Notes: generated by a model from the sequence alone, not told the origin. A DNA stretch of 64,000 nt from Chloroflexota bacterium (GCA_040752335.1 JBFMEV010000008.1:3272-67271); one strand, 5' to 3'; positions 1-64,000 are shown, counted from the stretch's first letter. A program made the numbers and translations.

Positions 1-602
1 GGCTGCGCCAGGAGGGTTTTGACGTCACCTCGGTCACGACCGCCGGCGACGGCCTCGGGCAGCTTCGAAGCGCGCGGCCCGACGTCGTCATCCTGGACGT
101 GGGACTGCCCGACATCGACGGCCTCGACCTGCTCGCCACGATCCGAGCCGAGTCCGATGTCCCGGTCATCATGCTCACCGCCCGCGGTGAGGTGGACGAT
201 CGTGTCCGCGGTCTCGAGCTTGGGGCGGACGACTACGTCGCCAAGCCCTTCCATTTCGCCGAGCTGCTGGCCCGGGTCCGGGCCCAGCTCCGGCGCCGGA
301 ATCCCCGTGATGCAGTCCTCCGCGCCGGCGACGTCGCCCTGGACCCCCGGAGTCACGCCGTGACCCGGGGCGAGCGGGCCGTCCACCTCAGCGCCCGCGA
401 GTACGAGCTGCTGGAGCTGTTCCTTCGCCACCCCGGCGAAGTCCTCTCGAAGGAATCGATCCTCGACCGGCTGTGGGGCTACGCCTTCGATGCCAACCTC
501 GTCGAGGTCTACGTCGGCTATCTCCGTCGCAAGCTCGGCGAGCCGCCGCTCATCGAGACGCTCCGCGGCGCCGGCTACGTCCTCCGCGAGCCCGGGTCGT
601 GA
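1..602 (+). CDS. OmpR/PhoB-family response regulator (5' end lies outside the window)
   Basis: The frame is open from position 3. The receiver domain reads (…DVVILDVGLPDIDGLDLL…GADDYVAKPF). The winged-helix output domain reads (…LSAREYELLELFLRHPGEVLSKESILDRLWG…VEVYVGYLRRKL). The stop TGA at 600-602 overlaps the GTG of the downstream kinase. Confidence 0.92.
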   Translation, partial: LRQEGFDVTSVTTAGDGLGQLRSARPDVVILDVGLPDIDGLDLLATIRAESDVPVIMLTARGEVDDRVRGLELGADDYVAKPFHFAELLARVRAQLRRRNPRDAVLRAGDVALDPRSHAVTRGERAVHLSAREYELLELFLRHPGEVLSKESILDRLWGYAFDANLVEVYVGYLRRKLGEPPLIETLRGAGYVLREPGS

Positions 603-2107
603 CACGGCTCCGCTCGCTCCGGTGGCGCCTCGCGGCGGTGTACGCGGCCGTCGCCGCGGTCATGCTGGTCGTCGTCCTGACCGTTGTCGCGAACGCCGTG
701 GAGACCGCGCTCATCCGGAGCGCTGCCGAGCGGCTGACGATCGAGGCCGGGCTGATCGCCGCGGAGACGGGCCCGGGCCGGAGCGGACCGCGCGCGACCG
801 ACCTGGCGGCCGGCGAGCTCGCGACGGTCCTCGGCGGCCGCGGCACGGCGGTCGTGATCCTCGATCCCAGCGGCGCAACACTGGCGGCCCAGGGCAACGG
901 CGCCGCCCCGGCCGTCCTGGATGCCCGGCTCGCCGCCGCCGACTACGCCGCGGTCGTCGCCCAGGGGATGACGATCGACGCCGTTGAACCCCTCGCCGGC
1001 GGTGGTCGGGCGCTCATCGTCGCCGCGCCCGTTCAGCTCCGAGCGGGGGGACCCGGCGGCGGCGTCGGTCAGGGCCGCGGCCAGGGCAATGGTCGCGGCC
1101 TCGGCAACCAGGGGGATGGGCGAGCGGAGGCCGCCGATGGCCCGGCCAACGCGGTCGCCCAGCTTGCCATCTCCCTCGACGCGATCGACGCCTCGCTGGC
1201 CGACCTGCGGTTGCGCCTGGCCCTGCTCGGGGCCGGCATGCTGGTCGCGGCCGTGGTGGTCGCCTGGCTCCTCACCCGCCTCGGACTGCGGGCCCTCGAA
1301 CGGGTGACCGGCGCCGCGGACAGGATCGCCGCCGGCGATCTGGATGCCAGGGCCGCCCTGCCCGCGGGGACGGACGAGGTCGGTCGGCTGGGGCGGGCAT
1401 TCGACGGGATGGCCGAGCGGGTCGACGCGACGCTGACGGCCCAGCGCCAGTTCGCGGCCGACGCTTCGCACGAGCTGCGGACCCCGTTGACGGTCCTCGG
1501 CGGCTACGTCGATGTCCTCGCCGCCGGGGATCTCGACCCGGAGACCCGGACCCGGACGCTCGGCGCGATGCGGCGCGAGATCGACCGACTGTCCCGTCTC
1601 TCCAACGACCTGCTGCTGTTGACCCAGCTGGAGGCCGGCGGCGGGCGGCTCGCCCCGCGGGTGCTCGACCTCGGCGAGCTCGTCGAGGACATCGCCGCCG
1701 CGGCCCGCGTCATCGGTCCCGACAGGCGGGTCGAGGTCGTCCGCGACGGGACCCTTCCGGTCGTCGCCGATCCGGATCGGCTGACACAGGCGCTCATGAA
1801 CCTCGTCGACAACGCCGTCCGTCACACCCAGCCCGGGGGCACGATCCGGCTGACCGCGACCCGGACGGACGGCCTGGCCGTGGCCGAGGTGAGCAACACC
1901 GGGGAGCCGATCCCGGCCGACGATCTGGCCCGCGTCTTCGACCGCTTCTATCGGGCGTCGGGCCGCTCCGGGTCGCGGGACGGGTCACACGCCGGGCTCG
2001 GCCTCGCGATCGCGCGGGCGATCACCGAGGCGTCGGGCGGTTCGGTCAGCGCGGCAAGCGATCGCGACGGGACGCGCTTCTCCATTCGGCTGCCCGCCGC
2101 GGGCTGA
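599..2107 (+). CDS. Sensor histidine kinase (TM - periplasmic region - HAMP - HisKA - HATPase)
   Basis: H-box FAADASHELRTPLT. The N/G boxes read LMNLVDNAVRHT … NTGEPIPADD … GLGLAIAR. The GTG at 599 is in frame and forms a GTGA overlap with the regulator stop. The longer track ORF from 473 overlaps the regulator, so I did not use it. Confidence 0.9.
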   Translation: MTRLRSLRWRLAAVYAAVAAVMLVVVLTVVANAVETALIRSAAERLTIEAGLIAAETGPGRSGPRATDLAAGELATVLGGRGTAVVILDPSGATLAAQGNGAAPAVLDARLAAADYAAVVAQGMTIDAVEPLAGGGRALIVAAPVQLRAGGPGGGVGQGRGQGNGRGLGNQGDGRAEAADGPANAVAQLAISLDAIDASLADLRLRLALLGAGMLVAAVVVAWLLTRLGLRALERVTGAADRIAAGDLDARAALPAGTDEVGRLGRAFDGMAERVDATLTAQRQFAADASHELRTPLTVLGGYVDVLAAGDLDPETRTRTLGAMRREIDRLSRLSNDLLLLTQLEAGGGRLAPRVLDLGELVEDIAAAARVIGPDRRVEVVRDGTLPVVADPDRLTQALMNLVDNAVRHTQPGGTIRLTATRTDGLAVAEVSNTGEPIPADDLARVFDRFYRASGRSGSRDGSHAGLGLAIARAITEASGGSVSAASDRDGTRFSIRLPAAG

Positions 2108-2218
2108 AGGGCGCGGCGGGCGGGGACCGCGGACGGACGCGTGCTTCGTGATTCGTGTGCTGAGCCCAGCTGCGCCGTCGCCCCCGCATACAGGGCGTCA
2201 TCCGTGGGAAGCTCGAGC

Positions 2219-2992
2219 TCAGGGCAGGCCGCTCGTCGCGAGCACCGTGACCGATTTGCGATTGATTCGGATCCGCGCCCAGGCTGTGTTGTTCTGCTCG
2301 TTCGCCTCGATGAACTGGCCGGTCTCACCCGGCGCCGCCGGGTCGGCGGCGACGGTCACGAGGTACTCGCCGTTACCGAGCTTCGAGATGTCGATGTACT
2401 GGAAGGCGATGTTGTAGGGGTAGCGGTCACCCCAGCGGACGGACAGGCCCATGGGCACCGTGCCGTCCGGCGCGAGCTCGCAGGCGTCGGTCGTCGACGG
2501 GTGGTAGTACGCCGGCGCCGGCGCGCCGTAGTTGTAGTTGTCCCAGAAGCAGAAGCCACGCTTCGCCCCGCGGGCGAGGACCAGCGCGTTCAAGTTCTGG
2601 AGGGTCATCTCCTGCAGGTCGCGAACGTGGAAGTGGTTGTGGCCGTCCCCGGACCAGAACATCGTCGCCCCCGTCGGGTGGTCGGACAACCCGCCGCCCG
2701 GCTCGGCCAGATGCTGGACGACGTCGTATGGATCGCCGGAGGTGGCGCCGTTGAGCTGGCCCAAGACCTGGAACGGGCCCGGGCCGAGATTGACGATCAC
2801 GGTCGAGAACCGGAGAAGGCGGGTCTTCCGGGCCTGCTGCTCGATCTTGAAGTCGCTCGGCGGCAGCATCACGAGGTCGGGCAGCGTTGCGTCCTCGGTG
2901 TGGGCGGCTCGAGTCGCAGGTACCCCCGCTCCCCAGCCGGCGGCAATGACTGCCAGCGCCAGCGCGCCCGCGAGGATTCGACGAGCGGTCAT
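2219..2992 (-). CDS. Secreted lysyl-oxidase-family (copper amine oxidase, LTQ-type) protein
   Basis: GHNHFH (His-x-His-x-His copper motif), AKRGFCFWDN and GDRYPYNIAFQYIDIS resemble the LOX catalytic-domain signatures. The N-terminus has a signal peptide (MTARRILAGALALAVIAAGWG). GGGAGGG lies 6 nt upstream of the ATG at 2992. Confidence 0.75.
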   Translation of the reverse strand: MTARRILAGALALAVIAAGWGAGVPATRAAHTEDATLPDLVMLPPSDFKIEQQARKTRLLRFSTVIVNLGPGPFQVLGQLNGATSGDPYDVVQHLAEPGGGLSDHPTGATMFWSGDGHNHFHVRDLQEMTLQNLNALVLARGAKRGFCFWDNYNYGAPAPAYYHPSTTDACELAPDGTVPMGLSVRWGDRYPYNIAFQYIDISKLGNGEYLVTVAADPAAPGETGQFIEANEQNNTAWARIRINRKSVTVLATSGLP

Positions 2993-3166
2993 GGACCTGC
3001 CCTCCCGTGCGAGCCGCCGCGCCTCCACGGTCGACCGTCCGCGGCGAGCCGAACGCCGGACATTGTGCGCCGTAGGTCCCGCCGCGCGCCATCCCCTGGA
3101 CGTTGTCGAGCCGTTGGCGTCGTCTGCCGTCGCCCGCGGTGTCGCCGGCGGGCGCGGTTGGCAGCT

Positions 3167-4375
3167 TCAGCGGCTGCGTGAGCCGGTCGCGTCATCGGCA
3201 CGGCCGACCGGATCGATCGGGGCGAGCTCCGGGGCCTGCCCTGCCGGCCTGATCCGCCAGATCGACCGGATGAGGACGGGCGCGGCCACGAACATCAGGG
3301 CGAAGGCGATGATGACCACGAGCAGGGACAGCGGGATGCCGGTCACGATGACCATGTTCTTGGCGCCCGTGGTGAGCGCGCCGTAGAGGACCGCGACCAG
3401 CACCACGCCGCTCGGCCGCAGACCGGCAATCAGCGCCAGGGCCAGGGAGACGTACCCCATGTCGCCGGAGGGGCCGCCCGAGAGACCCCCGGCAGGCCCG
3501 AGGGCGAAGAACGCGCTGCCCAGGCCGACGAGCCCGCCGGACAGCGACATGGCCAGGACCGTGGTCCGGCCCGGGTTCATGCCCGCGCCGCGGGCCGCGC
3601 TGCGACTGAAGCCGGTGGCGCGGAGCTCGAAACCGAGGCGCGTCCGGAACAACATGAAAGACACCACGACCGCCGTCAGCAGGGCGGCGAAGAAGCCCCA
3701 GTCGAGACGGATCGCCGGCAGGTCGAAGAGCAGCGGCACGTCGGCGATCGATGCCAGGCTTCGGGTGAGCTCGCCCGAGCTCATGGCGAAGATCGTGATC
3801 TCCGGCGCGATCGAGCTGAGCATGAGCGTGGTGATGACCTCGTGCGCGCCCGTGCGCGCCTTGAGAAAGCCGGGCACGAAGCCGTACGCAGCGCCAAAGA
3901 TGGTCCCGCCCGCCAGCGCTGCGACCAGGATGAGGGCCGGCGGCAGATGCCCGTCCAGGAGGATCGCGGTGATCGTCGCGCCGAGACCGCCGATGAGGAA
4001 TTGGCCCCCGGCTCCGAGGTTGAACAGCCCGGCGTGGAACGACACCGCGAGGCCCAGGCCCACGAAGATGAACGGCGTCGCGCTGACGAGGGTCTCGGTG
4101 ATCGGCCGGATGGCGTTCGCGATGTCGTTCGCGGCGCCAGTCTGGACGGCAGCGACGACCCTGCCGGGGTCCCCGATCGCGCCGGAGAACATCGCACCAT
4201 AGCCCTCGAGCACGCCACCGAACGCGCCGCCGAGCGCCGCGGCGGGATCGGTCCCGAGGCGCCGAAGGTGCTCGACGTCGGTCAGCACGATGAGGATCGC
4301 GCCCGCGATGAATGCGCTGATCAGTGCCAGCGCCGGGACCACAAGGCGACGCGGCGGCTCGGCGTGATGGTTCAT
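3167..4375 (-). CDS. ABC transporter permease, BMP/nucleoside-sugar (YufP-like) family; orphan in this window
   Basis: Polytopic membrane protein with a typical branched-chain/sugar permease core (…LGLAVSFHAGLFNLGAGGQFLIGG…). The only start upstream of the first TM helix is the ATG at 4375. That ATG is 6 nt after the tRNA-Gln 3' end. Confidence 0.8.
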   Translation of the reverse strand: MNHHAEPPRRLVVPALALISAFIAGAILIVLTDVEHLRRLGTDPAAALGGAFGGVLEGYGAMFSGAIGDPGRVVAAVQTGAANDIANAIRPITETLVSATPFIFVGLGLAVSFHAGLFNLGAGGQFLIGGLGATITAILLDGHLPPALILVAALAGGTIFGAAYGFVPGFLKARTGAHEVITTLMLSSIAPEITIFAMSSGELTRSLASIADVPLLFDLPAIRLDWGFFAALLTAVVVSFMLFRTRLGFELRATGFSRSAARGAGMNPGRTTVLAMSLSGGLVGLGSAFFALGPAGGLSGGPSGDMGYVSLALALIAGLRPSGVVLVAVLYGALTTGAKNMVIVTGIPLSLLVVIIAFALMFVAAPVLIRSIWRIRPAGQAPELAPIDPVGRADDATGSRSR

Positions 4376-4381
4376 GGGAGT

Positions 4382-4456
4382 TGGCTGGCGAGGGAGGATT
4401 CGAACCTCCAATCCCCTGATCCAGAGTCAGGTGCCTTACCGTTTGGCCACTCGCCA
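4382..4456 (-). tRNA. tRNA-Gln (anticodon CUG), CCA encoded
   Basis: The reverse complement is TGGCGAGTGGCCAAACGGTAAGGCACCTGACTCTGGATCAGGGGATTGGAGGTTCGAATCCTCCCTCGCCAGCCA. It folds as a cloverleaf with anticodon stem CCTGA/TCAGG and loop CTCTGGA. It has U1:A72, G73 and a GGTTCGAATCC T-arm. Confidence 0.93.
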
Positions 4457-4503
4457 GCGGGGCCCGCGGGCCGAAATCGAATCTACCCCATCGTGTCCGG
4501 CGG

Positions 4504-6195
4504 TCAGCCCTTCGACTGGACCCGGGCCCAGGTGTCGCGCAGGGTAAGCGCGCGATTGAAGACCGGCGCGCCGGGCCGCGAATCGGGGTCGGCTACGAAG
4601 TAGCCCAGGCGCTCGAACTGGACGGGCTCGCCGACCGCGGCGTCGGCCAGGGCCGGCTCAAGCATCGCCGCGCGGACGATCGTCTCGGAGGCCGGGTTCA
4701 GGTCACCGAACAGGTCCAGCCCGCCGGCCCCGGGGAACGGCTGCGAGAACAAGTGGTCGTAGAGCCGGACCTCGGCCGGGACGGCGTGGGCCGCCGAGAC
4801 CCAGTGGAGGGTGGCCTTCGGGCGACGGCCGTCGGGCGCATCGCCGCCGCGGGTCGCCGGGTCGTACGTGCAGCGCAGCTCGACGACGGCGCCCGTCGCG
4901 TCCTTGACGACCTCGTCACAGACGACGAAGTAGGCATTCCGGAGGCGGACCTCGCGACCCGGGGCGAGCCGGAAGAACTTCGGCGGAGGCTCCTCCATGA
5001 AGTCGTCGCGCTCGATCCACAGCTCCCGCCCGAATTCGACCGGGCGCTCGCCGGCGGCGGGATCCTCGGGGTTGTTGACGACCTCCATCGTCTCGACGTG
5101 GCCGGCCGGCCAGTTCGTGATCGTGAGCTTCAGGGGATCGAGGACCCCGAACCGGCGCGGCGCCGTCCGATTGAGGACCGCCCGAACGGCGAACTCGAGC
5201 TGGCCGACCTCTATGACCGAGTCCGTCTTCGCGACGCCGATCATCGTCGCGAAGTCTCGGATGGCTGCGGCCGGGTAGCCCCTCCGCCGGAGGCCGGAGA
5301 TCGTCGGCATCCGGGGGTCGTCCCAGCCGCGGACGTGGCCCTCCTGGACGAGCCGCAGCAGGACCCGCTTCGAGAGCACGGTGTGGGTCAGGTTGAGCCG
5401 GGCGAACTCGTACTGGTGGGGGACGTGCGGGACCGGCAGGTGCTCGACGAGCCAGTCGTAGAGCGGCCGGTGGTTCTCGAACTCGAGGGTGCAAATGGAG
5501 TGGGTGACGCCCTCGATGGCGTCCGACTGGCCGTGGGCGAAGTCGTAGGTCGGGTAGACGCACCACGCGTCGCCGGTCCGGGGGTGGCTGGCGTGGACGA
5601 TCCGATAGAGGATCGGGTCGCGGAGGTTGAGGTTCGGGCTGGCCATGTCGATCTTCGCCCGCAGGACGCGGGCCCCGTTCGGGAACTCGCCGGCCCGCAT
5701 CCGGGCGAAGAGATCGAGGCTCTCGCCCACCGGGCGGTCACGCCAGGGCGACTCGCGGCCGGGCGCAACCAACGTGCCGCGGGTCTCCCGGATCACCTCG
5801 GCCGACTGGTCGTCGACGTAGGCCAGGCCGCCTTCGACGAGATGGACGGCCCAGCCGTACAGCTGTTCGAAGTAGTCGGACGCGTGGTAGAGGTGCTCGC
5901 CCCAGTCGACGCCGAGCCAGCGCATGTCGTCGACGATCGCGTCGATGTACTCCTGCTCCTCCTTCTCCGGGTTGGTGTCATCGAAACGGAGGTGGCAGCG
6001 GCCGCCGAACTCCTCGGCGATGCCGAAGTTCAGGTAGATCGACTTCGCGTGGCCGATGTGGAGGTAGCCGTTGGGCTCCGGCGGGAAGCGGGTGACGGGC
6101 ACCCCGACCCGGCCGGCGGCGACGTCGGCGGCGACGATCTCGCGGATGAAGTCACGCCGCTCGGGGGCTTCGAGGTCGGCGGTCGGGCTGGTCAT
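4504..6195 (-). CDS. glnS: Glutamine--tRNA ligase (GlnRS)
   Basis: 563 aa. The HIGH motif is in PEPNGYLHIGHAKS, and the KMSKS-type motif is VLSKR. A full class-I catalytic domain is followed by the C-terminal anticodon-binding beta-barrels (…YDPATRGG…HWVSA…). Confidence 0.93.
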   Translation of the reverse strand: MTSPTADLEAPERRDFIREIVAADVAAGRVGVPVTRFPPEPNGYLHIGHAKSIYLNFGIAEEFGGRCHLRFDDTNPEKEEQEYIDAIVDDMRWLGVDWGEHLYHASDYFEQLYGWAVHLVEGGLAYVDDQSAEVIRETRGTLVAPGRESPWRDRPVGESLDLFARMRAGEFPNGARVLRAKIDMASPNLNLRDPILYRIVHASHPRTGDAWCVYPTYDFAHGQSDAIEGVTHSICTLEFENHRPLYDWLVEHLPVPHVPHQYEFARLNLTHTVLSKRVLLRLVQEGHVRGWDDPRMPTISGLRRRGYPAAAIRDFATMIGVAKTDSVIEVGQLEFAVRAVLNRTAPRRFGVLDPLKLTITNWPAGHVETMEVVNNPEDPAAGERPVEFGRELWIERDDFMEEPPPKFFRLAPGREVRLRNAYFVVCDEVVKDATGAVVELRCTYDPATRGGDAPDGRRPKATLHWVSAAHAVPAEVRLYDHLFSQPFPGAGGLDLFGDLNPASETIVRAAMLEPALADAAVGEPVQFERLGYFVADPDSRPGAPVFNRALTLRDTWARVQSKG

Positions 6196-6268
6196 CGGGC
6201 GCGACTCCTGCTACCTGGTGGGGGAGGCGTCGCGGCGCACGCGGGGACGCACCACACTCCCTCGGAGT

Positions 6269-6343
6269 TGGCTGGCGCGCCAGGATTCGAACCTGGAACC
6301 CCCTGATCCAGAGTCAGGTGCTCTACCGTTGAGCCACGCGCCA
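6269..6343 (-). tRNA. tRNA-Gln (anticodon CUG), second copy with different arms, CCA encoded
   Basis: The reverse complement is TGGCGCGTGGCTCAACGGTAGAGCACCTGACTCTGGATCAGGGGGTTCCAGGTTCGAATCCTGGCGCGCCAGCCA. The anticodon stem-loop is identical to the copy at 4382-4456. The acceptor, D and T stems carry compensatory differences. Confidence 0.92.
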
Positions 6344-6387
6344 GCGGCCGCTCGGAATGATACTCGACACCCGCGAGTGACCGGCCG

Positions 6388-7347
6388 TCAGGCGTCGGCG
6401 ACCGCCTGCTGTCGTCCGCGCAGCGGCCGATAGACCGCCCCGAGATAGACCCCGGCCAGGACGACCGCGCCGCCGGCCAGGAACGATGGCCGGATCGCTT
6501 CGCCGAGGAGCAGCCAGCCGAAGACGATCGCCACGAGCGGGAACAGCAGGAACGCGTACGACGTCGCCGACGCGGTCCAGCGCGCCAGGATGAAGAGGAC
6601 CAGGAGGAAGACCGCGATCGAGCCCGGCCCGATGAGATAGGCCATCGCCAGCCACGTCTCGGCGCGCGTCGGCACCACGATCGGCTCGCCCCCGACGACG
6701 GCGACGACGGCGAGCATCGCCGCGCCGAGGAGCATCCCGACAGCGTTCGCCGCGACCGGGTCACCAGGTGGGAACCGCTTCACGATGACGCCCGATTCCG
6801 CCTGGCAGACGGCGGCCCCGAGCAGGAGCAGGAGGGCCGTGATCGGAACGTCGAGCCGGACCTGGTCGGCCGCGACGAGGACGATGCCAAGGCTGGCGAT
6901 CGCGGCGCCTGCCAGCCCGAGCAGCCGGATGCGCTCGACGCGGTGGGCAACGGCGAGGAGGGACGTGAGGAGCGGCACGACCGACAGGATCAGCATCGTC
7001 GTCCCGGCTGGGGCGTCCCGGAGGGCCTCATACAGGCAGAGGTAGGCGAGCCCGAACCCGATGATCCCGAACAGCGCGCTGCCGAGCAGCCGTTCACCCC
7101 GTGGCCACGGGCGGCCACCGGCGAGGACGAGCCCGACGAGGAGAAGGCCGGCGATCGCGAACCGGATCGCCGCCGACCAGAACGGGCCCATCTCGTGCAG
7201 GACGAACCGAACGCCGATCGCGTTCGAGCCGCCGAAGAGGACGAGCGCGGCAAAGGCGGCCAGGACGACAGCACCGGTTCGGGCTGGCAGGGACGCACCT
7301 CCTCCGCCCGCAGCGTAGCGTGCCCTGACAACCCGCAGAGCGGGCAA
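6388..7347 (-). CDS. EamA/DMT-family transporter (start uncertain)
   Basis: About 10 TM helices with two EamA-like halves. The 470-aa track ORF has an Arg/Pro-rich N-terminal extension that overlaps the upstream gene, so I consider that extension spurious. The nearest in-frame start before TM1 is the TTG at 7347, which has no good SD. Confidence 0.7.
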   Translation of the reverse strand: MPALRVVRARYAAGGGGASLPARTGAVVLAAFAALVLFGGSNAIGVRFVLHEMGPFWSAAIRFAIAGLLLVGLVLAGGRPWPRGERLLGSALFGIIGFGLAYLCLYEALRDAPAGTTMLILSVVPLLTSLLAVAHRVERIRLLGLAGAAIASLGIVLVAADQVRLDVPITALLLLLGAAVCQAESGVIVKRFPPGDPVAANAVGMLLGAAMLAVVAVVGGEPIVVPTRAETWLAMAYLIGPGSIAVFLLVLFILARWTASATSYAFLLFPLVAIVFGWLLLGEAIRPSFLAGGAVVLAGVYLGAVYRPLRGRQQAVADA

Positions 7348-7352
7348 GGAGG

Positions 7353-7664
7353 TCAGGCCCGTTCGATCCGGAGCATCGCCGCGCCACGGGCGTCGACGAA
7401 CGTCGCCGTCGCGGTTTCCACGATCCGGATCACGACGCCGGTGCAGGCGGGGCAGCGGAGGACGATCCCGGGGCCGCCGACCCAGGCCCGGAGCTCGGCC
7501 ATCACGGTCACGGTCGCGCAGTGGGCGCAGCGGGCCGGGACCTCGGTCATGTCCGCCCCGAGGGCGGCGGCGAGCGCACCGGCCGCGACGTTGCCGTCGA
7601 GCGGCGCCCCGTCGCGGTCGCCGTCGAGGTCGACATCGAGGTTGCGAGGCTGCGGTTCGGACAT
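7353..7664 (-). CDS. Small Cys-containing protein, DUF6510-like
   Basis: CAHCATVTVMAEL … LRCPACTGVV is a CxxC…CxxC arrangement. GAGGAGG lies 7 nt upstream of the ATG at 7664. The position, downstream of a sulfite-oxidase-like/FNR-like pair, is as I recall from actinobacterial genomes. Confidence 0.6.
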   Translation of the reverse strand: MSEPQPRNLDVDLDGDRDGAPLDGNVAAGALAAALGADMTEVPARCAHCATVTVMAELRAWVGGPGIVLRCPACTGVVIRIVETATATFVDARGAAMLRIERA

Positions 7665-7684
7665 CGATCGATCCTCCTCGCGCG

Positions 7685-8431
7685 TCACGTGCCGCTCGGG
7701 CCGAAACGCTCGGTCCGGACCCGGTCGGGAGGCAGCCCCAGCCGGACGAGGGCGTTGGCGGCGGTCTCGACGAGGGCTGTGGGGCCGCAGATGAATGCAC
7801 GCGCCCCGATCCCTACTGGCTCCAGCGTCTCGGCCAGCATTCGCTCGTCGATCCGCCGGTCGTAGCCGGCCCAGCCGTCCGGCCGCGAGCGGGTGAGGGT
7901 GTGCCAGACCGTCAGCCCGTCGCCGGCGCCGGCGAGCCGGTGGAGCTCGGCCCGGTAGATGATCTCTTCGGCGTGGCGGGAGCTGAAGAGCAGGCCGGCC
8001 CTCGGGCGTCGCTCGGCGGCGGCCCCCGCCCGGTGGCGGAGCATGGCCATGAGCGGCACCACCCCGGAGCCGCCCGCGACGAGGTAGAGCGGGCCGGCCG
8101 CTGCAATGTCCCAGACGAAGTAGCCACCGATCGGCCCCCGCAGCTCGATCCGGTCGCCGACCTCGGCGATGTCGTGCAGAAACGTGGAGACCTCGCCGTC
8201 CTCGATCCGCTCGACTGTGAGGTCCACGAGGCCGGCCCGCTCCGGCTCCGAGGCGATCGAGTAGCTCCGTTCCACGCTGTAGCCATCGGCCGCGGTGAGC
8301 CGCAGGTCCACGTGCTGGCCCGGTCGATGGCTCGGCCAGTCGGGGATCGACAGGGCGAACGACTTGACGGTCGGCGTCTCGTCGCGGATCCCTACGATCG
8401 TCGCGAGGCGCCAGGCGATGGGGCTGGTCAT
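7685..8431 (-). CDS. FNR-like FAD/NAD(P)-binding oxidoreductase (ferredoxin reductase type)
   Basis: RSYSIAS (RxYS FAD motif). LVAGGSGVVPLMAML (NAD(P) binding). A C-terminal …CGPTALV… segment. Confidence 0.85.
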   Translation of the reverse strand: MTSPIAWRLATIVGIRDETPTVKSFALSIPDWPSHRPGQHVDLRLTAADGYSVERSYSIASEPERAGLVDLTVERIEDGEVSTFLHDIAEVGDRIELRGPIGGYFVWDIAAAGPLYLVAGGSGVVPLMAMLRHRAGAAAERRPRAGLLFSSRHAEEIIYRAELHRLAGAGDGLTVWHTLTRSRPDGWAGYDRRIDERMLAETLEPVGIGARAFICGPTALVETAANALVRLGLPPDRVRTERFGPSGT

Positions 8432-8452
8432 GACCGGGTCTCGCTCACGAGC

Positions 8453-9082
8453 TCAGTCGCCGCCGTAGCGCTCTTCGAGCCACTGGTCGCCGCGGTTGTG
8501 GTAGCCGAGCGATTCCCAGAAGCCGGGCTCGTCGCGGTCGGTGATTCGCAGGCCCCGGATCCACTTGGCGCTCTTCCAGAAGTAGCGGGCCGGGACGACG
8601 AGCCGGGCCGGACCGCCGTGCTCGGGGCTGAGCGGCCGACCGTCGTACTCCCAGGCCACGAAGGCCGCGCCGTTGAGGACGTCGCCGAGCGGCAGGTTCG
8701 TCGTGTAGTCGCCGTCCGACCAGGCGATGACGAAGGCCGCCCGGTCGCCGAGCTCGACGCCCTCGAGGAGCGTGTCGACACTCACCCCGCGCCAGCGCAT
8801 GTCGAGCTTCGTCCACTTCGTGACGCAGCTGATGTCGACCGTCCAGTCCCGGGCCGGCAGGGCTCGGAAGGCATCCCAGGACCAGGTGACGGGCTCCCGG
8901 ACGAGGCCCTCGATCGTGAACGTCCAGCGATCGAGTGGGGTCCGCGGCGTGGGGCCGGCGGACAGGACCGGGAAGTCGGTCGTCAGGTACTGGCCCGGCG
9001 GCGTCCGGCGGGCCGCGTCAGCGGTGCCGCCGCCCCGGTCTCGACGGCCGGTGAAGCCCCGGGTGACGAACCGATCGACCAT
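8453..9082 (-). CDS. Sulfite-oxidase-like molybdopterin oxidoreductase (YedY/MsrP-type catalytic domain only)
   Basis: …WTFTIEGLV…VDISCVTKWTKLDMRWRGV…GGPARLVVPARYFWKSAKWIRGLRI… The internal ATG at 9082 is preceded by GGGGAGGG. The upstream part of the track ORF is Arg-rich and looks like shadow sequence. Confidence 0.82.
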   Translation of the reverse strand: MVDRFVTRGFTGRRDRGGGTADAARRTPPGQYLTTDFPVLSAGPTPRTPLDRWTFTIEGLVREPVTWSWDAFRALPARDWTVDISCVTKWTKLDMRWRGVSVDTLLEGVELGDRAAFVIAWSDGDYTTNLPLGDVLNGAAFVAWEYDGRPLSPEHGGPARLVVPARYFWKSAKWIRGLRITDRDEPGFWESLGYHNRGDQWLEERYGGD

Positions 9083-9311
9083 TCGATCCCTCCCCTCGAA
9101 CGAGCCCCACCCAGCGGCTCGTGGCGCGATGATGGCACGGCCGCCGACCCGTCGGGCGATCAGGTGGTCGTGAGGACCTGACCCAGTCGCCGCGCGAGCT
9201 CGGCCGCGGCCTGCCGGTCGGCCCGCGGCGCGACCTCGTCGCTGCGGTGCCACCGCGTGTCGGACGAGACGGCGGCGTACGGCCCGGCCCCTGCGGAGCG
9301 AAGATAGGGCC

Positions 9312-10313
9312 ATGCCCGCCTACCCCGAGACCTTCCGTGCCTACGTCGTGAACCGCGACGGCGACCGCTTCGAGCGCGGCCTCCGGAGCCTCGTCCTGGC
9401 CGACCTGCCCGACGGCGATGTCGAGATCCGGGTGGAGTGGTCGTCGGTCAACTTCAAGGACGGTCTCGCGGCGACGGCCGACGGCAAGGTCGCCCGGGCC
9501 TACCCGCTCGTACCGGGAATCGATCTCGCCGGGACGGTGATCCGCTCCGCCGTTTCGGCCTTCCGGCCGGGCGCCCAGGTCATCGCCCACGGCTACGACC
9601 TGGGGGTCAGTCGCCATGGCGGCTTCGCCGGCATGGCCCGCGTGCCGGCCGGGTGGGTCGTGCCGCTGCCGCCCGGGCTCACCCTCCGTGAGGCCATGGC
9701 CCTCGGCACGGCCGGCTTCACGGCCGGGCTGTCGGTCGTGGAGCTCGAGGCGCGGGGCCTGGCGCCGGCCGACGGCCCGATCCTCGTGACCGGCGCGACC
9801 GGCGGCGTGGGCAGCACCGCCGTCGCGATCCTCGCCGAGCTCGGCTACGAGGTCTGGGCAGCGACCGGCAAGAGCGACGAGCGGGCCTGGCTCGAGACGC
9901 TCGGCGCCGTTGGGTTCCTGACCCGCGACGAGGTCACGGCCGAGGGCCGACCCCTCGAATCCGAGCGCTGGGCCGGCGCCGTCGATTCCGTCGGCGCGGC
10001 GACCCTGCCATACATCCTGCGAACCCTCCGGCGGGGCGCGGCGGTCGCCGCCTGCGGCAACGCCTCCGGTCCGGCGCTGGTGACGACGGTCTTCCCGTTC
10101 ATCCTCCGCGGCACCGCCCTCCTGGGGATCGATTCGGCGTACCTCGCGATCGATAAGCGGCGCCGGGTCTGGGAGCGCCTCGCCACGGACCTGCGGCCGC
10201 GGTCGCTCGCCGAGCGCGTGACCGAGGTCACGCTCGAGACGCTCGAGCCGGCCCTCGACGCGATCCGGGCGGGCGAGGCTCGGGGCCGCTGGGTGGTCCG
10301 GATCGGGGGCTGA
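9312..10313 (+). CDS. MDR-family NADPH-dependent oxidoreductase (YhdH/AcuI-like)
   Basis: …EWSSVNFKDGLA…PLVPGIDLAGTV…VTGATGGVGSTAV… These are typical of the YhdH subfamily of zinc-free MDRs. Confidence 0.85.
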   Translation: MPAYPETFRAYVVNRDGDRFERGLRSLVLADLPDGDVEIRVEWSSVNFKDGLAATADGKVARAYPLVPGIDLAGTVIRSAVSAFRPGAQVIAHGYDLGVSRHGGFAGMARVPAGWVVPLPPGLTLREAMALGTAGFTAGLSVVELEARGLAPADGPILVTGATGGVGSTAVAILAELGYEVWAATGKSDERAWLETLGAVGFLTRDEVTAEGRPLESERWAGAVDSVGAATLPYILRTLRRGAAVAACGNASGPALVTTVFPFILRGTALLGIDSAYLAIDKRRRVWERLATDLRPRSLAERVTEVTLETLEPALDAIRAGEARGRWVVRIGG

Positions 10314-10425
10314 CAGGCGCGACGGTCAGCGGGGTTGGACCCTGGCGCCGTGGCCCCATCGTCCCGTTCGGAACGGGACCCTCTGGTGGCTTGCCGGGGA
10401 CCCCACCGCAGGCGAGGCTCGCTCC

Positions 10426-12486
10426 ATGTCCCGAACGCCGCGTCCCTCTCTCGACCGTCTGCTCCGCCTCGCGCTGGCCATCGGCCTGGCCGCCGTGGCC
10501 CTCCCGCTCGGCGCCCAACCCGTGGCCGCGAGCATCGTCCCGTCGGCCACGGTGACGAGCGAGCGGCTCGGCGGCGCCGATCGCTACGGCACGGCCGTCG
10601 CGATCTCGCAGCGACTCTTCCCGGACGGCGCCGCACCAGTCGCCTACCTCGTCTCGGGCGAGACCTTCGCCGACGCCCTCTCGGCCGGCCCCGCTGCGGC
10701 CCGGGCTGGTGGTGTCGTCCTGCTCACCGCGCGACTGACGCTTCCCGCGGTCGTCGAGGCCGAGCTCGTCCGGCTCGCGCCGCCGCGGGTCGTGGTCGTT
10801 GGTGGGCCTTCGGCCGTCTCCGGCGCCGTCATGGAGCGTGTCCGGACGGTGCTCGCCCCGTCTACCTCGATCGAGCGCGTCGCCGGCAGCGATCGCTACG
10901 AGACGAGCGCTCGGCTCGCTGCCGCGACATTCCCGGCCGGTGAGGCTGGAATCGTCTTCGTCGCGACGGGCACGAACTTCCCGGACGCGGTCGCCGCGGG
11001 ATCGGCCGCGGCCACCCTCGGGGCCGCAGTCCTCATCACCCGGCCCGACACCCTGCCGGCCTCGATCGCCGCCGAGCTGGCCCGCCTGGCGCCCGGCCGG
11101 GTCGTGATGGTGGGCAGCAGCGCGGCAGTCTCGGACAACGTCGGCATCGCCATCCGGGCGATCGTCGGCGACGTCTCACGCTCGAGCGGCCCGGATCGCT
11201 TTGCGACCGCCGCAGCGATTGCCAACGACTTCCTGCCGGACGCCGCCGCGATCGTCGTCGCCACCGGCCTCAATTACCCGGATGCCCTCGCGGCCGTCCC
11301 TCTGGCCGGCGTCCTGAGCGCCCCGATCCTCCTCGTTGAGCCCGAGAACGTGCCAGCCGTCACCCGAGATGCGATCCGGACTCGCGCTCCGAGCGGGATC
11401 ACCGTCGTCGGCGGGCCCCCCGCGGTGGAGCGGATCACCCTCGGCGAGCTCGTGGGCTGGGCCGACGGGCGGCTGAGCGTGCCGCCGCCGGGTCCCACCT
11501 ATCCGGGCTACGACTCGCGCTACCACGACTACGGCGAGATGCTGACCTACATTCGGGCCGCCGAGATCGCCTACCCCGACATCGTCCAGGTCCTCTCGAT
11601 CGGCAAGAGCTACTTCGGTCGTGACATCTGGGCGGCCAAGATCTCGGACAACGTGGCCCTCGACGAGGACGAGCCCGAGGTCCTGGTGGATGCGCTCCAC
11701 CACGCCCGCGAGCACCTGACCGTGGAGCACGCGTTGTACCTGCTCAAGGTCCTCGCCACCGGGTACGACGGGAGCTCGGAGGTGCAGCGCCTCGTCGACG
11801 AGCGCGAGGTCTGGATCGTCTTCGCCGTGAACCCCGACGGCTGGGACTACGACCTGACCGGCAGCCCCTATGTCGGCTGGCGCAAGAACCGCCAGCCGAA
11901 TGCCGGGACCTCGGCCGCCGGGATCGATCCGAACCGCAACTACGACTATCGCTGGGCCTGCTGCAATGGCTCATCCGGCAACCCATCGGCCTGGAACTAC
12001 CGTGGGCCGGCGCCGTGGAGCGCGACCGAGACGCGGGTCATGCGCGACTTCGTCCTCAGCCGCGTCATCGATGGTGAGCAGCAGATCAAGACCCACGTGA
12101 CGCTGCATACGAACGGCGAGCTGATCCTCTACCCGTATGGCTACACCAGGACGGACGTCCCGGCCGACATGACCCTCGACGATCACCGGACGTTCGTCGC
12201 CATGGCCCGGGCGATGGCTTCGATGAACGGCTACACGGCGCAGCAGTCGAGCGACCTGTACGTCACCGACGGCGACCAGATCGACTGGATGTACGCCGCC
12301 CAGGGGATCTTCTCGTTCACCTACGAGCTGTTCCCGACCGAGCAGGTCAGCTCCCACGCCGACCACGAGCCACCCGACGAATTCATCGCCGCCCAGACGG
12401 CCCGCAACCGCTCGGCGCTGCTCTATCTCATCGACATGGCGGCCTGCCCCTACGCCGCGATCGGCAAGGCCGGCCAGTACTGCTGA
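10426..12486 (+). CDS. Secreted M14 zinc carboxypeptidase with three N-terminal cell-wall-binding (CWB2-type) repeats
   Basis: Signal peptide present. There are 3 copies of a roughly 100-aa repeat (GADRYGTAVAIS…/GSDRYETSARLA…/GPDRFATAAAIA… each with …FADALSAGPAAA…LL). The M14 signatures HHAREHLT, NPDGWDY, NRNYDYRW and HTNGELILYPYGY follow. Confidence 0.85.
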   Translation: MSRTPRPSLDRLLRLALAIGLAAVALPLGAQPVAASIVPSATVTSERLGGADRYGTAVAISQRLFPDGAAPVAYLVSGETFADALSAGPAAARAGGVVLLTARLTLPAVVEAELVRLAPPRVVVVGGPSAVSGAVMERVRTVLAPSTSIERVAGSDRYETSARLAAATFPAGEAGIVFVATGTNFPDAVAAGSAAATLGAAVLITRPDTLPASIAAELARLAPGRVVMVGSSAAVSDNVGIAIRAIVGDVSRSSGPDRFATAAAIANDFLPDAAAIVVATGLNYPDALAAVPLAGVLSAPILLVEPENVPAVTRDAIRTRAPSGITVVGGPPAVERITLGELVGWADGRLSVPPPGPTYPGYDSRYHDYGEMLTYIRAAEIAYPDIVQVLSIGKSYFGRDIWAAKISDNVALDEDEPEVLVDALHHAREHLTVEHALYLLKVLATGYDGSSEVQRLVDEREVWIVFAVNPDGWDYDLTGSPYVGWRKNRQPNAGTSAAGIDPNRNYDYRWACCNGSSGNPSAWNYRGPAPWSATETRVMRDFVLSRVIDGEQQIKTHVTLHTNGELILYPYGYTRTDVPADMTLDDHRTFVAMARAMASMNGYTAQQSSDLYVTDGDQIDWMYAAQGIFSFTYELFPTEQVSSHADHEPPDEFIAAQTARNRSALLYLIDMAACPYAAIGKAGQYC

Positions 12487-12494
12487 CCGCGCGG

Positions 12495-12514
12495 CGCCCG
12501 CCGTCGGGCGGGCG
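12495..12514. terminator. GC hairpin between convergent genes (possible bidirectional terminator)
   Basis: CGCCCGCC-GTCG-GGCGGGCG is an 8-bp perfect stem. It sits exactly between the stop codons at 12486 (+) and 12515 (-). There is no U-tract. Confidence 0.45.
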
Positions 12515-13330
12515 TCAGTCGAGCTCGCCGCGAAGCTGGGCGAGGGCCCGGTCCAGGGGCTCGATCGAGCTCGCCGGGTCGAAGGGCATGGCGGCGAGCG
12601 CGGCCGGACGATCGAGCTCGCCGGCCTGGAGCCTCCGGGCGACGGCCACGACCGCCGCGAGGTCGGCAAGCTGGCGCTCGACGAAGGATCGATCGCCGAT
12701 CGAGCCGTGGCCCGGGACAACCGGTCCGCTGACGAGCGCCAGGAGTCGCTCCACCGTCGCCGGCCACTCGAGCGGGTAGCCATCGCCGAAGTAGGGGACC
12801 GCGTCGTTCTCCAGCAAGTCGCCGGCGAAGAGGACCCGGGCGTCGGGGACGACGATGACGATGTCGGCGTCGGTGTGGCCCCGACCGAGGAGCGTCAGCT
12901 CGACGGCACGACCGCCGACCTCGACCGTCGCGGCCTTGGCGAACGTCCGGTCGGGCGGGTCGATGACGACCGCCTCGATCTCGATGGCCAGGGCCGGCTC
13001 CTCGGCCGACACCCAGGCGCGCTGTGCCTCGCCGTTCTCGAGGAGTCGCGACCGGCATCGCTCGTGGCCCCAGATCGTGGCCGGCCGGAAGTCGTGGTTG
13101 CCGAAGACGTGGTCGTAGTGCCAGTGGCTGTCGATGACGTGGCGGACCGGGAGCGGCGTCAGGCGGCCGATGTCGGCGATGAGCTCGCGGGCCTGGCCCG
13201 GCGTCGTCCGGGTGTCGACGACGAGGGCCTCGCCGGCGCCGAGGACGACGCCGATCTGCTGGTCGTAGAAGCGGTAGCGCCGGGTGAAGACCCGGTCTCC
13301 GACCTCGAGCCAGTCCCCAACGCTGCTCAT
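12515..13330 (-). CDS. MBL-fold metallo-hydrolase
   Basis: HVIDSHWHYDH is the HxHxDH motif. Downstream motifs are …GHTDADI… and …PGHG… Start taken at MSSVGDWLEV. The longer track ORF adds an unlikely Arg-rich leader. Confidence 0.82.
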   Translation of the reverse strand: MSSVGDWLEVGDRVFTRRYRFYDQQIGVVLGAGEALVVDTRTTPGQARELIADIGRLTPLPVRHVIDSHWHYDHVFGNHDFRPATIWGHERCRSRLLENGEAQRAWVSAEEPALAIEIEAVVIDPPDRTFAKAATVEVGGRAVELTLLGRGHTDADIVIVVPDARVLFAGDLLENDAVPYFGDGYPLEWPATVERLLALVSGPVVPGHGSIGDRSFVERQLADLAAVVAVARRLQAGELDRPAALAAMPFDPASSIEPLDRALAQLRGELD

Positions 13331-13370
13331 TCGCGGATGGTATCGGGCGCCACGCCCCCGAACCCCAGAA

Positions 13371-13408
13371 ATCGTCATCCAGAACCGAGCCAACCGTTCG
13401 TCAACCGG
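13371..13408. repeat. Direct repeat copy A (38 bp; 33/38 identical to the copy at 14247-14284)
   Basis: ATCGTCATCCAGAACCGAGCCAACCGTTCGTCAACCGG. It lies 41 nt upstream (minus-strand sense) of the MBL hydrolase start. Confidence 0.8.
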
Positions 13409-13459
13409 GAATCGTCGGCCAGTCGGGGCACGCATGGATGGCGGTACCTGGACGTCGGA

Positions 13460-14176
13460 TCACGCACGGGGCGGCGTCCGCGACCGCCCGACGCGGTGAC
13501 GACCAGTCGCCTGGGTACTGATTGACAGAAACCAGAGCCCACGGATCGTTCCGGACGGTCGAGCCAGGAACCGCCGTACCTCCGAGGTCCGCGCCGGCAG
13601 GTGCGTGGCGAAGGTCGCTCCGACGGCCTGGACACGGCGACGATGCGTCCGCCCCTCGGCCACGACGAGGATCGTCGCGACGCGCTCGCACCTCCAGCCA
13701 CGGTCACGCGCTATTGCCGGACCCAGCCTGACCTTGCGGTCCAGCGTGGCGAGCGTGGCTTGGATGTCCGGGATGACCGACTTCACCTCGATGACGAGCA
13801 GCGTTCCCGTCGCCTCGTGGAGGGCAAGGACGTCGACGGACCCCCGCTCCCGGCCGATGGCGAACGTGACTTCGACGAGACAGCGCCAGCCGGCGCCCTG
13901 GAGCTCGCGGACCACCCGCTCGACGAGCGTGGCGTGGTCGGCGTCGAGGAGACGATCCAGGGCCTCGCCCTGCCAGTCGACACGCACGGTCAGCCTTGCT
14001 CCCAGCGCGTCGCAGATTCTCCGAAGGACGGCGGGCGTAACCCGGTCGGCGCCGCCGCGCTCGACGCGGGCGATCGACGACTGCGAGACTCGGGCTCGAC
14101 GACCGAGCTCCTTCTGCGGCCAGCCGAGTCAACGTCGAAGCGCGCGGATTGCGAGACCGAACCGAACAGGGTCCAT
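13460..14176 (-). pseudogene. XRE-type HTH + PD-(D/E)xK nuclease-fold protein interrupted by one in-frame TGA (codon 16)
   Basis: Hand translation from the ATG at 14176 gives MDPVRFGLAIRALRR*LGWPQKELGRRARVSQSSIARVERGGADRVTPAVLRRICDALGARLTVRVDWQGE… It runs in frame into the 175-aa track ORF. The stop is at 14129-14131. The C-terminal domain carries GSVDVLA…LLVIEVKS, a D…ExK motif. Confidence 0.65.
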
Positions 14177-14246
14177 CGTCGGACACGATGACGATGCCTG
14201 CTTGTCCGCGGCTCATCGGGAGGGGGAGGGGTGGCTCCAGGACTGA

Positions 14247-14284
14247 ATCGTCATCCAGAATCCAGGCAACTGTTCGTCGACCGG
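14247..14284. repeat. Direct repeat copy B (38 bp)
   Basis: ATCGTCATCCAGAATCCAGGCAACTGTTCGTCGACCGG. It lies 71 nt upstream (minus-strand sense) of the HTH-nuclease ATG. Confidence 0.8.
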
Positions 14285-14446
14285 TTCTCGTCGTTTGGTC
14301 GCCTGGTACATCCGTGCCGATCCAAGCCGACTCGGTCGACCGGGAGGTCACCGCGGTGACCGGCTGTCGCTGACGAGCAGTCGCTCGAGTTCTATACGAC
14401 GACGGGGCGGGCACTCGACCGGGTTCCACGCTACGCTCGCGAGGCG

Positions 14447-15298
14447 ATGACCTCGACCACCGACAGCGCGACGACCCGCGACGGCGTGCGCCTCCTCACC
14501 CGGCACTGGCCGGCCGCGGCGCCGCGGGCCGGCGTGCTGCTGGTCCATGGCCTCGGAGAGCACAGCGGGCGCTGGGAGCACGTCGGCGACCAGCTGGCCG
14601 CCGCCGGCCTGGAGACGTTCGGCTGGGACCATCGCGGTTTCGGGGCGTCGGGCGGCGAACGGGCCTGGATCGATCGCTGGTCTCGCCTCCACGACGACGT
14701 CGAGGGCCGCCTGGCCGCGGCCCGGGCGGCGCTGCCGGGCCTGCCGGTGGTCCTGTACGGCCACTCGATGGGCGGGCTCATCGCCCTCGGCTACGCCGTC
14801 GCCGAGCCGCCCCGGCCGGCCCCTGACCTGCTCGTCCTGTCGGCGCCGGGAATCGACGACGACGCCCCGCGCTGGAAGCACGCCCTGGCCCCGGTCCTGG
14901 CCCGGCTCGTGCCACGGCTCCGGATCGCCAACGGGGTTCCCCCGGAGATGCTGTCGCGTGACCCCGCCCGCCAGGAGGCGACGAGGACGGACCCGCTCAA
15001 CCTGGACGCATCGACGACCGGGTTCGGGGCGCGCTTCTTCGAGGAGCAGGCGCGCGTCCGCGCCGCTGCCGCCCGGCTCTCGATCCCGACGCTCGTCATC
15101 CACGGCCTGGACGACCCGATCGTGCCGCCGCGCTCGTCCGAGCCGCTGGCGGATCTCCCCGGCGTCACTCGGCGGGCCTACGCCGGGATCCGCCACGAGC
15201 TCCACAACGAGCCCGAGGGCCCCCAGATCCTGGCCGACGTCATCGCCTGGATCGACGACCACCTAGTCGCCACGCCGCCGGCGGCTGGGTCGGTGTAG
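14447..15298 (+). CDS. Alpha/beta hydrolase (lysophospholipase / monoacylglycerol-lipase-like)
   Basis: The nucleophile elbow is GHSMGG. HGLGEHSGRW is an oxyanion-region motif. The C-terminal …GIRHELHNEP… supplies the catalytic His. Confidence 0.85.
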   Translation: MTSTTDSATTRDGVRLLTRHWPAAAPRAGVLLVHGLGEHSGRWEHVGDQLAAAGLETFGWDHRGFGASGGERAWIDRWSRLHDDVEGRLAAARAALPGLPVVLYGHSMGGLIALGYAVAEPPRPAPDLLVLSAPGIDDDAPRWKHALAPVLARLVPRLRIANGVPPEMLSRDPARQEATRTDPLNLDASTTGFGARFFEEQARVRAAAARLSIPTLVIHGLDDPIVPPRSSEPLADLPGVTRRAYAGIRHELHNEPEGPQILADVIAWIDDHLVATPPAAGSV

Positions 15299-15317
15299 GA
15301 TCGACCCACAACTGAAG

Positions 15318-15412
15318 ATCGCCTCCGGGGAGCGCCGCAGCGCTGAGAGTGTGGCAGGGGCCACAGACCCGCCGAACCTGATCCGGCTCGTACCGGCGAA
15401 GGAAGCAGGCCT
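15318..15412 (+). promoter_or_regulatory. TPP (THI-box) riboswitch
   Basis: …CGGGGAGCGCCGCAGCGCUGAGAGUGUGGCAGGGGCCACAGACCCGCCGAACCUGAUCCGGCUCGUACCGGCGAAGGAAG… It carries the conserved CUGAGA, ACCC and GAACCUGAUCCGG…ACCGGCG…GGA elements. It sits directly upstream of an HMP/thiamine ECF transporter. Confidence 0.85.
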
Positions 15413-15472
15413 ATTCGAGCTCGATGCCGCCCTCCCGGGGGCGGCGTCTCTGCACTCGGAGGATCTGCAGCC

Positions 15473-16078
15473 ATGACCACCACCACCGCCGGATCGGCCG
15501 GGGCGTCCCCGGGCCTGCTGATCGACACTCGCTGGCGCACTCGCGACATCCTCGTGACCGCCGTCATCGGCGTCGCCTTCGGCGTCGTCTTCTGGGCCTG
15601 GGGAGCCGCGGCCTGGCCGGCGCTCGCTCCGCTCAACGGCGCCGTCCCCGTGTTCCAGGACCTCTTCTACGCCGTCTGGCTCGTGCCGGCCGTGCTCGCT
15701 CCGTTGATCGTCCGCAAGCCGGGCGCGGCCCTCTTCGCCGAGATGGTGGCTGCCGGCCTGTCCGCGCTCCTCGGCAGCCAGTGGGGGGTCGACACGCTCC
15801 TGTCCGGGTTCGTCCAGGGAGCGGCCGCCGAGCTCGTCTTCGCCTTCACCCTCTACCGCGCCTGGACGCTGCCGGTCCTCGCCGTGGCCGCTGTCGCCAG
15901 CGCCGCCGCGGCCTGGATTCACGACTGGGTCTTCTACTACCCGGAGGTCGCGATCGAGATCCAGGTCGCGCGCGGCATCGCGATGGCGATCTCGGCGGTC
16001 GTGATCGTGGCATTCGGGTCGCAGGCGCTCGCTCGATCGCTCCGACGGGCAGGCGTCCTGGAAGGGTTCCCCGACTGA
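15473..16078 (+). CDS. ykoE: ECF transporter S (substrate-capture) component, YkoE-like (HMP/thiamine precursor)
   Basis: About 6-TM small membrane protein. GGAGGA lies 8 nt upstream of the ATG. It is followed by a duplicated ATPase and a T component, and preceded by the TPP riboswitch. Confidence 0.8.
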   Translation: MTTTTAGSAGASPGLLIDTRWRTRDILVTAVIGVAFGVVFWAWGAAAWPALAPLNGAVPVFQDLFYAVWLVPAVLAPLIVRKPGAALFAEMVAAGLSALLGSQWGVDTLLSGFVQGAAAELVFAFTLYRAWTLPVLAVAAVASAAAAWIHDWVFYYPEVAIEIQVARGIAMAISAVVIVAFGSQALARSLRRAGVLEGFPD

Positions 16079-17622
16079 CCGCCGCGCCCGGGGCGGGGGG
16101 ACCGCTTCCGCTCGCCGCCGACGGCGTCCGCTTCCGCTACGCCGGGGCGGATCGGCCTGCCCTCGACGGGATCGACCTCCGGCTCGACGCGGGCGGCGTC
16201 CTCCTCGTCGTGGGGCCGTCCGGGTCCGGCAAGAGCACGCTGGGGAAGGCGGTCGCGGGCCTCGTCCCGCGGGACGTCCCCGGGGAGTGGGGGGGCTCGC
16301 TGCGCGTCGGTGGCCTGGAGGTCGCGTCGGCGGAGCCGGCCGAGGTCGCCGCTCGCGTCGGGATCCTGTTCCAGGATCCGGCCAGCCAGCTGGTCATGGA
16401 CCGAGCGGCCGACGACGTCGCGTTCGGCCTCGAGAACCGGGCCTGGCCGCTCGAGGCGATGCGGAGGCGGGTGCCGGAAGCGCTCGGGGCCGTGGGCCTC
16501 GGCGGCTTCGGGCGGCGGCGCGGGACGCGCCTCTCGGGTGGCGAGCAGCAGCGACTCGCGCTGGCCGGCGTGGAGGCTCCCTCGCCCGCCGTCCTGGTCC
16601 TCGACGAGCCGACGGCGAACCTGGATCCGGCGGGCGCCGACGCGGTGTTCAGGCGCATCGCCGAGCTCCGGTCCGCGCGGCGGACGACGATCGTCCTCGT
16701 CGAGCATCGAGCCGACCTCGCCTGGCCCCTCGCCGACATGATCCTCGCCCTCGACGAACGGGGCTCGCCGATCGCTCTCGAGCCCCCAGCTCGAATGGCC
16801 AGCCGGCACGGCAGGCGCCTCGCCGGTGAGGGGATCTGGCTGCCGGCCGACTGGACGGCGCCCGCCCGTCCCGCGGACGGCGCCCCGCCGGGCAGCGCCG
16901 CCGACGGCCGGCCAATCGTCGAGGTCCATCACGCCCGGTTCAGCTACGCATGCGGCGTCGAGCCCGCCGTCCGCGACGTCGAGCTCGAGATCGGGGCCGG
17001 CGAGCGGGTGGCGATCGTCGGACCGAATGGCAGCGGCAAGTCGACGCTCCTTCGGCTCGTCGGAGGCCTCCTCCGTCCCTCGGCGGGATCCATCGAGGTC
17101 GGCGGCGCGGATCCCCGGCGCCTGCCGGCGCCGCTCCTCGCCCGGCTCGTCGGGCTGGTCTTCCAGGACCCCGAGCTGGGGTTCCTCGGGGAGACCGTGG
17201 CCGGTGAGATCGGCCTCGGTCTCGACCAGGCTCGGGCCTCGGCGGCGGGCGAGCTCCTCGAGCGGCTGGGCATGCCGCTCGAGGCCTTCGGCGAGCGGAG
17301 TCCGTACCGCCTCTCGGGCGGCGAGCAGCGTCGCCTGTCCGTCGCCACCGCCCTGGCGAGGCGGCCGCGGGTCCTCCTCCTCGACGAGCCCACGTTCGGC
17401 CAGGACCGGCGCGGCTGGGAGGCCCTCGCCTCGATCCTCGATGAGCTCGTGGAGGAGGGGACCGCGGTCCTGGCCGCGACCCACGACGCGCGGTTCGCCG
17501 CGCGCGTCGCGGGCCGCCGCATCCAGATGGCCGACGGCTGGGTCGTCGCCGACGACGGCCCAGGAGCCGACGACGACCCCATCACCGGCACGCACGAGCT
17601 CCTCCCCGCGGCAGGCGCCTGA
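16075..17622 (+). CDS. ykoD: ECF transporter duplicated ATPase (two ABC domains), YkoD-like; start uncertain
   Basis: Two Walker A motifs (GPSGSGKST, GPNGSGKST). Two signature motifs (LSGGEQQRLALA, LSGGEQRRLSVA). No ATG/GTG/TTG lies in frame just upstream of the first domain. The CTG at 16075 overlaps the ykoE stop (CTGA). Confidence 0.85.
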   Translation: MTAAPGAGGPLPLAADGVRFRYAGADRPALDGIDLRLDAGGVLLVVGPSGSGKSTLGKAVAGLVPRDVPGEWGGSLRVGGLEVASAEPAEVAARVGILFQDPASQLVMDRAADDVAFGLENRAWPLEAMRRRVPEALGAVGLGGFGRRRGTRLSGGEQQRLALAGVEAPSPAVLVLDEPTANLDPAGADAVFRRIAELRSARRTTIVLVEHRADLAWPLADMILALDERGSPIALEPPARMASRHGRRLAGEGIWLPADWTAPARPADGAPPGSAADGRPIVEVHHARFSYACGVEPAVRDVELEIGAGERVAIVGPNGSGKSTLLRLVGGLLRPSAGSIEVGGADPRRLPAPLLARLVGLVFQDPELGFLGETVAGEIGLGLDQARASAAGELLERLGMPLEAFGERSPYRLSGGEQRRLSVATALARRPRVLLLDEPTFGQDRRGWEALASILDELVEEGTAVLAATHDARFAARVAGRRIQMADGWVVADDGPGADDDPITGTHELLPAAGA

Positions 17623-18374
17623 TGCTGACCCCGATCGAGCTCAGCGATGCCCAGGCCTCGAGCCTCCTCGGCCGGACCAGCCCGCTCGTGAAGCTGGCCC
17701 TGGCAATCGCCTGGCTCGTCGGGCTGGCCGTCATCGGCGAGCCCGGCCCGCCGCTCCTCCTGGCCGCCCTGGCCGTCGCCGCCGGGCTTTCGATCGGGCG
17801 GGTGCCGCCGGGCAACCTCGCCCGCGGCCTGGCCCCGCTCGTCCTCGCGGCGACCTCGATCGCCCTCGCCAACCTCCTCTGGGCGGGCGCCAACACGGAT
17901 CCAGCCGCCACCGAGCTCGCGAGGCTGGGCCCCTTCCGGATCACCCGCGAGGCGGCCGAGGCCGCCGGGGCCCTGGCATCACGTGTCCTCGCGATCGTGG
18001 CGGTCGGCGCCGTCTTCGCCCAGACGACCGACCCGACCCGGCTGGTCGATGCGCTCGTCCAGCAGGCTCGCGTCCCGGAGCGGTTCGCCTACGGCGCGCT
18101 CGCCGCGTACCAGGCCGTCCCGGGCCTGGCCGAGGACCTCGTCACGCTCCGCCAGGCGCGCCGGATCCGGGGGCTCCGGGGCTGGCACCCGAGGCTGCTC
18201 CTGGGCCTGCTGGTCCGGGCCATCCGCCATGCCGACCAGCTCGCCCTGGCGATGGATGCCCGGGCCTTCGGGAGCGGTCCCCGGACGACATTCCGGCCCA
18301 TCCGCTGGGGCTGGCCCGATCTCGTGGTCGGGATCGGTGGCCTGGCGGTTCTCGCCCTTGCCCTCCGGATCTGA
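17622..18374 (+). CDS. ykoC: ECF transporter T (transmembrane energy-coupling) component, CbiQ family
   Basis: Polytopic membrane protein with the conserved …LRQARRIRG…ALAMDARAF… (Ala-Arg-Gly-type) coupling helices. ATGA overlap with ykoD. Confidence 0.82.
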   Translation: MLTPIELSDAQASSLLGRTSPLVKLALAIAWLVGLAVIGEPGPPLLLAALAVAAGLSIGRVPPGNLARGLAPLVLAATSIALANLLWAGANTDPAATELARLGPFRITREAAEAAGALASRVLAIVAVGAVFAQTTDPTRLVDALVQQARVPERFAYGALAAYQAVPGLAEDLVTLRQARRIRGLRGWHPRLLLGLLVRAIRHADQLALAMDARAFGSGPRTTFRPIRWGWPDLVVGIGGLAVLALALRI

Positions 18375-18505
18375 TCCCGGAAGAACCACCGGGACCGCGG
18401 GCTGGAACGACCTACCGCGGGGGGCGCACAATGTCCGGACATCCCTCGATCGTTCGTGCGCGCCCGATCGGCGGGCCCGCGTCAGTGCCCAGATGGAGGT
18501 TCCCG

Positions 18506-19951
18506 ATGACCGAGGTCATGGACAAGGTCCAGGCGTACCAGCAGTTCATCGGCGGGGAGTGGGTGGACAGCGCCAGCGGGGGGACCCTGGACGTCCTCAA
18601 CCCGGCCACCGACGAGGTGGTTGCGCGGGTCCCGGCGAGCGACACCGAGGATGTCGATCGGGCGGTCCGGGCGGCCGAGCGGGCCTTCGAGACCTGGCAG
18701 CACACGACGCCCCAGGACCGCAGCCTCCTCCTCCTCAAGCTCGCCGATGCCCTCGACTCCCGGGCCGACGAGCTCGGCCGCCTCGAGAGCCTCCACACCG
18801 GCAAGCCCATCCACATCGCCATCGACGAGATGGCCGTCTGCTCCGATCTGTTCCGCTTCTTCGCCGGCGCGGCCCGGGTCATGGAGGGCAAGGCCGCCAA
18901 CGAGTACATGGCCGGGCACACCTCGCTCATCAGGCGCGAGCCGGTCGGCGTCGTCGCCTCCATCGCGCCCTGGAACTACCCGCTCTACATGGCCGCCTGG
19001 AAGCTGGGCCCGGCCCTCGCGACCGGCAACACCGTCGTCCTGAAGCCCTCGGCGCGGACACCTCTGACGGCCCTCGCCTTCGCCTCGACCCTCGGCGAGA
19101 TCTTCCCGGCCGGCGTCGTCAACGTCCTGTCCGGCACGGGGGCCGCGATCGGCGACGCGCTCGTGGGCCACCCCGGCGTCCGGATGATCTCGGTCACCGG
19201 CGACACCGAGACTGGCAAGCGGATCGCCCGCATCGCCGCCGACCGGGTCAAGCGCCTCCACCTGGAGCTCGGGGGCAAGGCCCCGGTCATCGTCTTCGAC
19301 GACGCCGACATCGATGCCGCCGCCGAGACGATCAAGTTCGCCGGCTATTGGAACAGCGGCCAGGACTGCACGGCCGCCTGCCGGGTCATCGCCGGCCCCA
19401 AGGTCTACGACAGGTTCGTCTCGGCCCTGACCGACCAGGTCCGCTCGATCAAGTGGGGCAACCCGACCGAGGCCGACGACCTGGACATGGGCTCGCTCAT
19501 CGCCCAGGCCCAGGCAGACAAGGTCGAGGGCATGGTGAACCGCGCCCGCGAGGGGGCCGAGGTCCTGGTCGGCGGCGTCCGGCCGAGCGGCCCCGGCGCC
19601 TACTACGAGCCGACGGTCATCGCCGGCCCGGACCAGCGCTCCGAGATCATCCAGGACGAGGTCTTCGGGCCGGTCGTCACCGTCCAGCGGTTCTCGGACG
19701 AGGAGCAGGCCATTGCCTGGGCCAACGACGTCCGGTTCGGGCTGGCGGCGTCGGTCTTCACCAACGACATCGGACGGGCGATGCGGGTCGCCAAGGCGAT
19801 CCAGTTCGGGACGGTCTGGATCAACGAGCACTTCACGCTCGTCTCCGAGATGCCCCACGGCGGCTTCAAGGAGTCGGGCTACGGCAAGGACGGCTCGATG
19901 TACGCCCTCGAGGACTACACGATCGTCAAGCACGTGATGCTGAAGATCTGA
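18506..19951 (+). CDS. NAD(P)-dependent aldehyde dehydrogenase (aminobutyraldehyde/betaine-aldehyde-dehydrogenase-like)
   Basis: ELGGKAP and the catalytic Cys in GQDCTAACR. FIGGEWV at the N-terminus. GGAGG lies 5 nt upstream of the ATG at 18506. The 1041-aa track ORF is a spurious upstream extension. Confidence 0.9.
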   Translation: MTEVMDKVQAYQQFIGGEWVDSASGGTLDVLNPATDEVVARVPASDTEDVDRAVRAAERAFETWQHTTPQDRSLLLLKLADALDSRADELGRLESLHTGKPIHIAIDEMAVCSDLFRFFAGAARVMEGKAANEYMAGHTSLIRREPVGVVASIAPWNYPLYMAAWKLGPALATGNTVVLKPSARTPLTALAFASTLGEIFPAGVVNVLSGTGAAIGDALVGHPGVRMISVTGDTETGKRIARIAADRVKRLHLELGGKAPVIVFDDADIDAAAETIKFAGYWNSGQDCTAACRVIAGPKVYDRFVSALTDQVRSIKWGNPTEADDLDMGSLIAQAQADKVEGMVNRAREGAEVLVGGVRPSGPGAYYEPTVIAGPDQRSEIIQDEVFGPVVTVQRFSDEEQAIAWANDVRFGLAASVFTNDIGRAMRVAKAIQFGTVWINEHFTLVSEMPHGGFKESGYGKDGSMYALEDYTIVKHVMLKI

Positions 19952-19987
19952 TCAGGCGCTCTCGAGACCACGCGAGCCGAGGCTGAC

Positions 19988-20515
19988 CTGAGGCGCTCTG
20001 CCCTCGTCGTCCCGTTCCGGCTGCCGCCGCGCCTGGCCGCGATCCGCCGGCGCGAGGTCGAGGTCGCCCGGCTCGGCGTGCCGCCGCACGTGACGATCCT
20101 GTCGCCGTTCGTGGAGGTCGAGGAGATCGATGGCGCCGTCGTCGCTCGGGTTGCCGAGGTCGTGGCGGGCGTGCCGGCCTTCGACGTCTCGTTCGGCGCC
20201 GTGCGGCGCTGGCCAGCGTCCGAGCTGGGGCCCGGTGTCGTGTGGCTCGAGCCGACGCCGGCCGAACCCTTCGTCGCCCTGACCCGCGCGAGCTGGGCGG
20301 CGTTTCCGGGTTACCCGCCGTACGGTCGCGAGGACGACGACCTCGAGACCCACCTGACGATCGCCATCGACGAACCCGCTCGCTTCGACGCCGTCGAGGC
20401 CGAAGCCTCCCGGCTCGTGCCCTTCCGGCGCCGGGCGACGTCCGTGGCCCTCCTCGTGGAGGGCCCGCAAGGTCGCTGGCGAACCCGGCGACGCTTCCCG
20501 CTCGCGGTCGGCTGA
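19988..20515 (+). CDS. 2H phosphoesterase / 2'-5' RNA ligase-family protein (start uncertain)
   Basis: Two H-x-T motifs are present (PHVTIL and THLTIA). The N-terminal strand ALVVPF lies upstream of the track ORF start at 20078. The only in-frame candidate there is the CTG at 19988. Confidence 0.65.
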   Translation: MRRSALVVPFRLPPRLAAIRRREVEVARLGVPPHVTILSPFVEVEEIDGAVVARVAEVVAGVPAFDVSFGAVRRWPASELGPGVVWLEPTPAEPFVALTRASWAAFPGYPPYGREDDDLETHLTIAIDEPARFDAVEAEASRLVPFRRRATSVALLVEGPQGRWRTRRRFPLAVG

Positions 20516-20584
20516 CGCCGGCTCATCACGCCCGGCGTCCGGTCGCGCCCAAGGGCACTGGTGGGCGGCGGGTGGCGCCTGCGA

Positions 20585-20721
20585 CCGCCAAGCGACGAAG
20601 GAACGTCGCCGTGGCAGGTGTCGCGGACCGCCCCAGCCGACCTCGGCCGCTGCTTGGCGCCGTGCCCCGCCAGGCAACGACGGAGCCTGCCGCAGCGCGA
20701 CCGATCTTCGTCGTTTGGCGG
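20585..20721 (+). ncRNA. Candidate structured RNA / complex terminator in the convergent intergenic region
   Basis: A 16-bp closing helix joins 20585-20600 (CCGCCAAGCGACGAAG) to 20706-20721 (CTTCGTCGTTTGGCGG). A nested 8-bp helix joins 20611-18 to 20686-93. The imperfect position in each helix is G:U on the + transcript only. Confidence 0.25.
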
Positions 20722-20859
20722 CGATTCCCGCCACGCGGGAGTGGCGCCAGCCGGGGTCGTCGGGGTCGGCCGGCCGTAGCCGACAACCGATCCGCCGAGG
20801 GCCAGGAAAGCTTCCCGACCGGGCGCGGGCTCTGGCGACCCGACGAATCGGGCCTGCGA

Positions 20860-22842
20860 TCAGGCGATCCCGACGATGCGGGCGATGACGCCGCCCGCGG
20901 CGAGGGCGAGCGCCAGCGAACCGAGGGTGATCGTCAGGGCCGGGCGGCGGCCCAGCTCGGCGATGAGGGCGGCGAGCGTCGCGGCGCAGGGGATCGAGAT
21001 CGAGGTCACGATCGCGAAGACGAAGACCTGGCCGGCGGTCATGAATGTGCCGAGGTCGCCCGCCCCGAGGCCGTACTCGACGACGGCGAGGGCAATCAAC
21101 AGCTGCAGCGCCAGCTCCTTGCGCAGGAAGCCGAAGGCGAACGCGACGCCGGCGATCGGCGGCAGGCCCAGCCAGCCCTCGGTCAGCGGGCCGAGGGCCG
21201 TCGAGATCGGGGCCCAGGCGCCGGTCTCCCAGGCCAGCCCGACGACGAACGAGCCGATGAGCATGATCGGTGCGGCGGTGAGGACGAAGCCCCGGAAGCG
21301 GGCCCAGGCCTTCTGGGCGACGTGGCCTGCGACGGGCACCCGGAGGCGGGCCATCTCCAGGACCAGGCTCGGCTGACGGCCCGGGACGAGCTTGTTGGCA
21401 CCGACGCCGGCCGCGATCGCCACCGCCGCCGTGACGACGAAGGCCGCCAGGGCCACGCCTGGACCGGCCAGCGGCACGAGCGCCGCGATGACGACGGCGC
21501 TCCGGGCGGAGCAGGGCGTGAGGGTGATGAGGAACGAGGCGAGGATCCGCTCGCGGCGGGTCCGCAGGATCCGGGTCCCGTACAGGGCCGGGACGTTGCA
21601 GCCGGCGGCGGCCAGCAGGGGCACGGCGGCCCGGCCGGGCAGCCCCAACGCGTTGAAGACGCGGTCGAGGAGGACGGCCGCGCTGGTCAGGTAGCCCGAA
21701 TCCTCGAGGGCGGCGAGGAGGACATAGAAGGTCAGGATGTACGGGATCCCGACGGAGATCAGGGCCAGGAGACCACCGTCCACGGCCCACAGGATCGAGC
21801 TCGCCAGGCTCGGGATGGGGATGATCGCGGTGACGACCGCGGTCAGGGCCGGCGAGACAGCGGCGGCCCAGGCATTGCCGAGGATCGCCGCCAGCCAGCC
21901 GCCGACGACGACCATCAGCCCGAACGTGGCGAGGGTCACGGCCACGAACGCCGGGATGCCGGGGACCGGCTCGGTGGCCAGGCGCTCGAGCCGGTCGCGG
22001 AGCGGCGGCCGCACAGCCCGCAGGCGCTCGACCTGGCGGCTCCACGACCCGGCGAGATCGGCCCGCGCGGCGTCGAGCTCGGTGCCGAGGACGATCGTCG
22101 CCGCGCCCCGCGGGTTGGCAACGCCGGCCTCGATGAGGCGGCCGAAGCCCGTCGCGTCGAGGACCGCGGCACCGACCGAGCGGAGCCCGGGAACTCGGGC
22201 CGAGAGCTCGGCCGCCTCGGCCCCGACCCGGGCCTCCAGCGACGGCGGGTAGATCGGTGCCGGCAGGGTCGACGACGGCGCGCTGAGGCCCAGCCGGACG
22301 TCCCGCCGTCGCGTCGCCAGGCGGATCGCGTCGGCCAGGGCCGCCTGGACCCCCTCGCCGGAGCGTCCGTTGGTCACGTGGACCGGCGCCAGGAGGAGCT
22401 GGGAGAGGCGGCCCGTGTCGAGCTCGATGCCGTGACGGGCGGCCTCGTCGGACAGGTTGGCGGCGACGACGATCGGCAGACCCAGGTCGCGACAGGCGAG
22501 AGCCAGGGGCAGGTGCCGGGCCAGGTCGCCGGCGTCGACCAGGACGAGCAGCGCGTCCGGCCGCGCCGTCTCAAGGTGCTGCCAGAAGGGCCCGCTGCCG
22601 GCCGGGCGGTCCAGGAGCGAGCGCGTGCCCGGCAGGTCGACGAGGAGCGCCTCCCGGCCGTCGGCGCAGACCCGGCGGCGTTCGAGGAAGACGGTCGTTC
22701 CGGGGGCGTTGGCGGTCTCGGCGAAGCGCCCGCTGCCGCGGGCAAGGAAGGTCGACTTGCCGACGTTCGGGCGGCCGACGAGGGCCACGACCGGCAGGTC
22801 GCCGGTCCGATCCGGGGCGGCCGCTCCGTGGTGGTGCATCAT
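20860..22842 (-). CDS. feoB: Ferrous iron transporter FeoB
   Basis: The N-terminal G domain has GRPNVGKST, DLPG and NLSD. The C-terminal part is a polytopic gate domain. The ATGATG start at 22842 overlaps the stop of the upstream cgoX-feoA ORF. Confidence 0.9.
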   Translation of the reverse strand: MMHHHGAAAPDRTGDLPVVALVGRPNVGKSTFLARGSGRFAETANAPGTTVFLERRRVCADGREALLVDLPGTRSLLDRPAGSGPFWQHLETARPDALLVLVDAGDLARHLPLALACRDLGLPIVVAANLSDEAARHGIELDTGRLSQLLLAPVHVTNGRSGEGVQAALADAIRLATRRRDVRLGLSAPSSTLPAPIYPPSLEARVGAEAAELSARVPGLRSVGAAVLDATGFGRLIEAGVANPRGAATIVLGTELDAARADLAGSWSRQVERLRAVRPPLRDRLERLATEPVPGIPAFVAVTLATFGLMVVVGGWLAAILGNAWAAAVSPALTAVVTAIIPIPSLASSILWAVDGGLLALISVGIPYILTFYVLLAALEDSGYLTSAAVLLDRVFNALGLPGRAAVPLLAAAGCNVPALYGTRILRTRRERILASFLITLTPCSARSAVVIAALVPLAGPGVALAAFVVTAAVAIAAGVGANKLVPGRQPSLVLEMARLRVPVAGHVAQKAWARFRGFVLTAAPIMLIGSFVVGLAWETGAWAPISTALGPLTEGWLGLPPIAGVAFAFGFLRKELALQLLIALAVVEYGLGAGDLGTFMTAGQVFVFAIVTSISIPCAATLAALIAELGRRPALTITLGSLALALAAGGVIARIVGIA

Positions 22843-24557
22843 CGGCCGGCTGCGGCTGCCGGCTCGGGGGCGGGCTCCACGGCGACAGTTGAGGCGACGG
22901 ATCGCGCAACGGCGACCCTGGCCCGCCCCACCCCGACGACGAGCGGCCCGCCGAGGGGCGCCCGCGAGGCGACGGCGACGATCGTGCCCGGAACGACGCC
23001 CTCGAGGGCCAGCTCGGCCGCGTGGTCGGCGGCGACCGAGACGACCCGGGCTCCGGCGCCGATCGGGAGGGCGTCCAGGCTCGTGGAGCCGGCGCCAACC
23101 GCGGCGGTGGGCGCGGCTGCGTCGGCGGCCCCGGCGGGCGCTTCCGCCGGCGCCCCGCCGGACAGCAGCAGGGCGATCGAATCGGCAGCCGCCCGGCCCT
23201 GGGCGATGCAATCGGGCAGGCCGACCCCGCGATAGGCACCGCCGGCGATCCGGAGCGCCGGGTAGGGTGCCAGGGCGGCCTCGGCGGCGGCCACCCGCTC
23301 CAGGTGGCCAACGGTGTAGTGGGGCATCGCAGCGGGATAGCGGGCGACGCGGGTGAGCAGCGGCTCGCCGCGGATGCCGACCGTCCCGGCGACGTCGCGG
23401 TGGGCGGCCGCCACGAGCCCGGGATCGTCGAGGTCGTGGGCCCCGGTCCGCCGATCCCCGATGAAGGCCCGGACGAGGAGGGTCCCCTCGGGCGCCCGGC
23501 CGGCCCACTTCCGGGAGCTGAACGTGGCGGCGCTGATCGTCAGCGGCTCGTCATCGGCGACGAGGAACCCGTGGCCGGCGAGGTCGTCGGGTAGCTGGTC
23601 GTCGCCGTAGGCCAGGTTCACCACGGCCGTCGCACCATGCGGGATCGACCGGATCTGGCCGGCCGCATCGGGCGCGCCTCTCTCGAGGAGATCGGCCGTC
23701 ACCCGGGCCGGGGTGGCCAGGATCGTGGCCTCGGGGGCCAGCCGTTCGCCGCCGCAGAAGCGAACCCGGACGCGCGAGCCGTCGAACTCGAGGTCCTCGA
23801 GGAGACACTGGGTCCGAATCCCGACGTGGGGCATCCCGTGGAGGGCCTCGGCGAGCGCATCGACGAGCTGCTGGGTGCCGCCGGCGAGGGTCACGAACGG
23901 GGACGGCGACGGCCCGTCATGTCGACCGTCCGCCGCGGCCTCCTTCCGCGCCCGGGCCTCGGCGAGGGCGGCGAGAAGGAGCGATCGATGGCGGCGCTCC
24001 GATTCCCGGAGCTGGGGGACGACCGCATCGAGGCTCAGCTCGTCGATCGGAGTGCCATAGACCCCGCCGATGAGCGGGCCAGCCAGCCGATCGACGAGGG
24101 CCGACCCCAGGCGCCGCCGGAGGAACGGCCCGACGGCCACGTCGCCGTCGCTCCCGTCGCGCGGCAGGAGGAGGTCCAGGCCCATCCGCGCCTTGGCCAG
24201 CGGCGAGAAGAGGTCGCTCGTCAGGAACGGCCGGAGCTTCGTGGGGAGGACGAGGCCCATGCCGTCGGGGAAGCGGCGGAAGCGGCCGCCGGCTCGGATG
24301 AAGACGATCCGCGGCTCTTGCGGCCGGACGACCGCGTCGCCGAGGCCCAGCTCGCGGATGAGGGCCAGGCCCGCCGGTCGGTAGCTCACGAACGAATCCG
24401 GGCCGTGCTCGATGACGAAGCCGTCGACCTTTTCGGTCCGGATCTTGCCGCCCAGGCGGCGCGAGCCCTCGACGAGGAGGGTCGGGATGCCGGCCTTGCC
24501 CAGCGCATAGGCGCTCATCAGGCCGGTGATGCCGCCGCCGACGACGAGGACTGTCAT
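22839..24557 (-). CDS. cgoX: Coproporphyrinogen/protoporphyrinogen oxidase (HemY/CgoX) with a C-terminal FeoA domain fused in frame
   Basis: 572 codons with no internal stop. The N-terminal 465 aa are a HemY-type FAD oxidase ([13 protein letters not shown]…MPHYTVGH…GGAYRGVGLPDCI). An Ala/Pro linker follows. The last part is FeoA-like (…LPIGAGARVVSV…GVVPGTIVAV…PLVVGVGRARVAVARSVASTV). Confidence 0.85.
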   Translation of the reverse strand: MTVLVVGGGITGLMSAYALGKAGIPTLLVEGSRRLGGKIRTEKVDGFVIEHGPDSFVSYRPAGLALIRELGLGDAVVRPQEPRIVFIRAGGRFRRFPDGMGLVLPTKLRPFLTSDLFSPLAKARMGLDLLLPRDGSDGDVAVGPFLRRRLGSALVDRLAGPLIGGVYGTPIDELSLDAVVPQLRESERRHRSLLLAALAEARARKEAAADGRHDGPSPSPFVTLAGGTQQLVDALAEALHGMPHVGIRTQCLLEDLEFDGSRVRVRFCGGERLAPEATILATPARVTADLLERGAPDAAGQIRSIPHGATAVVNLAYGDDQLPDDLAGHGFLVADDEPLTISAATFSSRKWAGRAPEGTLLVRAFIGDRRTGAHDLDDPGLVAAAHRDVAGTVGIRGEPLLTRVARYPAAMPHYTVGHLERVAAAEAALAPYPALRIAGGAYRGVGLPDCIAQGRAAADSIALLLSGGAPAEAPAGAADAAAPTAAVGAGSTSLDALPIGAGARVVSVAADHAAELALEGVVPGTIVAVASRAPLGGPLVVGVGRARVAVARSVASTVAVEPAPEPAAAAGR

Positions 24558-24571
24558 GGCCGTACGCTTGC

Positions 24572-25771
24572 TCAGGCCCGCGCGGCGGCCGCGACCGGCG
24601 GGACGAACAGGCAGAGCGGGTCCGATTCGAAGGCGTCGCCGGTCCAGGCGAAGGCCCGGGCCCGGGAGCCGCCACAGATCGCGGCGTATTCGCAACGGCC
24701 GCAACGGCCCTTGAAGTTCTCCGGGTCCCGCAGGCCGGTGAAGACCGGGTGCTCGCGGTAGAGGGTCACGATGTCGTCGGTCCGGACGTTGCCGGTCGGG
24801 AGCGGCAGGAAACCGGACGGGAAGACGAAGCCGTTGTTGGCGACGAACATGATCCCGTTGCCGTCGCGGACCCCGAACCCGCGCCCGACGGATGTCGCGG
24901 CGATCGCGGCGTCGTCGAGTCCCTCGGCCTGCATCCGCTTGACCGCCACGCGCCGGTAGTGGGTCGCCTCGGTCGTCTTGATCGCGAACGGGGCGTCCTT
25001 CGACAGGCCGTACAGCCAGTGATTCAGGCGCTCCGCCTCCACGGGCGTGACCTCCTTTAGGGCCGAGCCGCGCCCGACCGAGATGAGGAAGAACAGGCTC
25101 CAGCGGATCACCCCGATCTCGACCATCAGGTCGTAGATCGCCGGCAGGTCCTCGAGGGTCTCGTCGGTGATGAGGGTGTTGACCTGGAGCGGCAACCCGA
25201 TCTCGTGGGTCCACCCCGCCGCCCTGAGGGTTGCCTCGAATGTCCCGGGAACGCCCCGGAAGCCGTCGTGCCGCTCGGGCGTTGAGCCGTCGAGCGACAG
25301 CGACATCGTCTGGATCCCGGCCGCCTTGAGGGCCCGCAGCCGTTCCGGCGTCAGCTCGGGGGTCGCCGCGGGGGCCAGCGAGGCGCCGATGCCACGGGCC
25401 GTAGCGCCTTCGACGAGGATCTCGAGGTCCGGCCGGCGCAGGGGATCGCCGCCGGTGAAGACGACGTGTGGATAGGGCTGCCCGAAGCCGGTGATCGCGT
25501 CGAGGAGCAGGAATCCCTCCTCGGTCGTTAGCTCGTCGGGGGCGCGCTCGGGGATGGCCTCGGCCCGGCAGTGGCGGCAGGCGAGGCCGCACGAGGTCGT
25601 CGTCTCCCAGTAGACGAGCATCGGGGCGCGGTTGAAGAGGTAGCCCTCCGGCCGGACCGACCCCACGCCGCCGATCGCACCGGGATGGCCGCCGGGATGG
25701 CCGCCGGGACGGCCTCCCGGGCCCGAGGGACTGCCGCCGGGATGCCCGGCGGGGGGCATGACCATGGTCAT
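24572..25771 (-). CDS. Radical SAM/SPASM-domain protein, AhbD/NirJ-like
   Basis: The CxxxCxxC motif is in TSCGLACRHC. The C-terminal SPASM Cys cluster is in GRCGRCEYAAICGG. The N-terminus is Gly/His/Pro-rich and low-complexity (GHPGG repeats). AGGAG lies 8 nt upstream of the ATG at 25771. That ATG overlaps the cpfC stop (ATGA). Confidence 0.85.
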   Translation of the reverse strand: MTMVMPPAGHPGGSPSGPGGRPGGHPGGHPGAIGGVGSVRPEGYLFNRAPMLVYWETTTSCGLACRHCRAEAIPERAPDELTTEEGFLLLDAITGFGQPYPHVVFTGGDPLRRPDLEILVEGATARGIGASLAPAATPELTPERLRALKAAGIQTMSLSLDGSTPERHDGFRGVPGTFEATLRAAGWTHEIGLPLQVNTLITDETLEDLPAIYDLMVEIGVIRWSLFFLISVGRGSALKEVTPVEAERLNHWLYGLSKDAPFAIKTTEATHYRRVAVKRMQAEGLDDAAIAATSVGRGFGVRDGNGIMFVANNGFVFPSGFLPLPTGNVRTDDIVTLYREHPVFTGLRDPENFKGRCGRCEYAAICGGSRARAFAWTGDAFESDPLCLFVPPVAAAARA

Positions 25772-26724
25772 CGGACGGCTCCTGAAAGGTCGTGGGTGGA
25801 GGTGGTGGCAAGGGCTCGGGTCGCCACGTCGGCCAGGCCGCCAATGAAGGTCGGGTCGTCGTTCATGGAGCGGGCCCGCTCGAGCCGGATGCCGGCCGCC
25901 TCGGCGACCGCCCGGGCCTCGATGTCGATGTCGTACAGGATCTCGAGATGGTCGGCCACGAAGCCGACAGGCGACACGACGACCTCGCGGACACCCTCGG
26001 CCGCGAGCCGCCGGAGCTCGTCGCGGAGGTCCGGGCCCAGCCATGGCTCGGCGGTCCGGCCGGCGCTCTGGAAGCACTGCTCGTACTCGGCGCAGCCGAG
26101 CCGGTCGGCGACCAGCCTGGCCGTCGCCGCGATCTCGTCGGGGTAGCGATCGCCCTCCGCGACGACCCGGGTCGGGAGGCTGTGGGCCGTGAACACGAGG
26201 CGGACGACGGCCGGCATCTCGAAGCGCTCGAGGGCCTCGCGGGTCGCCCGGGCGAGGGCCTCGATGAAGCGCGGCTCGTCGTGCCACGACTCGACGAAGA
26301 TCGCGGTGGGCATCAGCCGGTCGCCCCCGGCCGCTGCCGCCAGCCCGGCCTCGACCGCCCGCCGGTAGCCGGCGCCGTTGGACGAGCGCTGCGGCGCCAG
26401 GGCGATCGCCACGAACCGCTCGATCCCGTCGCGGGCCATCGCCTCCACGACGGTCGCGATCCGCGGCTCGATGTGGCGCATCCCGGCGTACACCGGCATC
26501 GCGCGGCCCCGCCGCGCCAGCTCGCCCTCGAGGGCCGCGCGCTGGCGCTCCACGACCCCCGACAGGGGCGAGGCGCCGCCGATCGCGCGGTAGCGGCCCA
26601 GGAGCTCCTCGAGCAGCTCCGGCGGCGGCGGGCTGCCGCGCCGGATGTCGGTGTAGTAGGCGGGCACCTCGTCGAGGGAGCGGGGGCCGCCGTAGGCCAT
26701 GAGCAGGACGGCGTCGCGGGGCAT
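25768..26724 (-). CDS. cpfC: Ferrochelatase (coproporphyrin ferrochelatase type)
   Basis: LLMAYGGP, FTAHSLP and …VGFVADHLEILYDIDIE… GGAGG lies upstream of the start. TGATG junction with hemE. Confidence 0.9.
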   Translation of the reverse strand: MPRDAVLLMAYGGPRSLDEVPAYYTDIRRGSPPPPELLEELLGRYRAIGGASPLSGVVERQRAALEGELARRGRAMPVYAGMRHIEPRIATVVEAMARDGIERFVAIALAPQRSSNGAGYRRAVEAGLAAAAGGDRLMPTAIFVESWHDEPRFIEALARATREALERFEMPAVVRLVFTAHSLPTRVVAEGDRYPDEIAATARLVADRLGCAEYEQCFQSAGRTAEPWLGPDLRDELRRLAAEGVREVVVSPVGFVADHLEILYDIDIEARAVAEAAGIRLERARSMNDDPTFIGGLADVATRALATTSTHDLSGAVR

Positions 26725-27812
26725 CACTGACCTCCGGGTCGGTACGCGTGGACGAGGTCGACGAGGCGGCGGAGGACGTCCGGGTCGGTCTCGGGGATGA
26801 CGCCGTGGCCCAGGTTGAAGACGTGACCGGGGCGCCCGGCGGCGAGATCGAGGATCCAGCGCGCGGCGCCTGCGACGTCGACCCACGGCCCGAGGAGCAG
26901 CGCCGGATCGAGGTTCCCCTGCACCGCCCGGTCGCCGACGACGGCCCAGCCCTCGTCGAGGGCGATCCGCCAGTCGAGGCCGATGACGTCGCCGCCGGCC
27001 TGGGCCTGGAGCCGCAGGAGCCCGGCCGTGTCGACCCCGAAGTGGGTCGAGGGCACACCGAGGCCGGCGATGCCCTCGAAGAGCCGGGTCATCCACGGCG
27101 CGACCGAGCGCCGGTAGTCGAGCGGCGACAGGCCGCCGACCCACGAATCGAAGACCTGGACGGCCTGGGCCCCGCTCTCGACCTGGGCCGTGAGGTAGGC
27201 GATCGTGGCGTCCACAAGCCGACTCATGAGCGCGTCCCACGTCGCCGGCTCGGCATGCATGAGCAGCCGCGTCCTCGGGAATTCGCGCGACGGCCCGCCG
27301 TCGACGAGGTAGCAGGCGAGGGTGAAGGGCGCCCCGGCGAAGCCGATGAGCGGCACCGGGCTCTCGGCCCTGACGAGGCGGATCGCCTCCAGCAGCGGAC
27401 CGACCGCCTCCACGGGATCGAACGGCCGGAGCCGCTCGACGTCGTCCGCGGAGGCGATCGGCCGCTCGATCACCGGGCCGACACCTGGCGCGATCTCGAA
27501 GCTCACGCCGAGCCCGGCGAGGGGCGTCGTGATGTCTGCGAAAAGGATGGCCGCGTCGACGCCGAGGCGGCGCACGGGCTGGAGGGTGACCTCGGCGCAC
27601 AGGGCCGGGTCGCGGGTGATCTCGACGAGCGAGGCCCGCTCGCGGATCGCCCGGAACTCGGGCAGCGACCGACCGGCCTGGCGCATGAACCAGACCGGGG
27701 TGACGTCGACCGGCAGGCGCAGCGCCGCCCGCAGATAGCGATCCGTGCGCGGCTCGGCCACGGCCACGGGGAGCTCGTCGGGGGTCGCGGCGGCGACGGC
27801 GCCGGCGGTCAT
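26724..27812 (-). CDS. hemE: Uroporphyrinogen decarboxylase
   Basis: PVWFMRQAGRSLPEF, …ILFADI…, …FDSWVG… and NLGHGV. Confidence 0.92.
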   Translation of the reverse strand: MTAGAVAAATPDELPVAVAEPRTDRYLRAALRLPVDVTPVWFMRQAGRSLPEFRAIRERASLVEITRDPALCAEVTLQPVRRLGVDAAILFADITTPLAGLGVSFEIAPGVGPVIERPIASADDVERLRPFDPVEAVGPLLEAIRLVRAESPVPLIGFAGAPFTLACYLVDGGPSREFPRTRLLMHAEPATWDALMSRLVDATIAYLTAQVESGAQAVQVFDSWVGGLSPLDYRRSVAPWMTRLFEGIAGLGVPSTHFGVDTAGLLRLQAQAGGDVIGLDWRIALDEGWAVVGDRAVQGNLDPALLLGPWVDVAGAARWILDLAAGRPGHVFNLGHGVIPETDPDVLRRLVDLVHAYRPGGQ

Positions 27813-29113
27813 GCCAGGAAGGCCTTGCGGGCCGCGGCGAGCGTCTCCTCGACGAGCTCGCGGTCGTGGGCCAGGGAGATGAACCAGGCCTCGAACTGCG
27901 AGGGCGGCAGGAGGATGCCCGCGTCGAGCATCGCCCCGAAGAAGCGGGCGTAGGCGGCCCGATCGGAGGCCATCGCGGCGTCGGACGTGGTGGGGACCCC
28001 CTCCCGGAAGAAGACCGTCAGGAGCGAGCCAACGCGGGCGATCCCGACCGTCCGGCCGGCGGCCGCCGCTGCCGCCCGGAGTCCCCCCTCCAGCTCCGCT
28101 CCGGTGGCCTCGAGGCGGTCGTACGCGGCGTCGTTTAGCAGCCCCAGCGTCGCTGCGCCGGCGGCCATCGAGAGGGGGTGGCCCGACAGCGTGCCGGCCT
28201 GGTACACGGGTCCGTCCGGGGCGATGCGGGCCATGAGGTCGCGTCGCCCGCCGTACGCCCCCACGGGCATGCCGCCGCCGACGATCTTGCCGAGGACGGT
28301 CAGCTCCGGCCGGATCCCGTAGCGAGCCTGGGCGCCGCCACGGGCCACGCGGAAGCCGGTGATGACCTCGTCGAAGACGAGCAGCGCGCCGTGGGTCTCG
28401 GTCACCGCCCGAAGCCCCTCGAGGAAGCCCGGGGCCGGGGCGATGACCCCGACGTTCGCCGCAACCGGCTCCACGATCACGGCCGCGATCCGGCCGGGAT
28501 GGGCCTCGAACGCCGCCCGGACGCCGGCGAGGTCGTTGATCGGGACGACGATCGTCGCGGCCGCGACCTGGGCCGGCACGCCGGCGCTGCCTGGGATTGC
28601 CAGCGTCGCGACCCCGGAGCCGGCGTCCACGAGGAGACCGTCGGAGTGGCCGTGATAGCCGCCGGCGAACTTCATCACCAGGTCGCGGCCGGTCGCGCCG
28701 CGGGCCAGGCGGAGGGCGCTCATCGCCGCCTCCGTCCCGGACGAGGTGAAGCGCAGCTTCTCCAGCGATGGCATCGCGGCACGGATCGTCTCGCCCAGGA
28801 CGACCTCCGACGGCGACGTCGCCCCCAGGGCAAAGCCCTCGAGGGCCGCTGCGCGGACGGCGTCGACGACGGCGGGATGGGCATGGCCGACGATGGCCGG
28901 ACCCCACGCGCCGATGTAGTCGATGTACCAGCGCCCGTCTGCGTCGCGGACCCGGGCGCCGGCGCCGCCGGCCAGGACGACGGGCGGGCGGCCGACCGAA
29001 CGGAAGGCCCGTACGGGGCTGTTGACGCCGCCCGGGAAGAGATCCTCGGCCCGCCGGACGATGGTCTCCTGGCGGGTCGGAGCGGAGGTGCCCGCGGGGC
29101 CGGCGGCGGTCAT
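27809..29113 (-). CDS. hemL: Glutamate-1-semialdehyde 2,1-aminomutase
   Basis: …[11 protein letters not shown]…, …FDEVITGFR…, and the PLP-binding lysine in [14 protein letters not shown] overlaps at both ends. Confidence 0.93.
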
Positions 29114-30168
29114 CGGGCCTGGCCCTCCCGGAGCCACGTGGCGAGATCCGCGGCGGCGTAGCTGATGACGATGTCGGCGCCCGCCCGGACGATCGAGGTC
29201 AGGGCCTCCAGGTGCGTCCGTCGCCGGTCGATCCAGCCCAGCTGCGCGGCCGCCTCGATCTGGGCGTACTCGCCGCTGACCTGGTAGGCCGCGATCGGCA
29301 GCTCGAAACGGGCGCGGGCGGCGGCCAGGATGTCGAGCGACGGCATGGCCGGCTTCACGAGCAGGGCGTCGGCGCCCTCGTCCACGTCGATCGCCATCTC
29401 GCGCATCGCCTCGCGGAAGTTCGCCGGGTCCATCTGGTAGCCGCGCCGATCGCCGAAGGCCGGGGCGGAATCGGCAGCCTCGCGGAACGGGCCGTAGAAG
29501 GCCGAGGCCGTCTTGGCGGGATAGGCGAGGATCGCGGTCCCCGTCTCGCCGGCGGCATCGAGGCCGGCCCTGATCGCCGCGACCTGGCCGTCCATCATCG
29601 CGCTGGGAGCGACGATGTCGGCGCCCGCCTGGGCCTGCGAGACGGCGGTGGCGGCCAGGAGCTCGATGGCCGCGTCGTTGTCGACGCTGCCGTCCGGCAG
29701 GACGGGGCCGCAGTGGCCGTGGGCCGTGTACTCGCACAGGCAGGTGTCGGCGATGAGAACGAGGTCCGGGTCGGCGTCGCGGAGGCGCCGGAGGGTCTCC
29801 TGGACGATGCCGTCCTCGATCCAGGCGCCGGATCCCTCGGCGTCCTTCGAAGCCGGCAGGCCGAACAGGATGACCCCGCCGATGCCGAGCTCCACGAAGC
29901 GAGCGACGTCGATGGCCGCCTCATCGGGCGAGACCCGGGCCACGCCCGGGAGCGACGAGATCGGGCTGCGGACGCCGTGTCCGGGCTGGACGAAGATCGG
30001 CGCCACCAGCTGGCGGGGATCCACCCGCGTCTCGCGGACGAGCGCCCGCAGGGCGGCGGTCCGGCGGGTCCGCCGGAGACGATGGGCCGGGTCGACGGGC
30101 GCCGCCGGCGCCGGACGGTCCAGGCCTGCGGCGGCGGCCGCGCTCGCGCGGTCGATGAGGACGTTCAC
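29110..30168 (-). CDS. hemB: Porphobilinogen synthase (Zn-type)
   Basis: The Cys-rich Zn site is [14 protein letters not shown]. …[11 protein letters not shown]… The active-site Lys is in LLVKPA. The GTG start overlaps the hemCD stop (GTGA). Confidence 0.92.
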
Positions 30169-31985
30169 GCGGGATCCTCCTGGCGCGGTGTTCGCGACGG
30201 GCCGCCGGAGCGGCCGGGGAGCGAGGTTCGAACGAGGTCGGCGAGCGCGGCCGGCTCGGGTGCCGGGGCGACGAGGACAAGCTCGAAGCCGGCGCTCCGG
30301 GCGGCCTCCGCAGTCGACTCGCCGATGCAGCAGGCGATCGTGCGCCGGGCGACCGCCGGGTGGGCGCGGCCGAGGAGCCGGGTCAGGCCGCGGACGGCGG
30401 ATGGGCTTGCGAAAACGATCGCGGCAGGCCCGCCGGCCGCGAACACCGCGCGGAAGGCCTCCCGCGAGCCTTCCGGTCCCTCGATCGTGAGGTAGGCGAC
30501 GACGGCATCGACGCGGGCGCCGCGAGCCTCGAGATCCGCGACGGTCCGCGAGTCGGCGATGTCGGCGCGGGGCAGGAAGACGATCTCGCCACGCTCGATC
30601 GGCAGCTCCGCGGCGAGCGACGCCGCGTCGGCGTGCGAGGGGACGAACGTGACTTCGACACCGCGCGCCTCCAGGGCCGCCGCCGTGGCGGTCCCCACGG
30701 CCGCCCAGCGAAGGCCCGAGAGATCGACCCCCACACGAGCGGCAGCTTCGAGGATCGGCCCGACGGCGTTGGCGCTCGTGACAGCGATCCAGCTCGCCCG
30801 GGTCGCACGGACGACCGCACGATCGAGGTCCCCGCCAGCCTCCACCGGCCGGATCTCGATGGTCGGGATCGTCGCGGCGTCGAGGTCGAGGGCGTCGAGT
30901 GTCGCGACGAGGCGCTCTGCCTCGGCGGCCGGGCGCGTCACGAGGACGAGCGGTCGAGACGGCTGGCGGGGCGCCGCGCCCGGAACGGTCGCACCGGCCG
31001 CGACGCCGGCTGCGACGCTCGCCGCGAGCTCGGCGGTCAGTCGGGAGGCAAGCTCGGCGGCGAGCTCCAGCCGGTCGGCGATCGGGCCTCGGACCTCACC
31101 TCGCACCAGGGCCGGACGACCGTCCTCGGAGAGCGTCGGCTCGGTCGTGCCTGCCGTCGCGCCGCGAAGGACGATCTCGTCGCCCTCGACCGTCGCCAGG
31201 GCGCCGATCGGGGCTCGGCAACCGCCGCCGGTCGCCCGCAGGAACTCCCGCTCGGCCTCGACCGCGGCACGGGTCCCGGGATCGTCGAGCCGGGCCACGA
31301 TGGCCCGGGTGACCGGATCGTCGGTCCGGCACTGGACGGCGAGGGCCCCCTGGCCCGCCGCCGGCGGGCACAGCTCGGCCGAAACGATCTCGCCGATCCG
31401 ATCGGCCCGGTCCAGGCGAACCAGACCGGCGACCGCGAGGACGACTGCGTCGGTGGCGCCCTCGTCGAGCCGGCGGAGCCGGGTGTCGACGTTGCCGTGG
31501 AGCGGGTGGACGTTGAGATCCGGGCGGACGGCCCGCAGGAACGCCGAGCGGCGCGGGCTGTCGGTCCCGACCCGGGCCCCGTCGGGCAGGGCCGCGAGCG
31601 TCATCCCCGGCTTGCGCCCGACGACCGCATCGCGAGGGTCGGCCCGTCGCGGGTAGGCGGCGATCGTGAGCCGCGCAGGCTCTGCCGTCGGCACGTCCTT
31701 GGCGCTGTGGACGGCGAGATCGATGGTCCCGTCGAGGAGGCCGGCCTGGAGGGCGCCCACGAACGCGCCCTCACCCCAGGTCGTGTCAGGTGGGCGGTCG
31801 TCGCCGAGGGTCCGGACGGTCACCAGCTCGACCTCAACGCCGAGCGCCCGGAGGGCCTCGGCGACGGTCGACGACTGGGCGACGGCGAGGGCGCTTCCGC
31901 GGGTGCCGAGGCGCAGCGGCGGCGGCGCGATCCCGGCGAACTCGCCGGCAGTCGGGGCCGCGATCGCGGGACGCGAGGCGATCAC
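30165..31985 (-). CDS. hemC: Fused hydroxymethylbilane synthase / uroporphyrinogen-III synthase
   Basis: The N-terminal part is HemC ([14 protein letters not shown] … GNVDTRL … [10 protein letters not shown]). An Ala-rich linker follows. The last roughly 250 aa are HemD-like (…LVLVTRPA…[10 protein letters not shown]…IVFASPSAV…). The GTG at 31985 lies 2 nt after the hemA stop. Confidence 0.85.
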
Positions 31986-31987
31986 CG

Positions 31988-33169
31988 TCAGACTCCGAAG
32001 AGCTCGCGAGCGGCCCGCTCCAGGTCCGAGGACGGGTCCTCGTGCAGGGCGGCCAGGGGCGCGTGGAGGATCCCGGCGACGAGCCGGTGGCTCATCTGCT
32101 CGACGAGCGCGAGATCCTCCGGCGTCAGGTCGGTCAGCCGCCGGCGGAGCCACTCGACCTCGGCCGTTCGGTGTTGCTCGGCCTGCTCGACGACCGCCTG
32201 GATCGCCGGGACAGCGTCGCGCGACCGGAGCCACTGGCAGTAGTCGCGGCCGGCCTGGGCGATGAGTGTCTCGAGCTTTCGGCGGACCCGATCGCCCGGT
32301 CCATGGTCGTCGTCGGCGAGGTCGTCGACCGACACGAACCGCCCGCCGAGGCCATCCTGGAGACGGACCGGCACGGCTGGCGGAGAGGACAGGTCGACGA
32401 CCGGCGTCCGGGCCCTGACGAGCTTCGCCGCGGCCTCGGGTTCGAGTGGCCACTCGCCACCGATCGCGACGACGACGCCCTCGGGCGGCTCCTCGCCGAG
32501 CGTCCCGAACGTCGCGGTGGCGCCGCCGACCTCGCGGGCCAGGGCCGCGGCGCGGTCCTCGCCCCGGTTCGAGACGACAACCCGGCAGCCGCGCCGCTGG
32601 GCCGCGAACGCCGCCAGTCGGCCCATCCGGCCGACCCCCACGACCAGGATCCGGCGGCCATCGAGCGGGCCGATCTCGCCGCTGATCCGATCGAGCGCCA
32701 CGTCGGCCAGCGAGCGAGGCGCGCCGTTGAACCAGCCATGGGCGATCCGGCCGGCGTGGAGCGCGGCCTGGAACAGGCGGTCCAGGACGGGGTCGAGGGC
32801 CCGCTCGGCCCGGCGCTCGGCGATCGTCTGGCGGAGCTGGTGGAGGATCTGGGTCTCGCCGATGACGGCGCTGTCGAGACCGCAGGCGACCGAGATGAGG
32901 TGGCGCGCCGCGGCGACGTCCTGTAGCCGGACGGTGCCCTCGGGGATGGCCGGCAGCTCCTGCCGGAAGGCCGCCGGTGCCAGGTACAGCTCGACCCGAT
33001 GGCAGGTGTGGACGACGACGTGGCCCGGGCCTTCGCCGAGGTCGGCGAGCCGTCCGGCGAACGCCTCGCGCCGCCGGCTGGGCACGGTCCGGGCGTGGGC
33101 GACGAGGGCCGTGACGAAGGTCGCCTGGTCACCGTCGATCTCGGACCCCCGGGCCAGCTCGACGATCAC
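31988..33169 (-). CDS. hemA: Glutamyl-tRNA reductase
   Basis: HTCHRVELY holds the catalytic Cys. …DSAVIGETQILHQ… …ILVVGVGRMG… is the NADPH site. The GTG start overlaps the regulator stop. Confidence 0.9.
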   Translation of the reverse strand: MIVELARGSEIDGDQATFVTALVAHARTVPSRRREAFAGRLADLGEGPGHVVVHTCHRVELYLAPAAFRQELPAIPEGTVRLQDVAAARHLISVACGLDSAVIGETQILHQLRQTIAERRAERALDPVLDRLFQAALHAGRIAHGWFNGAPRSLADVALDRISGEIGPLDGRRILVVGVGRMGRLAAFAAQRRGCRVVVSNRGEDRAAALAREVGGATATFGTLGEEPPEGVVVAIGGEWPLEPEAAAKLVRARTPVVDLSSPPAVPVRLQDGLGGRFVSVDDLADDDHGPGDRVRRKLETLIAQAGRDYCQWLRSRDAVPAIQAVVEQAEQHRTAEVEWLRRRLTDLTPEDLALVEQMSHRLVAGILHAPLAALHEDPSSDLERAARELFGV

Positions 33170-33942
33170 GCCGATCCCTCCACTGCCCGGGAGGCGGCCG
33201 GGGTCGCGGTCCCATCACCGGCCGGCGCGGCAATGCGGGGCTTCGGGCGGCCGCTCGCCGTCGTGCGCCTGGCGGCCGCCGGGCTCGGGTCGTCGTAGCC
33301 ACGCAGGAGCTCCAGGAGCAGGCGGTCGAAGACTCGTGAGGCCGCGAGCATCAGGTCGATGGCCTCGTCCGTGTCGAGGCGGCGGCGATGTGCGATCCGG
33401 CTGAGCTCGTGCAGGAACGGCATCCGGAAGCGGAGGAACGTGTCGGTCAGGGCGTCCCGTGCCAGCTCGTGACCCCGCGCCATGGCGCCGTACCGTGCCG
33501 CGGACTCGAGCGCTCCGGCCAGCGCCGCCTCGCCCTCCTCGGGGGCGGCCGCATCGAGATAGCCCAGGACACCGGTGAGGATCCCCCGTCCCGGCTCGCG
33601 GAAGGCTTCCCGCTCAGTCTCATCGAGTGACCCGACGACGGCGTCGGGCCGGTTCTCGGCCGAGAGCTCGCGAGACAGCTCGCGGCGGTACTGCCGGACG
33701 ATGCGTTCAGGGGTCTCGCCGAGCTCATGGAGCCGTCGGCGACGCTGTGGGCCCTGGGGCAGGAGCTTCAGGATCGTCGCCCGGGAAAAGCGACGGTGGC
33801 CGCCGGGCGTGACGAACGCCTCGACGTCGCCGGCCTCGGTCCAGCGGCGGAGCGTCGCCGGGGAGACCCCGACGAGATCGCTTGCCTCGTGGATCGTCAG
33901 CCAGGTCCGGGGGGCACCACGTCGGTCCCGGGGCGATCCCAT
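33166..33942 (-). CDS. MerR/excisionase-type HTH (HTH_17-like) regulator with an uncharacterised helical C-terminal domain; first gene of the hem operon
   Basis: WLTIHEASDLVGVSPATLRRWTEAGDVEAFVTPGGHRRF is the helix-turn-helix. The remaining roughly 190 aa have no motif I recognise. Confidence 0.7.
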   Translation of the reverse strand: MGSPRDRRGAPRTWLTIHEASDLVGVSPATLRRWTEAGDVEAFVTPGGHRRFSRATILKLLPQGPQRRRRLHELGETPERIVRQYRRELSRELSAENRPDAVVGSLDETEREAFREPGRGILTGVLGYLDAAAPEEGEAALAGALESAARYGAMARGHELARDALTDTFLRFRMPFLHELSRIAHRRRLDTDEAIDLMLAASRVFDRLLLELLRGYDDPSPAAARRTTASGRPKPRIAAPAGDGTATPAASRAVEGSA

Positions 33943-33980
33943 CTAGCCTCCTCGATTCGGTCGGATGTGCAGAAGCCGCT

Positions 33981-33990
33981 CAAATCGCTC
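33981..33990. promoter_or_regulatory. Operator-like motif CAAATCGCTC (regulator-proximal copy)
   Basis: Exact reverse complement of 34126-34135. It lies 39 nt upstream of the regulator start codon. Confidence 0.35.
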
Positions 33991-34125
33991 GCAGTATCCC
34001 GAGCCCGCCACCGGGACCGAACGGGCCGATCCGGGGGTTCGTCGGGGGCCATTCGGCATGACATCGGACCTAGCCCGGAGGGCCCGCCGATGACCTGTCC
34101 GATTTAGATACTATCAGGCAGATTT

Positions 34126-34135
34126 GAGCGATTTG
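34126..34135. promoter_or_regulatory. Operator-like motif GAGCGATTTG (chdC-proximal copy) inside an AT-rich island
   Basis: It lies within GATTTAGATACTATCAGGCAGATTTGAGCGATTTGTAGGTAGG, the most AT-rich stretch in this neighbourhood. It is 45 nt upstream of the chdC ATG. Confidence 0.35.
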
Positions 34136-34179
34136 TAGGTAGGCGGTCCGGCAATGCCCGGGCGCCCCCGGGAGAGCAC

Positions 34180-34860
34180 ATGAACCAGTACGTCCAGGCG
34201 ATGGTCCTCGGCCTCGACCCGACGTGGCGCCGGCTCGACGGCGCCACCCGGGCCGCGGGCGCCGCCGCGTTCGCCGAGGTCATCGAGGGCCGCAACGACG
34301 TCGTCACCGCGACGTACGAGATGATCGGGCGGCGGGCCGCAGCGGACATCCTGGTCTGGCGCCTCGCGCCGAGCGTCGACGTCCTCGACGACGAAGCGGC
34401 GCGCCTCCTCCGGACCGGCGTCGGGAGGTGGCTGTCGGTCCGCGAGTCGTTCCTCGGGCGGATCAGTGAATCGCAGTACGTCGCCCGTCCCACGAGCCAG
34501 GAGCAGTCGCTCTTCGCCGGTGACCGCGCCCGGTACCTCATCGTCTATCCGTTCACGAAATCGGTCGAGTGGTACCTGCTCCCGCGCGAGGTCCGCCAGG
34601 GCTCGATGAACGAGCACATGCGCGTCGGGCGGGCGTATCCGCAGGTGCGCCAGCTGCTGGCCTACTCGTTCGGCCTCGATGACCATGACTTCCTGGTGGC
34701 CTACGAGACCGATGACCTGCCCGCGTTCTCCGAGCTCGTCCGGGAGCTCCGCGCCACTGACGCTCGCCGCTCGACCGTCCGTGACACGCCGATCCTGCTC
34801 GGGGTTCACCGGCCGATGTCGGAGATCCTGGAGCTCCTTGGCGCCGCCGATCCGGGCTGA
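34180..34860 (+). CDS. chdC: Coproheme decarboxylase (HemQ/ChdC, chlorite-dismutase family)
   Basis: …YLIVYPFTKSVEWYLL…MNEHMRVGRAYPQVRQLLAYSFGLDDHDFLVAYETDDL…FSELVRELR… matches the HemQ family pattern. Confidence 0.85.
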   Translation: MNQYVQAMVLGLDPTWRRLDGATRAAGAAAFAEVIEGRNDVVTATYEMIGRRAAADILVWRLAPSVDVLDDEAARLLRTGVGRWLSVRESFLGRISESQYVARPTSQEQSLFAGDRARYLIVYPFTKSVEWYLLPREVRQGSMNEHMRVGRAYPQVRQLLAYSFGLDDHDFLVAYETDDLPAFSELVRELRATDARRSTVRDTPILLGVHRPMSEILELLGAADPG

Positions 34861-34900
34861 GCGGGCGCGGCCGGGACGCCCTCGCCGGTATCGTTGGGAC

Positions 34901-35890
34901 GTGTCCGATCCCGCGCAGCCGACGGAGGCCGTCCCGGCGGTCGTCCAGCCGGCCGTCCCGGCGGCCGTCCCGCCGGCCGTCCCGCCGGCCCTTCGCGACG
35001 CGATCCTTGGCTGGTTCGATGCGGAGGGCCGGCCGCTGGCGTTCCGGGCGACGACCGACCCGTGGGCGATCCTCGTCTCGGAGGCGATGGCCCAGCAGAC
35101 CCAGGCCGCCCGGGCGGCCGACGCCTGGGGTCGCTTCCTCGCCGAGTATCCGACGGCAGCCACCCTCGCCACGGCGACGCCGGCGGCCGTCCTGCGGGCC
35201 TGGCGCGGCCTCGGCTACAACCGCCGGGCGCTGGCCCTCCGACGAGCGGCGATGGCGATCGTCGACGAGCACGGCGGCCGGGTGCCGTCCGAGATCGAGG
35301 CGCTGCGGCGCCTCCCGGGCGTGGGGCCATACACCGCCAGGGCCGTGGCGGCGCTGGCCTTCGGGCGGCGCGTGGGAGCGGTGGACACGAACGTTCGACG
35401 GGTGCTGAACCGGGCCGTCGGCGGCCGGCCGGGGGCGTTCACCGAGGCGCAGCTCCAGGCCGTTGCCGATGACTCCGTCCCGGCCGACCGGCCCGGCGAG
35501 TGGACCCACGCCCTGATGGACGTCGGCGCGACGTTCTGCCGGCCGCGGGCGCCGTGCTGCGAGGCCTGCCCGGCCAGGCCCTGGTGTCGGGCGGCGATCG
35601 ATGGGACCGCGGAGGTTCGAGCGGCCGCCTCCGGGTCGGTCGCCGTCAGCGCCCGGCCTCGTGTCACACGCGAGCGCCCCGATGCCTTCGAGTCGACGTC
35701 GCGCTGGCTGCGCGGCCTGATCCTCGACGCGCTGCGGGACGCGCCGCCAGAGGGCTGGGCGCGGCTCGACGCGCCGCTCGGCGGCCACGACGGTCCCGCC
35801 CTGGAGACCGCCCTCAGCGGGCTCGCCCGCGACGGCCTGGCCGAGCGCCATCCAACGGATGCGTCGCTGGCCCGGCTGCCGCTGGCCTGA
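34901..35890 (+). CDS. HhH-GPD / [4Fe-4S] adenine DNA glycosylase (MutY-like)
   Basis: …PWAILVSEAMAQQTQ…LGYNRRA…LPGVGPYTARAV…VDTNVRRV… The 4-Cys cluster is CRPRAPCCEACPARPWC. GTG at 34901 is the first in-frame start after the chdC stop. Confidence 0.8.
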   Translation: MSDPAQPTEAVPAVVQPAVPAAVPPAVPPALRDAILGWFDAEGRPLAFRATTDPWAILVSEAMAQQTQAARAADAWGRFLAEYPTAATLATATPAAVLRAWRGLGYNRRALALRRAAMAIVDEHGGRVPSEIEALRRLPGVGPYTARAVAALAFGRRVGAVDTNVRRVLNRAVGGRPGAFTEAQLQAVADDSVPADRPGEWTHALMDVGATFCRPRAPCCEACPARPWCRAAIDGTAEVRAAASGSVAVSARPRVTRERPDAFESTSRWLRGLILDALRDAPPEGWARLDAPLGGHDGPALETALSGLARDGLAERHPTDASLARLPLA

Positions 35891-35913
35891 CGCTCCGGTA
35901 GGCTTGACCGGCC

Positions 35914-36717
35914 GTGAACGTGTCCGCCCCTGCCACCGACCTGCCCGCGCCGCTGCCGGCCGACGATCCAGAGCTCTTCTCGCTCGACCTCCGCGGGCTC
36001 CGGGCTCGCTGGGCCGCGGCCGCCGCCCGGTCGCCGATCGGGGCGGAGGCGATGGCCGGCGCCGATCTCCGGGCCCAGGCGCTCGGCGTACCGGGTGAGC
36101 GGCTCATGGAGCATGCCGGGGCCGCGGTCGCGGCCGCGGTCCACGCCATCGCCCGGGCGACGGGCCGGGTCGGCAAGGGCCCGGTCCTCATCCTGTGCGG
36201 GCCCGGCAACAACGGCGGCGACGGCTTCGTCGCGGCGCGGCGGCTCGCGGAGGCGGGCACGGAGGTCGTCGTGGCCCTCGTCTCGACGGCGCCGCGGCCC
36301 TCGACGCCGGACGCGGCCCGCAACTGGGATCGACTCAACACTCTGCCGCGGGTGACCCGGGTCCTGACCCCGGTCGCGCGCGACACCGCGATGCTTGCCG
36401 CCGACATTGACCGGGCCTCGCTCGTCGTCGATGCCCTCCTCGGGACCGGCGTCCGGGGCGCTCTCCGCGAGCCGATCCGAGGCGCCGTCGAGCTCGTTGC
36501 CAAGGCCCGGGCCCTCGGCATCCCGATCGTCGCCGTGGATACCCCGACCGCCGTCGACCTCTCCTCGGGCGACCCGTCCGACCCCGTCGTCCAGGCCGAC
36601 CTCACGGTCACCTTCCATCGACCCAAGTCCGGCCTCCTGACCCGGCGCGGGGCGGCCCTCGCCGGCAAGATCCTCGTCGCCCCGATCGGGATCCCGCTCG
36701 AGGCCGACCGTGGCTGA
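35914..36717 (+). CDS. nnrE: NAD(P)H-hydrate epimerase (YjeF N-terminal domain only)
   Basis: …ILCGPGNNGGDGFVAARRL…VDALLGTG…VAVDTPT…. Confidence 0.8.
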   Translation: MNVSAPATDLPAPLPADDPELFSLDLRGLRARWAAAAARSPIGAEAMAGADLRAQALGVPGERLMEHAGAAVAAAVHAIARATGRVGKGPVLILCGPGNNGGDGFVAARRLAEAGTEVVVALVSTAPRPSTPDAARNWDRLNTLPRVTRVLTPVARDTAMLAADIDRASLVVDALLGTGVRGALREPIRGAVELVAKARALGIPIVAVDTPTAVDLSSGDPSDPVVQADLTVTFHRPKSGLLTRRGAALAGKILVAPIGIPLEADRG

Positions 36718-36734
36718 TTGGCGGGCGGACCTGG

Positions 36735-36968
36735 TTGAGCGCTCGGAGGTCGATCGTGGTTGAGCGGGCGCCGGTCGGCGCCCGCCACGTGGTCATCGTC
36801 GCGGTGGTCGCCGTTGGCGTCGTCCTCGGCGCGGCGGTCGTGACCAGCCTGCTCCCGGAGGGCGTCCAGCGCTTCCTGTTCCATGAACCGGTGACGATTG
36901 GCGTGCTCGTCGCCGGGACCGCGTTCGTCCTGTGGCGCGTCGCGACGCGCCAGCCGCCCGAGCCGTGA
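36735..36968 (+). CDS. Small two-TM hypothetical membrane protein
   Basis: Two hydrophobic helices (VVIVAVVAVGVVLGAAVV, IGVLVAGTAFVLW). Its stop overlaps a GTG in the glpD frame (GTGA). No homology recognised. Confidence 0.4.
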   Translation: MSARRSIVVERAPVGARHVVIVAVVAVGVVLGAAVVTSLLPEGVQRFLFHEPVTIGVLVAGTAFVLWRVATRQPPEP

Positions 36969-38710
36969 ACGAGCCGCCCCGGCCGGCGGTCGCGGCCCGG
37001 CGAAGGGCCCTGGAGGCGCTCGCCTCGGAGCGTTTCGACGTCCTCGTGGTCGGTGGCGGGATCGTGGGCTGCGGGGCCGCCCTGGACGCGGCCAGTCGCG
37101 GCCTCCGGACGGCCCTCATCGAGCAGACGGACATCGGGGCGGGGACGTCATCCCGCAGCTCGCGGCTGATCCACGGCGGCCTGCGCTACCTCGAGCAGCT
37201 CCACTTCGGCCTCGTCGCCGAGGCCCTCGACGAGCGCGCCCGGCTCCTCCGGCTGGCGTCCCACCTGGTCCGCCTGGAGCCGTTCCTGTTCCCCATCTAC
37301 GGCCTGCCGCTCGTCCACCAGGGCTTCTACGGCGCCGGGATCTTCCTGTACGACCTCCTGGGATCCAGGCACGGCGGGGGCTTCGCCCGCCACATGCGGG
37401 CCGAGGCGGCCCGCGAGTTCGCGCCCCAGCTCCGGTCCCAGGGCCTCCAGGCCGGGATCCTGTACCACGACGGGGTCGAGGACGACGCCCGCTATACCCT
37501 CGCCGTTGCGCGGACGGCGATCCAGACCGGGCCAGGAACGGTCATCGCCACCCGCGTCCAGGGCCAGGCAACGCTGACCGAGGCAGGGCGAGCGATCGGG
37601 GTCCGGGCCCGTGACCTCGTCTCCGGCGACGCGCTCGACATCCGGGCGGAGCGTGTCGTCGATGCGACGGGCGCCTGGGCGGCCCACGCTGGCGACAACG
37701 GCTCGGGCGTCGCCGCGGCCGCCGCCCGGATCGTCCCCAGCCGCGGCGCCCACCTGGTGATCCGTCGCGAGCGGCTCCAGGCGGCCGGGGGGATGACCCT
37801 CCGGATCCCTGGCCGGGTCGTCTTCGTCATCCCCTGGCCGGACCGCTGGATCATCGGCACGACCGACCACGCCGACACCCGCCCGCCCGAGCGTCCCACG
37901 GCCCTCGACGAGGACGTCGACGAGCTTCTCGAGGTCGTCAACCATCGTCTCGACATCGATCTCTCGCGGGCCGACATCCTGGCCACGTACGCCGGGCTTC
38001 GGCCGCTCGTGGGCGACGTCGGCGGCTCGACCGTGAAGGCCTCGCGCGAGCACAAGGTGACGACCGACGATGCCGGCGTCGTCCGGATCGGCGGCGGCAA
38101 GTACACGACCTACCGGATCATGGCCCGCGACACGATCGACGCCGCGCTGGGCCGCGACGAGGCCCGGCGGCGCCCATCCGCCACGGCCGAGCTGCCGCTG
38201 GTGGGGGCCGCAACCCGCGAGGCACTCGGGGCGCTGGCGACGTCGATCGCCCGGCAGACCGGCCTGTCCGACCAGGTCTCGCGGCGGCTCGTGGACCGGC
38301 ACGGCTCGCGCGCGCTCGAGGTCATCGCCCTGGGCCGGGAGCTCGACCTCCTGCAGCCCCTGGCGCCCGATATTGACCATCTCGAGGCCGAGGTCGCCTG
38401 GGCGGCCCGCGATGAGCTCGCCGGCTCGCTCGACGACGTCCTCGCCCGCCGGATGCGACTGGCCCAGGAGCGGACGGACCACGGCGGCGCGGTGGCGCCG
38501 CGGGTTGCCGCGATCCTCGGCGCCGAGCTCGGCTGGGATCCGGCCGTCCAGGCGGCCGAGATCGCGCGCTACGTGACCGGCGCGGCCGTCGAGTACGCCG
38601 TGCCGGAGGGCGTGGCCGCGGGTGCGGTCGGGGCGGCGGCCGGGCCCGCGGGGATGGGTGAGCCGGCGCCGGCGGCGGCCAGCCCGGCCGCGCTCGTCCG
38701 CGACACCTGA
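36965..38710 (+). CDS. glpD: FAD-dependent glycerol-3-phosphate dehydrogenase
   Basis: [22 protein letters not shown], …[15 protein letters not shown]…, and the GlpD C-terminal helical domain. The start could be 36932 or 36965. I prefer 36965 because of the GTGA coupling. Confidence 0.88.
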
Positions 38711-38718
38711 GCCGCAGC

Positions 38719-40245
38719 GTGACCCGCGGCGCGGGCGGGGACACCGCCCCGGACCTGATCCTCGCGCTCGACCAGGGCACGACCTCTTCCCGGGCGATCG
38801 CGTTCGGCCACGATGGGCGCCCGGTTGCCAGCGCCCAGCAGCCCTTCGAGCAGCGCTTCCCCTCGCCGGGCCACGTGACCCACGACCCGGAGGCGATCTG
38901 GGGCTCGCAGCTCGGCGTCGCCCGCGAGGTCGTTGCCCGGGTCGGCGGAGCGGCGCGGATCGCCGCGATCGGGATCGCCAACCAGCGCGAGACGACGATC
39001 GTCTGGGACCGGGCCAGCGGCGCGCCGGTCGCCGACGCGATCGTCTGGCAGAGCCGGATTACCGCGCCGGCCTGCGAGCGGCTGCGAACCGCCGGCCTGG
39101 AGCCGCTCTTCCGGGAGCGGACGGGCCTGCCCCTCGATGCCTACTTCTCGGGCCCCAAGATCGCACACATCCTCGACGGGGTGGTCGGGGCGCGGGCGCG
39201 AGCCGAGCGCGGCGAGCTCGCCTTCGGGACCGTGGATTCGTTCCTGGCCTGGCGGCTGACGGGCGGCCGCGTCCACGCGACCGACGTCTCGAACGCCAGC
39301 CGGACCCTCCTCTTCGACCTCGACCGCCTGGCCTGGGACGACGAGCTCCTGGAGCACGTCGGTGCGCCGCGGGCGATCCTGCCCGAGGTCATCCCGACGT
39401 CGGGCGTCCTCGGCGAGACGGAGGCGTCGCTGTTCGGGCGGGCCATCCCGATCGCCGCCCTCGCCGGCGACCAGCAGGCGGCGACGTTCGGCCAGGCCTG
39501 CTTCCGACCGGGCGAGGCCAAGGTCACGTACGGGACCGGGGCGTTCCTGCTCCTGAACGTGGGGGAGCGCCCGGTCGCCTCGCGGAACCGTCTCCTCACG
39601 ACGGTCCTCTGGCAACTGGGCGCCGGCGGGCCCGTGGCCTACGCCCTCGAGGGCTCCGTGTTCGTGGCCGGGGCCGCGGTCCAGTGGCTCCGCGACGGCC
39701 TCCGGGCGTTCGATGCGTCGGCGGACATCGAGCGGCTCGCGGCGTCCGTCCCCGACGCGGGCGGCGTGGTCGTCGTGCCGGCGTTCACCGGCCTCGGCGC
39801 CCCGTACTGGGATCCCGACGCCCGCGGCGCGATCCTCGGCATCACCCGGGGCACCGGCCTGGCCGAAATCGCCCGGGCGACCCTCGACGGCATCGCCCAC
39901 CAGGTTACCGACGTCGTCGAGGCTATGGCCGCCGACACCGGCCGGCCGCTGGCGGCCCTGCGCGCCGACGGCGGAGCGTCGGCCAACGACGGGCTCCTCC
40001 AGCTCCAGGCCGATCTCCTGGGACTGCCGGTCGAGCGGCCGGTCGTCGCCGAGACGACGGCCCTGGGGGCGGCGTATCTCGCCGGGCTCGCCGTCGGCTT
40101 CTGGCACGACACCGCCGAGCTCGAGGCGAACTGGGCCCTCGACCGGCGCTTCGCACCGTCGATGGCGGGGGAGCGGCGAGCCTCGATACGCCGGACCTGG
40201 GCCCGGGCGGTCGATCGCGTCAGGGGCTGGGTCAGGGACGAGTAG
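38719..40245 (+). CDS. glpK: Glycerol kinase
   Basis: [11 protein letters not shown], …[11 protein letters not shown]…, …[10 protein letters not shown]…, …[12 protein letters not shown]…. Confidence 0.93.
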
Positions 40246-40360
40246 GGGCGCGCCGGCGCCTTCGCGTCAGCGCGCGTCACGAAGGCGTCACGCGCCCGTC
40301 AGCGCCCTGTCATCGGCGCTGGTCAGGCTGGCCGGACAAGCCGCCCCCACGAGGTGAGCC

Positions 40361-40849
40361 ATGGATCGCACCCGTCGCATCGCCCCCAGCCTGGCCGGTC
40401 TCGCCGCCATCTCGTTGCTCATCGTGGCCTGCGGGGCCGCGGCCTCGCCCTCGCCAACCGCCGCACCTTCGCCGACCGCAGCCCCGACGCCGACCCCTGG
40501 CCAGATGCAGGTCATGGCGACCGGCGAGCTCGAGGACATCGATGGCACGGCGTCCGGGACGGCCAAGCTGGTGGTGGAGGCCGACGGCAGCTATGCCCTG
40601 GTCCTGGAGGACTTCGCCATCGATTCGGCCGCCCACACCAGCGTCCTCCTCGTCGCCGAGGCCGTCCACATGACCGACGAGGTCGATGCCGCCGCAGCCC
40701 TCGACCTCGGCCCCCTCCAGGGGACGTCCGGGATGCAGTCGTACCCGATCCCGGCCGACATGGCGGCCGGCGTCATGGACGGCTACCACGCCGTCGTGAT
40801 CTGGGACACAGAGATGACCCACGCGATCGCTGCGGCGGAGCTTGGCTGA
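40361..40849 (+). CDS. Lipoprotein with DM13-like beta-sandwich domain
   Basis: The lipobox is LLIVAC. An Ala/Pro/Thr linker follows. …GTASGTAKLVVEADGSYALVLEDFAIDSAAHTSVLLV… resembles the DM13 domain. Confidence 0.6.
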   Translation: MDRTRRIAPSLAGLAAISLLIVACGAAASPSPTAAPSPTAAPTPTPGQMQVMATGELEDIDGTASGTAKLVVEADGSYALVLEDFAIDSAAHTSVLLVAEAVHMTDEVDAAAALDLGPLQGTSGMQSYPIPADMAAGVMDGYHAVVIWDTEMTHAIAAAELG

Positions 40850-40860
40850 GGCCCGTGAAG

Positions 40861-40899
40861 CGCGGCCGGCGGCGGATCGCCGGCGGATCGCCGGCCGCG
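40861..40899 (+). terminator. Hairpin terminator after the DM13 lipoprotein gene
   Basis: CGCGGCCGGCG-(17 nt)-CGCCGGCCGCG is an 11-bp perfect stem. It begins 12 nt after the stop. Confidence 0.5.
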
Positions 40900-40997
40900 A
40901 ATTCGGGGCTAGGCAGGTATCTGGATGTCGTCTACACTCCCGGAGCCCAATGTCGAGGCACCGGTCTCGACTGCATACGCGTAGACGACCACGAACC

Positions 40998-41061
40998 GGA
41001 CTCCTCTCACGGCTGACGCGAGAACCCGAGCGCGGGATCGGCGTCGGCTACCGAGAGGAGT
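40998..41061 (+). promoter_or_regulatory. SD-sequestering leader helix upstream of the zinc-ribbon gene
   Basis: ACTCCTCTC (41000-41008) is the perfect complement of GAGAGGAGT (41053-41061). That second segment contains the ribosome-binding site of the TTG-initiated gene at 41066. Confidence 0.35.
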
Positions 41062-41065
41062 TTCT

Positions 41066-41458
41066 TTGTACAGCGACAAGAATCTGACCTGCGCGGACTG
41101 CGGACAGGAGTTCGTCTTCACCGCATCCGAGCAGGACTTTTACGCGCAGCGCGGCTTCACCGAGCCGCGCCGCTGCCCGTCGTGCCGCGCCAGCCGCAAG
41201 GCCGCGCGCGCCTCGACCGGGGCCGGATACGGCTCGGGCAGCGATTACGGCTCGTCCGGCGGCTACTCGGCCGGCGGCAGCTACAGCGCCGGCGGCTACG
41301 GCGGTGGTGGCGGGGGCTACGGCAACCGCGATCGCGGCACCCGCGAGATGTTCACGGCGACCTGCTCCAACTGCGGTAACGAGGCTCGCGTCCCGTTCCG
41401 CCCGACCAGCGGCAAGCCCGTCTACTGCTCCGATTGTTTCAGGACGATGCGGGGCTAG
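41066..41458 (+). CDS. Dual zinc-ribbon protein with a Gly/Tyr/Ser-rich low-complexity linker
   Basis: The N-terminal ribbon is CADCGQEFVFTASEQDFYAQRGFTEPRRCPSC. The linker is GYGSGSDYGSSGGYSAGGSYSAGGYGGGGGGYG. The C-terminal CxxC-x17-CxxC ribbon is CSNCGNEARVPFRPTSGKPVYCSDC. TTG start with GGAG 5 nt upstream. Confidence 0.75.
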   Translation: MYSDKNLTCADCGQEFVFTASEQDFYAQRGFTEPRRCPSCRASRKAARASTGAGYGSGSDYGSSGGYSAGGSYSAGGYGGGGGGYGNRDRGTREMFTATCSNCGNEARVPFRPTSGKPVYCSDCFRTMRG

Positions 41459-41472
41459 CACTCCTCTCGGCA

Positions 41473-41543
41473 CGCGGGTCCAGCGGGGACCCGCGAGAAC
41501 CAGAGCTCAATGCACGACCCGGGCAGTCAGCCGGCCCGGGTCG
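41473..41543 (+). terminator. Two consecutive GC hairpins after the zinc-ribbon gene
   Basis: CGCGGGTCC-AGCGG-GGACCCGCG (41473-41495). CGACCCGGGC-(9 nt)-GCCCGGGTCG (41515-41543), followed by TTCGATT. Confidence 0.5.
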
Positions 41544-41674
41544 TTCGATTCCCTGGCCGATCGGTTGACACGCAGCGCTACCTCGGAGGCGGTTGAGGCC
41601 CGAGGTCCGAGGTAAACCGTCACGGTGTCCTTCGGCCCTGGCGGCCAGCCGCCGGTTGCGCATCATGGCGTACG

Positions 41675-42055
41675 GTGCAGCCAGGGATCGTGCCGCGAAT
41701 CCGGGTCCTCCACGTTGCGGTCGTCGTGACTGTGATGCTGATTGCCACGTTCGTCATCGTCGGTCGACCGAGCCTTCCCTTTCCTGACGGCAACGCGATC
41801 AGCGCCGATCGGGCTGTCGCCATCGCCCGCGACTTCGCCGTCGCCGGGCAGGCCTCGAACGAGGACATCCGCGAGGTCAGAACCGGCAAAGTCGAGGCCG
41901 CCGGCGACTACTGGCGGGTGCAGGTCGATCTCCTCGTCGTCTGGGGCCAGGCGACTGGAGCGACGCCGAACCCTTCGGACCCGCCGATCTGGATCTATTA
42001 CCTGATCGACGTCCACCGAACAACAGGCGCGCCCAGCATCTACGCGCAGGGTTGA
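41675..42055 (+). CDS. Hypothetical membrane-anchored protein
   Basis: One N-terminal TM helix (VLHVAVVVTVMLIATFVIV) followed by a roughly 90-aa soluble domain. No motif recognised. The region has lower GC than its surroundings. Confidence 0.4.
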   Translation: MQPGIVPRIRVLHVAVVVTVMLIATFVIVGRPSLPFPDGNAISADRAVAIARDFAVAGQASNEDIREVRTGKVEAAGDYWRVQVDLLVVWGQATGATPNPSDPPIWIYYLIDVHRTTGAPSIYAQG

Positions 42056-42303
42056 AACCGAGCCCTCGCCTTCGGGACCTCGCGCCGACCTGCTCGAGCC
42101 TGCACGAATCTCTTTCCTGCCCGATGATGCCGCCGTGAACGCCGCGATCGTGGGCCGCTGCACCTGTCTCGAGCGGGTCTCGGGCCTGCTCCGCGCGTGC
42201 GCCTCCGAGCGGCGAGGCATCCGTACCGCGTAGAGCCGCCGTTCCGGTCCGAGCCCGCGTCGCCGCCGTCGAGACCACGAACCAGCCTTCGACGGAGGAA
42301 CCC

Positions 42304-42810
42304 GTGACCACCCAGACTCACAGCGCCGAGTACGCGCGTGCCCTGGCCGAGAACGCGCGCTACGCGGCCCAGTTCGACCACTCGGTGCTGCCCCTGCCGC
42401 CCGGCCGCAAGCTCGCCGTCCTCGCCTGCATGGACGCCCGACTGACGGTCGAGGACGTGCTCGGCCTGCGGACCGGCGACGCCCACATCATCCGCAACGC
42501 CGGCGGCCTCGCCACCGACGACGCGATCCGCTCGCTGGTCATCAGCCAGCAGCTCCTCGGGACCGAGGAGGTCATCGTCATCGAGCACACCGGCTGCGGG
42601 ATGCTCACCTTCCAGGACCACGAGGTCCACCGCGACTTGGTTGCGAAGACCGGCGCCGACATCGATCTTGCGTTCCACGCCTTCCCCGAGCTCGAGGCGA
42701 ACCTGCGCACGCAGGTCGATCGAATCCGGGACCACCCGTGGATCAAGGACGTGCCGGTCCACGGCCTCGTCTACGAGGTCGAATCGGGTCGGCTTCGAGA
42801 AGTCGCCTGA
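42304..42810 (+). CDS. Beta-class carbonic anhydrase
   Basis: The zinc ligands are CMDAR … HTGCG. GGAGGA lies upstream of the GTG start. Confidence 0.85.
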   Translation: MTTQTHSAEYARALAENARYAAQFDHSVLPLPPGRKLAVLACMDARLTVEDVLGLRTGDAHIIRNAGGLATDDAIRSLVISQQLLGTEEVIVIEHTGCGMLTFQDHEVHRDLVAKTGADIDLAFHAFPELEANLRTQVDRIRDHPWIKDVPVHGLVYEVESGRLREVA

Positions 42811-42891
42811 CGTCCGAAGCGGGGGAGTGGCGATCGTCGCCGCTCCCCCGAACGACGCGGCGCCGCCCCCGGCGGTTCCGCCCCGCCCCGC

Positions 42892-43545
42892 CTACGCCGC
42901 CCCGCCACCGCGGCGGCCGCCGAGGAGTCCCAGGTCGAACTTCCGCTCGGTGCCGTGGAGCAGGCGGTCGATGTTGTCGGCGTGGGCCAGCCAGATGAGC
43001 ACCGGGCCGATCGCCGCCCAGCCGACGTAGGCCGGCGGCACCGCACCGGAAGCGACCGCCCAGATGATGAGCGTGGCCGGGAACATCGCGGCCGAGCCGA
43101 GCAGCGAGCCGAGCGACACGTAACGCGTCACCAGGATCGCGACGAAGAACACCGGCGCGGCGAGGACGACCGCGAGCGGCTGGATCACGAGCATCGTCCC
43201 GACCCCGGCCCCCACCCCGCGGCCGCTCCGGAAGCCGGCAAAGACCGACCAGATCGCTCCGGCGACGGCGCCGGCCCCGCACAGCACCTCGGTCAGCGGA
43301 TCGCCGCCGGTCAGGAGCCTGGCCAGGAGCACCGGGCCGGCGCCCTTGGCGAGGTCGCCGGCCACGACGAGCGCAGCCAACTTCCGGCCGAGGGCTCGGA
43401 GGGCGTTGGTCCCGCCGGTCCGGCCGGAGCCGATCGTCCGTGGATCCGGACCGCCGCTGGCCCGGGCGACCACGACACCGACCGGGATCGAACCGATCAG
43501 GTACGCCCCGACCACGAGCAGCACGCGAAGGACGGTCGCGTCCAC
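42892..43545 (-). CDS. plsY: Glycerol-3-phosphate acyltransferase PlsY
   Basis: …YLIGSIPVG…GSGRTGGTNALR… Multi-TM protein. The GTG at 43545 gives a 217-aa protein. The longer track ORF adds an Arg-rich leader. Confidence 0.85.
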   Translation of the reverse strand: MDATVLRVLLVVGAYLIGSIPVGVVVARASGGPDPRTIGSGRTGGTNALRALGRKLAALVVAGDLAKGAGPVLLARLLTGGDPLTEVLCGAGAVAGAIWSVFAGFRSGRGVGAGVGTMLVIQPLAVVLAAPVFFVAILVTRYVSLGSLLGSAAMFPATLIIWAVASGAVPPAYVGWAAIGPVLIWLAHADNIDRLLHGTERKFDLGLLGGRRGGGAA

Positions 43546-43973
43546 GGCGGCGAGTCTAGCATCGGGCTCCCCGGGCGCCCGGGACCCGCGGGCAACGAAG
43601 GCGCGTGTGGGCGCTCCTCGACATGCTGCTGGGGGGTCGCGGGGCCGGTTCCTGTGTCTGGCCGTCAAGTCGTGCCTCGATGGGCCCCTCGCACGGCCCC
43701 GTGTGGGCCCGTCGGATCTCGGCGCGCTCTGCAGCGCCGCTCGGGATGGGCTCCCTTCGGTCGCGCTTCCCGCGTTGGGCCGCTCGGTCGCGCCGCTCGC
43801 GTTTGGCCGCTTGGTTGCGCCCCTCGCGACCCCGCGCGTACCATCGGCGCCGATGATCCACCCGCCCCGCCGGGCTCCCCGGGCGCGCCTCGACGCCGCC
43901 CTCGACGCCGCCGGCGCGGGCCCCTCCCGAACCTCCACGTGAAACCCTCGACCCTTCCGGAGACCGCCTGACC

Positions 43974-45413
43974 ATGGCCGTCGGCTCGTCCAACGACTTC
44001 GACCTCGTCGTCCTCGGCGCCGGCACGGGCGGCTACACAGCCGCGTTCCGGGCCGCCCAGCTGGGGCTCAAGGTGGCGCTCGTCGACGAGGACAAGATCG
44101 GCGGCACGTGCCTCCACCGCGGCTGCATCCCGACCAAGGCGCTCCTCGAATCGGCCGCCTTCACGGAGCGCATCCGGCATGCGAAGGACTTCGGCATCGA
44201 TGCCGGCGACCCCGTCGTCGACTACGCCCGGATGGCGGCCCGCCGCGACCAGGTCGTGAAGCGGATGTGGACCGGCCTCAAGACCCTCATCGACAAGAAC
44301 AAGGTGGCCTGGATCGCCGGTCGCGGCCGCCTCGACGGGCCGACCACCGTCCGGGTCCAGATGCACGGCGAGGACGGCACGCCCGGGGCGGGCGGCGAGC
44401 GGGTCCTCAAGGGCACGGACGTGATCCTGGCCACGGGCTCTCGGGTCAAGTCGCTTCCCGGCCTCGAGCCCGACGGCGTGCGGATCGTGACCTCGGACGA
44501 GGTGCTCGCCGCTGACTCCCTGCCGAAGGACGTCATCGTCGTGGGCGCTGGCGCGGTGGGCGTCGAGTTCGCCTCGATGTACCACGACCTCGGGGTCAAG
44601 GTGACGCTCCTGGAGTACCTGCCGGCCGTCGTCCCGGCCGAGGATCGTGAGGTCGGCCAGCTCATCGAGCGGAGCTTCACGCGGCGCGGCATGACCGTCA
44701 TGACCAACGCCCGCTTCGACGTCACGTCGGTGAAGGCCGGCAAGGACGGCGTGAAGCTGACGGTCGGGCCGGCGGGCAAGGAGGCCGCCGAGATCTCCGC
44801 CGAGCTCCTCCTCGTCGCCACCGGCCGCGCGCCGAACATCGAGAACGTTGGCCTCGAGACCACGAAGGCCGAGGTCGAGAGGGGCTTCGTCAAGGTCGAC
44901 GGCCGGATGCGGACCCGCGAGCCCCATCTCTACGCCATCGGCGACATCGTCGGCGGCCTGCTGCTGGCCCACACCGCGGCGCACGAGGGACTCGTGGCCG
45001 CCCACGTCATCGCCGGCGACAAGGACGTCCACCCGATCGACTACGTCCAGCAGCCGCGGGCCACGTACTGCCGGCCGGAGATCGCCTCCGTCGGGCTCAC
45101 GGAACAGCAGTGCCAGGAGCAGGGCATCCCGTACAAGGTCGGCAAGGTCCCGTTCCAGGCGATCGCCAAGGCGATCATCGGCGGCGAGTACGAGGGCTTC
45201 GCCAAGGTCATCGGCCACAAGGAGACCGACGACACGCTCGGGATCCACCTCGTGGGCCCGCACGCCACCGATCTCGTGGCCGAGGCCTCGCTCGCCTTCA
45301 CCCTCGACGCCACGCCGTGGGAGATCGGCGGCGCGACCCACGCCCACCCGACGCTCGCCGAGATCGTCGGCGAGGCGGCGATGGCCGTCGACGGCCGGTC
45401 GATCAACTTCTGA
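43974..45413 (+). CDS. lpdA: Dihydrolipoyl dehydrogenase (E3)
   Basis: VVLGAGTGGY. The redox disulfide is in GGTCLHRGCIPTK. The C-terminal HAHPTLAE segment is present. Confidence 0.93.
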   Translation: MAVGSSNDFDLVVLGAGTGGYTAAFRAAQLGLKVALVDEDKIGGTCLHRGCIPTKALLESAAFTERIRHAKDFGIDAGDPVVDYARMAARRDQVVKRMWTGLKTLIDKNKVAWIAGRGRLDGPTTVRVQMHGEDGTPGAGGERVLKGTDVILATGSRVKSLPGLEPDGVRIVTSDEVLAADSLPKDVIVVGAGAVGVEFASMYHDLGVKVTLLEYLPAVVPAEDREVGQLIERSFTRRGMTVMTNARFDVTSVKAGKDGVKLTVGPAGKEAAEISAELLLVATGRAPNIENVGLETTKAEVERGFVKVDGRMRTREPHLYAIGDIVGGLLLAHTAAHEGLVAAHVIAGDKDVHPIDYVQQPRATYCRPEIASVGLTEQQCQEQGIPYKVGKVPFQAIAKAIIGGEYEGFAKVIGHKETDDTLGIHLVGPHATDLVAEASLAFTLDATPWEIGGATHAHPTLAEIVGEAAMAVDGRSINF

Positions 45414-45436
45414 GCCGCCAGGGCGGCCGACGACCG

Positions 45437-46552
45437 ATGGCGGTGTCCCGGAAGAGCCAGTCGGACCTCGCGACGTCGGTCGGCCTGACCGATGCGGACC
45501 TCCTGGCGATGTACAGGACGGTCGCCCTCGCCCGGGCCGTCGACGAGCGGATGTGGATCCTCAACCGGGCCGGCCGGATCCCGTTCGTCATCAGCGGCCA
45601 GGGCCACGAGGGCGCCCAGGTCGGGATCGCCTGGCCGCTCGAGCGCAAGAAGGACTTCATCGCCCCGTTCTATCGCTCCATCGCGACCTGCCTCGCCTTC
45701 GGGATGACGGCCCAGGACATCCTCATGGCCCAGTACGCCAAGGCGACCGATCCCTCGTCGGGCGGCCGCCAGATGCCCGGCCACTACGGCAACGCCGAGA
45801 ACAACCTCCTGTCGCTCTCCTCGCCGGTCGCGACCCAGATGCTCCACGCGGTGGGGATCGCGCTGGCGGCCAAGATCCGCGGCTCCGGGCAGGTGGCGAT
45901 GACCTCGATGGGCGAGGGCAGCTCCAACCAGGGCGACGTCCACGAGGGCCTCAACTTCGCGGCCATCCACCGCCTGCCGTTCATCCTGGTCATCGAGAAC
46001 AACGGCTACGCGATCAGCGTTCCTGCCGCTCGCCAGCTCGCCACCCAGAACGTCGCCGACCGGGCGTCGGGCTACGGGATGCCGGGGGTCGTCGTGGACG
46101 GCTCGGACGTGCTGGCCTGCTACAAGGCGTCCCGCGAGGCCGTGGAGCGGGCTCGCCGGGGTGAGGGGCCCACGCTCATCGAGGCCAAGGTCATCCGCTT
46201 GACCGCCCATTCCTCGGACGATCAACAGACGAAGTACCGGCCCGAGCAGGAGCTCGCAGGGCTGCGCTCGCACGACGCGCTGCCGCGTTTCCGGGACCAG
46301 CTTCGCGAGGCCGGCGTGCTCGCCGACGCCGAGGAAACCCGGATCGCCGCCGAGATCAAGGCCGAGGTCGACGCCGCCACCGACCACGCGGAGGCCGAGC
46401 CGGACCCCGATCCACGGACGGCGATGCGCTGGGTCTTCGCCGAGGAGTGGCCGTCCGAGACACCACCGGCCTGGGGCCTCGGCGAGGCCCACACCGCCGC
46501 CGACCACGCCGCCGAGGAGCCGCACTCGGCCGCCGAGGGGGCGAAGGACTGA
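45437..46552 (+). CDS. 2-oxoacid dehydrogenase E1 alpha subunit (TPP-dependent; PDH/BCKDH type)
   Basis: …YRTVALARAVDERM…GQGHEGAQVG… The TPP-binding region is MGEGSSNQGDVHEGLNFAA. Confidence 0.88.
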   Translation: MAVSRKSQSDLATSVGLTDADLLAMYRTVALARAVDERMWILNRAGRIPFVISGQGHEGAQVGIAWPLERKKDFIAPFYRSIATCLAFGMTAQDILMAQYAKATDPSSGGRQMPGHYGNAENNLLSLSSPVATQMLHAVGIALAAKIRGSGQVAMTSMGEGSSNQGDVHEGLNFAAIHRLPFILVIENNGYAISVPAARQLATQNVADRASGYGMPGVVVDGSDVLACYKASREAVERARRGEGPTLIEAKVIRLTAHSSDDQQTKYRPEQELAGLRSHDALPRFRDQLREAGVLADAEETRIAAEIKAEVDAATDHAEAEPDPDPRTAMRWVFAEEWPSETPPAWGLGEAHTAADHAAEEPHSAAEGAKD

Positions 46553-47535
46553 TGGCCACGAAGACCTTCATCGAGGCCATCCGCGAGACGCTGGCCGAGG
46601 AGATGCGGCGGGACGAGTCGGTCATCGTCCTGGGCGAGGACGTGGGCAAGAAGGGTGGCGTGTTTCTTGCCACCGACGGCCTGTGGGCCGAGTTCGGCGA
46701 CGACCGCGTCATCGACACGCCGCTGACGGAATCGATGATCGTGGGGACCTCGATCGGGGCAGCCGTCAACGGCCTCCGGCCGGTTGCCGAGATCCAGTTC
46801 GCCGACTTCATCTTCCCGGCCTTCAACCAGATCCTGTCCGAGGCGGCCCGGATGCGGTACCGCTCCAACAACGGCTTCGGCGTGCCGATGACGATCCGGG
46901 CCCCCTACGGCGGCGGCGTCCACGGCGCGCTCTACCACAGCCAGTCCGTGGAGGCGTTCTTCACCCACATTCCGGGATTGAAGGTGGTCATCCCCTCGAC
47001 GCCCTACGACGCGAAGGGCCTCCTGCGGTCCGCCATCCGCGACGACGACCCGGTCCTCTTCTTCGAGCACAAGAAGATGTACCGGTCCGTTCGCGGGGAC
47101 GTGCCCGACACCGATTACGTCGTGCCGCTGGGGCGGGCCGCGATCACCCATCCCGGGACCCAGATCACCGTGGTTGCCTACGGCCTGATGGCCCACTACG
47201 CCCTGGAGGCGGCCGATGTGGTCGCCGACGAGGGGATCAGCGTCGAGGTCGTCGACCTCCGGACCCTCCGGCCCATCGACAAGGACACCCTCCTGACGTC
47301 GGTCCGCAAGACCGGCAAGTGCCTCGTCGTCTACGAGGACAACCGGTTCGGCGGCTATGGGGCCGAGGTCGCCGCGATCGTGGCCGAGGAGGCGTTCGAC
47401 TACCTCGACGGGCCGGTGACGCGGATCGCGGGCCCGGATGTGCCCGGGGTGCCCTACAACCACGTCCTCGAAGACTGGTTCATGGTCAACCCAGAGAAGC
47501 TCGCCGACGGCATCCGCAGGCTGGCGGCGTACTGA
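46552..47535 (+). CDS. 2-oxoacid dehydrogenase E1 beta subunit
   Basis: …VIVLGEDVG…GGVF…DTPLTE…IQFADFIFPAFNQI… The ATG overlaps the E1-alpha stop (TGATG). Confidence 0.9.
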   Translation: MATKTFIEAIRETLAEEMRRDESVIVLGEDVGKKGGVFLATDGLWAEFGDDRVIDTPLTESMIVGTSIGAAVNGLRPVAEIQFADFIFPAFNQILSEAARMRYRSNNGFGVPMTIRAPYGGGVHGALYHSQSVEAFFTHIPGLKVVIPSTPYDAKGLLRSAIRDDDPVLFFEHKKMYRSVRGDVPDTDYVVPLGRAAITHPGTQITVVAYGLMAHYALEAADVVADEGISVEVVDLRTLRPIDKDTLLTSVRKTGKCLVVYEDNRFGGYGAEVAAIVAEEAFDYLDGPVTRIAGPDVPGVPYNHVLEDWFMVNPEKLADGIRRLAAY

Positions 47536-47545
47536 GGTTCGCGCG

Positions 47546-47887
47546 GTGGGGGACCTGGTGGCGGTGGAGGCACGGCTCCGGGCAATCCTTGAGCCCTACA
47601 ACGATCCCCTCGAAGAGGGCACGATCTACGGCATGGCCGTCTTGCGGCGGTCCGGCGCGAAGGCCCACGACTGGTTCGCCGGGGTCCAGCCGGCCGACGG
47701 TTACGTGAAGCTGAACTTCCTGCCGATGCACGGCCACCCCGAGCTCCTCGACGGCATCTCGCCGGCGCTCCGAAAGCGCAAGACCGGCGCAACCGTGTTC
47801 CGGTTCACCGACGTCGATGAGACACTGCTCGCCGAGCTCGAAAGTGTGATCGCCCGGGGCTTCGATGTGTACATGAGAGAGGGCTGA
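47546..47887 (+). CDS. Small alpha/beta protein, DUF1801/YdhG-like (paralog 1)
   Basis: VGDLVAVEARLRAILEPY…IYGMAVL…F… aligns with the next gene. The GTG at 47546 was chosen by alignment to the paralog's N-terminus. Confidence 0.55.
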   Translation: MGDLVAVEARLRAILEPYNDPLEEGTIYGMAVLRRSGAKAHDWFAGVQPADGYVKLNFLPMHGHPELLDGISPALRKRKTGATVFRFTDVDETLLAELESVIARGFDVYMREG

Positions 47888-47888
47888 G

Positions 47889-48272
47889 GTGGCCGACTTC
47901 CAAGCGGTCGAGGCGCGGCTGCGGCGGATCCTGGAGCCGTATAGGGGCGAGCTGACGGTGACGAAGGACGGACCCGAGGGCATGGTCCTCGAGCTGCCCG
48001 GCTATGAGGGCAAGCCGTGGGGCTACGTCGCGGGCACGAAGATCAACAGGCGTTACGTCAGCTTCCACCTCATGAGCGTCTACGCCGACCCAGAGCTCGT
48101 GGCCTCGATGTCACCGGGATTGCGCCGGCGCATGCAGGGCAAGTCGTGCTTCAACTTCACGACGATCGACGAGCCGCTCTTCGCCGAGCTCCAGGCCGTC
48201 GCGGCAAAGGGCATTGCCCGCCACCCGGCGATGGTCGAGCAGGCGCTCGCCCGCGACCGGAGGCGCCGCTGA
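47889..48272 (+). CDS. Small alpha/beta protein, DUF1801/YdhG-like (paralog 2)
   Basis: MADFQAVEARLRRILEPY…KSCFNFTTIDEPLFAELQAV… This is a tandem paralog of 47546-47887. Confidence 0.55.
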   Translation: MADFQAVEARLRRILEPYRGELTVTKDGPEGMVLELPGYEGKPWGYVAGTKINRRYVSFHLMSVYADPELVASMSPGLRRRMQGKSCFNFTTIDEPLFAELQAVAAKGIARHPAMVEQALARDRRRR

Positions 48273-48429
48273 CGAGCTCCGCCGCTACACCTCGGCCATG
48301 CCGTCCCTCGCCGGCGGAACGCTACGTCGTCACGGCTGACGCGACGCCTCTGCCCGGGTCGAGCTCAGAGCTTCGACGGTCGGCGCGATCATGGCCGAAC
48401 ACCACTCGGTCGGAGGCTCCGGTGGTCCG

Positions 48430-48933
48430 TCACCGCGCCCTGCCCGCCATTTCGGACTGTAGCAAGATCGCCGCGAGGAGCGCGCCGCCAAGCGCGACGT
48501 CGATCACGACCCCTGCAGCGATGGCGGGCCCGAAGGCGTCGCCGAGCTCCAAGCCGAGGCCCAGGAAAGGCGAGACGGTTGCGGCGACAGCGAGCCCGAT
48601 CACCGCCGCAATGCATGCGACGATGAGCCCGATCGCCAGCGCGACTCCGAGAATCTGGATGTGTTCGCCACGGGTCGCAATGGTGTCGCCCACGCCGATG
48701 ATCGCCACGACGCCGATCGCCGCGCAGAGGCCGGTGCCGACAGTCGCGGCGGGCCACAGCATGACCGCGACCCCGAACATTGAACCAAGGTCGTCGGGCA
48801 CGGTGCCGCCGACCGCCTGGATCGCCACGAGCCATAAAGTCGTCGGGATCGTCCCGGCGGCGAGCGCCTTGCCTGCGATTCTCAGATGTGCTCGCACTGG
48901 CACCTCCCAACCCTGCACGGTCAATGGCGACAA
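48430..48933 (-). CDS. Hypothetical polytopic membrane protein, antisense to the surrounding operon
   Basis: 4-5 hydrophobic Gly/Ala/Ile/Val-rich helices. The overlapping + frame (read-through from 48017) translates to Ser/Pro/Thr/Ala-rich shadow sequence. TTG start, uncertain. Confidence 0.45.
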   Translation of the reverse strand: MSPLTVQGWEVPVRAHLRIAGKALAAGTIPTTLWLVAIQAVGGTVPDDLGSMFGVAVMLWPAATVGTGLCAAIGVVAIIGVGDTIATRGEHIQILGVALAIGLIVACIAAVIGLAVAATVSPFLGLGLELGDAFGPAIAAGVVIDVALGGALLAAILLQSEMAGRAR

Positions 48934-49186
48934 GACGCTCGAAGCGACGAGACGTTACCGACTGGCCACGCGCGGAGTCGCAGCTCCGTCGCCGATCGCG
49001 GTCAACTCTGCCCGGGGTGCCTCATCGGCGGCCAGCTACCCGAAGCGGGTGACGGCGACTGCGCGATACATCGTCGGCGATGAGCGGGGGTGCGAACATG
49101 CCTTCGAGCGGCGCGAGATCCCGTGATCCGCGAGATTGTCGCAAACTTGCCTGCATGTGTGACACCTCGACCGGAGGAACCTGATC

Positions 49187-50650
49187 GTGGCCAAGGTGAC
49201 GATGCCCCAGCTCGGCGAGAGCGTGGCCGAGGGGACGATCGGCAAGTGGCTCAAGCAGCCCGGCGACCATGTCGACAAGTACGAGCCGCTCCTCGAGGTC
49301 ATCACCGACAAGGTCAACGCCGAGGTCCCGTCGCCGTTCGAGGGCACGCTCACCAAGATCCTGGTCGAGGAGGGAGCGACCGTCCCGAACAACGCCGAGA
49401 TCGCGGTCATCGAGGAGGCCGGCGCGGGGAGCGGGACATCTGCCGCCGTCGCTTCCGTTCCTCCGAGAGCCGCCGCACCGGGAGCCCCCACTGAGGCCGC
49501 GCCGAAGCCGGCTCCGGCGGAGCCTCGTGAACCGGCCCCGGCGCCGACCACACCCGCGCCGACTCCACCCACCCCGGCCCCGGCCCACGGCCCTGCCGGT
49601 TCCGACGAGCGCGCTCTCCACGAGCTACCTGGTAACGCCGACGCGCGGATGACCCCAGCCGTGCGCCGTCTCCTCCGCGAGCACGGCCTGACCGCAGCCC
49701 AGATCGTGGGCACCGGCGGCGGCGGCCGGATCACCCGCGAGGACGTGACCGACTACGTCGAGTCGCAGCGGACGGGCAAGCCGGTGGGCCGGCAGGATGC
49801 CACCGGGGCCGCCACTGGCGCAGCGGCCGTGACCGCCCCCGCGGCACCCGGCGCCGCACCCGGAGTCGCCGCCGCCCCGCGAACGGCGCCTGCCGCCCCC
49901 GCATCAGCGACGACCGCGGCGGGCATCGTCTTCCCTGCCGGCGCGGACGAGGTCCTCGTCCCGATGACCCAGATGCGGAAGGGCATCGCCGCCCAGATGA
50001 CGCGGGCCCTTCAGGTTCCGCACGCCTACGTCCAGATGGAGGTCGACGTCACCAACCTGGTCCGCTTCCGGGACCGGAACAAGAAGGACTTCCAGGCCCG
50101 CGAGGGCGTCTCTCTCAGCTTCGTGCCCTTCGTCGTGAAGGCCTCGGCCGAGGCCCTCAGGCGCAACCCGACCTTCAACGCCCACTGGACCGAGAACGGC
50201 CTGCTGGCCAAGCGCCGCGTGAACATCGGCATCGCCGTGGCCCTCGCCGACGGGCTCATCGTCCCGGTGATCCGCGACGTCGACGGCCTCTCGATCGCCG
50301 GCATCAACCGGGCGATCGCCGAGGTCTCCGACCGCGCGCGAGCGAACAAGCTCCGGATCGATGACTTCGGCGGCGGGACGTTCACCGTCGACAACACCGG
50401 CTGGCTCGGCACGAACCTGGTCATGCCGATCATCAACGTCCCCGAGGTCGGGATCGTGACCATGGACCGGATCACGAAGCGAGCGGTCGTCGTCGAGACG
50501 CCCGACGGTGACGTCATCGCCGTGCGCTCGATCATGAACATGGTCCTCGGCGTCGACCATCGGGCCAACGACGGCGCCGGCGGCGCCGCGCTCCTCCGCG
50601 ACATCAAGGCCTGGCTGGAGGGCGTGGGTCCCGACACGGCGATCTACTAG
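49187..50650 (+). CDS. Dihydrolipoamide acyltransferase (E2)
   Basis: The lipoyl domain is …LLEVITDKVNAEVPSP… There are Ala/Pro linkers. The subunit-binding domain is …TPAVRRLLREHGL… The catalytic motif is DHRANDGA. GGAGGA lies upstream of the GTG start. Confidence 0.92.
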   Translation: MAKVTMPQLGESVAEGTIGKWLKQPGDHVDKYEPLLEVITDKVNAEVPSPFEGTLTKILVEEGATVPNNAEIAVIEEAGAGSGTSAAVASVPPRAAAPGAPTEAAPKPAPAEPREPAPAPTTPAPTPPTPAPAHGPAGSDERALHELPGNADARMTPAVRRLLREHGLTAAQIVGTGGGGRITREDVTDYVESQRTGKPVGRQDATGAATGAAAVTAPAAPGAAPGVAAAPRTAPAAPASATTAAGIVFPAGADEVLVPMTQMRKGIAAQMTRALQVPHAYVQMEVDVTNLVRFRDRNKKDFQAREGVSLSFVPFVVKASAEALRRNPTFNAHWTENGLLAKRRVNIGIAVALADGLIVPVIRDVDGLSIAGINRAIAEVSDRARANKLRIDDFGGGTFTVDNTGWLGTNLVMPIINVPEVGIVTMDRITKRAVVVETPDGDVIAVRSIMNMVLGVDHRANDGAGGAALLRDIKAWLEGVGPDTAIY

Positions 50651-50680
50651 GCGCCGTCTCGCGGTCGAGATCGGCGTCCC

Positions 50681-51676
50681 GTGACCGAGCCCCGGAAGCC
50701 GAGGCGGTCCAGCCGCATCGCCGTCACCGGCGCCGCCGGCTTCGTGGGCCGGTACGTCGTCCGGCGGCTCCACGAGCGCGGCGACCAGGCCGTCGCGATC
50801 GTCCGCGAAAAGGGACGCGCGACCTCGATCACCGACCTCGTGGCGGAGGGCCTCGATCTCATCGAGGACGACCTCTCCGAACCCGCGCGCCTGGCCGAGC
50901 ACCTCCGCGACGCCGACGGCGTGGTCCACGCGGCCGGGCGGTACGCGGTCGGCATCCGCCCCGACGAGCGCGACGCGATGTGGGACGCCAACGTCGGGGC
51001 CACGACCGCGGTCCTGGATGCCGCCGAGGCATCCGGCGTTCCGCGGATCGTGTACGTCTCGACCTGCGGCGTCTTCGGCGACACCCGCGGCGAGATCGTC
51101 GACGAGTCGTACCGGCGCGACCTCCGCGACGGCTTCGTGTCGTGGTACGACGAGACGAAGTACGACGCACACGAGGTCGCCGAGCTACGGATCCGGGCGG
51201 GGGCGCCGATCGTCATCGTCCTGCCGAGCCAGGTCTACGGGCGGGGCGATCACTCGGATGTCGGCCACGTGCTCCGCCGCGCTGCGGCGGGTCGTCTTCG
51301 CTCCGCCGCCCTCGACGACGTCGGCCTCGGCTTCGTCCACGTCGAGGACCTGGCGACGGGCATCGTCGCGGCCCTCGACCTCGGCCGGGTCGGCGAGGCC
51401 TACGTCCTCAGCGGCCCGACGGCTCGCCTGCGCGAGGCGATCGAGGTCGCGGCCGCCGTCGGCGGCCACTTGCCGCCGCGACTCCGGATCCCGACCGGCC
51501 TCCTCCGTGCTCTCGCGCCGATCGGCGGGCTCATCGGCCGGCCCGGCCTGCGCGAGATCGTCAGCGCCGGGGCCGGTGTCACGTACTGGGCGTCGGCCGC
51601 AAGGGCCCACCGTGAGCTCGGCTTCAGCCCGCGGGGTCTCGAGCAGGGCTTCCGCGACACGTTCACGGGGGCCTGA
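50681..51676 (+). CDS. NAD-dependent epimerase/dehydratase-family (extended SDR) protein
   Basis: VTGAAGFVGRYVV is the Rossmann GxxGxxG motif. …YDETKYDAH… is the YxxxK motif. Confidence 0.82.
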   Translation: MTEPRKPRRSSRIAVTGAAGFVGRYVVRRLHERGDQAVAIVREKGRATSITDLVAEGLDLIEDDLSEPARLAEHLRDADGVVHAAGRYAVGIRPDERDAMWDANVGATTAVLDAAEASGVPRIVYVSTCGVFGDTRGEIVDESYRRDLRDGFVSWYDETKYDAHEVAELRIRAGAPIVIVLPSQVYGRGDHSDVGHVLRRAAAGRLRSAALDDVGLGFVHVEDLATGIVAALDLGRVGEAYVLSGPTARLREAIEVAAAVGGHLPPRLRIPTGLLRALAPIGGLIGRPGLREIVSAGAGVTYWASAARAHRELGFSPRGLEQGFRDTFTGA

Positions 51677-51692
51677 CTACACTCGACGCGAG

Positions 51693-52760
51693 ATGACCGC
51701 TCGCGAGCTCCCGATGTTCCAGCCCCAGGGGACGGGGCACGTTCACGGCCCGCACGACCCGATCTCGATCGCGATGGGCGGCGGCGGGCTGGCGGCGGTC
51801 CCGGGACTCATGGCCGCGGATGGCACGGCACCGCGCCGCCATCCCGACTGGATCAAGGCCCGGATGCCCGCCGGCGAGACGTACCACGACCTCAAGCGCC
51901 GGCTGCGGGGCCTCAACCTCAACACGGTCTGCGAGGAGGCCCATTGCCCCAACATCGGGGAGTGCTGGGATCAGCGGACCGCCACGATCATGATCCTGGG
52001 CGACACCTGCACCCGGGCCTGCGGTTTCTGCAACATCAAGACCGGCCGGCCCACCTGGTTCGACGACGACGAGCCGCGCCGGGTCGCCGAGGCCCTCGAC
52101 GGCCTCGGCCTGGACCACGTGGTCGTGACCTCGGTCGCCCGCGACGACCTGCCCGACGGCGGCGCCCACGTCTTCGCCGAGACGATCCGTGCGATCCGCG
52201 GGCGGATCCCGGGCATGGGCGTCGAGGTCCTCATCCCCGACTTCAACGGCGCCGAGGCGCCGCTGCGCGAGGTCATGGCCGCCGGGCCGGACATCCTCAA
52301 CCACAACCTCGAGACCGTCCGGCGGCTCCAGAAGCCGGTCCGCAAGCGGGCCCGCTGGGATCGGACGCTCGGTGTCCTGGAGCGGGCCAAGGCGTATGCC
52401 GCCGAGTACGGCCGAGAGGCCCACACGAAGAGCTCGCTGATGGTCGGCCTGGGCGAGACCCGCGCGGAGATGACCGAGGCCTTCGAGGCCCTCCGCGAGG
52501 TCGACGTCGACATCCTCACGATCGGGCAGTACCTCCGCCCCTCGGAGCGGCACCTCCCTGTCGAGCGCTACTACCACCCCGACGAGTTCGCCGAGATGAA
52601 GGCCGAGGCCCTCGCCCTCGGCTTCCGACACGTCGAGTCCGGGCCGCTCGTTCGCTCCAGCTACCACGCTCGGGACCAGGTGCCGGGCGCCGAGCTGCGT
52701 GCCCTCCGCCGCCGCGCGACGCTCGACGCCGACGGCCGGGTGGTCCCGCTCGCGGGCTGA
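51693..52760 (+). CDS. lipA: Lipoyl synthase
   Basis: CEEAHCPNIGEC is the auxiliary cluster. CTRACGFC is the radical SAM cluster. …SSLMVGLGET…SSYHA… is also present. Confidence 0.93.
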   Translation: MTARELPMFQPQGTGHVHGPHDPISIAMGGGGLAAVPGLMAADGTAPRRHPDWIKARMPAGETYHDLKRRLRGLNLNTVCEEAHCPNIGECWDQRTATIMILGDTCTRACGFCNIKTGRPTWFDDDEPRRVAEALDGLGLDHVVVTSVARDDLPDGGAHVFAETIRAIRGRIPGMGVEVLIPDFNGAEAPLREVMAAGPDILNHNLETVRRLQKPVRKRARWDRTLGVLERAKAYAAEYGREAHTKSSLMVGLGETRAEMTEAFEALREVDVDILTIGQYLRPSERHLPVERYYHPDEFAEMKAEALALGFRHVESGPLVRSSYHARDQVPGAELRALRRRATLDADGRVVPLAG

Positions 52761-53072
52761 CGCCCGCCGCCGCGCCGCGCGGCTACGCCCCAGCGCGAGG
52801 CGCAGCTCGTCGGCAAAGCCGCGGTTGCAGGCGCCCTCGCTCGCGCCCTTCGCGATCACGACCGTCACGACGCTCTGGTGCGCGCCGACCGGCACGGATC
52901 CGCCTGCCGCCCGGTAAGCAAGGCCGGTGCCGCCCCCGCGGGTCGCCGACCGTGACGGGTCCGGTCTCAGACAACCCGAGGACGTGCGCCCCCTGCTACA
53001 AGGTGACTCCCACGACAGGGTTGCCCTCCTGAGTCCGGCCGCATAGCTCGCAACCCAGGCATGCGAAAGCGA

Positions 53073-55421
53073 TTAGCTCGTTGGGTCGACGACGAAGTAG
53101 CTGAAGCCCGTGTCGCCCACGACCGGCCCCGTGAGGTGGACGGTGAACGAATTCGCCGCCCACTCGATCCACGAGACAGCGACGGCGGCGCCCGGGTTCT
53201 GATACAGGGAAACGCTCACGTGGCTGTTCGCGGCGGGAACGGCGACCGACGCGGCCGACTCGCCGGCCAGGATCGTGCCAAAGCCAACGGTGCTGAACCG
53301 CACTCGGCCCTGGGCATGAATCGCCGCGCCCGACCCGCCGCCGGAGCGGACCGCGACGATCGCGTCGCCGTCGCCGTCGTCCTTGCGCTCGGCGATCAGC
53401 GCCGCGCCGACGCCACCCTCGCTCCGAATCGCGACGAGCCCGTTGCCGGGCGTCGAGGTCCTCCGCTCGATCACAGCGGCCGGGTGCCCGCCCGGAGAGG
53501 TCGACTCGCTGATCGCCCCCAATGCCCAGCCGTCGCCGTCACCGGACCTCCAGGTCAGCACCCCGTGACCGCCGCCGGGGCCCTCACGTGATGCGGTCAG
53601 CGCTTCGCCGCCGCCGCCGTCCGTTCGAGTCGCCCGGATTGCGCCACCCGGTGCAGAGCCGGATCGCGTCGCCAGCAGCGCGTCCGCGTAGTCAGGATGG
53701 GTGCTGGAGTTGTGCGCCTCGAGCGCCAAGCCGTGGCCCTCGCCGGTCCGGATGACAACGGCCCCATGACCGGGACCAGAGCCTTCCCGGATCGACGTCA
53801 GGCCGCTGCCCGCTCCTTCCTCGGTCCGAGTGGTGTAGACGCCATCCCCCTCGCCCGATCCCGAGCGGTTGGTCCAGATGGCATTGCCAGCACCCTCGTT
53901 CATGCGGTGAGCAGCGACGGCCATCCCGAACGCCGACCCTACGCGGAAGGCTTCTAGGCCGTTTCCGTTCTCTCCATCGTGCCAGGCACGAACACCCGCA
54001 CCCTCGCCACTCCCATGGCGCTCCCCGGTCACGCCCTGGCCGGGGCCGCCGTCGTTGCGCGACGCGGCGAGCCCGTCCCCGTAGCCGGGGCCCTCACCGT
54101 AGCGCTCGGTATGGATCGAATGCCCCAAATCCTCGTCGCCACTTCGGTTCGCGTACATGGCGTTGCCAGGCCCGCCTTGCTCCCGGAACGCGATGATGGC
54201 GTTGCCGTGGCCCGATCCTCGTCGGAAGGCTTCGACGCCGTTGCCGATGCCGTCGTCGTTGCGTTCGCCGACGACGCCTGAGCCAGCACCCGAAGCAGTC
54301 CGAGCGCCGATGACGCCATGTCCGGGTCCGCCGCCGCTGCGATGGCCGCGGATCGCGTCGCCGTAGACGACGTCGCCGTTCCGGTCGGCAACGAGCGCAT
54401 GGGTGTCGTTGTCGGTCTCGTCGTCTCCCTCGCGGAGGGCATATATCGAGTGCCCGGGGCCGCCCGATTCCCTGGATGCATAGAGGGCATTCCCGCCGCC
54501 GGTTCCCCGACGGTGGGCTTCGATACCGTCACCATTGCCGTTGTCGGTCCGATCGCTGACGAGGCCCGCGCCATCCCCCAGCCCTGACTTGATCGTCGAG
54601 AGGCCGTGGCCGAACTCGTCGCCGTCACGATGGGCGTGGATCGCGTCGCCGGGCCCGCCGGGCTCGCGAAACGCGGTGATGGCGTCTCCGCCGCCCTCTC
54701 CGAGCCGATGGCCACGGATTGCTGCCCCGCCACCCGACCCCTCCCGGAAGGCTGCGACCGCGTCGCCCGCATCGCCGTCGTGGTAGGCGTGGACGCCGTC
54801 GCCCTGGCCGGTGCCATGTCGAGCGCCGCTGACTCCGTGCCCATCGCCGCCGTCCCAGCGTTCGCCGAGGACCGCATCGCCGTACGTCGGTGCGTCTCCG
54901 TACCGGACGCCGAGGACGCTGGAGCCGTCGCCGCTGCTCGAGTTGATCGAGGTGACGCCGTCGCCTCCACCGGTGTTGCCCTTCTCGACGTACAGGCCGC
55001 TCCCAGCGGCCTCCTGGTTCTGGTTCAAGTGGATGGCATCGCCTCGACCGTAGCCGTCGATGACTGCCAGGATTGCATGGTCGTCGCCGGTGTCAGCGGC
55101 GCCGCTCCGGTAGACGCTGATCGCGCTCCCCGGCGCGTTCGTGTTCTTCTCGGCGAGGATCGCCTCCCCGCTCCCGGTGCTCAACGCATGGAGAGCCGGA
55201 TCGGCATCGTTCGTTGTGAATGTCGCCGTCGGTGGTCCCGGAGGGAAGGCGAGCACTGCCGCGGGACCTGTCAGGGCCATGGCGGCGGCACCGGCGCCGG
55301 CACCCGCCACCGTTGCCAGGAACGCGCGTCGATCGCGCGGCGAATCGCTCGCGGCGGGTTGACTCGTGGGTTGCGCGTCGACCTCGTCTGGACGCGGCGC
55401 AGTACGCAGGACGCGGGACAT
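53073..55421 (-). CDS. Tat-signal secreted protein made of about 45 tandem 13-residue Gly/Arg/His repeats plus a conserved C-terminal domain (no family recognised)
   Basis: The twin-arginine signal is SPRDRRAFLATVAGAGAGAAAMALTGPAAVLA. The repeats follow G-[DNH]-[GA]-[IVL]-x-[AG]-x-R-x-G-x-G-x. The C-terminus reads …FTVHLT…FSYFVVDP. GGAGGG lies 7 nt upstream of the ATG at 55421. Confidence 0.8.
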   Translation of the reverse strand: MSRVLRTAPRPDEVDAQPTSQPAASDSPRDRRAFLATVAGAGAGAAAMALTGPAAVLAFPPGPPTATFTTNDADPALHALSTGSGEAILAEKNTNAPGSAISVYRSGAADTGDDHAILAVIDGYGRGDAIHLNQNQEAAGSGLYVEKGNTGGGDGVTSINSSSGDGSSVLGVRYGDAPTYGDAVLGERWDGGDGHGVSGARHGTGQGDGVHAYHDGDAGDAVAAFREGSGGGAAIRGHRLGEGGGDAITAFREPGGPGDAIHAHRDGDEFGHGLSTIKSGLGDGAGLVSDRTDNGNGDGIEAHRRGTGGGNALYASRESGGPGHSIYALREGDDETDNDTHALVADRNGDVVYGDAIRGHRSGGGPGHGVIGARTASGAGSGVVGERNDDGIGNGVEAFRRGSGHGNAIIAFREQGGPGNAMYANRSGDEDLGHSIHTERYGEGPGYGDGLAASRNDGGPGQGVTGERHGSGEGAGVRAWHDGENGNGLEAFRVGSAFGMAVAAHRMNEGAGNAIWTNRSGSGEGDGVYTTRTEEGAGSGLTSIREGSGPGHGAVVIRTGEGHGLALEAHNSSTHPDYADALLATRSGSAPGGAIRATRTDGGGGEALTASREGPGGGHGVLTWRSGDGDGWALGAISESTSPGGHPAAVIERRTSTPGNGLVAIRSEGGVGAALIAERKDDGDGDAIVAVRSGGGSGAAIHAQGRVRFSTVGFGTILAGESAASVAVPAANSHVSVSLYQNPGAAVAVSWIEWAANSFTVHLTGPVVGDTGFSYFVVDPTS
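53307..55175 (-). repeat. In-frame 39-bp periodic coding repeat array (degenerate)
   Basis: The 13-aa period is visible over about 620 residues. An example run is GDAVAAFREGSGG/GAAIRGHRLGEGG/GDAITAFREPGGP/GDAIHAHRDGDEF/GHGLSTIKSGLGD. Confidence 0.8.
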
Positions 55422-55809
55422 TGCCAGACCCTCCACTCCGTATCGCTTGGTCTGGCCGGTAGACGCGCCGAGCCGTTATGCATTACGGCCGCGGGCGAAG
55501 CCGGCGAGCCCGCGATATCAGGCCGGGGTCAGGCCTCCAGCGCGGGCAAGGTCGCTCGCGACACCCCCCGGCCGGGCTCCGGATCGCGCATGTGTATCAC
55601 CCGGGCCTCTCCGTGTCACCAGGTTTCGCAGAGTCCGGTGCCCGGACGCACCACCCCCGCTCGTTGCGGAGCACTGACCGGGCAAGCGAACCGACCCACG
55701 CGGGGAAGCGACTATGCCATCGGGCGCGGCCCGTCCGTCCGCGTGGCTCCGGGTGCGTATAGGACCGCGCGCGGGCTGACCGCCAGAGGTGGCCGATCTG
55801 CCCGGAGCC

Positions 55810-56523
55810 TCAGCTGCCCGACTTCAGGGCCGCCAGCCGAGCGTCGACCTCGAGCTCGTCCTCCGCCGAGTCGAGCGAGGCGAACTGCTCTTCGAGCGAG
55901 GAGGCCGAGACCTCCTCCATCCCGCGGACCATCGCCTCCTGGCGCCGGACGTTCTCCTCGAAGCGCGAGATCTCGCTCGTGGGGTCCATGACCGAGACGC
56001 TCTTCATCGTCTGCTGGACCTGGGCCTGGGCGCGGGCCATCTTGGCCCGGCTGACGAGCTCGTCGCGCTTCTGGACGAGCTCCTCGCGGCGGACGCGAAG
56101 CTTGTTGAGGCCGTCCTTGAGCTTGTTCGCCAGCTCGGTCTGCTGGGCCGCCTGCGTCTCGAGGGTCTTCGCCTGCTCCTCGTAGCTGATCTGGCGGCGG
56201 AGGGCGATCTTCGCGAGCTCGTCGAAGCGGTCAGCCTCGGTGGCGTTGCCGCCGCTCCGCAGTTCGTCCGCCCGCCGCGACGCCGCTGCGGCCTTGCCGC
56301 CCCACTCGGTGACGGCCTCGCGGGCCTCGCGGGCGTCGTCCTCGACGAGGCGAAGGTTGCCGATCGTCTGGGCCACGGCCTCCTCGGCCTCGGCCATGTT
56401 GTTCGTGTAGTCGCGGACCAGCTGGTCGAGCATCTTCTCGGGGTCCTCGGCGCTGTCGAGGATCGCGTTGACGTTCGCCCGGATGAGCTGGCCGATCCGG
56501 CCGAGGATCGACGACTGAGCCAT
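55810..56523 (-). CDS. pspA: PspA/IM30 (ESCRT-III-like membrane-remodelling) protein
   Basis: The N-terminus is MAQSSILGRIGQLIRANVNAILDSAEDPEKMLDQLVRDY…, followed by a long coiled coil. AAGGAGG lies 5 nt upstream of the ATG. Confidence 0.92.
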   Translation of the reverse strand: MAQSSILGRIGQLIRANVNAILDSAEDPEKMLDQLVRDYTNNMAEAEEAVAQTIGNLRLVEDDAREAREAVTEWGGKAAAASRRADELRSGGNATEADRFDELAKIALRRQISYEEQAKTLETQAAQQTELANKLKDGLNKLRVRREELVQKRDELVSRAKMARAQAQVQQTMKSVSVMDPTSEISRFEENVRRQEAMVRGMEEVSASSLEEQFASLDSAEDELEVDARLAALKSGS

Positions 56524-56587
56524 GCCTACCTCCTTCGGGGTGCTGCCCCGCGAAGCCTACCTGCCTGATGGATCGAGATGGCCCGGC

Positions 56588-58657
56588 TCACCACCGGCCG
56601 CCCCGCGAATGCCCGCCGCCGCCCCCGCCGAAGCCACCGCCCCGGCTGTGGCCTCCGCCGCCCCAACCGCCGCCGCCCCCGCCCCCAGACGGGCCGGATG
56701 AGCCCCACGGCGAGCCGCCCCAGCCGCCGCCATGGTGGCCGCCGCCGGACAGGATCCCGCCGATGATGCCGCCGAGGATCGCCCCGGCGATATCCGACCC
56801 GCCACCGCCCCGCGTGGGGCTCGGCCCACCGCGGTCCCACTTATCGAAGTCCGAGGCCGCGAGCGCGTACGCCTCCTCGGCCAGTCGTTCCGCGCGCTTG
56901 GAGTGCTCCATCGCCGCCGCGGGGTCGGCGTCGCGGAGGCGGACCGCGGTCTCGAGTGACCGCTCGGCCTCGGCCAGCCGCGTTCGGGCCCGGCGCCCGA
57001 CGCCGCCCCGGCGGGTAGCGATGAAGTCGGATGCCCGGTCGACGTCGGCCGCGGCCGCAGCCAGCGACGCGTTCAGCGCGGCCGCGAACTGGGCCCGCTG
57101 CTCGGCGTCACGGCGAACGGCGGCGAGGGCCTCGCCCGCACCACGTCGGGCCGTGGCCGCGAGTCTGATGGCTCCCAGCGGGTCGCGCGGCGTGGTGGTC
57201 GCGGCCGCCGTCGCGGCGCGGAGGGCATCCGCGGCCGCGTCGAAGCTGGCCGGAACCGCCGGCGCCACGCCGGAGGCCGAGGTCGCGGCGCGAAGACCAC
57301 CCCTCGCCGCGGCGAGGTCGGCGTCGGCCGCCCGGAGCTCGTCGGCCAGCTTCGACTCGGCCTCGCGGACCGAGGCAGCCAGCTTGTCGATGGCATCGAG
57401 GAGCTTGGTCGCGCCGGCGATCCCCTCCTGGGCCGTGACGATCTCGCGGGCGGCGGTCCGCCCGTTGCCCTTGGCCGCCGCCGCCAGCCCGCGCTCAATG
57501 GCGGCCCGGGCCCCGGTCAGGCCCTTGCGGGCCTCGGCGGCGTTGCCGATCACGGGGCCCCACGTCGACTCCGCATAGCCGCGGAGCTCGCCGAGCGTCG
57601 ACTCGGCGCCAGGCAGGTGGCGCTCCTGGGCCTCGACGAGCGCCGGCAGGCCGGCCAGGATCGTCGGGGCATTGCGCTCCAGGTTGCGGAGTTCGTCGAT
57701 CCGGGCGGCCTGGCGGTCGAGGGCGGCCCCGGCCCGGCTGCAGCGGGAGACGATCTCGTTGAGCATCGCCTCACGGGTCGGCGGGTCCTCGGGCTCGGCA
57801 TCGTCGAGCTTCTGGCGGACCCCGAACGCCGCGCGGAGCTCGTCGCGGGCCTCGGCGATCGCTGCCCGGAAGGGCTTCGCCTCGGCCTCCCCGTACTCGG
57901 CCTCGACAAAGCCGGCCTCCTGATCGGCGGTCCGGGTGCGCTCGTCGACGGCGATGAGCATCGAGTTCGCCTCGCGCGCGAGCCTGCCGGTCCGCCGATC
58001 GCGCTCCTCCGCCTCGCGCCACCTCCCAACCCGGGATGCCAGCCAGGCGCCAAGGATGACGACGCCGCCGCTGACGAGGACGAAGCCGACGATGATGCCG
58101 AGATCAAGGCCGCCACTCGCGGCTCCGCCGCCATCGTCAGCGGGCGGCTCGGTCGCAACCGGGGTGGGTTCCGCGGTCGGGATCACTTCGGGCTCGGACG
58201 CCTTGCCGAGCCCTCCGGCGGTCGCGATCGCCGCGCCCGCGACGTCACCGTCGCGGAGGGCCGGCTCGAGGGTGTCGGAGATGATCGAGTCGAGCTCGAG
58301 GTCGGTGATCTCGTCGTCGAGGCGGTCGGAGACCCAGATCGCATCCGTCCGGTCCCCCATCGCCACGACCAGCAGCGCGTCATCGGCGCCGAGCGAATTC
58401 AGCCGGGCGGTCTCGTCAGCGAACTCGGTGACCGTCAGGTCGTCGGTGGTGTCGACGAACAGGACGAAGAGCTGGACGCCGTGCTCGTCGAGGAGGTCGG
58501 CAAGGGCCGCCTCGACGGCATCGACCTCGCCGCCGAGGGCGTCGACCTGGTCCGTGACGGCCCCGTCGAGCCGGGGCGGGGCGGCCGCCAGCACGCCGGT
58601 CGCACACGCGAACGCGAGGCCGATGGCGAGGAGCGAGGGGATTCGAAGGGTTCGCAT
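56588..58657 (-). CDS. TPM-domain membrane protein with a roughly 430-aa cytoplasmic helical region and a Gly-rich tail
   Basis: Signal peptide, then a TPM fold (…VTDQVDALGG…LFVLFVDTT…ALLVVAMGDRTDAIWVSD…). One TM helix (IIVGFVLVSGGVVILGAWLA). A long Ala/Arg/Glu-rich helical segment. The tail reads GGHHGGGWGGSPWG…GGGGGGHSRGGRW. Confidence 0.85.
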   Translation of the reverse strand: MRTLRIPSLLAIGLAFACATGVLAAAPPRLDGAVTDQVDALGGEVDAVEAALADLLDEHGVQLFVLFVDTTDDLTVTEFADETARLNSLGADDALLVVAMGDRTDAIWVSDRLDDEITDLELDSIISDTLEPALRDGDVAGAAIATAGGLGKASEPEVIPTAEPTPVATEPPADDGGGAASGGLDLGIIVGFVLVSGGVVILGAWLASRVGRWREAEERDRRTGRLAREANSMLIAVDERTRTADQEAGFVEAEYGEAEAKPFRAAIAEARDELRAAFGVRQKLDDAEPEDPPTREAMLNEIVSRCSRAGAALDRQAARIDELRNLERNAPTILAGLPALVEAQERHLPGAESTLGELRGYAESTWGPVIGNAAEARKGLTGARAAIERGLAAAAKGNGRTAAREIVTAQEGIAGATKLLDAIDKLAASVREAESKLADELRAADADLAAARGGLRAATSASGVAPAVPASFDAAADALRAATAAATTTPRDPLGAIRLAATARRGAGEALAAVRRDAEQRAQFAAALNASLAAAAADVDRASDFIATRRGGVGRRARTRLAEAERSLETAVRLRDADPAAAMEHSKRAERLAEEAYALAASDFDKWDRGGPSPTRGGGGSDIAGAILGGIIGGILSGGGHHGGGWGGSPWGSSGPSGGGGGGGWGGGGHSRGGGFGGGGGGHSRGGRW

Positions 58658-58725
58658 GTTCCCGGTTCGGGCGGGCAGGGTACGGGGACCCGTCAATCGT
58701 ATTCGGGAACGCCCGGACGGACAGA

Positions 58726-58758
58726 GACGCTCGGCCCGAACGAGTTGGGCCGAGCGTC
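58726..58758 (-). terminator. Strong hairpin terminator after the 435-aa repeat-protein gene
   Basis: GACGCTCGGCCC-(9 nt)-GGGCCGAGCGTC is a 12-bp perfect stem. It ends 43 nt downstream of the stop at 58801 (minus-strand sense). Confidence 0.6.
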
Positions 58759-58800
58759 AGTCTCGATCGGTTGGCGGCCGCCCCCCCGGCCGACCGCCGA

Positions 58801-60108
58801 TCAAGCGGGATCGACGATGAAGTACGAGAAGTCGACGGGATTCGTCGCCGGGCTCGTGAGGTGGACGGTGAAGCTGACCCCAGGAACGCGAGTGACGTAG
58901 GCCACGCTCGCCCCGGCGTCGCCGAGCAGCGTCACCGAAACGTGGCTCGCGCCGCCAACCATCGCGGTCGCGATGGTGGCGCTGCTCTCGGTGGCACCGA
59001 TCGACCCCGAGCCGACCGAGGCGAACCGTGAGCGACCCTCGACGAGCAGCCCGAGTTCGCCGACGGCGTGAACGGCCGCGCCTGGCCCGGCTTCCCGGCG
59101 GGCGAACAGCGCATCGCCCTCCGCGCTCCCGTCATGGTGGCCGAACAGAGCGAAGCCGGTCCCGTCATCGTGCTTGTACGCGGCAACGGCGGAACCGTGT
59201 CCGGAACCGGTGCGATCCGAAATGATCGCGTCACCCTCACCAGCGCCGCTCCGGCTGGCCTCAATCGCATGGCCGGGCGCGGTGCTGTCGTTCTCGCCCC
59301 GGAGCCCGGTCCCGCCGCCGCCGCCGGTGCGGATGGCTCGCAGGCCTGCGCCAGGTGAGTCGCCGTAGCGGACACCCAGGATGGCGTCCGCGTACTCGCC
59401 GACATCGCTGTGGTTGTGGGCCTCGAGGGCAGAGCCGTGGCCCTCGGGGTTCCGCATGACAAAGGCGCCGTGGCCGAACCCGGGACCCTCACGGATGGCG
59501 ACCACGCCGCTCCCGGTCCCCTCTCCCGTCCGGGTCAGGTACGCCCCGTCACCCTCACCGGCACCCGATCGGTCGGTCCAGACGCCGTGGCCGCCGCCGT
59601 CGTCCATCCGGTGGGCGGCGATGGCCTGCCCGTACGACGGACCGACCCGGAACGCCGAGAGCCCCTCACCAGCGTCGCCGTCGTGCCAGGCGCTCACCGC
59701 GTCGCCAGAGCCGGTGTCATGGCGCTCGCCACTGACCCCGTTGCCCGACCCGGAGCCAAACCGCAGCCCGGCGATCCCCGGACCCGCGCCTTCGTCAAAG
59801 TGCGCCCCGACCACGCCGGAGCCTTCGCCGTTGCCGGAGCGCTCGCCCCAGACGCCGTCGCCGTTGGAGCCCGTGCTGACGCCCTTCAGGCCCGGGCCGG
59901 TGGCGGTATTGATCCCCGTGAGCGCCGGGTCATCGTCGTGGCTTGTGAACGTGGGGTTCGGGGGTCCCTGCGGCACGGCGAGCGCCGCGGCCGGCACCGC
60001 GAGGGCGACCGCGGCGGCGCCTGCGCCAGCCCCGGCCACGGCCGCGAGAAACGCCCGTCGATCCTTGCCCTGCCTCTGCGTGTCGGGGCTGTCTGTTCGC
60101 TCCATCAC
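58801..60108 (-). CDS. Tat-signal secreted 13-residue-repeat protein, shorter paralog of 53073-55421
   Basis: The signal is GKDRRAFLAAVAGAGAGAAAVALAVPAAALA. It has about 21 repeats of the same type. The C-terminus reads …FTVHLT…FSYFIVDPA. GGAGGA lies upstream of GTG 60108 / ATG 60105. Confidence 0.8.
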   Translation of the reverse strand: MMERTDSPDTQRQGKDRRAFLAAVAGAGAGAAAVALAVPAAALAVPQGPPNPTFTSHDDDPALTGINTATGPGLKGVSTGSNGDGVWGERSGNGEGSGVVGAHFDEGAGPGIAGLRFGSGSGNGVSGERHDTGSGDAVSAWHDGDAGEGLSAFRVGPSYGQAIAAHRMDDGGGHGVWTDRSGAGEGDGAYLTRTGEGTGSGVVAIREGPGFGHGAFVMRNPEGHGSALEAHNHSDVGEYADAILGVRYGDSPGAGLRAIRTGGGGGTGLRGENDSTAPGHAIEASRSGAGEGDAIISDRTGSGHGSAVAAYKHDDGTGFALFGHHDGSAEGDALFARREAGPGAAVHAVGELGLLVEGRSRFASVGSGSIGATESSATIATAMVGGASHVSVTLLGDAGASVAYVTRVPGVSFTVHLTSPATNPVDFSYFIVDPA

Positions 60109-60225
60109 CGATGTCCTCCTTGGACGCCTAGCTCAGATTCAGGACGCGATCGCGTCGCGAGCGTTACAGCGGAAGACGTACCGGCGGGTCGCCCCGGCTC
60201 TGCTCGACCCCGTATCCTTCGGGCT

Positions 60226-61281
60226 ATGGTCCGCCACCTGTCCCGGTCGATCCCGCTGGCCGAGCTCCACTGCCATCTCGGCGCGGCGGTGACGCCGGCG
60301 ATCATGTGGGGCATCGCCCACTCCCAGGGCATCAAGCTCCCGACCAAGGACTACTGGGAGTTCCGCGAGCTCATCACGGTCAAGCCCCACGGCACGAAGT
60401 CGTTCGACGGCTACCTCCAGCTCTTCCACTGGACCGAGCTCATCCAGAGCTCGCCGCTGGCGGTCGAGCGGAGCGTGTACGAGGTCGTCGGCGGGGCCTA
60501 CCGGAAGAACAACGTCACGACGATGGAGCTCCGCTTCAACCCCATGAAGCGGAACCGGGGCGGCGAGCAGGACCTCGATCACATCATCGCCGCGGCGACA
60601 CGGGGCATGGACCGGGCGAGCCTCGAATACCCGATCAAGCCGGGCCTGATCTTCTGCCTCGACCGGGCCTTCCCGTACGAGCTCAACGAGATCATCGTGG
60701 AGAAGGCGATCGCCTGGCGCGATCGCGGCGTCGTCGGCGTCGACATCGCCGGTCCCGAATCGAGCACCTTCCGGGTCGCCGAGTATCGCAAGCTGTTCCG
60801 CCGCGCTCGCCAGTTTGGGCTCGGGATCACGGTCCACACCGGCGAAGCCGGCCCGGTCGAGGAGGTCGCCCGCGTCGTCGAGCTCCTGGAGCCCGATCGG
60901 ATCGGCCACGGCGTCAAGGCCGCCTACGACCCCCGGGCGATGGCGATGATCCGGGAGCGGGGCATCGTCCTCGAGATCTGCCCGACCTCGAACCTCAACA
61001 CGAAGGTCGTCTCGGGTTGGGATGAGATCCGCTGGATCTTCGACACCTTCCGCCGCAATGGCGTCCGATTCACGATCTCGACTGACGGGCCGGAGATGCT
61101 CAAGACCTACATCCGGGACGAGCTGGCGACGCTCGGCCGGCTGGGGATCCTGTCGGTCGAGGAGCAGGAGCAGGCGGCCGCGACCGCGATGGCCGCGTCC
61201 TTCGTCCCGAACGTCTCCGACGTCCCGCTGCCCGCCCGCCCGCCGGCGACCCGCGAGGCCGTGGAGCGCGAAGAGGCATAG
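60226..61281 (+). CDS. Adenosine/adenine deaminase-family metallohydrolase
   Basis: LAELHCHLG is the HxH metal site. …GVDIAG…, …ITVHTGE… and …ISTDGP… are present. Confidence 0.85.
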   Translation: MVRHLSRSIPLAELHCHLGAAVTPAIMWGIAHSQGIKLPTKDYWEFRELITVKPHGTKSFDGYLQLFHWTELIQSSPLAVERSVYEVVGGAYRKNNVTTMELRFNPMKRNRGGEQDLDHIIAAATRGMDRASLEYPIKPGLIFCLDRAFPYELNEIIVEKAIAWRDRGVVGVDIAGPESSTFRVAEYRKLFRRARQFGLGITVHTGEAGPVEEVARVVELLEPDRIGHGVKAAYDPRAMAMIRERGIVLEICPTSNLNTKVVSGWDEIRWIFDTFRRNGVRFTISTDGPEMLKTYIRDELATLGRLGILSVEEQEQAAATAMAASFVPNVSDVPLPARPPATREAVEREEA

Positions 61282-61539
61282 CCGAGCTCACACGCGCGGA
61301 GGATCGTCGCCCGGCCGCCGGCGAGCCCGAGTTTCGGTCACCTACGATCCGGGATCGTGGAAGGTGGCGCGACCGCCAATGGGGCCCCCCGGTTCGCGCC
61401 CATCTCCACCTCGAGTCGTGCGTGGGGCATGCCCGGAGGGAGCTCGGGGTCGATTCGAGTGACAGGGCCGGATCTACCACGATCCCCGGTCGTTTCTGAC
61501 TGGCGGGACCGGCGCCGCGCTACACGGCGCCAGGCACTA

Positions 61540-62286
61540 TCAGTCGCCGGCGCGGCTCTCCATCCGGTAGGTGCACGACCGGTCGCCCGAGGCGATGTGC
61601 GTCTCGCGGACGACGTCCGCCCCGAGGACCTCGCGGAACAGGGCCAGCTCGGCCTCGCAGCACGAGCCGGCCTCGCGGGCCAGGTGGAAGATCGCGCAGT
61701 TGTGCTCGCGAAGGCGGATAGTGCCGTCGGACGTGACGATCGCCTCGGCCAGGTAGCCCGCGCCGTCCTGGATGACGGCCAGCTCGCGGACGCGCTCGGC
61801 CAGGGGCGCGTCGGGCGCGACCCGCGCCGCGAGTCGCTCCCGGAGGCGGGCGCCCAGCTGTCGCCTGCGGGCCGCGAAGACCTCCTCGACGAGGTCCTGC
61901 CCGCCGACCGACTCGATCGCATCCAGGAGGGCAGAGGCGAAGCCATCGTAGTCGGCCGGGAAGAGGTCCTGGGCATCGGGTGTCACGTCGTACAGGTGGC
62001 GCGGCCGGCCGACCCCATGGCGTTCGATCGAGTGGGCCACCAGGCCCGCCTGCTCCAGGGCGTGGAGCTGCTGGAGGACCCCGGTCCGGCTGGCGCCGAG
62101 GTGGGTGGCCAGGCCGTCGGGCGACATCGGCCCGCGCTGGCGGAGGTTGACGAGGATCGCCCGACGGAGCGTCGAGGGCGACGGACCGACCGGCGAGGCG
62201 GCGGCGGCGCCCGGCAGGCGCCCGATCGCCGAGACGGCGACGCTGTCGCGAAGGTCGGCGTCGGGGCTCGGGACGGTCTCCGACAT
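61540..62286 (-). CDS. Winged-helix (ArsR-like) transcriptional regulator with a C-terminal Cys-containing domain
   Basis: …RRAILVNLRQRGPMSPDGLATHLGASRTGVLQQLHALEQAGLV… The C-terminus has …HNCAIF…GSCCEAE…SC… It is divergent from the acyl-CoA dehydrogenase gene. Confidence 0.75.
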   Translation of the reverse strand: MSETVPSPDADLRDSVAVSAIGRLPGAAAASPVGPSPSTLRRAILVNLRQRGPMSPDGLATHLGASRTGVLQQLHALEQAGLVAHSIERHGVGRPRHLYDVTPDAQDLFPADYDGFASALLDAIESVGGQDLVEEVFAARRRQLGARLRERLAARVAPDAPLAERVRELAVIQDGAGYLAEAIVTSDGTIRLREHNCAIFHLAREAGSCCEAELALFREVLGADVVRETHIASGDRSCTYRMESRAGD

Positions 62287-62337
62287 GGCGGGAGGCTAGC
62301 AGGAAACGCCCCGAACGGTGGTGCTACGCTCGCGACG

Positions 62338-63504
62338 ATGGACCTCGACCTCTCGCCGGAGCACGACCTCCTGCGCTCGACCATCCGCGAGTACATGCTC
62401 CAGGAAGTGGCCCCCGAGATCGAGGCCCACGAGCGCGAGCGGCGCTTCCCGGTCGACATCGTCCGCCACCTCGGCGAGATGGGCTGGCTCGGCATCCCGT
62501 TCCCGGAGGACGAGGGCGGGGCCGGGCTGGACACACTGGCCTACGCCATCGCGGTCGAGGAGATCAGCCGGGTCTGGGGCTCCCTCGGGATCATCGTCGC
62601 GGCTCACACCTCCCTGGGCTGCGGCCCGCTCCACCTCGCCGGGACCCGCGACCAGAAGGACCGCTTCCTCGTCCCGATGGCCGGCGGCAAGGTCCTCGGC
62701 GCCTACGGGTTGACGGAGCCGGGCGCCGGCTCCGACGCCGGCGGGACCAGGACGACCGCCCGTCTCGAGGGCGATGCGGAAACCGGCAGCTGGGTCCTCG
62801 ACGGCGGCAAGCGCTTCATCACCAACGCCGGTCAGGCCGGGACGTACGTCATCACGGCCCGGACCGGCTCCAAGCCCGACGGCGCGGCCGAGATCAGCGC
62901 CTTCATCGTCCCCGCCGACACCCCGGGCTTCCGGGTGGGGCGCTTGGAGGACAAGCTGGGGCTCCACGCCTCGGCTACCGGCGAGCTGTTCTTCGACGCC
63001 TGCCGGATCCCGGCCACGAATCTCCTCGGCGAGCGTGGCGAGGGCTTCCGGACATTCCTGAAGATCCTCGACGGCGGCCGGATCAGCATCGGCGCGATGG
63101 CCCTCGGCATCGCCCAGGGCGCCCTCGACGCCGCCGTCCCATATGCCCAGACACGCGAGCAGTTCGGCCGCCCGATTGGCTCGTTCCAGGGTGTCGCCTT
63201 CATGGTCGCCGACATGGCCACCGAGATCGAGGCCGCCCGGTCGTTGGTCTATCGCGCTGCCTGGCTCAAGGATCAGGGTCGCGACTACAGCCTCGCGGCG
63301 GCCCAGGCGAAGCTCTTCGCCTCGGAGGTCTCGAGCCGGGCAACGAACGCGGCAATCCAGATCCACGGCGGCTACGGCTACGTCACCGACTACCCGGTGG
63401 AGCGCTACCTTCGCGACGCGAAGCTGACCGAGATCGGGGAGGGGACGAGCCAGGTCCAGCGGCTCGTCATCGCCCGCCGAACTCTGGACCTGCGGATCGT
63501 CTAG
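62338..63504 (+). CDS. Acyl-CoA dehydrogenase
   Basis: …GLTEPGAGSD…, …FITNAG…, …QIHGGYGY… and …RDAKLTEIGEGTSQVQR…. Confidence 0.92.
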   Translation: MDLDLSPEHDLLRSTIREYMLQEVAPEIEAHERERRFPVDIVRHLGEMGWLGIPFPEDEGGAGLDTLAYAIAVEEISRVWGSLGIIVAAHTSLGCGPLHLAGTRDQKDRFLVPMAGGKVLGAYGLTEPGAGSDAGGTRTTARLEGDAETGSWVLDGGKRFITNAGQAGTYVITARTGSKPDGAAEISAFIVPADTPGFRVGRLEDKLGLHASATGELFFDACRIPATNLLGERGEGFRTFLKILDGGRISIGAMALGIAQGALDAAVPYAQTREQFGRPIGSFQGVAFMVADMATEIEAARSLVYRAAWLKDQGRDYSLAAAQAKLFASEVSSRATNAAIQIHGGYGYVTDYPVERYLRDAKLTEIGEGTSQVQRLVIARRTLDLRIV

Positions 63505-63780
63505 GCCTTGGGGCCCAGAGTGAGGCCGGCGCTCAGGGCCTGTGGCTGAAATGCTCCGACCGAAGGGCCTGATCAAGGCCGAGCCAGGATCGATCAGCGC
63601 CGGGAGCACTCGCCGATGGTGCTCAACGAATTCGGCAACAGGCCCTAAGTCGCCGGCGCGAATCCTCAGATCACCCGGTTCGTTCGAGGTCGGCCCCGTC
63701 CGGCGGGACGAACGTGATAGAGGGCCGCCGGCTCGCTTCAATCGATAACAAACACGGGTGGTGCAGCGGCAGTCCACAGC

Positions 63781-64000
63781 TCAACATGACGCGGTCACGC
63801 ATAGCGAGTAGTTGTCGCCGCTTGCGGCGTGTGCGATGTAAGCCAATCGACCGTAGCCATACGGCGTATACCACCCGCTCTGGCCAAGGACCGGGACGGT
63901 ATTGCCTTCGACGGAGTGCACATGAGTACCCAGCATGATTCGATTGAGCGAAGTGGGATTCGGTATCTGAAACACTGGCCCACCGCTGTCTCCGGGGATG
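63781..64000 (-). CDS. C-terminal fragment of an S1 (chymotrypsin/alpha-lytic-type) serine protease; the gene continues beyond the window
   Basis: Hand translation from 63999 gives IPGDSGGPVFQIPNPTSLNRIMLGTHVHSVEGNTV…SLCVTASC*. GDSGGP is the catalytic-serine motif. Local GC is clearly lower than the rest of the window. Confidence 0.7.
   Translation of the reverse strand, partial: IPGDSGGPVFQIPNPTSLNRIMLGTHVHSVEGNTVPVLGQSGWYTPYGYGRLAYIAHAASGDNYSLCVTASC

Follow-up and report, generated by a model that had tools for sequence, protein, structure and literature searches.

The window analysed here is a stretch of 64,000 nucleotides (64 kb) from a Chloroflexota bacterium, and the locus of interest is the interval between lipA and ada, in which four genes lie on the minus strand (Table 1). 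An earlier note on this DNA had placed four genes at 53073-60108 and read them as one envelope-stress or envelope-building system. All four open reading frames were recovered: two genes for repeat proteins, here called RepS and RepL, the gene for a membrane protein with a TPM domain (the TPM protein) and pspA. They are the sole genes in the lipA-ada interval of this genome, which holds two Rep genes in total and one copy of pspA. A strong ribosome-binding site, GAAGGAGG, precedes the start of pspA, and the ATG start of RepL is preceded by GGAGGG. The pspA gene is located 64 nt 3' of the TPM gene, and the two are probably co-transcribed.

Table 1. Genes and other features of the lipA-ada interval, in coordinates of the window
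Feature	Position	Strand	Description
RepL insert, ~3.0 kb	52762-55780		RepL upstream spacer, RepL and pseudogene remnant
Gene X remnant	52791-53079	minus	Frameshifted, stop-containing; last ~100 codons
RepL	53073-55421 from ATG, or to 55436 from GTG	minus	ORF, 782 aa
RepL upstream spacer, 388 bp	55422-55809	minus	Contains TAATGCATAA (55476-55485)
PspA	55810-56523	minus	ORF, 237 aa
TPM protein	56588-58657 from ATG, or to 58696 from TTG	minus	ORF, ~690 aa
Hairpin, 12-bp perfect stem	58726-58758	minus	GACGCTCGGCCC, 9-nt loop, GGGCCGAGCGTC; between RepS and TPM
RepS	58801-60108	minus	ORF, 435 aa
GTAACG motif	60162-60167	minus	54-59 nt 5' of RepS start

PspA matches the PspA_IM30 family (PF04012) over its full length (E = 3.5e-36; 125.3 bits at a cut-off of 33.9), with residues 5-235 aligned to positions 1-216 of the 220 in the profile. 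It also matches TIGR02977 (E = 6.8e-20), and in the profile search it scored under the cut-offs of the equivalog models for both E. coli PspA and LiaH, which makes it a member of the PspA/IM30 family outside those orthologous groups. Residues 47-164 of the TPM protein match the Pfam family TPM_phosphatase (E = 1.6e-20), and hydropathy and composition indicate hydrophobic segments at residues 21-39 (an N-terminal signal or transmembrane segment) and 199-217 (a transmembrane segment), the latter followed by an Arg-rich stretch. The predicted layout is a TPM domain on the outside, a Pro/Glu linker, the transmembrane segment, a cytoplasmic region of ~390 aa and a Gly tail, a topology that agrees with the earlier proposal of an extracytoplasmic TPM domain and a PspA acting on the cytoplasmic face. 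Residues 236-625 consist of 26% Ala, 12% Arg and 9% Glu, and this helical cytoplasmic region matched no Pfam family; nor did the protein have any sequence relative in the PDB. Gly makes up 53% of residues 626-702, which terminate in GGRW, and this tail is kept in all intact orthologs examined (G032, G034, G014, G002 and L029). In YgcG/COG1512-type TPM proteins, the Gly-rich C-terminal tail likewise ends in Trp.

The two genes are adjacent and in constant order in 7 of the 7 pspA-bearing genomes of the genus (G000, G002, G014, G017, G028, G032 and G034), including G017, where the pair is found at another locus. That such a pairing had been reported before was confirmed: pspA paired with the gene for a TPM-domain membrane protein has been described as an envelope-stress pair (PMC11237479), and the function of the TPM membrane partner YdjH/SamH in B. 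subtilis is the subject of another study (PMC13713150). PspA (PF04012) and the TPM protein are a pair of the already described PspA-YdjH/YgcG type.

RepS and RepL are paralogs, with 45% identity over 372 aa (E = 7e-78), and share the same architecture except for the number of repeat units, which is ~22 in RepS and ~45 in RepL. Both contain the motif DRRAFLA followed by a hydrophobic stretch, within predicted twin-arginine signals that read DRRAFLAAVAGAGAGAAAVALAVPAAALA before VP in RepS and DRRAFLATVAGAGAGAAAMALTGPAAVLA before FP in RepL, the predicted AxA-type cleavage site lying at the junction. An RRxLL motif is present in most full-length members of the Rep family, twin-arginine signals were predicted in most of 204 relatives, and TatC is encoded in the genome (206.6 bits in a profile search), so that the assignment of both proteins to the Tat pathway is well in line with their sequences. 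The earlier description of the proteins as solenoid-like was borne out only in part. The Gly-rich repeats are there, and autocorrelation, with peaks at 13, 26 and 39, sets their period at 13 residues, but the solenoid class is not established; neither profiles nor structures of known classes matched. Pentapeptide repeats, the hexapeptide LbH, RTX, the pectate-lyase beta-helix and the YadA head were each tried as candidates for the repeats and rejected for lack of a profile or significant structure match. No Pfam or NCBIfam family was obtained for either protein, for RepL even at E values up to 1.

A monomer model of RepS, predicted with AlphaFold2 from an alignment of 13 sequences, has one strand per 13 residues and a mean pLDDT of 69.6, with values >90 for residues 361-433. 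The whole-chain model gave nothing significant in a Foldseek search against the PDB (best E = 0.019, TM 0.13). The C-terminus is a predicted beta-sandwich of ~90 aa that resembles K1-lyase_C: RepS itself scores 15.2 bits against this family (PF24146; E = 0.031), under the Pfam cut-off of 27 bits, and of 40 C-terminal domains in the Rep family, 29 match the profile, with a best E value of 1.6e-6. Local Foldseek matches of the RepS C-terminal model in BFVD (probability 1.0, rmsd 1.7-3.0 Å) were to phage K1-lyase_C and H-type-lectin domains. The Rep C-terminal domain is likely to be homologous to K1-lyase_C. Two C-terminal alleles are represented at the locus, type A in RepS and type B in RepL, the latter being closest to the Rep protein of G015 (65% identity, versus 49% between RepL and RepS), and from such sequence comparisons the Rep genes appear to be fast-evolving and mosaic.

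The 101-nt spacer between RepS and the TPM gene folds at -59.9 kcal/mol (z = -4.0; 0 of 200 shuffles were as stable) and contains a hairpin whose stem occurs once in the window. The earlier note had taken this hairpin for the terminator of the upstream paralog. The hairpin exists, but it is not a simple RepS terminator, since identical stems are located 5' of the TPM gene in G028, G032 and G002, the latter two of which have no preceding Rep gene. It belongs to the upstream region of TPM-pspA. It has no U-tract, which makes read-through plausible, and was not called in a terminator scan. A comparison of upstream sequences identified the word yGTAACGg 5' of every Rep gene examined, and GTAACG also occurs between ada and TPM in G032, where Rep is missing; with 7 occurrences in the window, counting both strands, it is a candidate promoter element and to be taken as a lead only. 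The 388-bp gap before RepL and its AT-rich element TAATGCATAA were both found as previously described, the element being located within the near-palindrome GCCGTAATGCATAACGGC; the gap also contains an ATAACGG motif at 55473-55479. Part of this spacer (55564-55652) is homologous to the upstream spacer of the G028 Rep gene (73% over 92 nt; L012 10651-10739), and the spacer had no match in Rfam.

Comparison with G028 and G032 showed that RepL is part of an insert seen in this genome only. Homology to the two genomes ends right past the lipA stop codon and restarts at the pspA stop codon, and the edges of the insert are marked by a 16-nt direct repeat of the 3' end of lipA (D10; 52746-52761 and 55765-55780), with 15 of 16 matching positions and a spacing of 3019. 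Besides RepL and its spacer, the insert contains the remnant of a further gene, X, recognised in two frames by tblastn (combined E = 7e-14; 50% identity over 56 aa) and by blastn against locus L027 (69% over 292 nt), where X encodes a secreted protein of 259 aa and is located next after Rep.

To examine whether the four genes are linked elsewhere, we used 37 genomes of the genus, which are metagenome-derived and incomplete (58-94% complete), with several loci ending at contig breaks (G002, G014). A Rep gene was identified in 3 of the 37. The lipA-ada interval is occupied by Rep, TPM and PspA together in G028 and in four contigs from metagenomes, by Rep alone in G015, L031 and L078, by PspA-TPM alone in G032, G002 and G034, and by unrelated cargo in nine genomes. 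In G025, G030, G004, G003, G012 and G036, 6-80 bp separate lipA from ada. L027 retains Rep but has lost TPM, and what is left of its pspA is a truncated remnant, so Rep once lay beside pspA there and the association is older than the present genome; an intact PspA-TPM pair adjoins Rep at two kinds of locus, that of G000 and the G028-like one. Rep and PspA-TPM are thus found apart in both directions, and their association over 22 resolved loci of the genus was not significant (Fisher test, p = 0.17). Among 401 Chloroflexota genomes, the Rep C-terminal domain was detected in 30, and in 0 of the 29 that belong to other genera did it lie 90 kb or less from pspA; the closest relatives outside the genus (P0004, P0006, P0008) had PspA or TPM neighbours in 0 of 3 cases. 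The claim that the four genes form one system is therefore not supported, repeat-protein homologs not being enriched beside pspA or TPM, the outcome that the earlier note had itself named as speaking against it. What remains of the proposed envelope-stress module is the PspA-TPM pair; the flanking Tat repeat proteins drop out of it, as their linkage is not conserved.

We consider it probable that two independent units make up the stretch and share a variable spot of the genome by chance, rather than forming a four-gene system, since the Rep genes are present or absent independently from one sister genome to the next. One unit would be the two-gene TPM-pspA operon, in which the TPM protein, by analogy with YdjH/SamH of B. 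subtilis, would most likely serve as a membrane-embedded sensor or anchor that, when the membrane is stressed, recruits or controls an ESCRT-III-like polymer of PspA at its inner face. The other would be the flanking Rep genes, coding for Tat-exported fibre-like proteins that most likely fold, and probably form trimers, in the cytoplasm before they are exported in the folded state, and that would then bind a glycan or another surface from their position at the cell surface. The shaft would be formed by the 13-residue strand-turn repeats and the tip by the K1-lyase_C/H-type-lectin-like domain, as in the distal end of tailspikes and tail fibres, a trimeric model built on a monomer AlphaFold model and on domain matches that are sub-threshold for Rep itself. 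Both units would be cargo of a hotspot between lipA and ada that is empty or filled by alternative cassettes elsewhere in the genus. A second cassette, consisting of the Rep upstream spacer, RepL and the X remnant, would have been set in tandem beside a G028-like Rep-TPM-PspA cassette at the 16-nt repeat of the lipA end, and the placement of PspA-TPM between two Rep paralogs would have arisen in this genome alone. The juxtaposition would therefore reflect the recombination history of the hotspot and not a four-gene machine.

A functional coupling through the load on Tat export is unlikely. Rep would here be a heavy, pre-folded Tat cargo, and PspA-TPM would protect the proton-motive force and the membrane or sense the build-up of Rep on the outside through the TPM domain. 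The genes would form a single transcription unit, in which the hairpin, by partial termination or attenuation, would fix how much Rep is made relative to TPM-PspA. PspA raises Tat translocation in bacteria (PMC6708511), and in E. coli it relieves the saturation of Tat export (DeLisa et al. 2004, as cited in PMC6708511), which offers a plausible functional reason for a linkage. In G000 and the G028-type loci, Rep immediately precedes TPM-pspA and has the same orientation, the pspA remnant of L027 is 3' of Rep, the hairpin would allow read-through, and GTAACG is found 5' of Rep and also 5' of the hairpin in the Rep-less G032, as is compatible with one shared promoter position. Against this, Rep is kept without a functional PspA-TPM pair in four loci (G015, L031, L078, L027) and PspA-TPM without Rep in four genomes (G032, G002, G034, G017), the association was recovered at no independent locus in the 29 genomes outside the genus or in the closest relatives, and its significance within the genus is lacking. 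Every case of co-occurrence goes back to the same orthologous locus in a single lineage, and hence to one evolutionary event. A link between PspA and the Tat export load is possible but unproven. The boldest version of the idea, in which Rep proteins are a new class of cellular, Tat-exported, trimeric surface fibres resembling tail fibres, with an undescribed 13-residue repeat shaft and a K1-lyase_C/H-lectin tip, and in which their export is wired in this lineage to a dedicated PspA-TPM pair for membrane protection, with the conserved hairpin as an attenuator that sets the fibre-to-repair ratio in one transcript, strikes us as quite doubtful.

Two further readings assign the Rep proteins to other structures. 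It is very improbable that they are subunits of a surface layer or sheath, with TPM as an extracytoplasmic assembly chaperone and PspA stabilising the membrane at assembly sites. [quoted passage not shown] Even less credible is an origin as prophage or tailocin leftovers, with Rep as tail-fibre genes in a degraded mobile element. The relationship of the C-terminal domain to K1-lyase_C of phage tailspikes, the tail fibres among the Foldseek matches, the insertion scars and the pseudogene remnant would all suit such an origin, but a PHROG search returned no family for RepS or RepL, the interval between lipA and ada is devoid of phage structural, integrase or lysis genes, and virion proteins lack the twin-arginine signals predicted here and in most relatives. 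Under the favoured reading of two independent units, the remaining interest of the locus lies in Rep as an unstudied family of putatively Tat-exported, fibre-like proteins.

Like phage tailspikes and tail fibres that end in K1-lyase_C, such as the Klebsiella phage K1 capsule lyase (PDB 7w1c/7w1d), the Rep proteins combine an elongated, beta-rich body with a C-terminal beta-sandwich of ~70-90 aa in their predicted structure. They differ in being cellular genes with predicted Tat signals and in having a body of 13-residue Gly-rich repeats instead of a right-handed beta-helix of the pectate-lyase type. In the E. coli effect of PspA on Tat (DeLisa et al. 2004), as cited, PspA and Tat substrates are likewise present in one cell, and in the window they are also encoded side by side; the effect is a known physiological connection of PspA with Tat export, but a general one that depends on the proton-motive force, with no gene module dedicated to it. 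The TPM-pspA pair resembles the pspA-ydjGHI (pspA-samGHI) operon of the Firmicute B. subtilis, in which pspA adjoins the gene for the TPM membrane protein YdjH/SamH (PMC11237479, PMC13713150), and the TPM protein of the window is predicted to share with YdjH an extracytoplasmic TPM domain, a transmembrane segment and, on the cytoplasmic side, a region of low complexity or coiled coil. In the Chloroflexota host, however, the order is TPM and then pspA, the lipA-ada interval contains neither YdjG/SamG (zinc-ribbon) nor YdjI/SamI (SPFH, Band-7) genes, and the TPM protein, unlike YdjH, is ~690 aa long with its ~390-aa helical region outside Pfam families. With E. coli YgcG and other proteins of the COG1512 type it shares the TPM domain, the transmembrane segment and the glycine-rich tail ending in GGRW-COOH, and it is set apart from them by the long helical segment between the membrane and the tail and by the linkage of its gene to pspA instead of LemA.

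The window lies on contig C8 of a 3.2 Mb assembly (84 contigs, ~72% GC), and the four adjacent minus-strand ORFs claimed in the earlier note are present at 53073-60108, between lipA and the adenosine-deaminase gene ada. The first and fourth, the repeat-protein genes RepS and RepL, are paralogs (45% identity over 372 aa, E 7e-78) for which neither Pfam nor NCBIfam matched any family; the genome holds only these two Rep copies and a single pspA. These genes had been proposed to form one envelope-stress or envelope-building system together with the TPM-domain gene and pspA. Comparison with sister genomes instead reveals a recombination hotspot occupied by two separable units, and it is probable that a TPM-pspA membrane-maintenance pair of known type and two independent, fast-evolving genes for Tat-exported, fibre-like proteins share this cargo hotspot. 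The result is mainly a correction of a four-part system suggested by same-strand adjacency in one genome; what keeps its interest is the unstudied Rep family and a minimal, long-armed PspA-TPM variant.

Features of the lipA-ada stretch (window positions) and of the TPM protein (residues)
Feature	Position	Strand	Remarks
lipA	ends 52760	+	one flank of the four genes
16-nt direct repeat of lipA 3' end	52746-52761 and 55765-55780		15/16 matches; insert bounds
RepL insert	52762-55780		~3.0 kb between homologous parts
Gene X 3'-end remnant	52791-53079	-	directly downstream of RepL; frameshifted, stop-containing; combined E 7e-14
RepL	53073-55421	-	fourth gene
pspA	55810-56523	-	third gene; PspA/IM30 over full length, Pfam E 3.5e-36; NCBIfam agrees, sub-equivalog scores
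TPM-pspA spacer	56524-56587	-	64 nt
TPM gene	56588-58657	-	second gene
Hairpin	58726-58758		fold z = -4.0
RepS	58801-60108	-	first gene
ada	about 60229-61281	+	other flank
Hydrophobic segment	residues 21-39		predicted
TPM domain	residues 47-164		Pfam, E 1.6e-20
Second TM	residues 199-217		predicted; then Arg-rich stretch
C-terminal part of TPM protein			~390-aa Ala/Arg/Glu-rich region, then 53% Gly tail with GGRW end

To compare the interval within the genus, ada was located in 33 genomes, its lipA-facing side was retrieved and the window genes were mapped onto that side. Rep occurred in only 3 of the 37 genus genomes. The interval was empty (gap 6-80 bp) in G025, G030, G004, G003, G012 and G036, contained TPM-PspA only in G032 (ada-TPM distance 276 bp), G002 and G034, and carried unrelated cargo in nine genomes (a radical-SAM gene, lipoproteins, an ABC transporter). 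Rep was the only one of the units in G015, in the metagenome contig L031 and in L078, while Rep-TPM-PspA was found in G028 and four metagenome contigs. In contig L027, an intact Rep gene is followed by a gene for a secreted protein, X; TPM is absent and pspA is reduced to a remnant without residues 1-57 and 72-119. The Rep-only and TPM-PspA-only loci show that each unit persists without the other. Identities of ada were 97-98% among the window genome, G028, G032 and G002, with far more divergence in the cargo (TPM 67-71%, Rep 56%), so that the cargo alleles seem to be older than, or imported relative to, their flanks.

The flanking lipA and ada are co-directional housekeeping genes, and across loci L033-L052 the interval between them held at least six different gene sets beyond the empty ones, including the radical-SAM gene (MRPEYREEPCRSALNRV...), the lipoproteins and the transporter, which is of amino-acid type. 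L027 (DATIUS010000085.1) is labelled Candidatus Sulfomarinibacteraceae and shares the ada-Rep locus, its ada being 90% identical over the first 39 residues; mis-binning of a Chloroflexota contig is the probable explanation.

Homology of the window to G028 and G032 ends just past the lipA stop and restarts exactly at the pspA stop, and the repeat that bounds the intervening insert looks like the point at which two cargo cassettes recombined. The 388-bp spacer with TAATGCATAA described previously is borne out by the sequence; no ada or lipA remnant was found in it, and the insert spacer is partly homologous (73% over 92 nt) to the spacer upstream of the G028 Rep gene. Gene X, of which a remnant follows RepL, is intact after Rep in L027 (1611-2390) and has a 419-aa relative in the lipA-ada interval of G020 (L044). 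In its C-terminal domain RepL most resembles G015 (65%) and is farther from RepS (49%), whereas the G015 shaft is 65% identical to RepS versus 42% to RepL; the Rep alleles are therefore mosaic. Two C-terminal allele types were distinguished, A (RepS, G028, L027 and the relative P0002) and B (RepL and G015, with P0001 and P0003 nearer to B), and their disagreement with the shaft phylogeny points to domain shuffling between alleles. In the simplest account, two alternative hotspot cassettes would have been joined in tandem in the window genome. Only in this genome is PspA-TPM flanked by paralogs.

Linkage outside the genus was examined by searching 401 sampled Chloroflexota genomes with a profile of the Rep C-terminal domain and then locating PF04012 in the positives. 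The domain was present in 30 of the 401 genomes, and for the 29 outside the genus pspA was never found within 90 kb on the same contig, the nearest domain gene being 99 kb away (G197). Enrichment of Rep homologs beside pspA and TPM, the lack of which the earlier note had named as a refutation, is thus not seen there, and within the genus the units are separable; a system of four genes is not supported. Among proteins from outside the lineage that share 13-mer-like repeats, the closest relatives (P0004, P0006, P0008) have unrelated neighbours: a GH57 glycosidase and an alcohol dehydrogenase, an M10 peptidase and an AI-2E transporter, and DUF1326, PpoB2, a Tricorn-like protein and an ECF sigma factor.

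At 17 Chloroflexota loci, the gene neighbourhoods of this C-terminal domain were compared. Its bearers in the Chloroflexota family f24 (L053-L057, L064-L066, L068, L069) are proteins of 240-480 aa with the same K1-lyase_C-like C-terminal domain and a Pro/Ala/Ser-rich body, in a conserved neighbourhood of a divergent SRPBCC protein, an HD-domain protein and a ~1000-aa GAF/PAS sensor kinase. Since f24 proteins have neither Tat signals nor Gly repeats, these neighbours are uninformative about Rep function. A TPM scan of Rep-bearing genomes gave no match at E 1e-5 in the f24 genomes and is therefore unusable as an adjacency control outside the genus.

The main rival explanation is a real coupling of Rep and PspA-TPM through the load on Tat export, which we regard as unlikely. 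It would rest on the known effect of PspA on Tat export (PMC6708511) and on the Rep-TPM-pspA order on the same strand in two locus types. Since every co-occurrence is found at the same orthologous locus within a single lineage, together they count as one evolutionary event; over the 22 resolved loci the association of Rep with PspA-TPM gave a Fisher p of 0.17. In a metagenome pattern scan, the first alignment was too divergent and a narrower one returned only the two already-known locus types.

The hairpin between RepS and TPM is real and has no U-tract. To regard it as just the terminator of the upstream paralog, as had been suggested, is too simple. Identical 12-bp stems precede TPM in G028 as well as in the Rep-less G032 and G002, and in G032 the sole upstream gene is ada, transcribed away from the hairpin. 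The hairpin therefore belongs to the region upstream of TPM-pspA, where it might serve as an attenuator or operator or as a structure of the 5' UTR. It was not called in the terminator scan, the promoter scan gave no sigma-70-like sites and Rfam no credible match in the intergenic regions. The word yGTAACGg, which precedes each examined Rep start by about 50-70 nt and also occurs in the ada-TPM spacer of the Rep-less G032, is a candidate promoter element, offered as a lead only. By eye, the TPM-pspA spacer has a possible small stem CTTCGCGGGG...CCCCGAAG over the pspA ribosome-binding site GAAGGAGG.

At both Rep N-termini, DRRAFLA precedes a hydrophobic Gly/Ala region that ends in ALA or VLA, and the window genome encodes TatC. 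Autocorrelation, with peaks at 13, 26 and 39, puts the repeat period at 13 residues rather than about 20; the repeat region has ~25% Gly and comprises about 22 units in RepS and about 45 in RepL. Word-indexed searches retrieved one homolog for RepS and none for its C-terminal region; because Gly-rich words saturate the index, exhaustive phmmer was needed, which at E up to 0.001 gave 204 clusters (counted at 50% identity), nearly all aligning only to the last ~95 residues. These relatives are mostly of 200-490 aa, with an RRxLL signal, Gly-rich repeats of the GxGVxG type and, at the C-terminus, a conserved domain whose end reads ...GFTVHL...FTYLIVEP. The RepS C-terminus matches Pfam K1-lyase_C weakly (E 0.031), and 29 of the 40 aligned homologous domains match it (best E 1.6e-6).

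An AlphaFold2 model of RepS from a 13-sequence alignment (mean pLDDT 69.6; 38 from the single sequence) has one beta-strand per 13 residues over 73-349; residues 361-433 form a beta-sandwich modelled at pLDDT above 90. Foldseek with the whole chain found nothing significant in the PDB, the best hits being tailspikes (E 0.019, TM 0.13), and a PDB search with the C-terminal-domain profile gave only chance DegQ matches. In a comparison with predicted viral structures, the last 70-80 residues matched proteins labelled 'K1 capsule-specific polysaccharide lyase C-terminal domain' and 'H-type lectin' (probability 1.0, rmsd 1.7-3.0 A). A prophage origin was considered and rejected: no PHROG family matched the Rep proteins and phage genes are absent from the interval, so the genes are cellular. 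We infer a fibre-like protein with a repetitive shaft and a lectin-like tip that would fold and probably trimerise in the cytoplasm, which would account for the use of Tat. The family, with its Tat signal, Gly-rich repeats and phage-tailspike-type tip, is widespread and appears unstudied. If its members are folded, trimeric Tat-exported fibres, then cells would have their own counterpart of the receptor-binding proteins of phages, and Tat an unusual class of cargo.

The earlier note was right to recognise PspA and TPM as a reported pairing, a known partnership (Ravi et al.). Adjacency and order of the two genes are the same in every genus genome with pspA (the window genome, G002, G014, G017, G028, G032, G034), and orthologs keep the Gly-rich GGRW tail of the TPM protein. 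Its helical region matched no Pfam family or PDB sequence, nor did the whole protein give anything meaningful in the PDB. In G017 the pair occurs twice near contig ends, off the lipA-ada interval (L024 and L025; C1 ~1.92 Mb, C2 ~0.18 Mb), with pspA split across two frames and one reading frame continuing from TPM into pspA. Long-read indel error could account for this, as could a genuine duplication with frameshift. A second long TPM-domain ORF of 580-700 aa, unlinked to pspA, is present in relatives (G015:C81:16946-17341, G028:C7:3341-3736, G184:C3, G335:C7) and was not found by tblastn in the window's own assembly.

To our knowledge, the PspA-TPM partnership has been studied in Bacillus only; it exists in Chloroflexota too, which bears on how PspA is recruited to membranes. 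In B. subtilis, the TPM domain is extracellular and YdjH/SamH is tied to the recruitment and control of PspA (PMC13713150); the predicted layout of the TPM protein of the window is the same. The partners YdjG and YdjI (SPFH) of that system are absent from the lipA-ada interval, and TPM-pspA is therefore a minimal variant of it, differing from the Bacillus system in its two-gene form, its much longer cytoplasmic arm and its lack of an SPFH adaptor.
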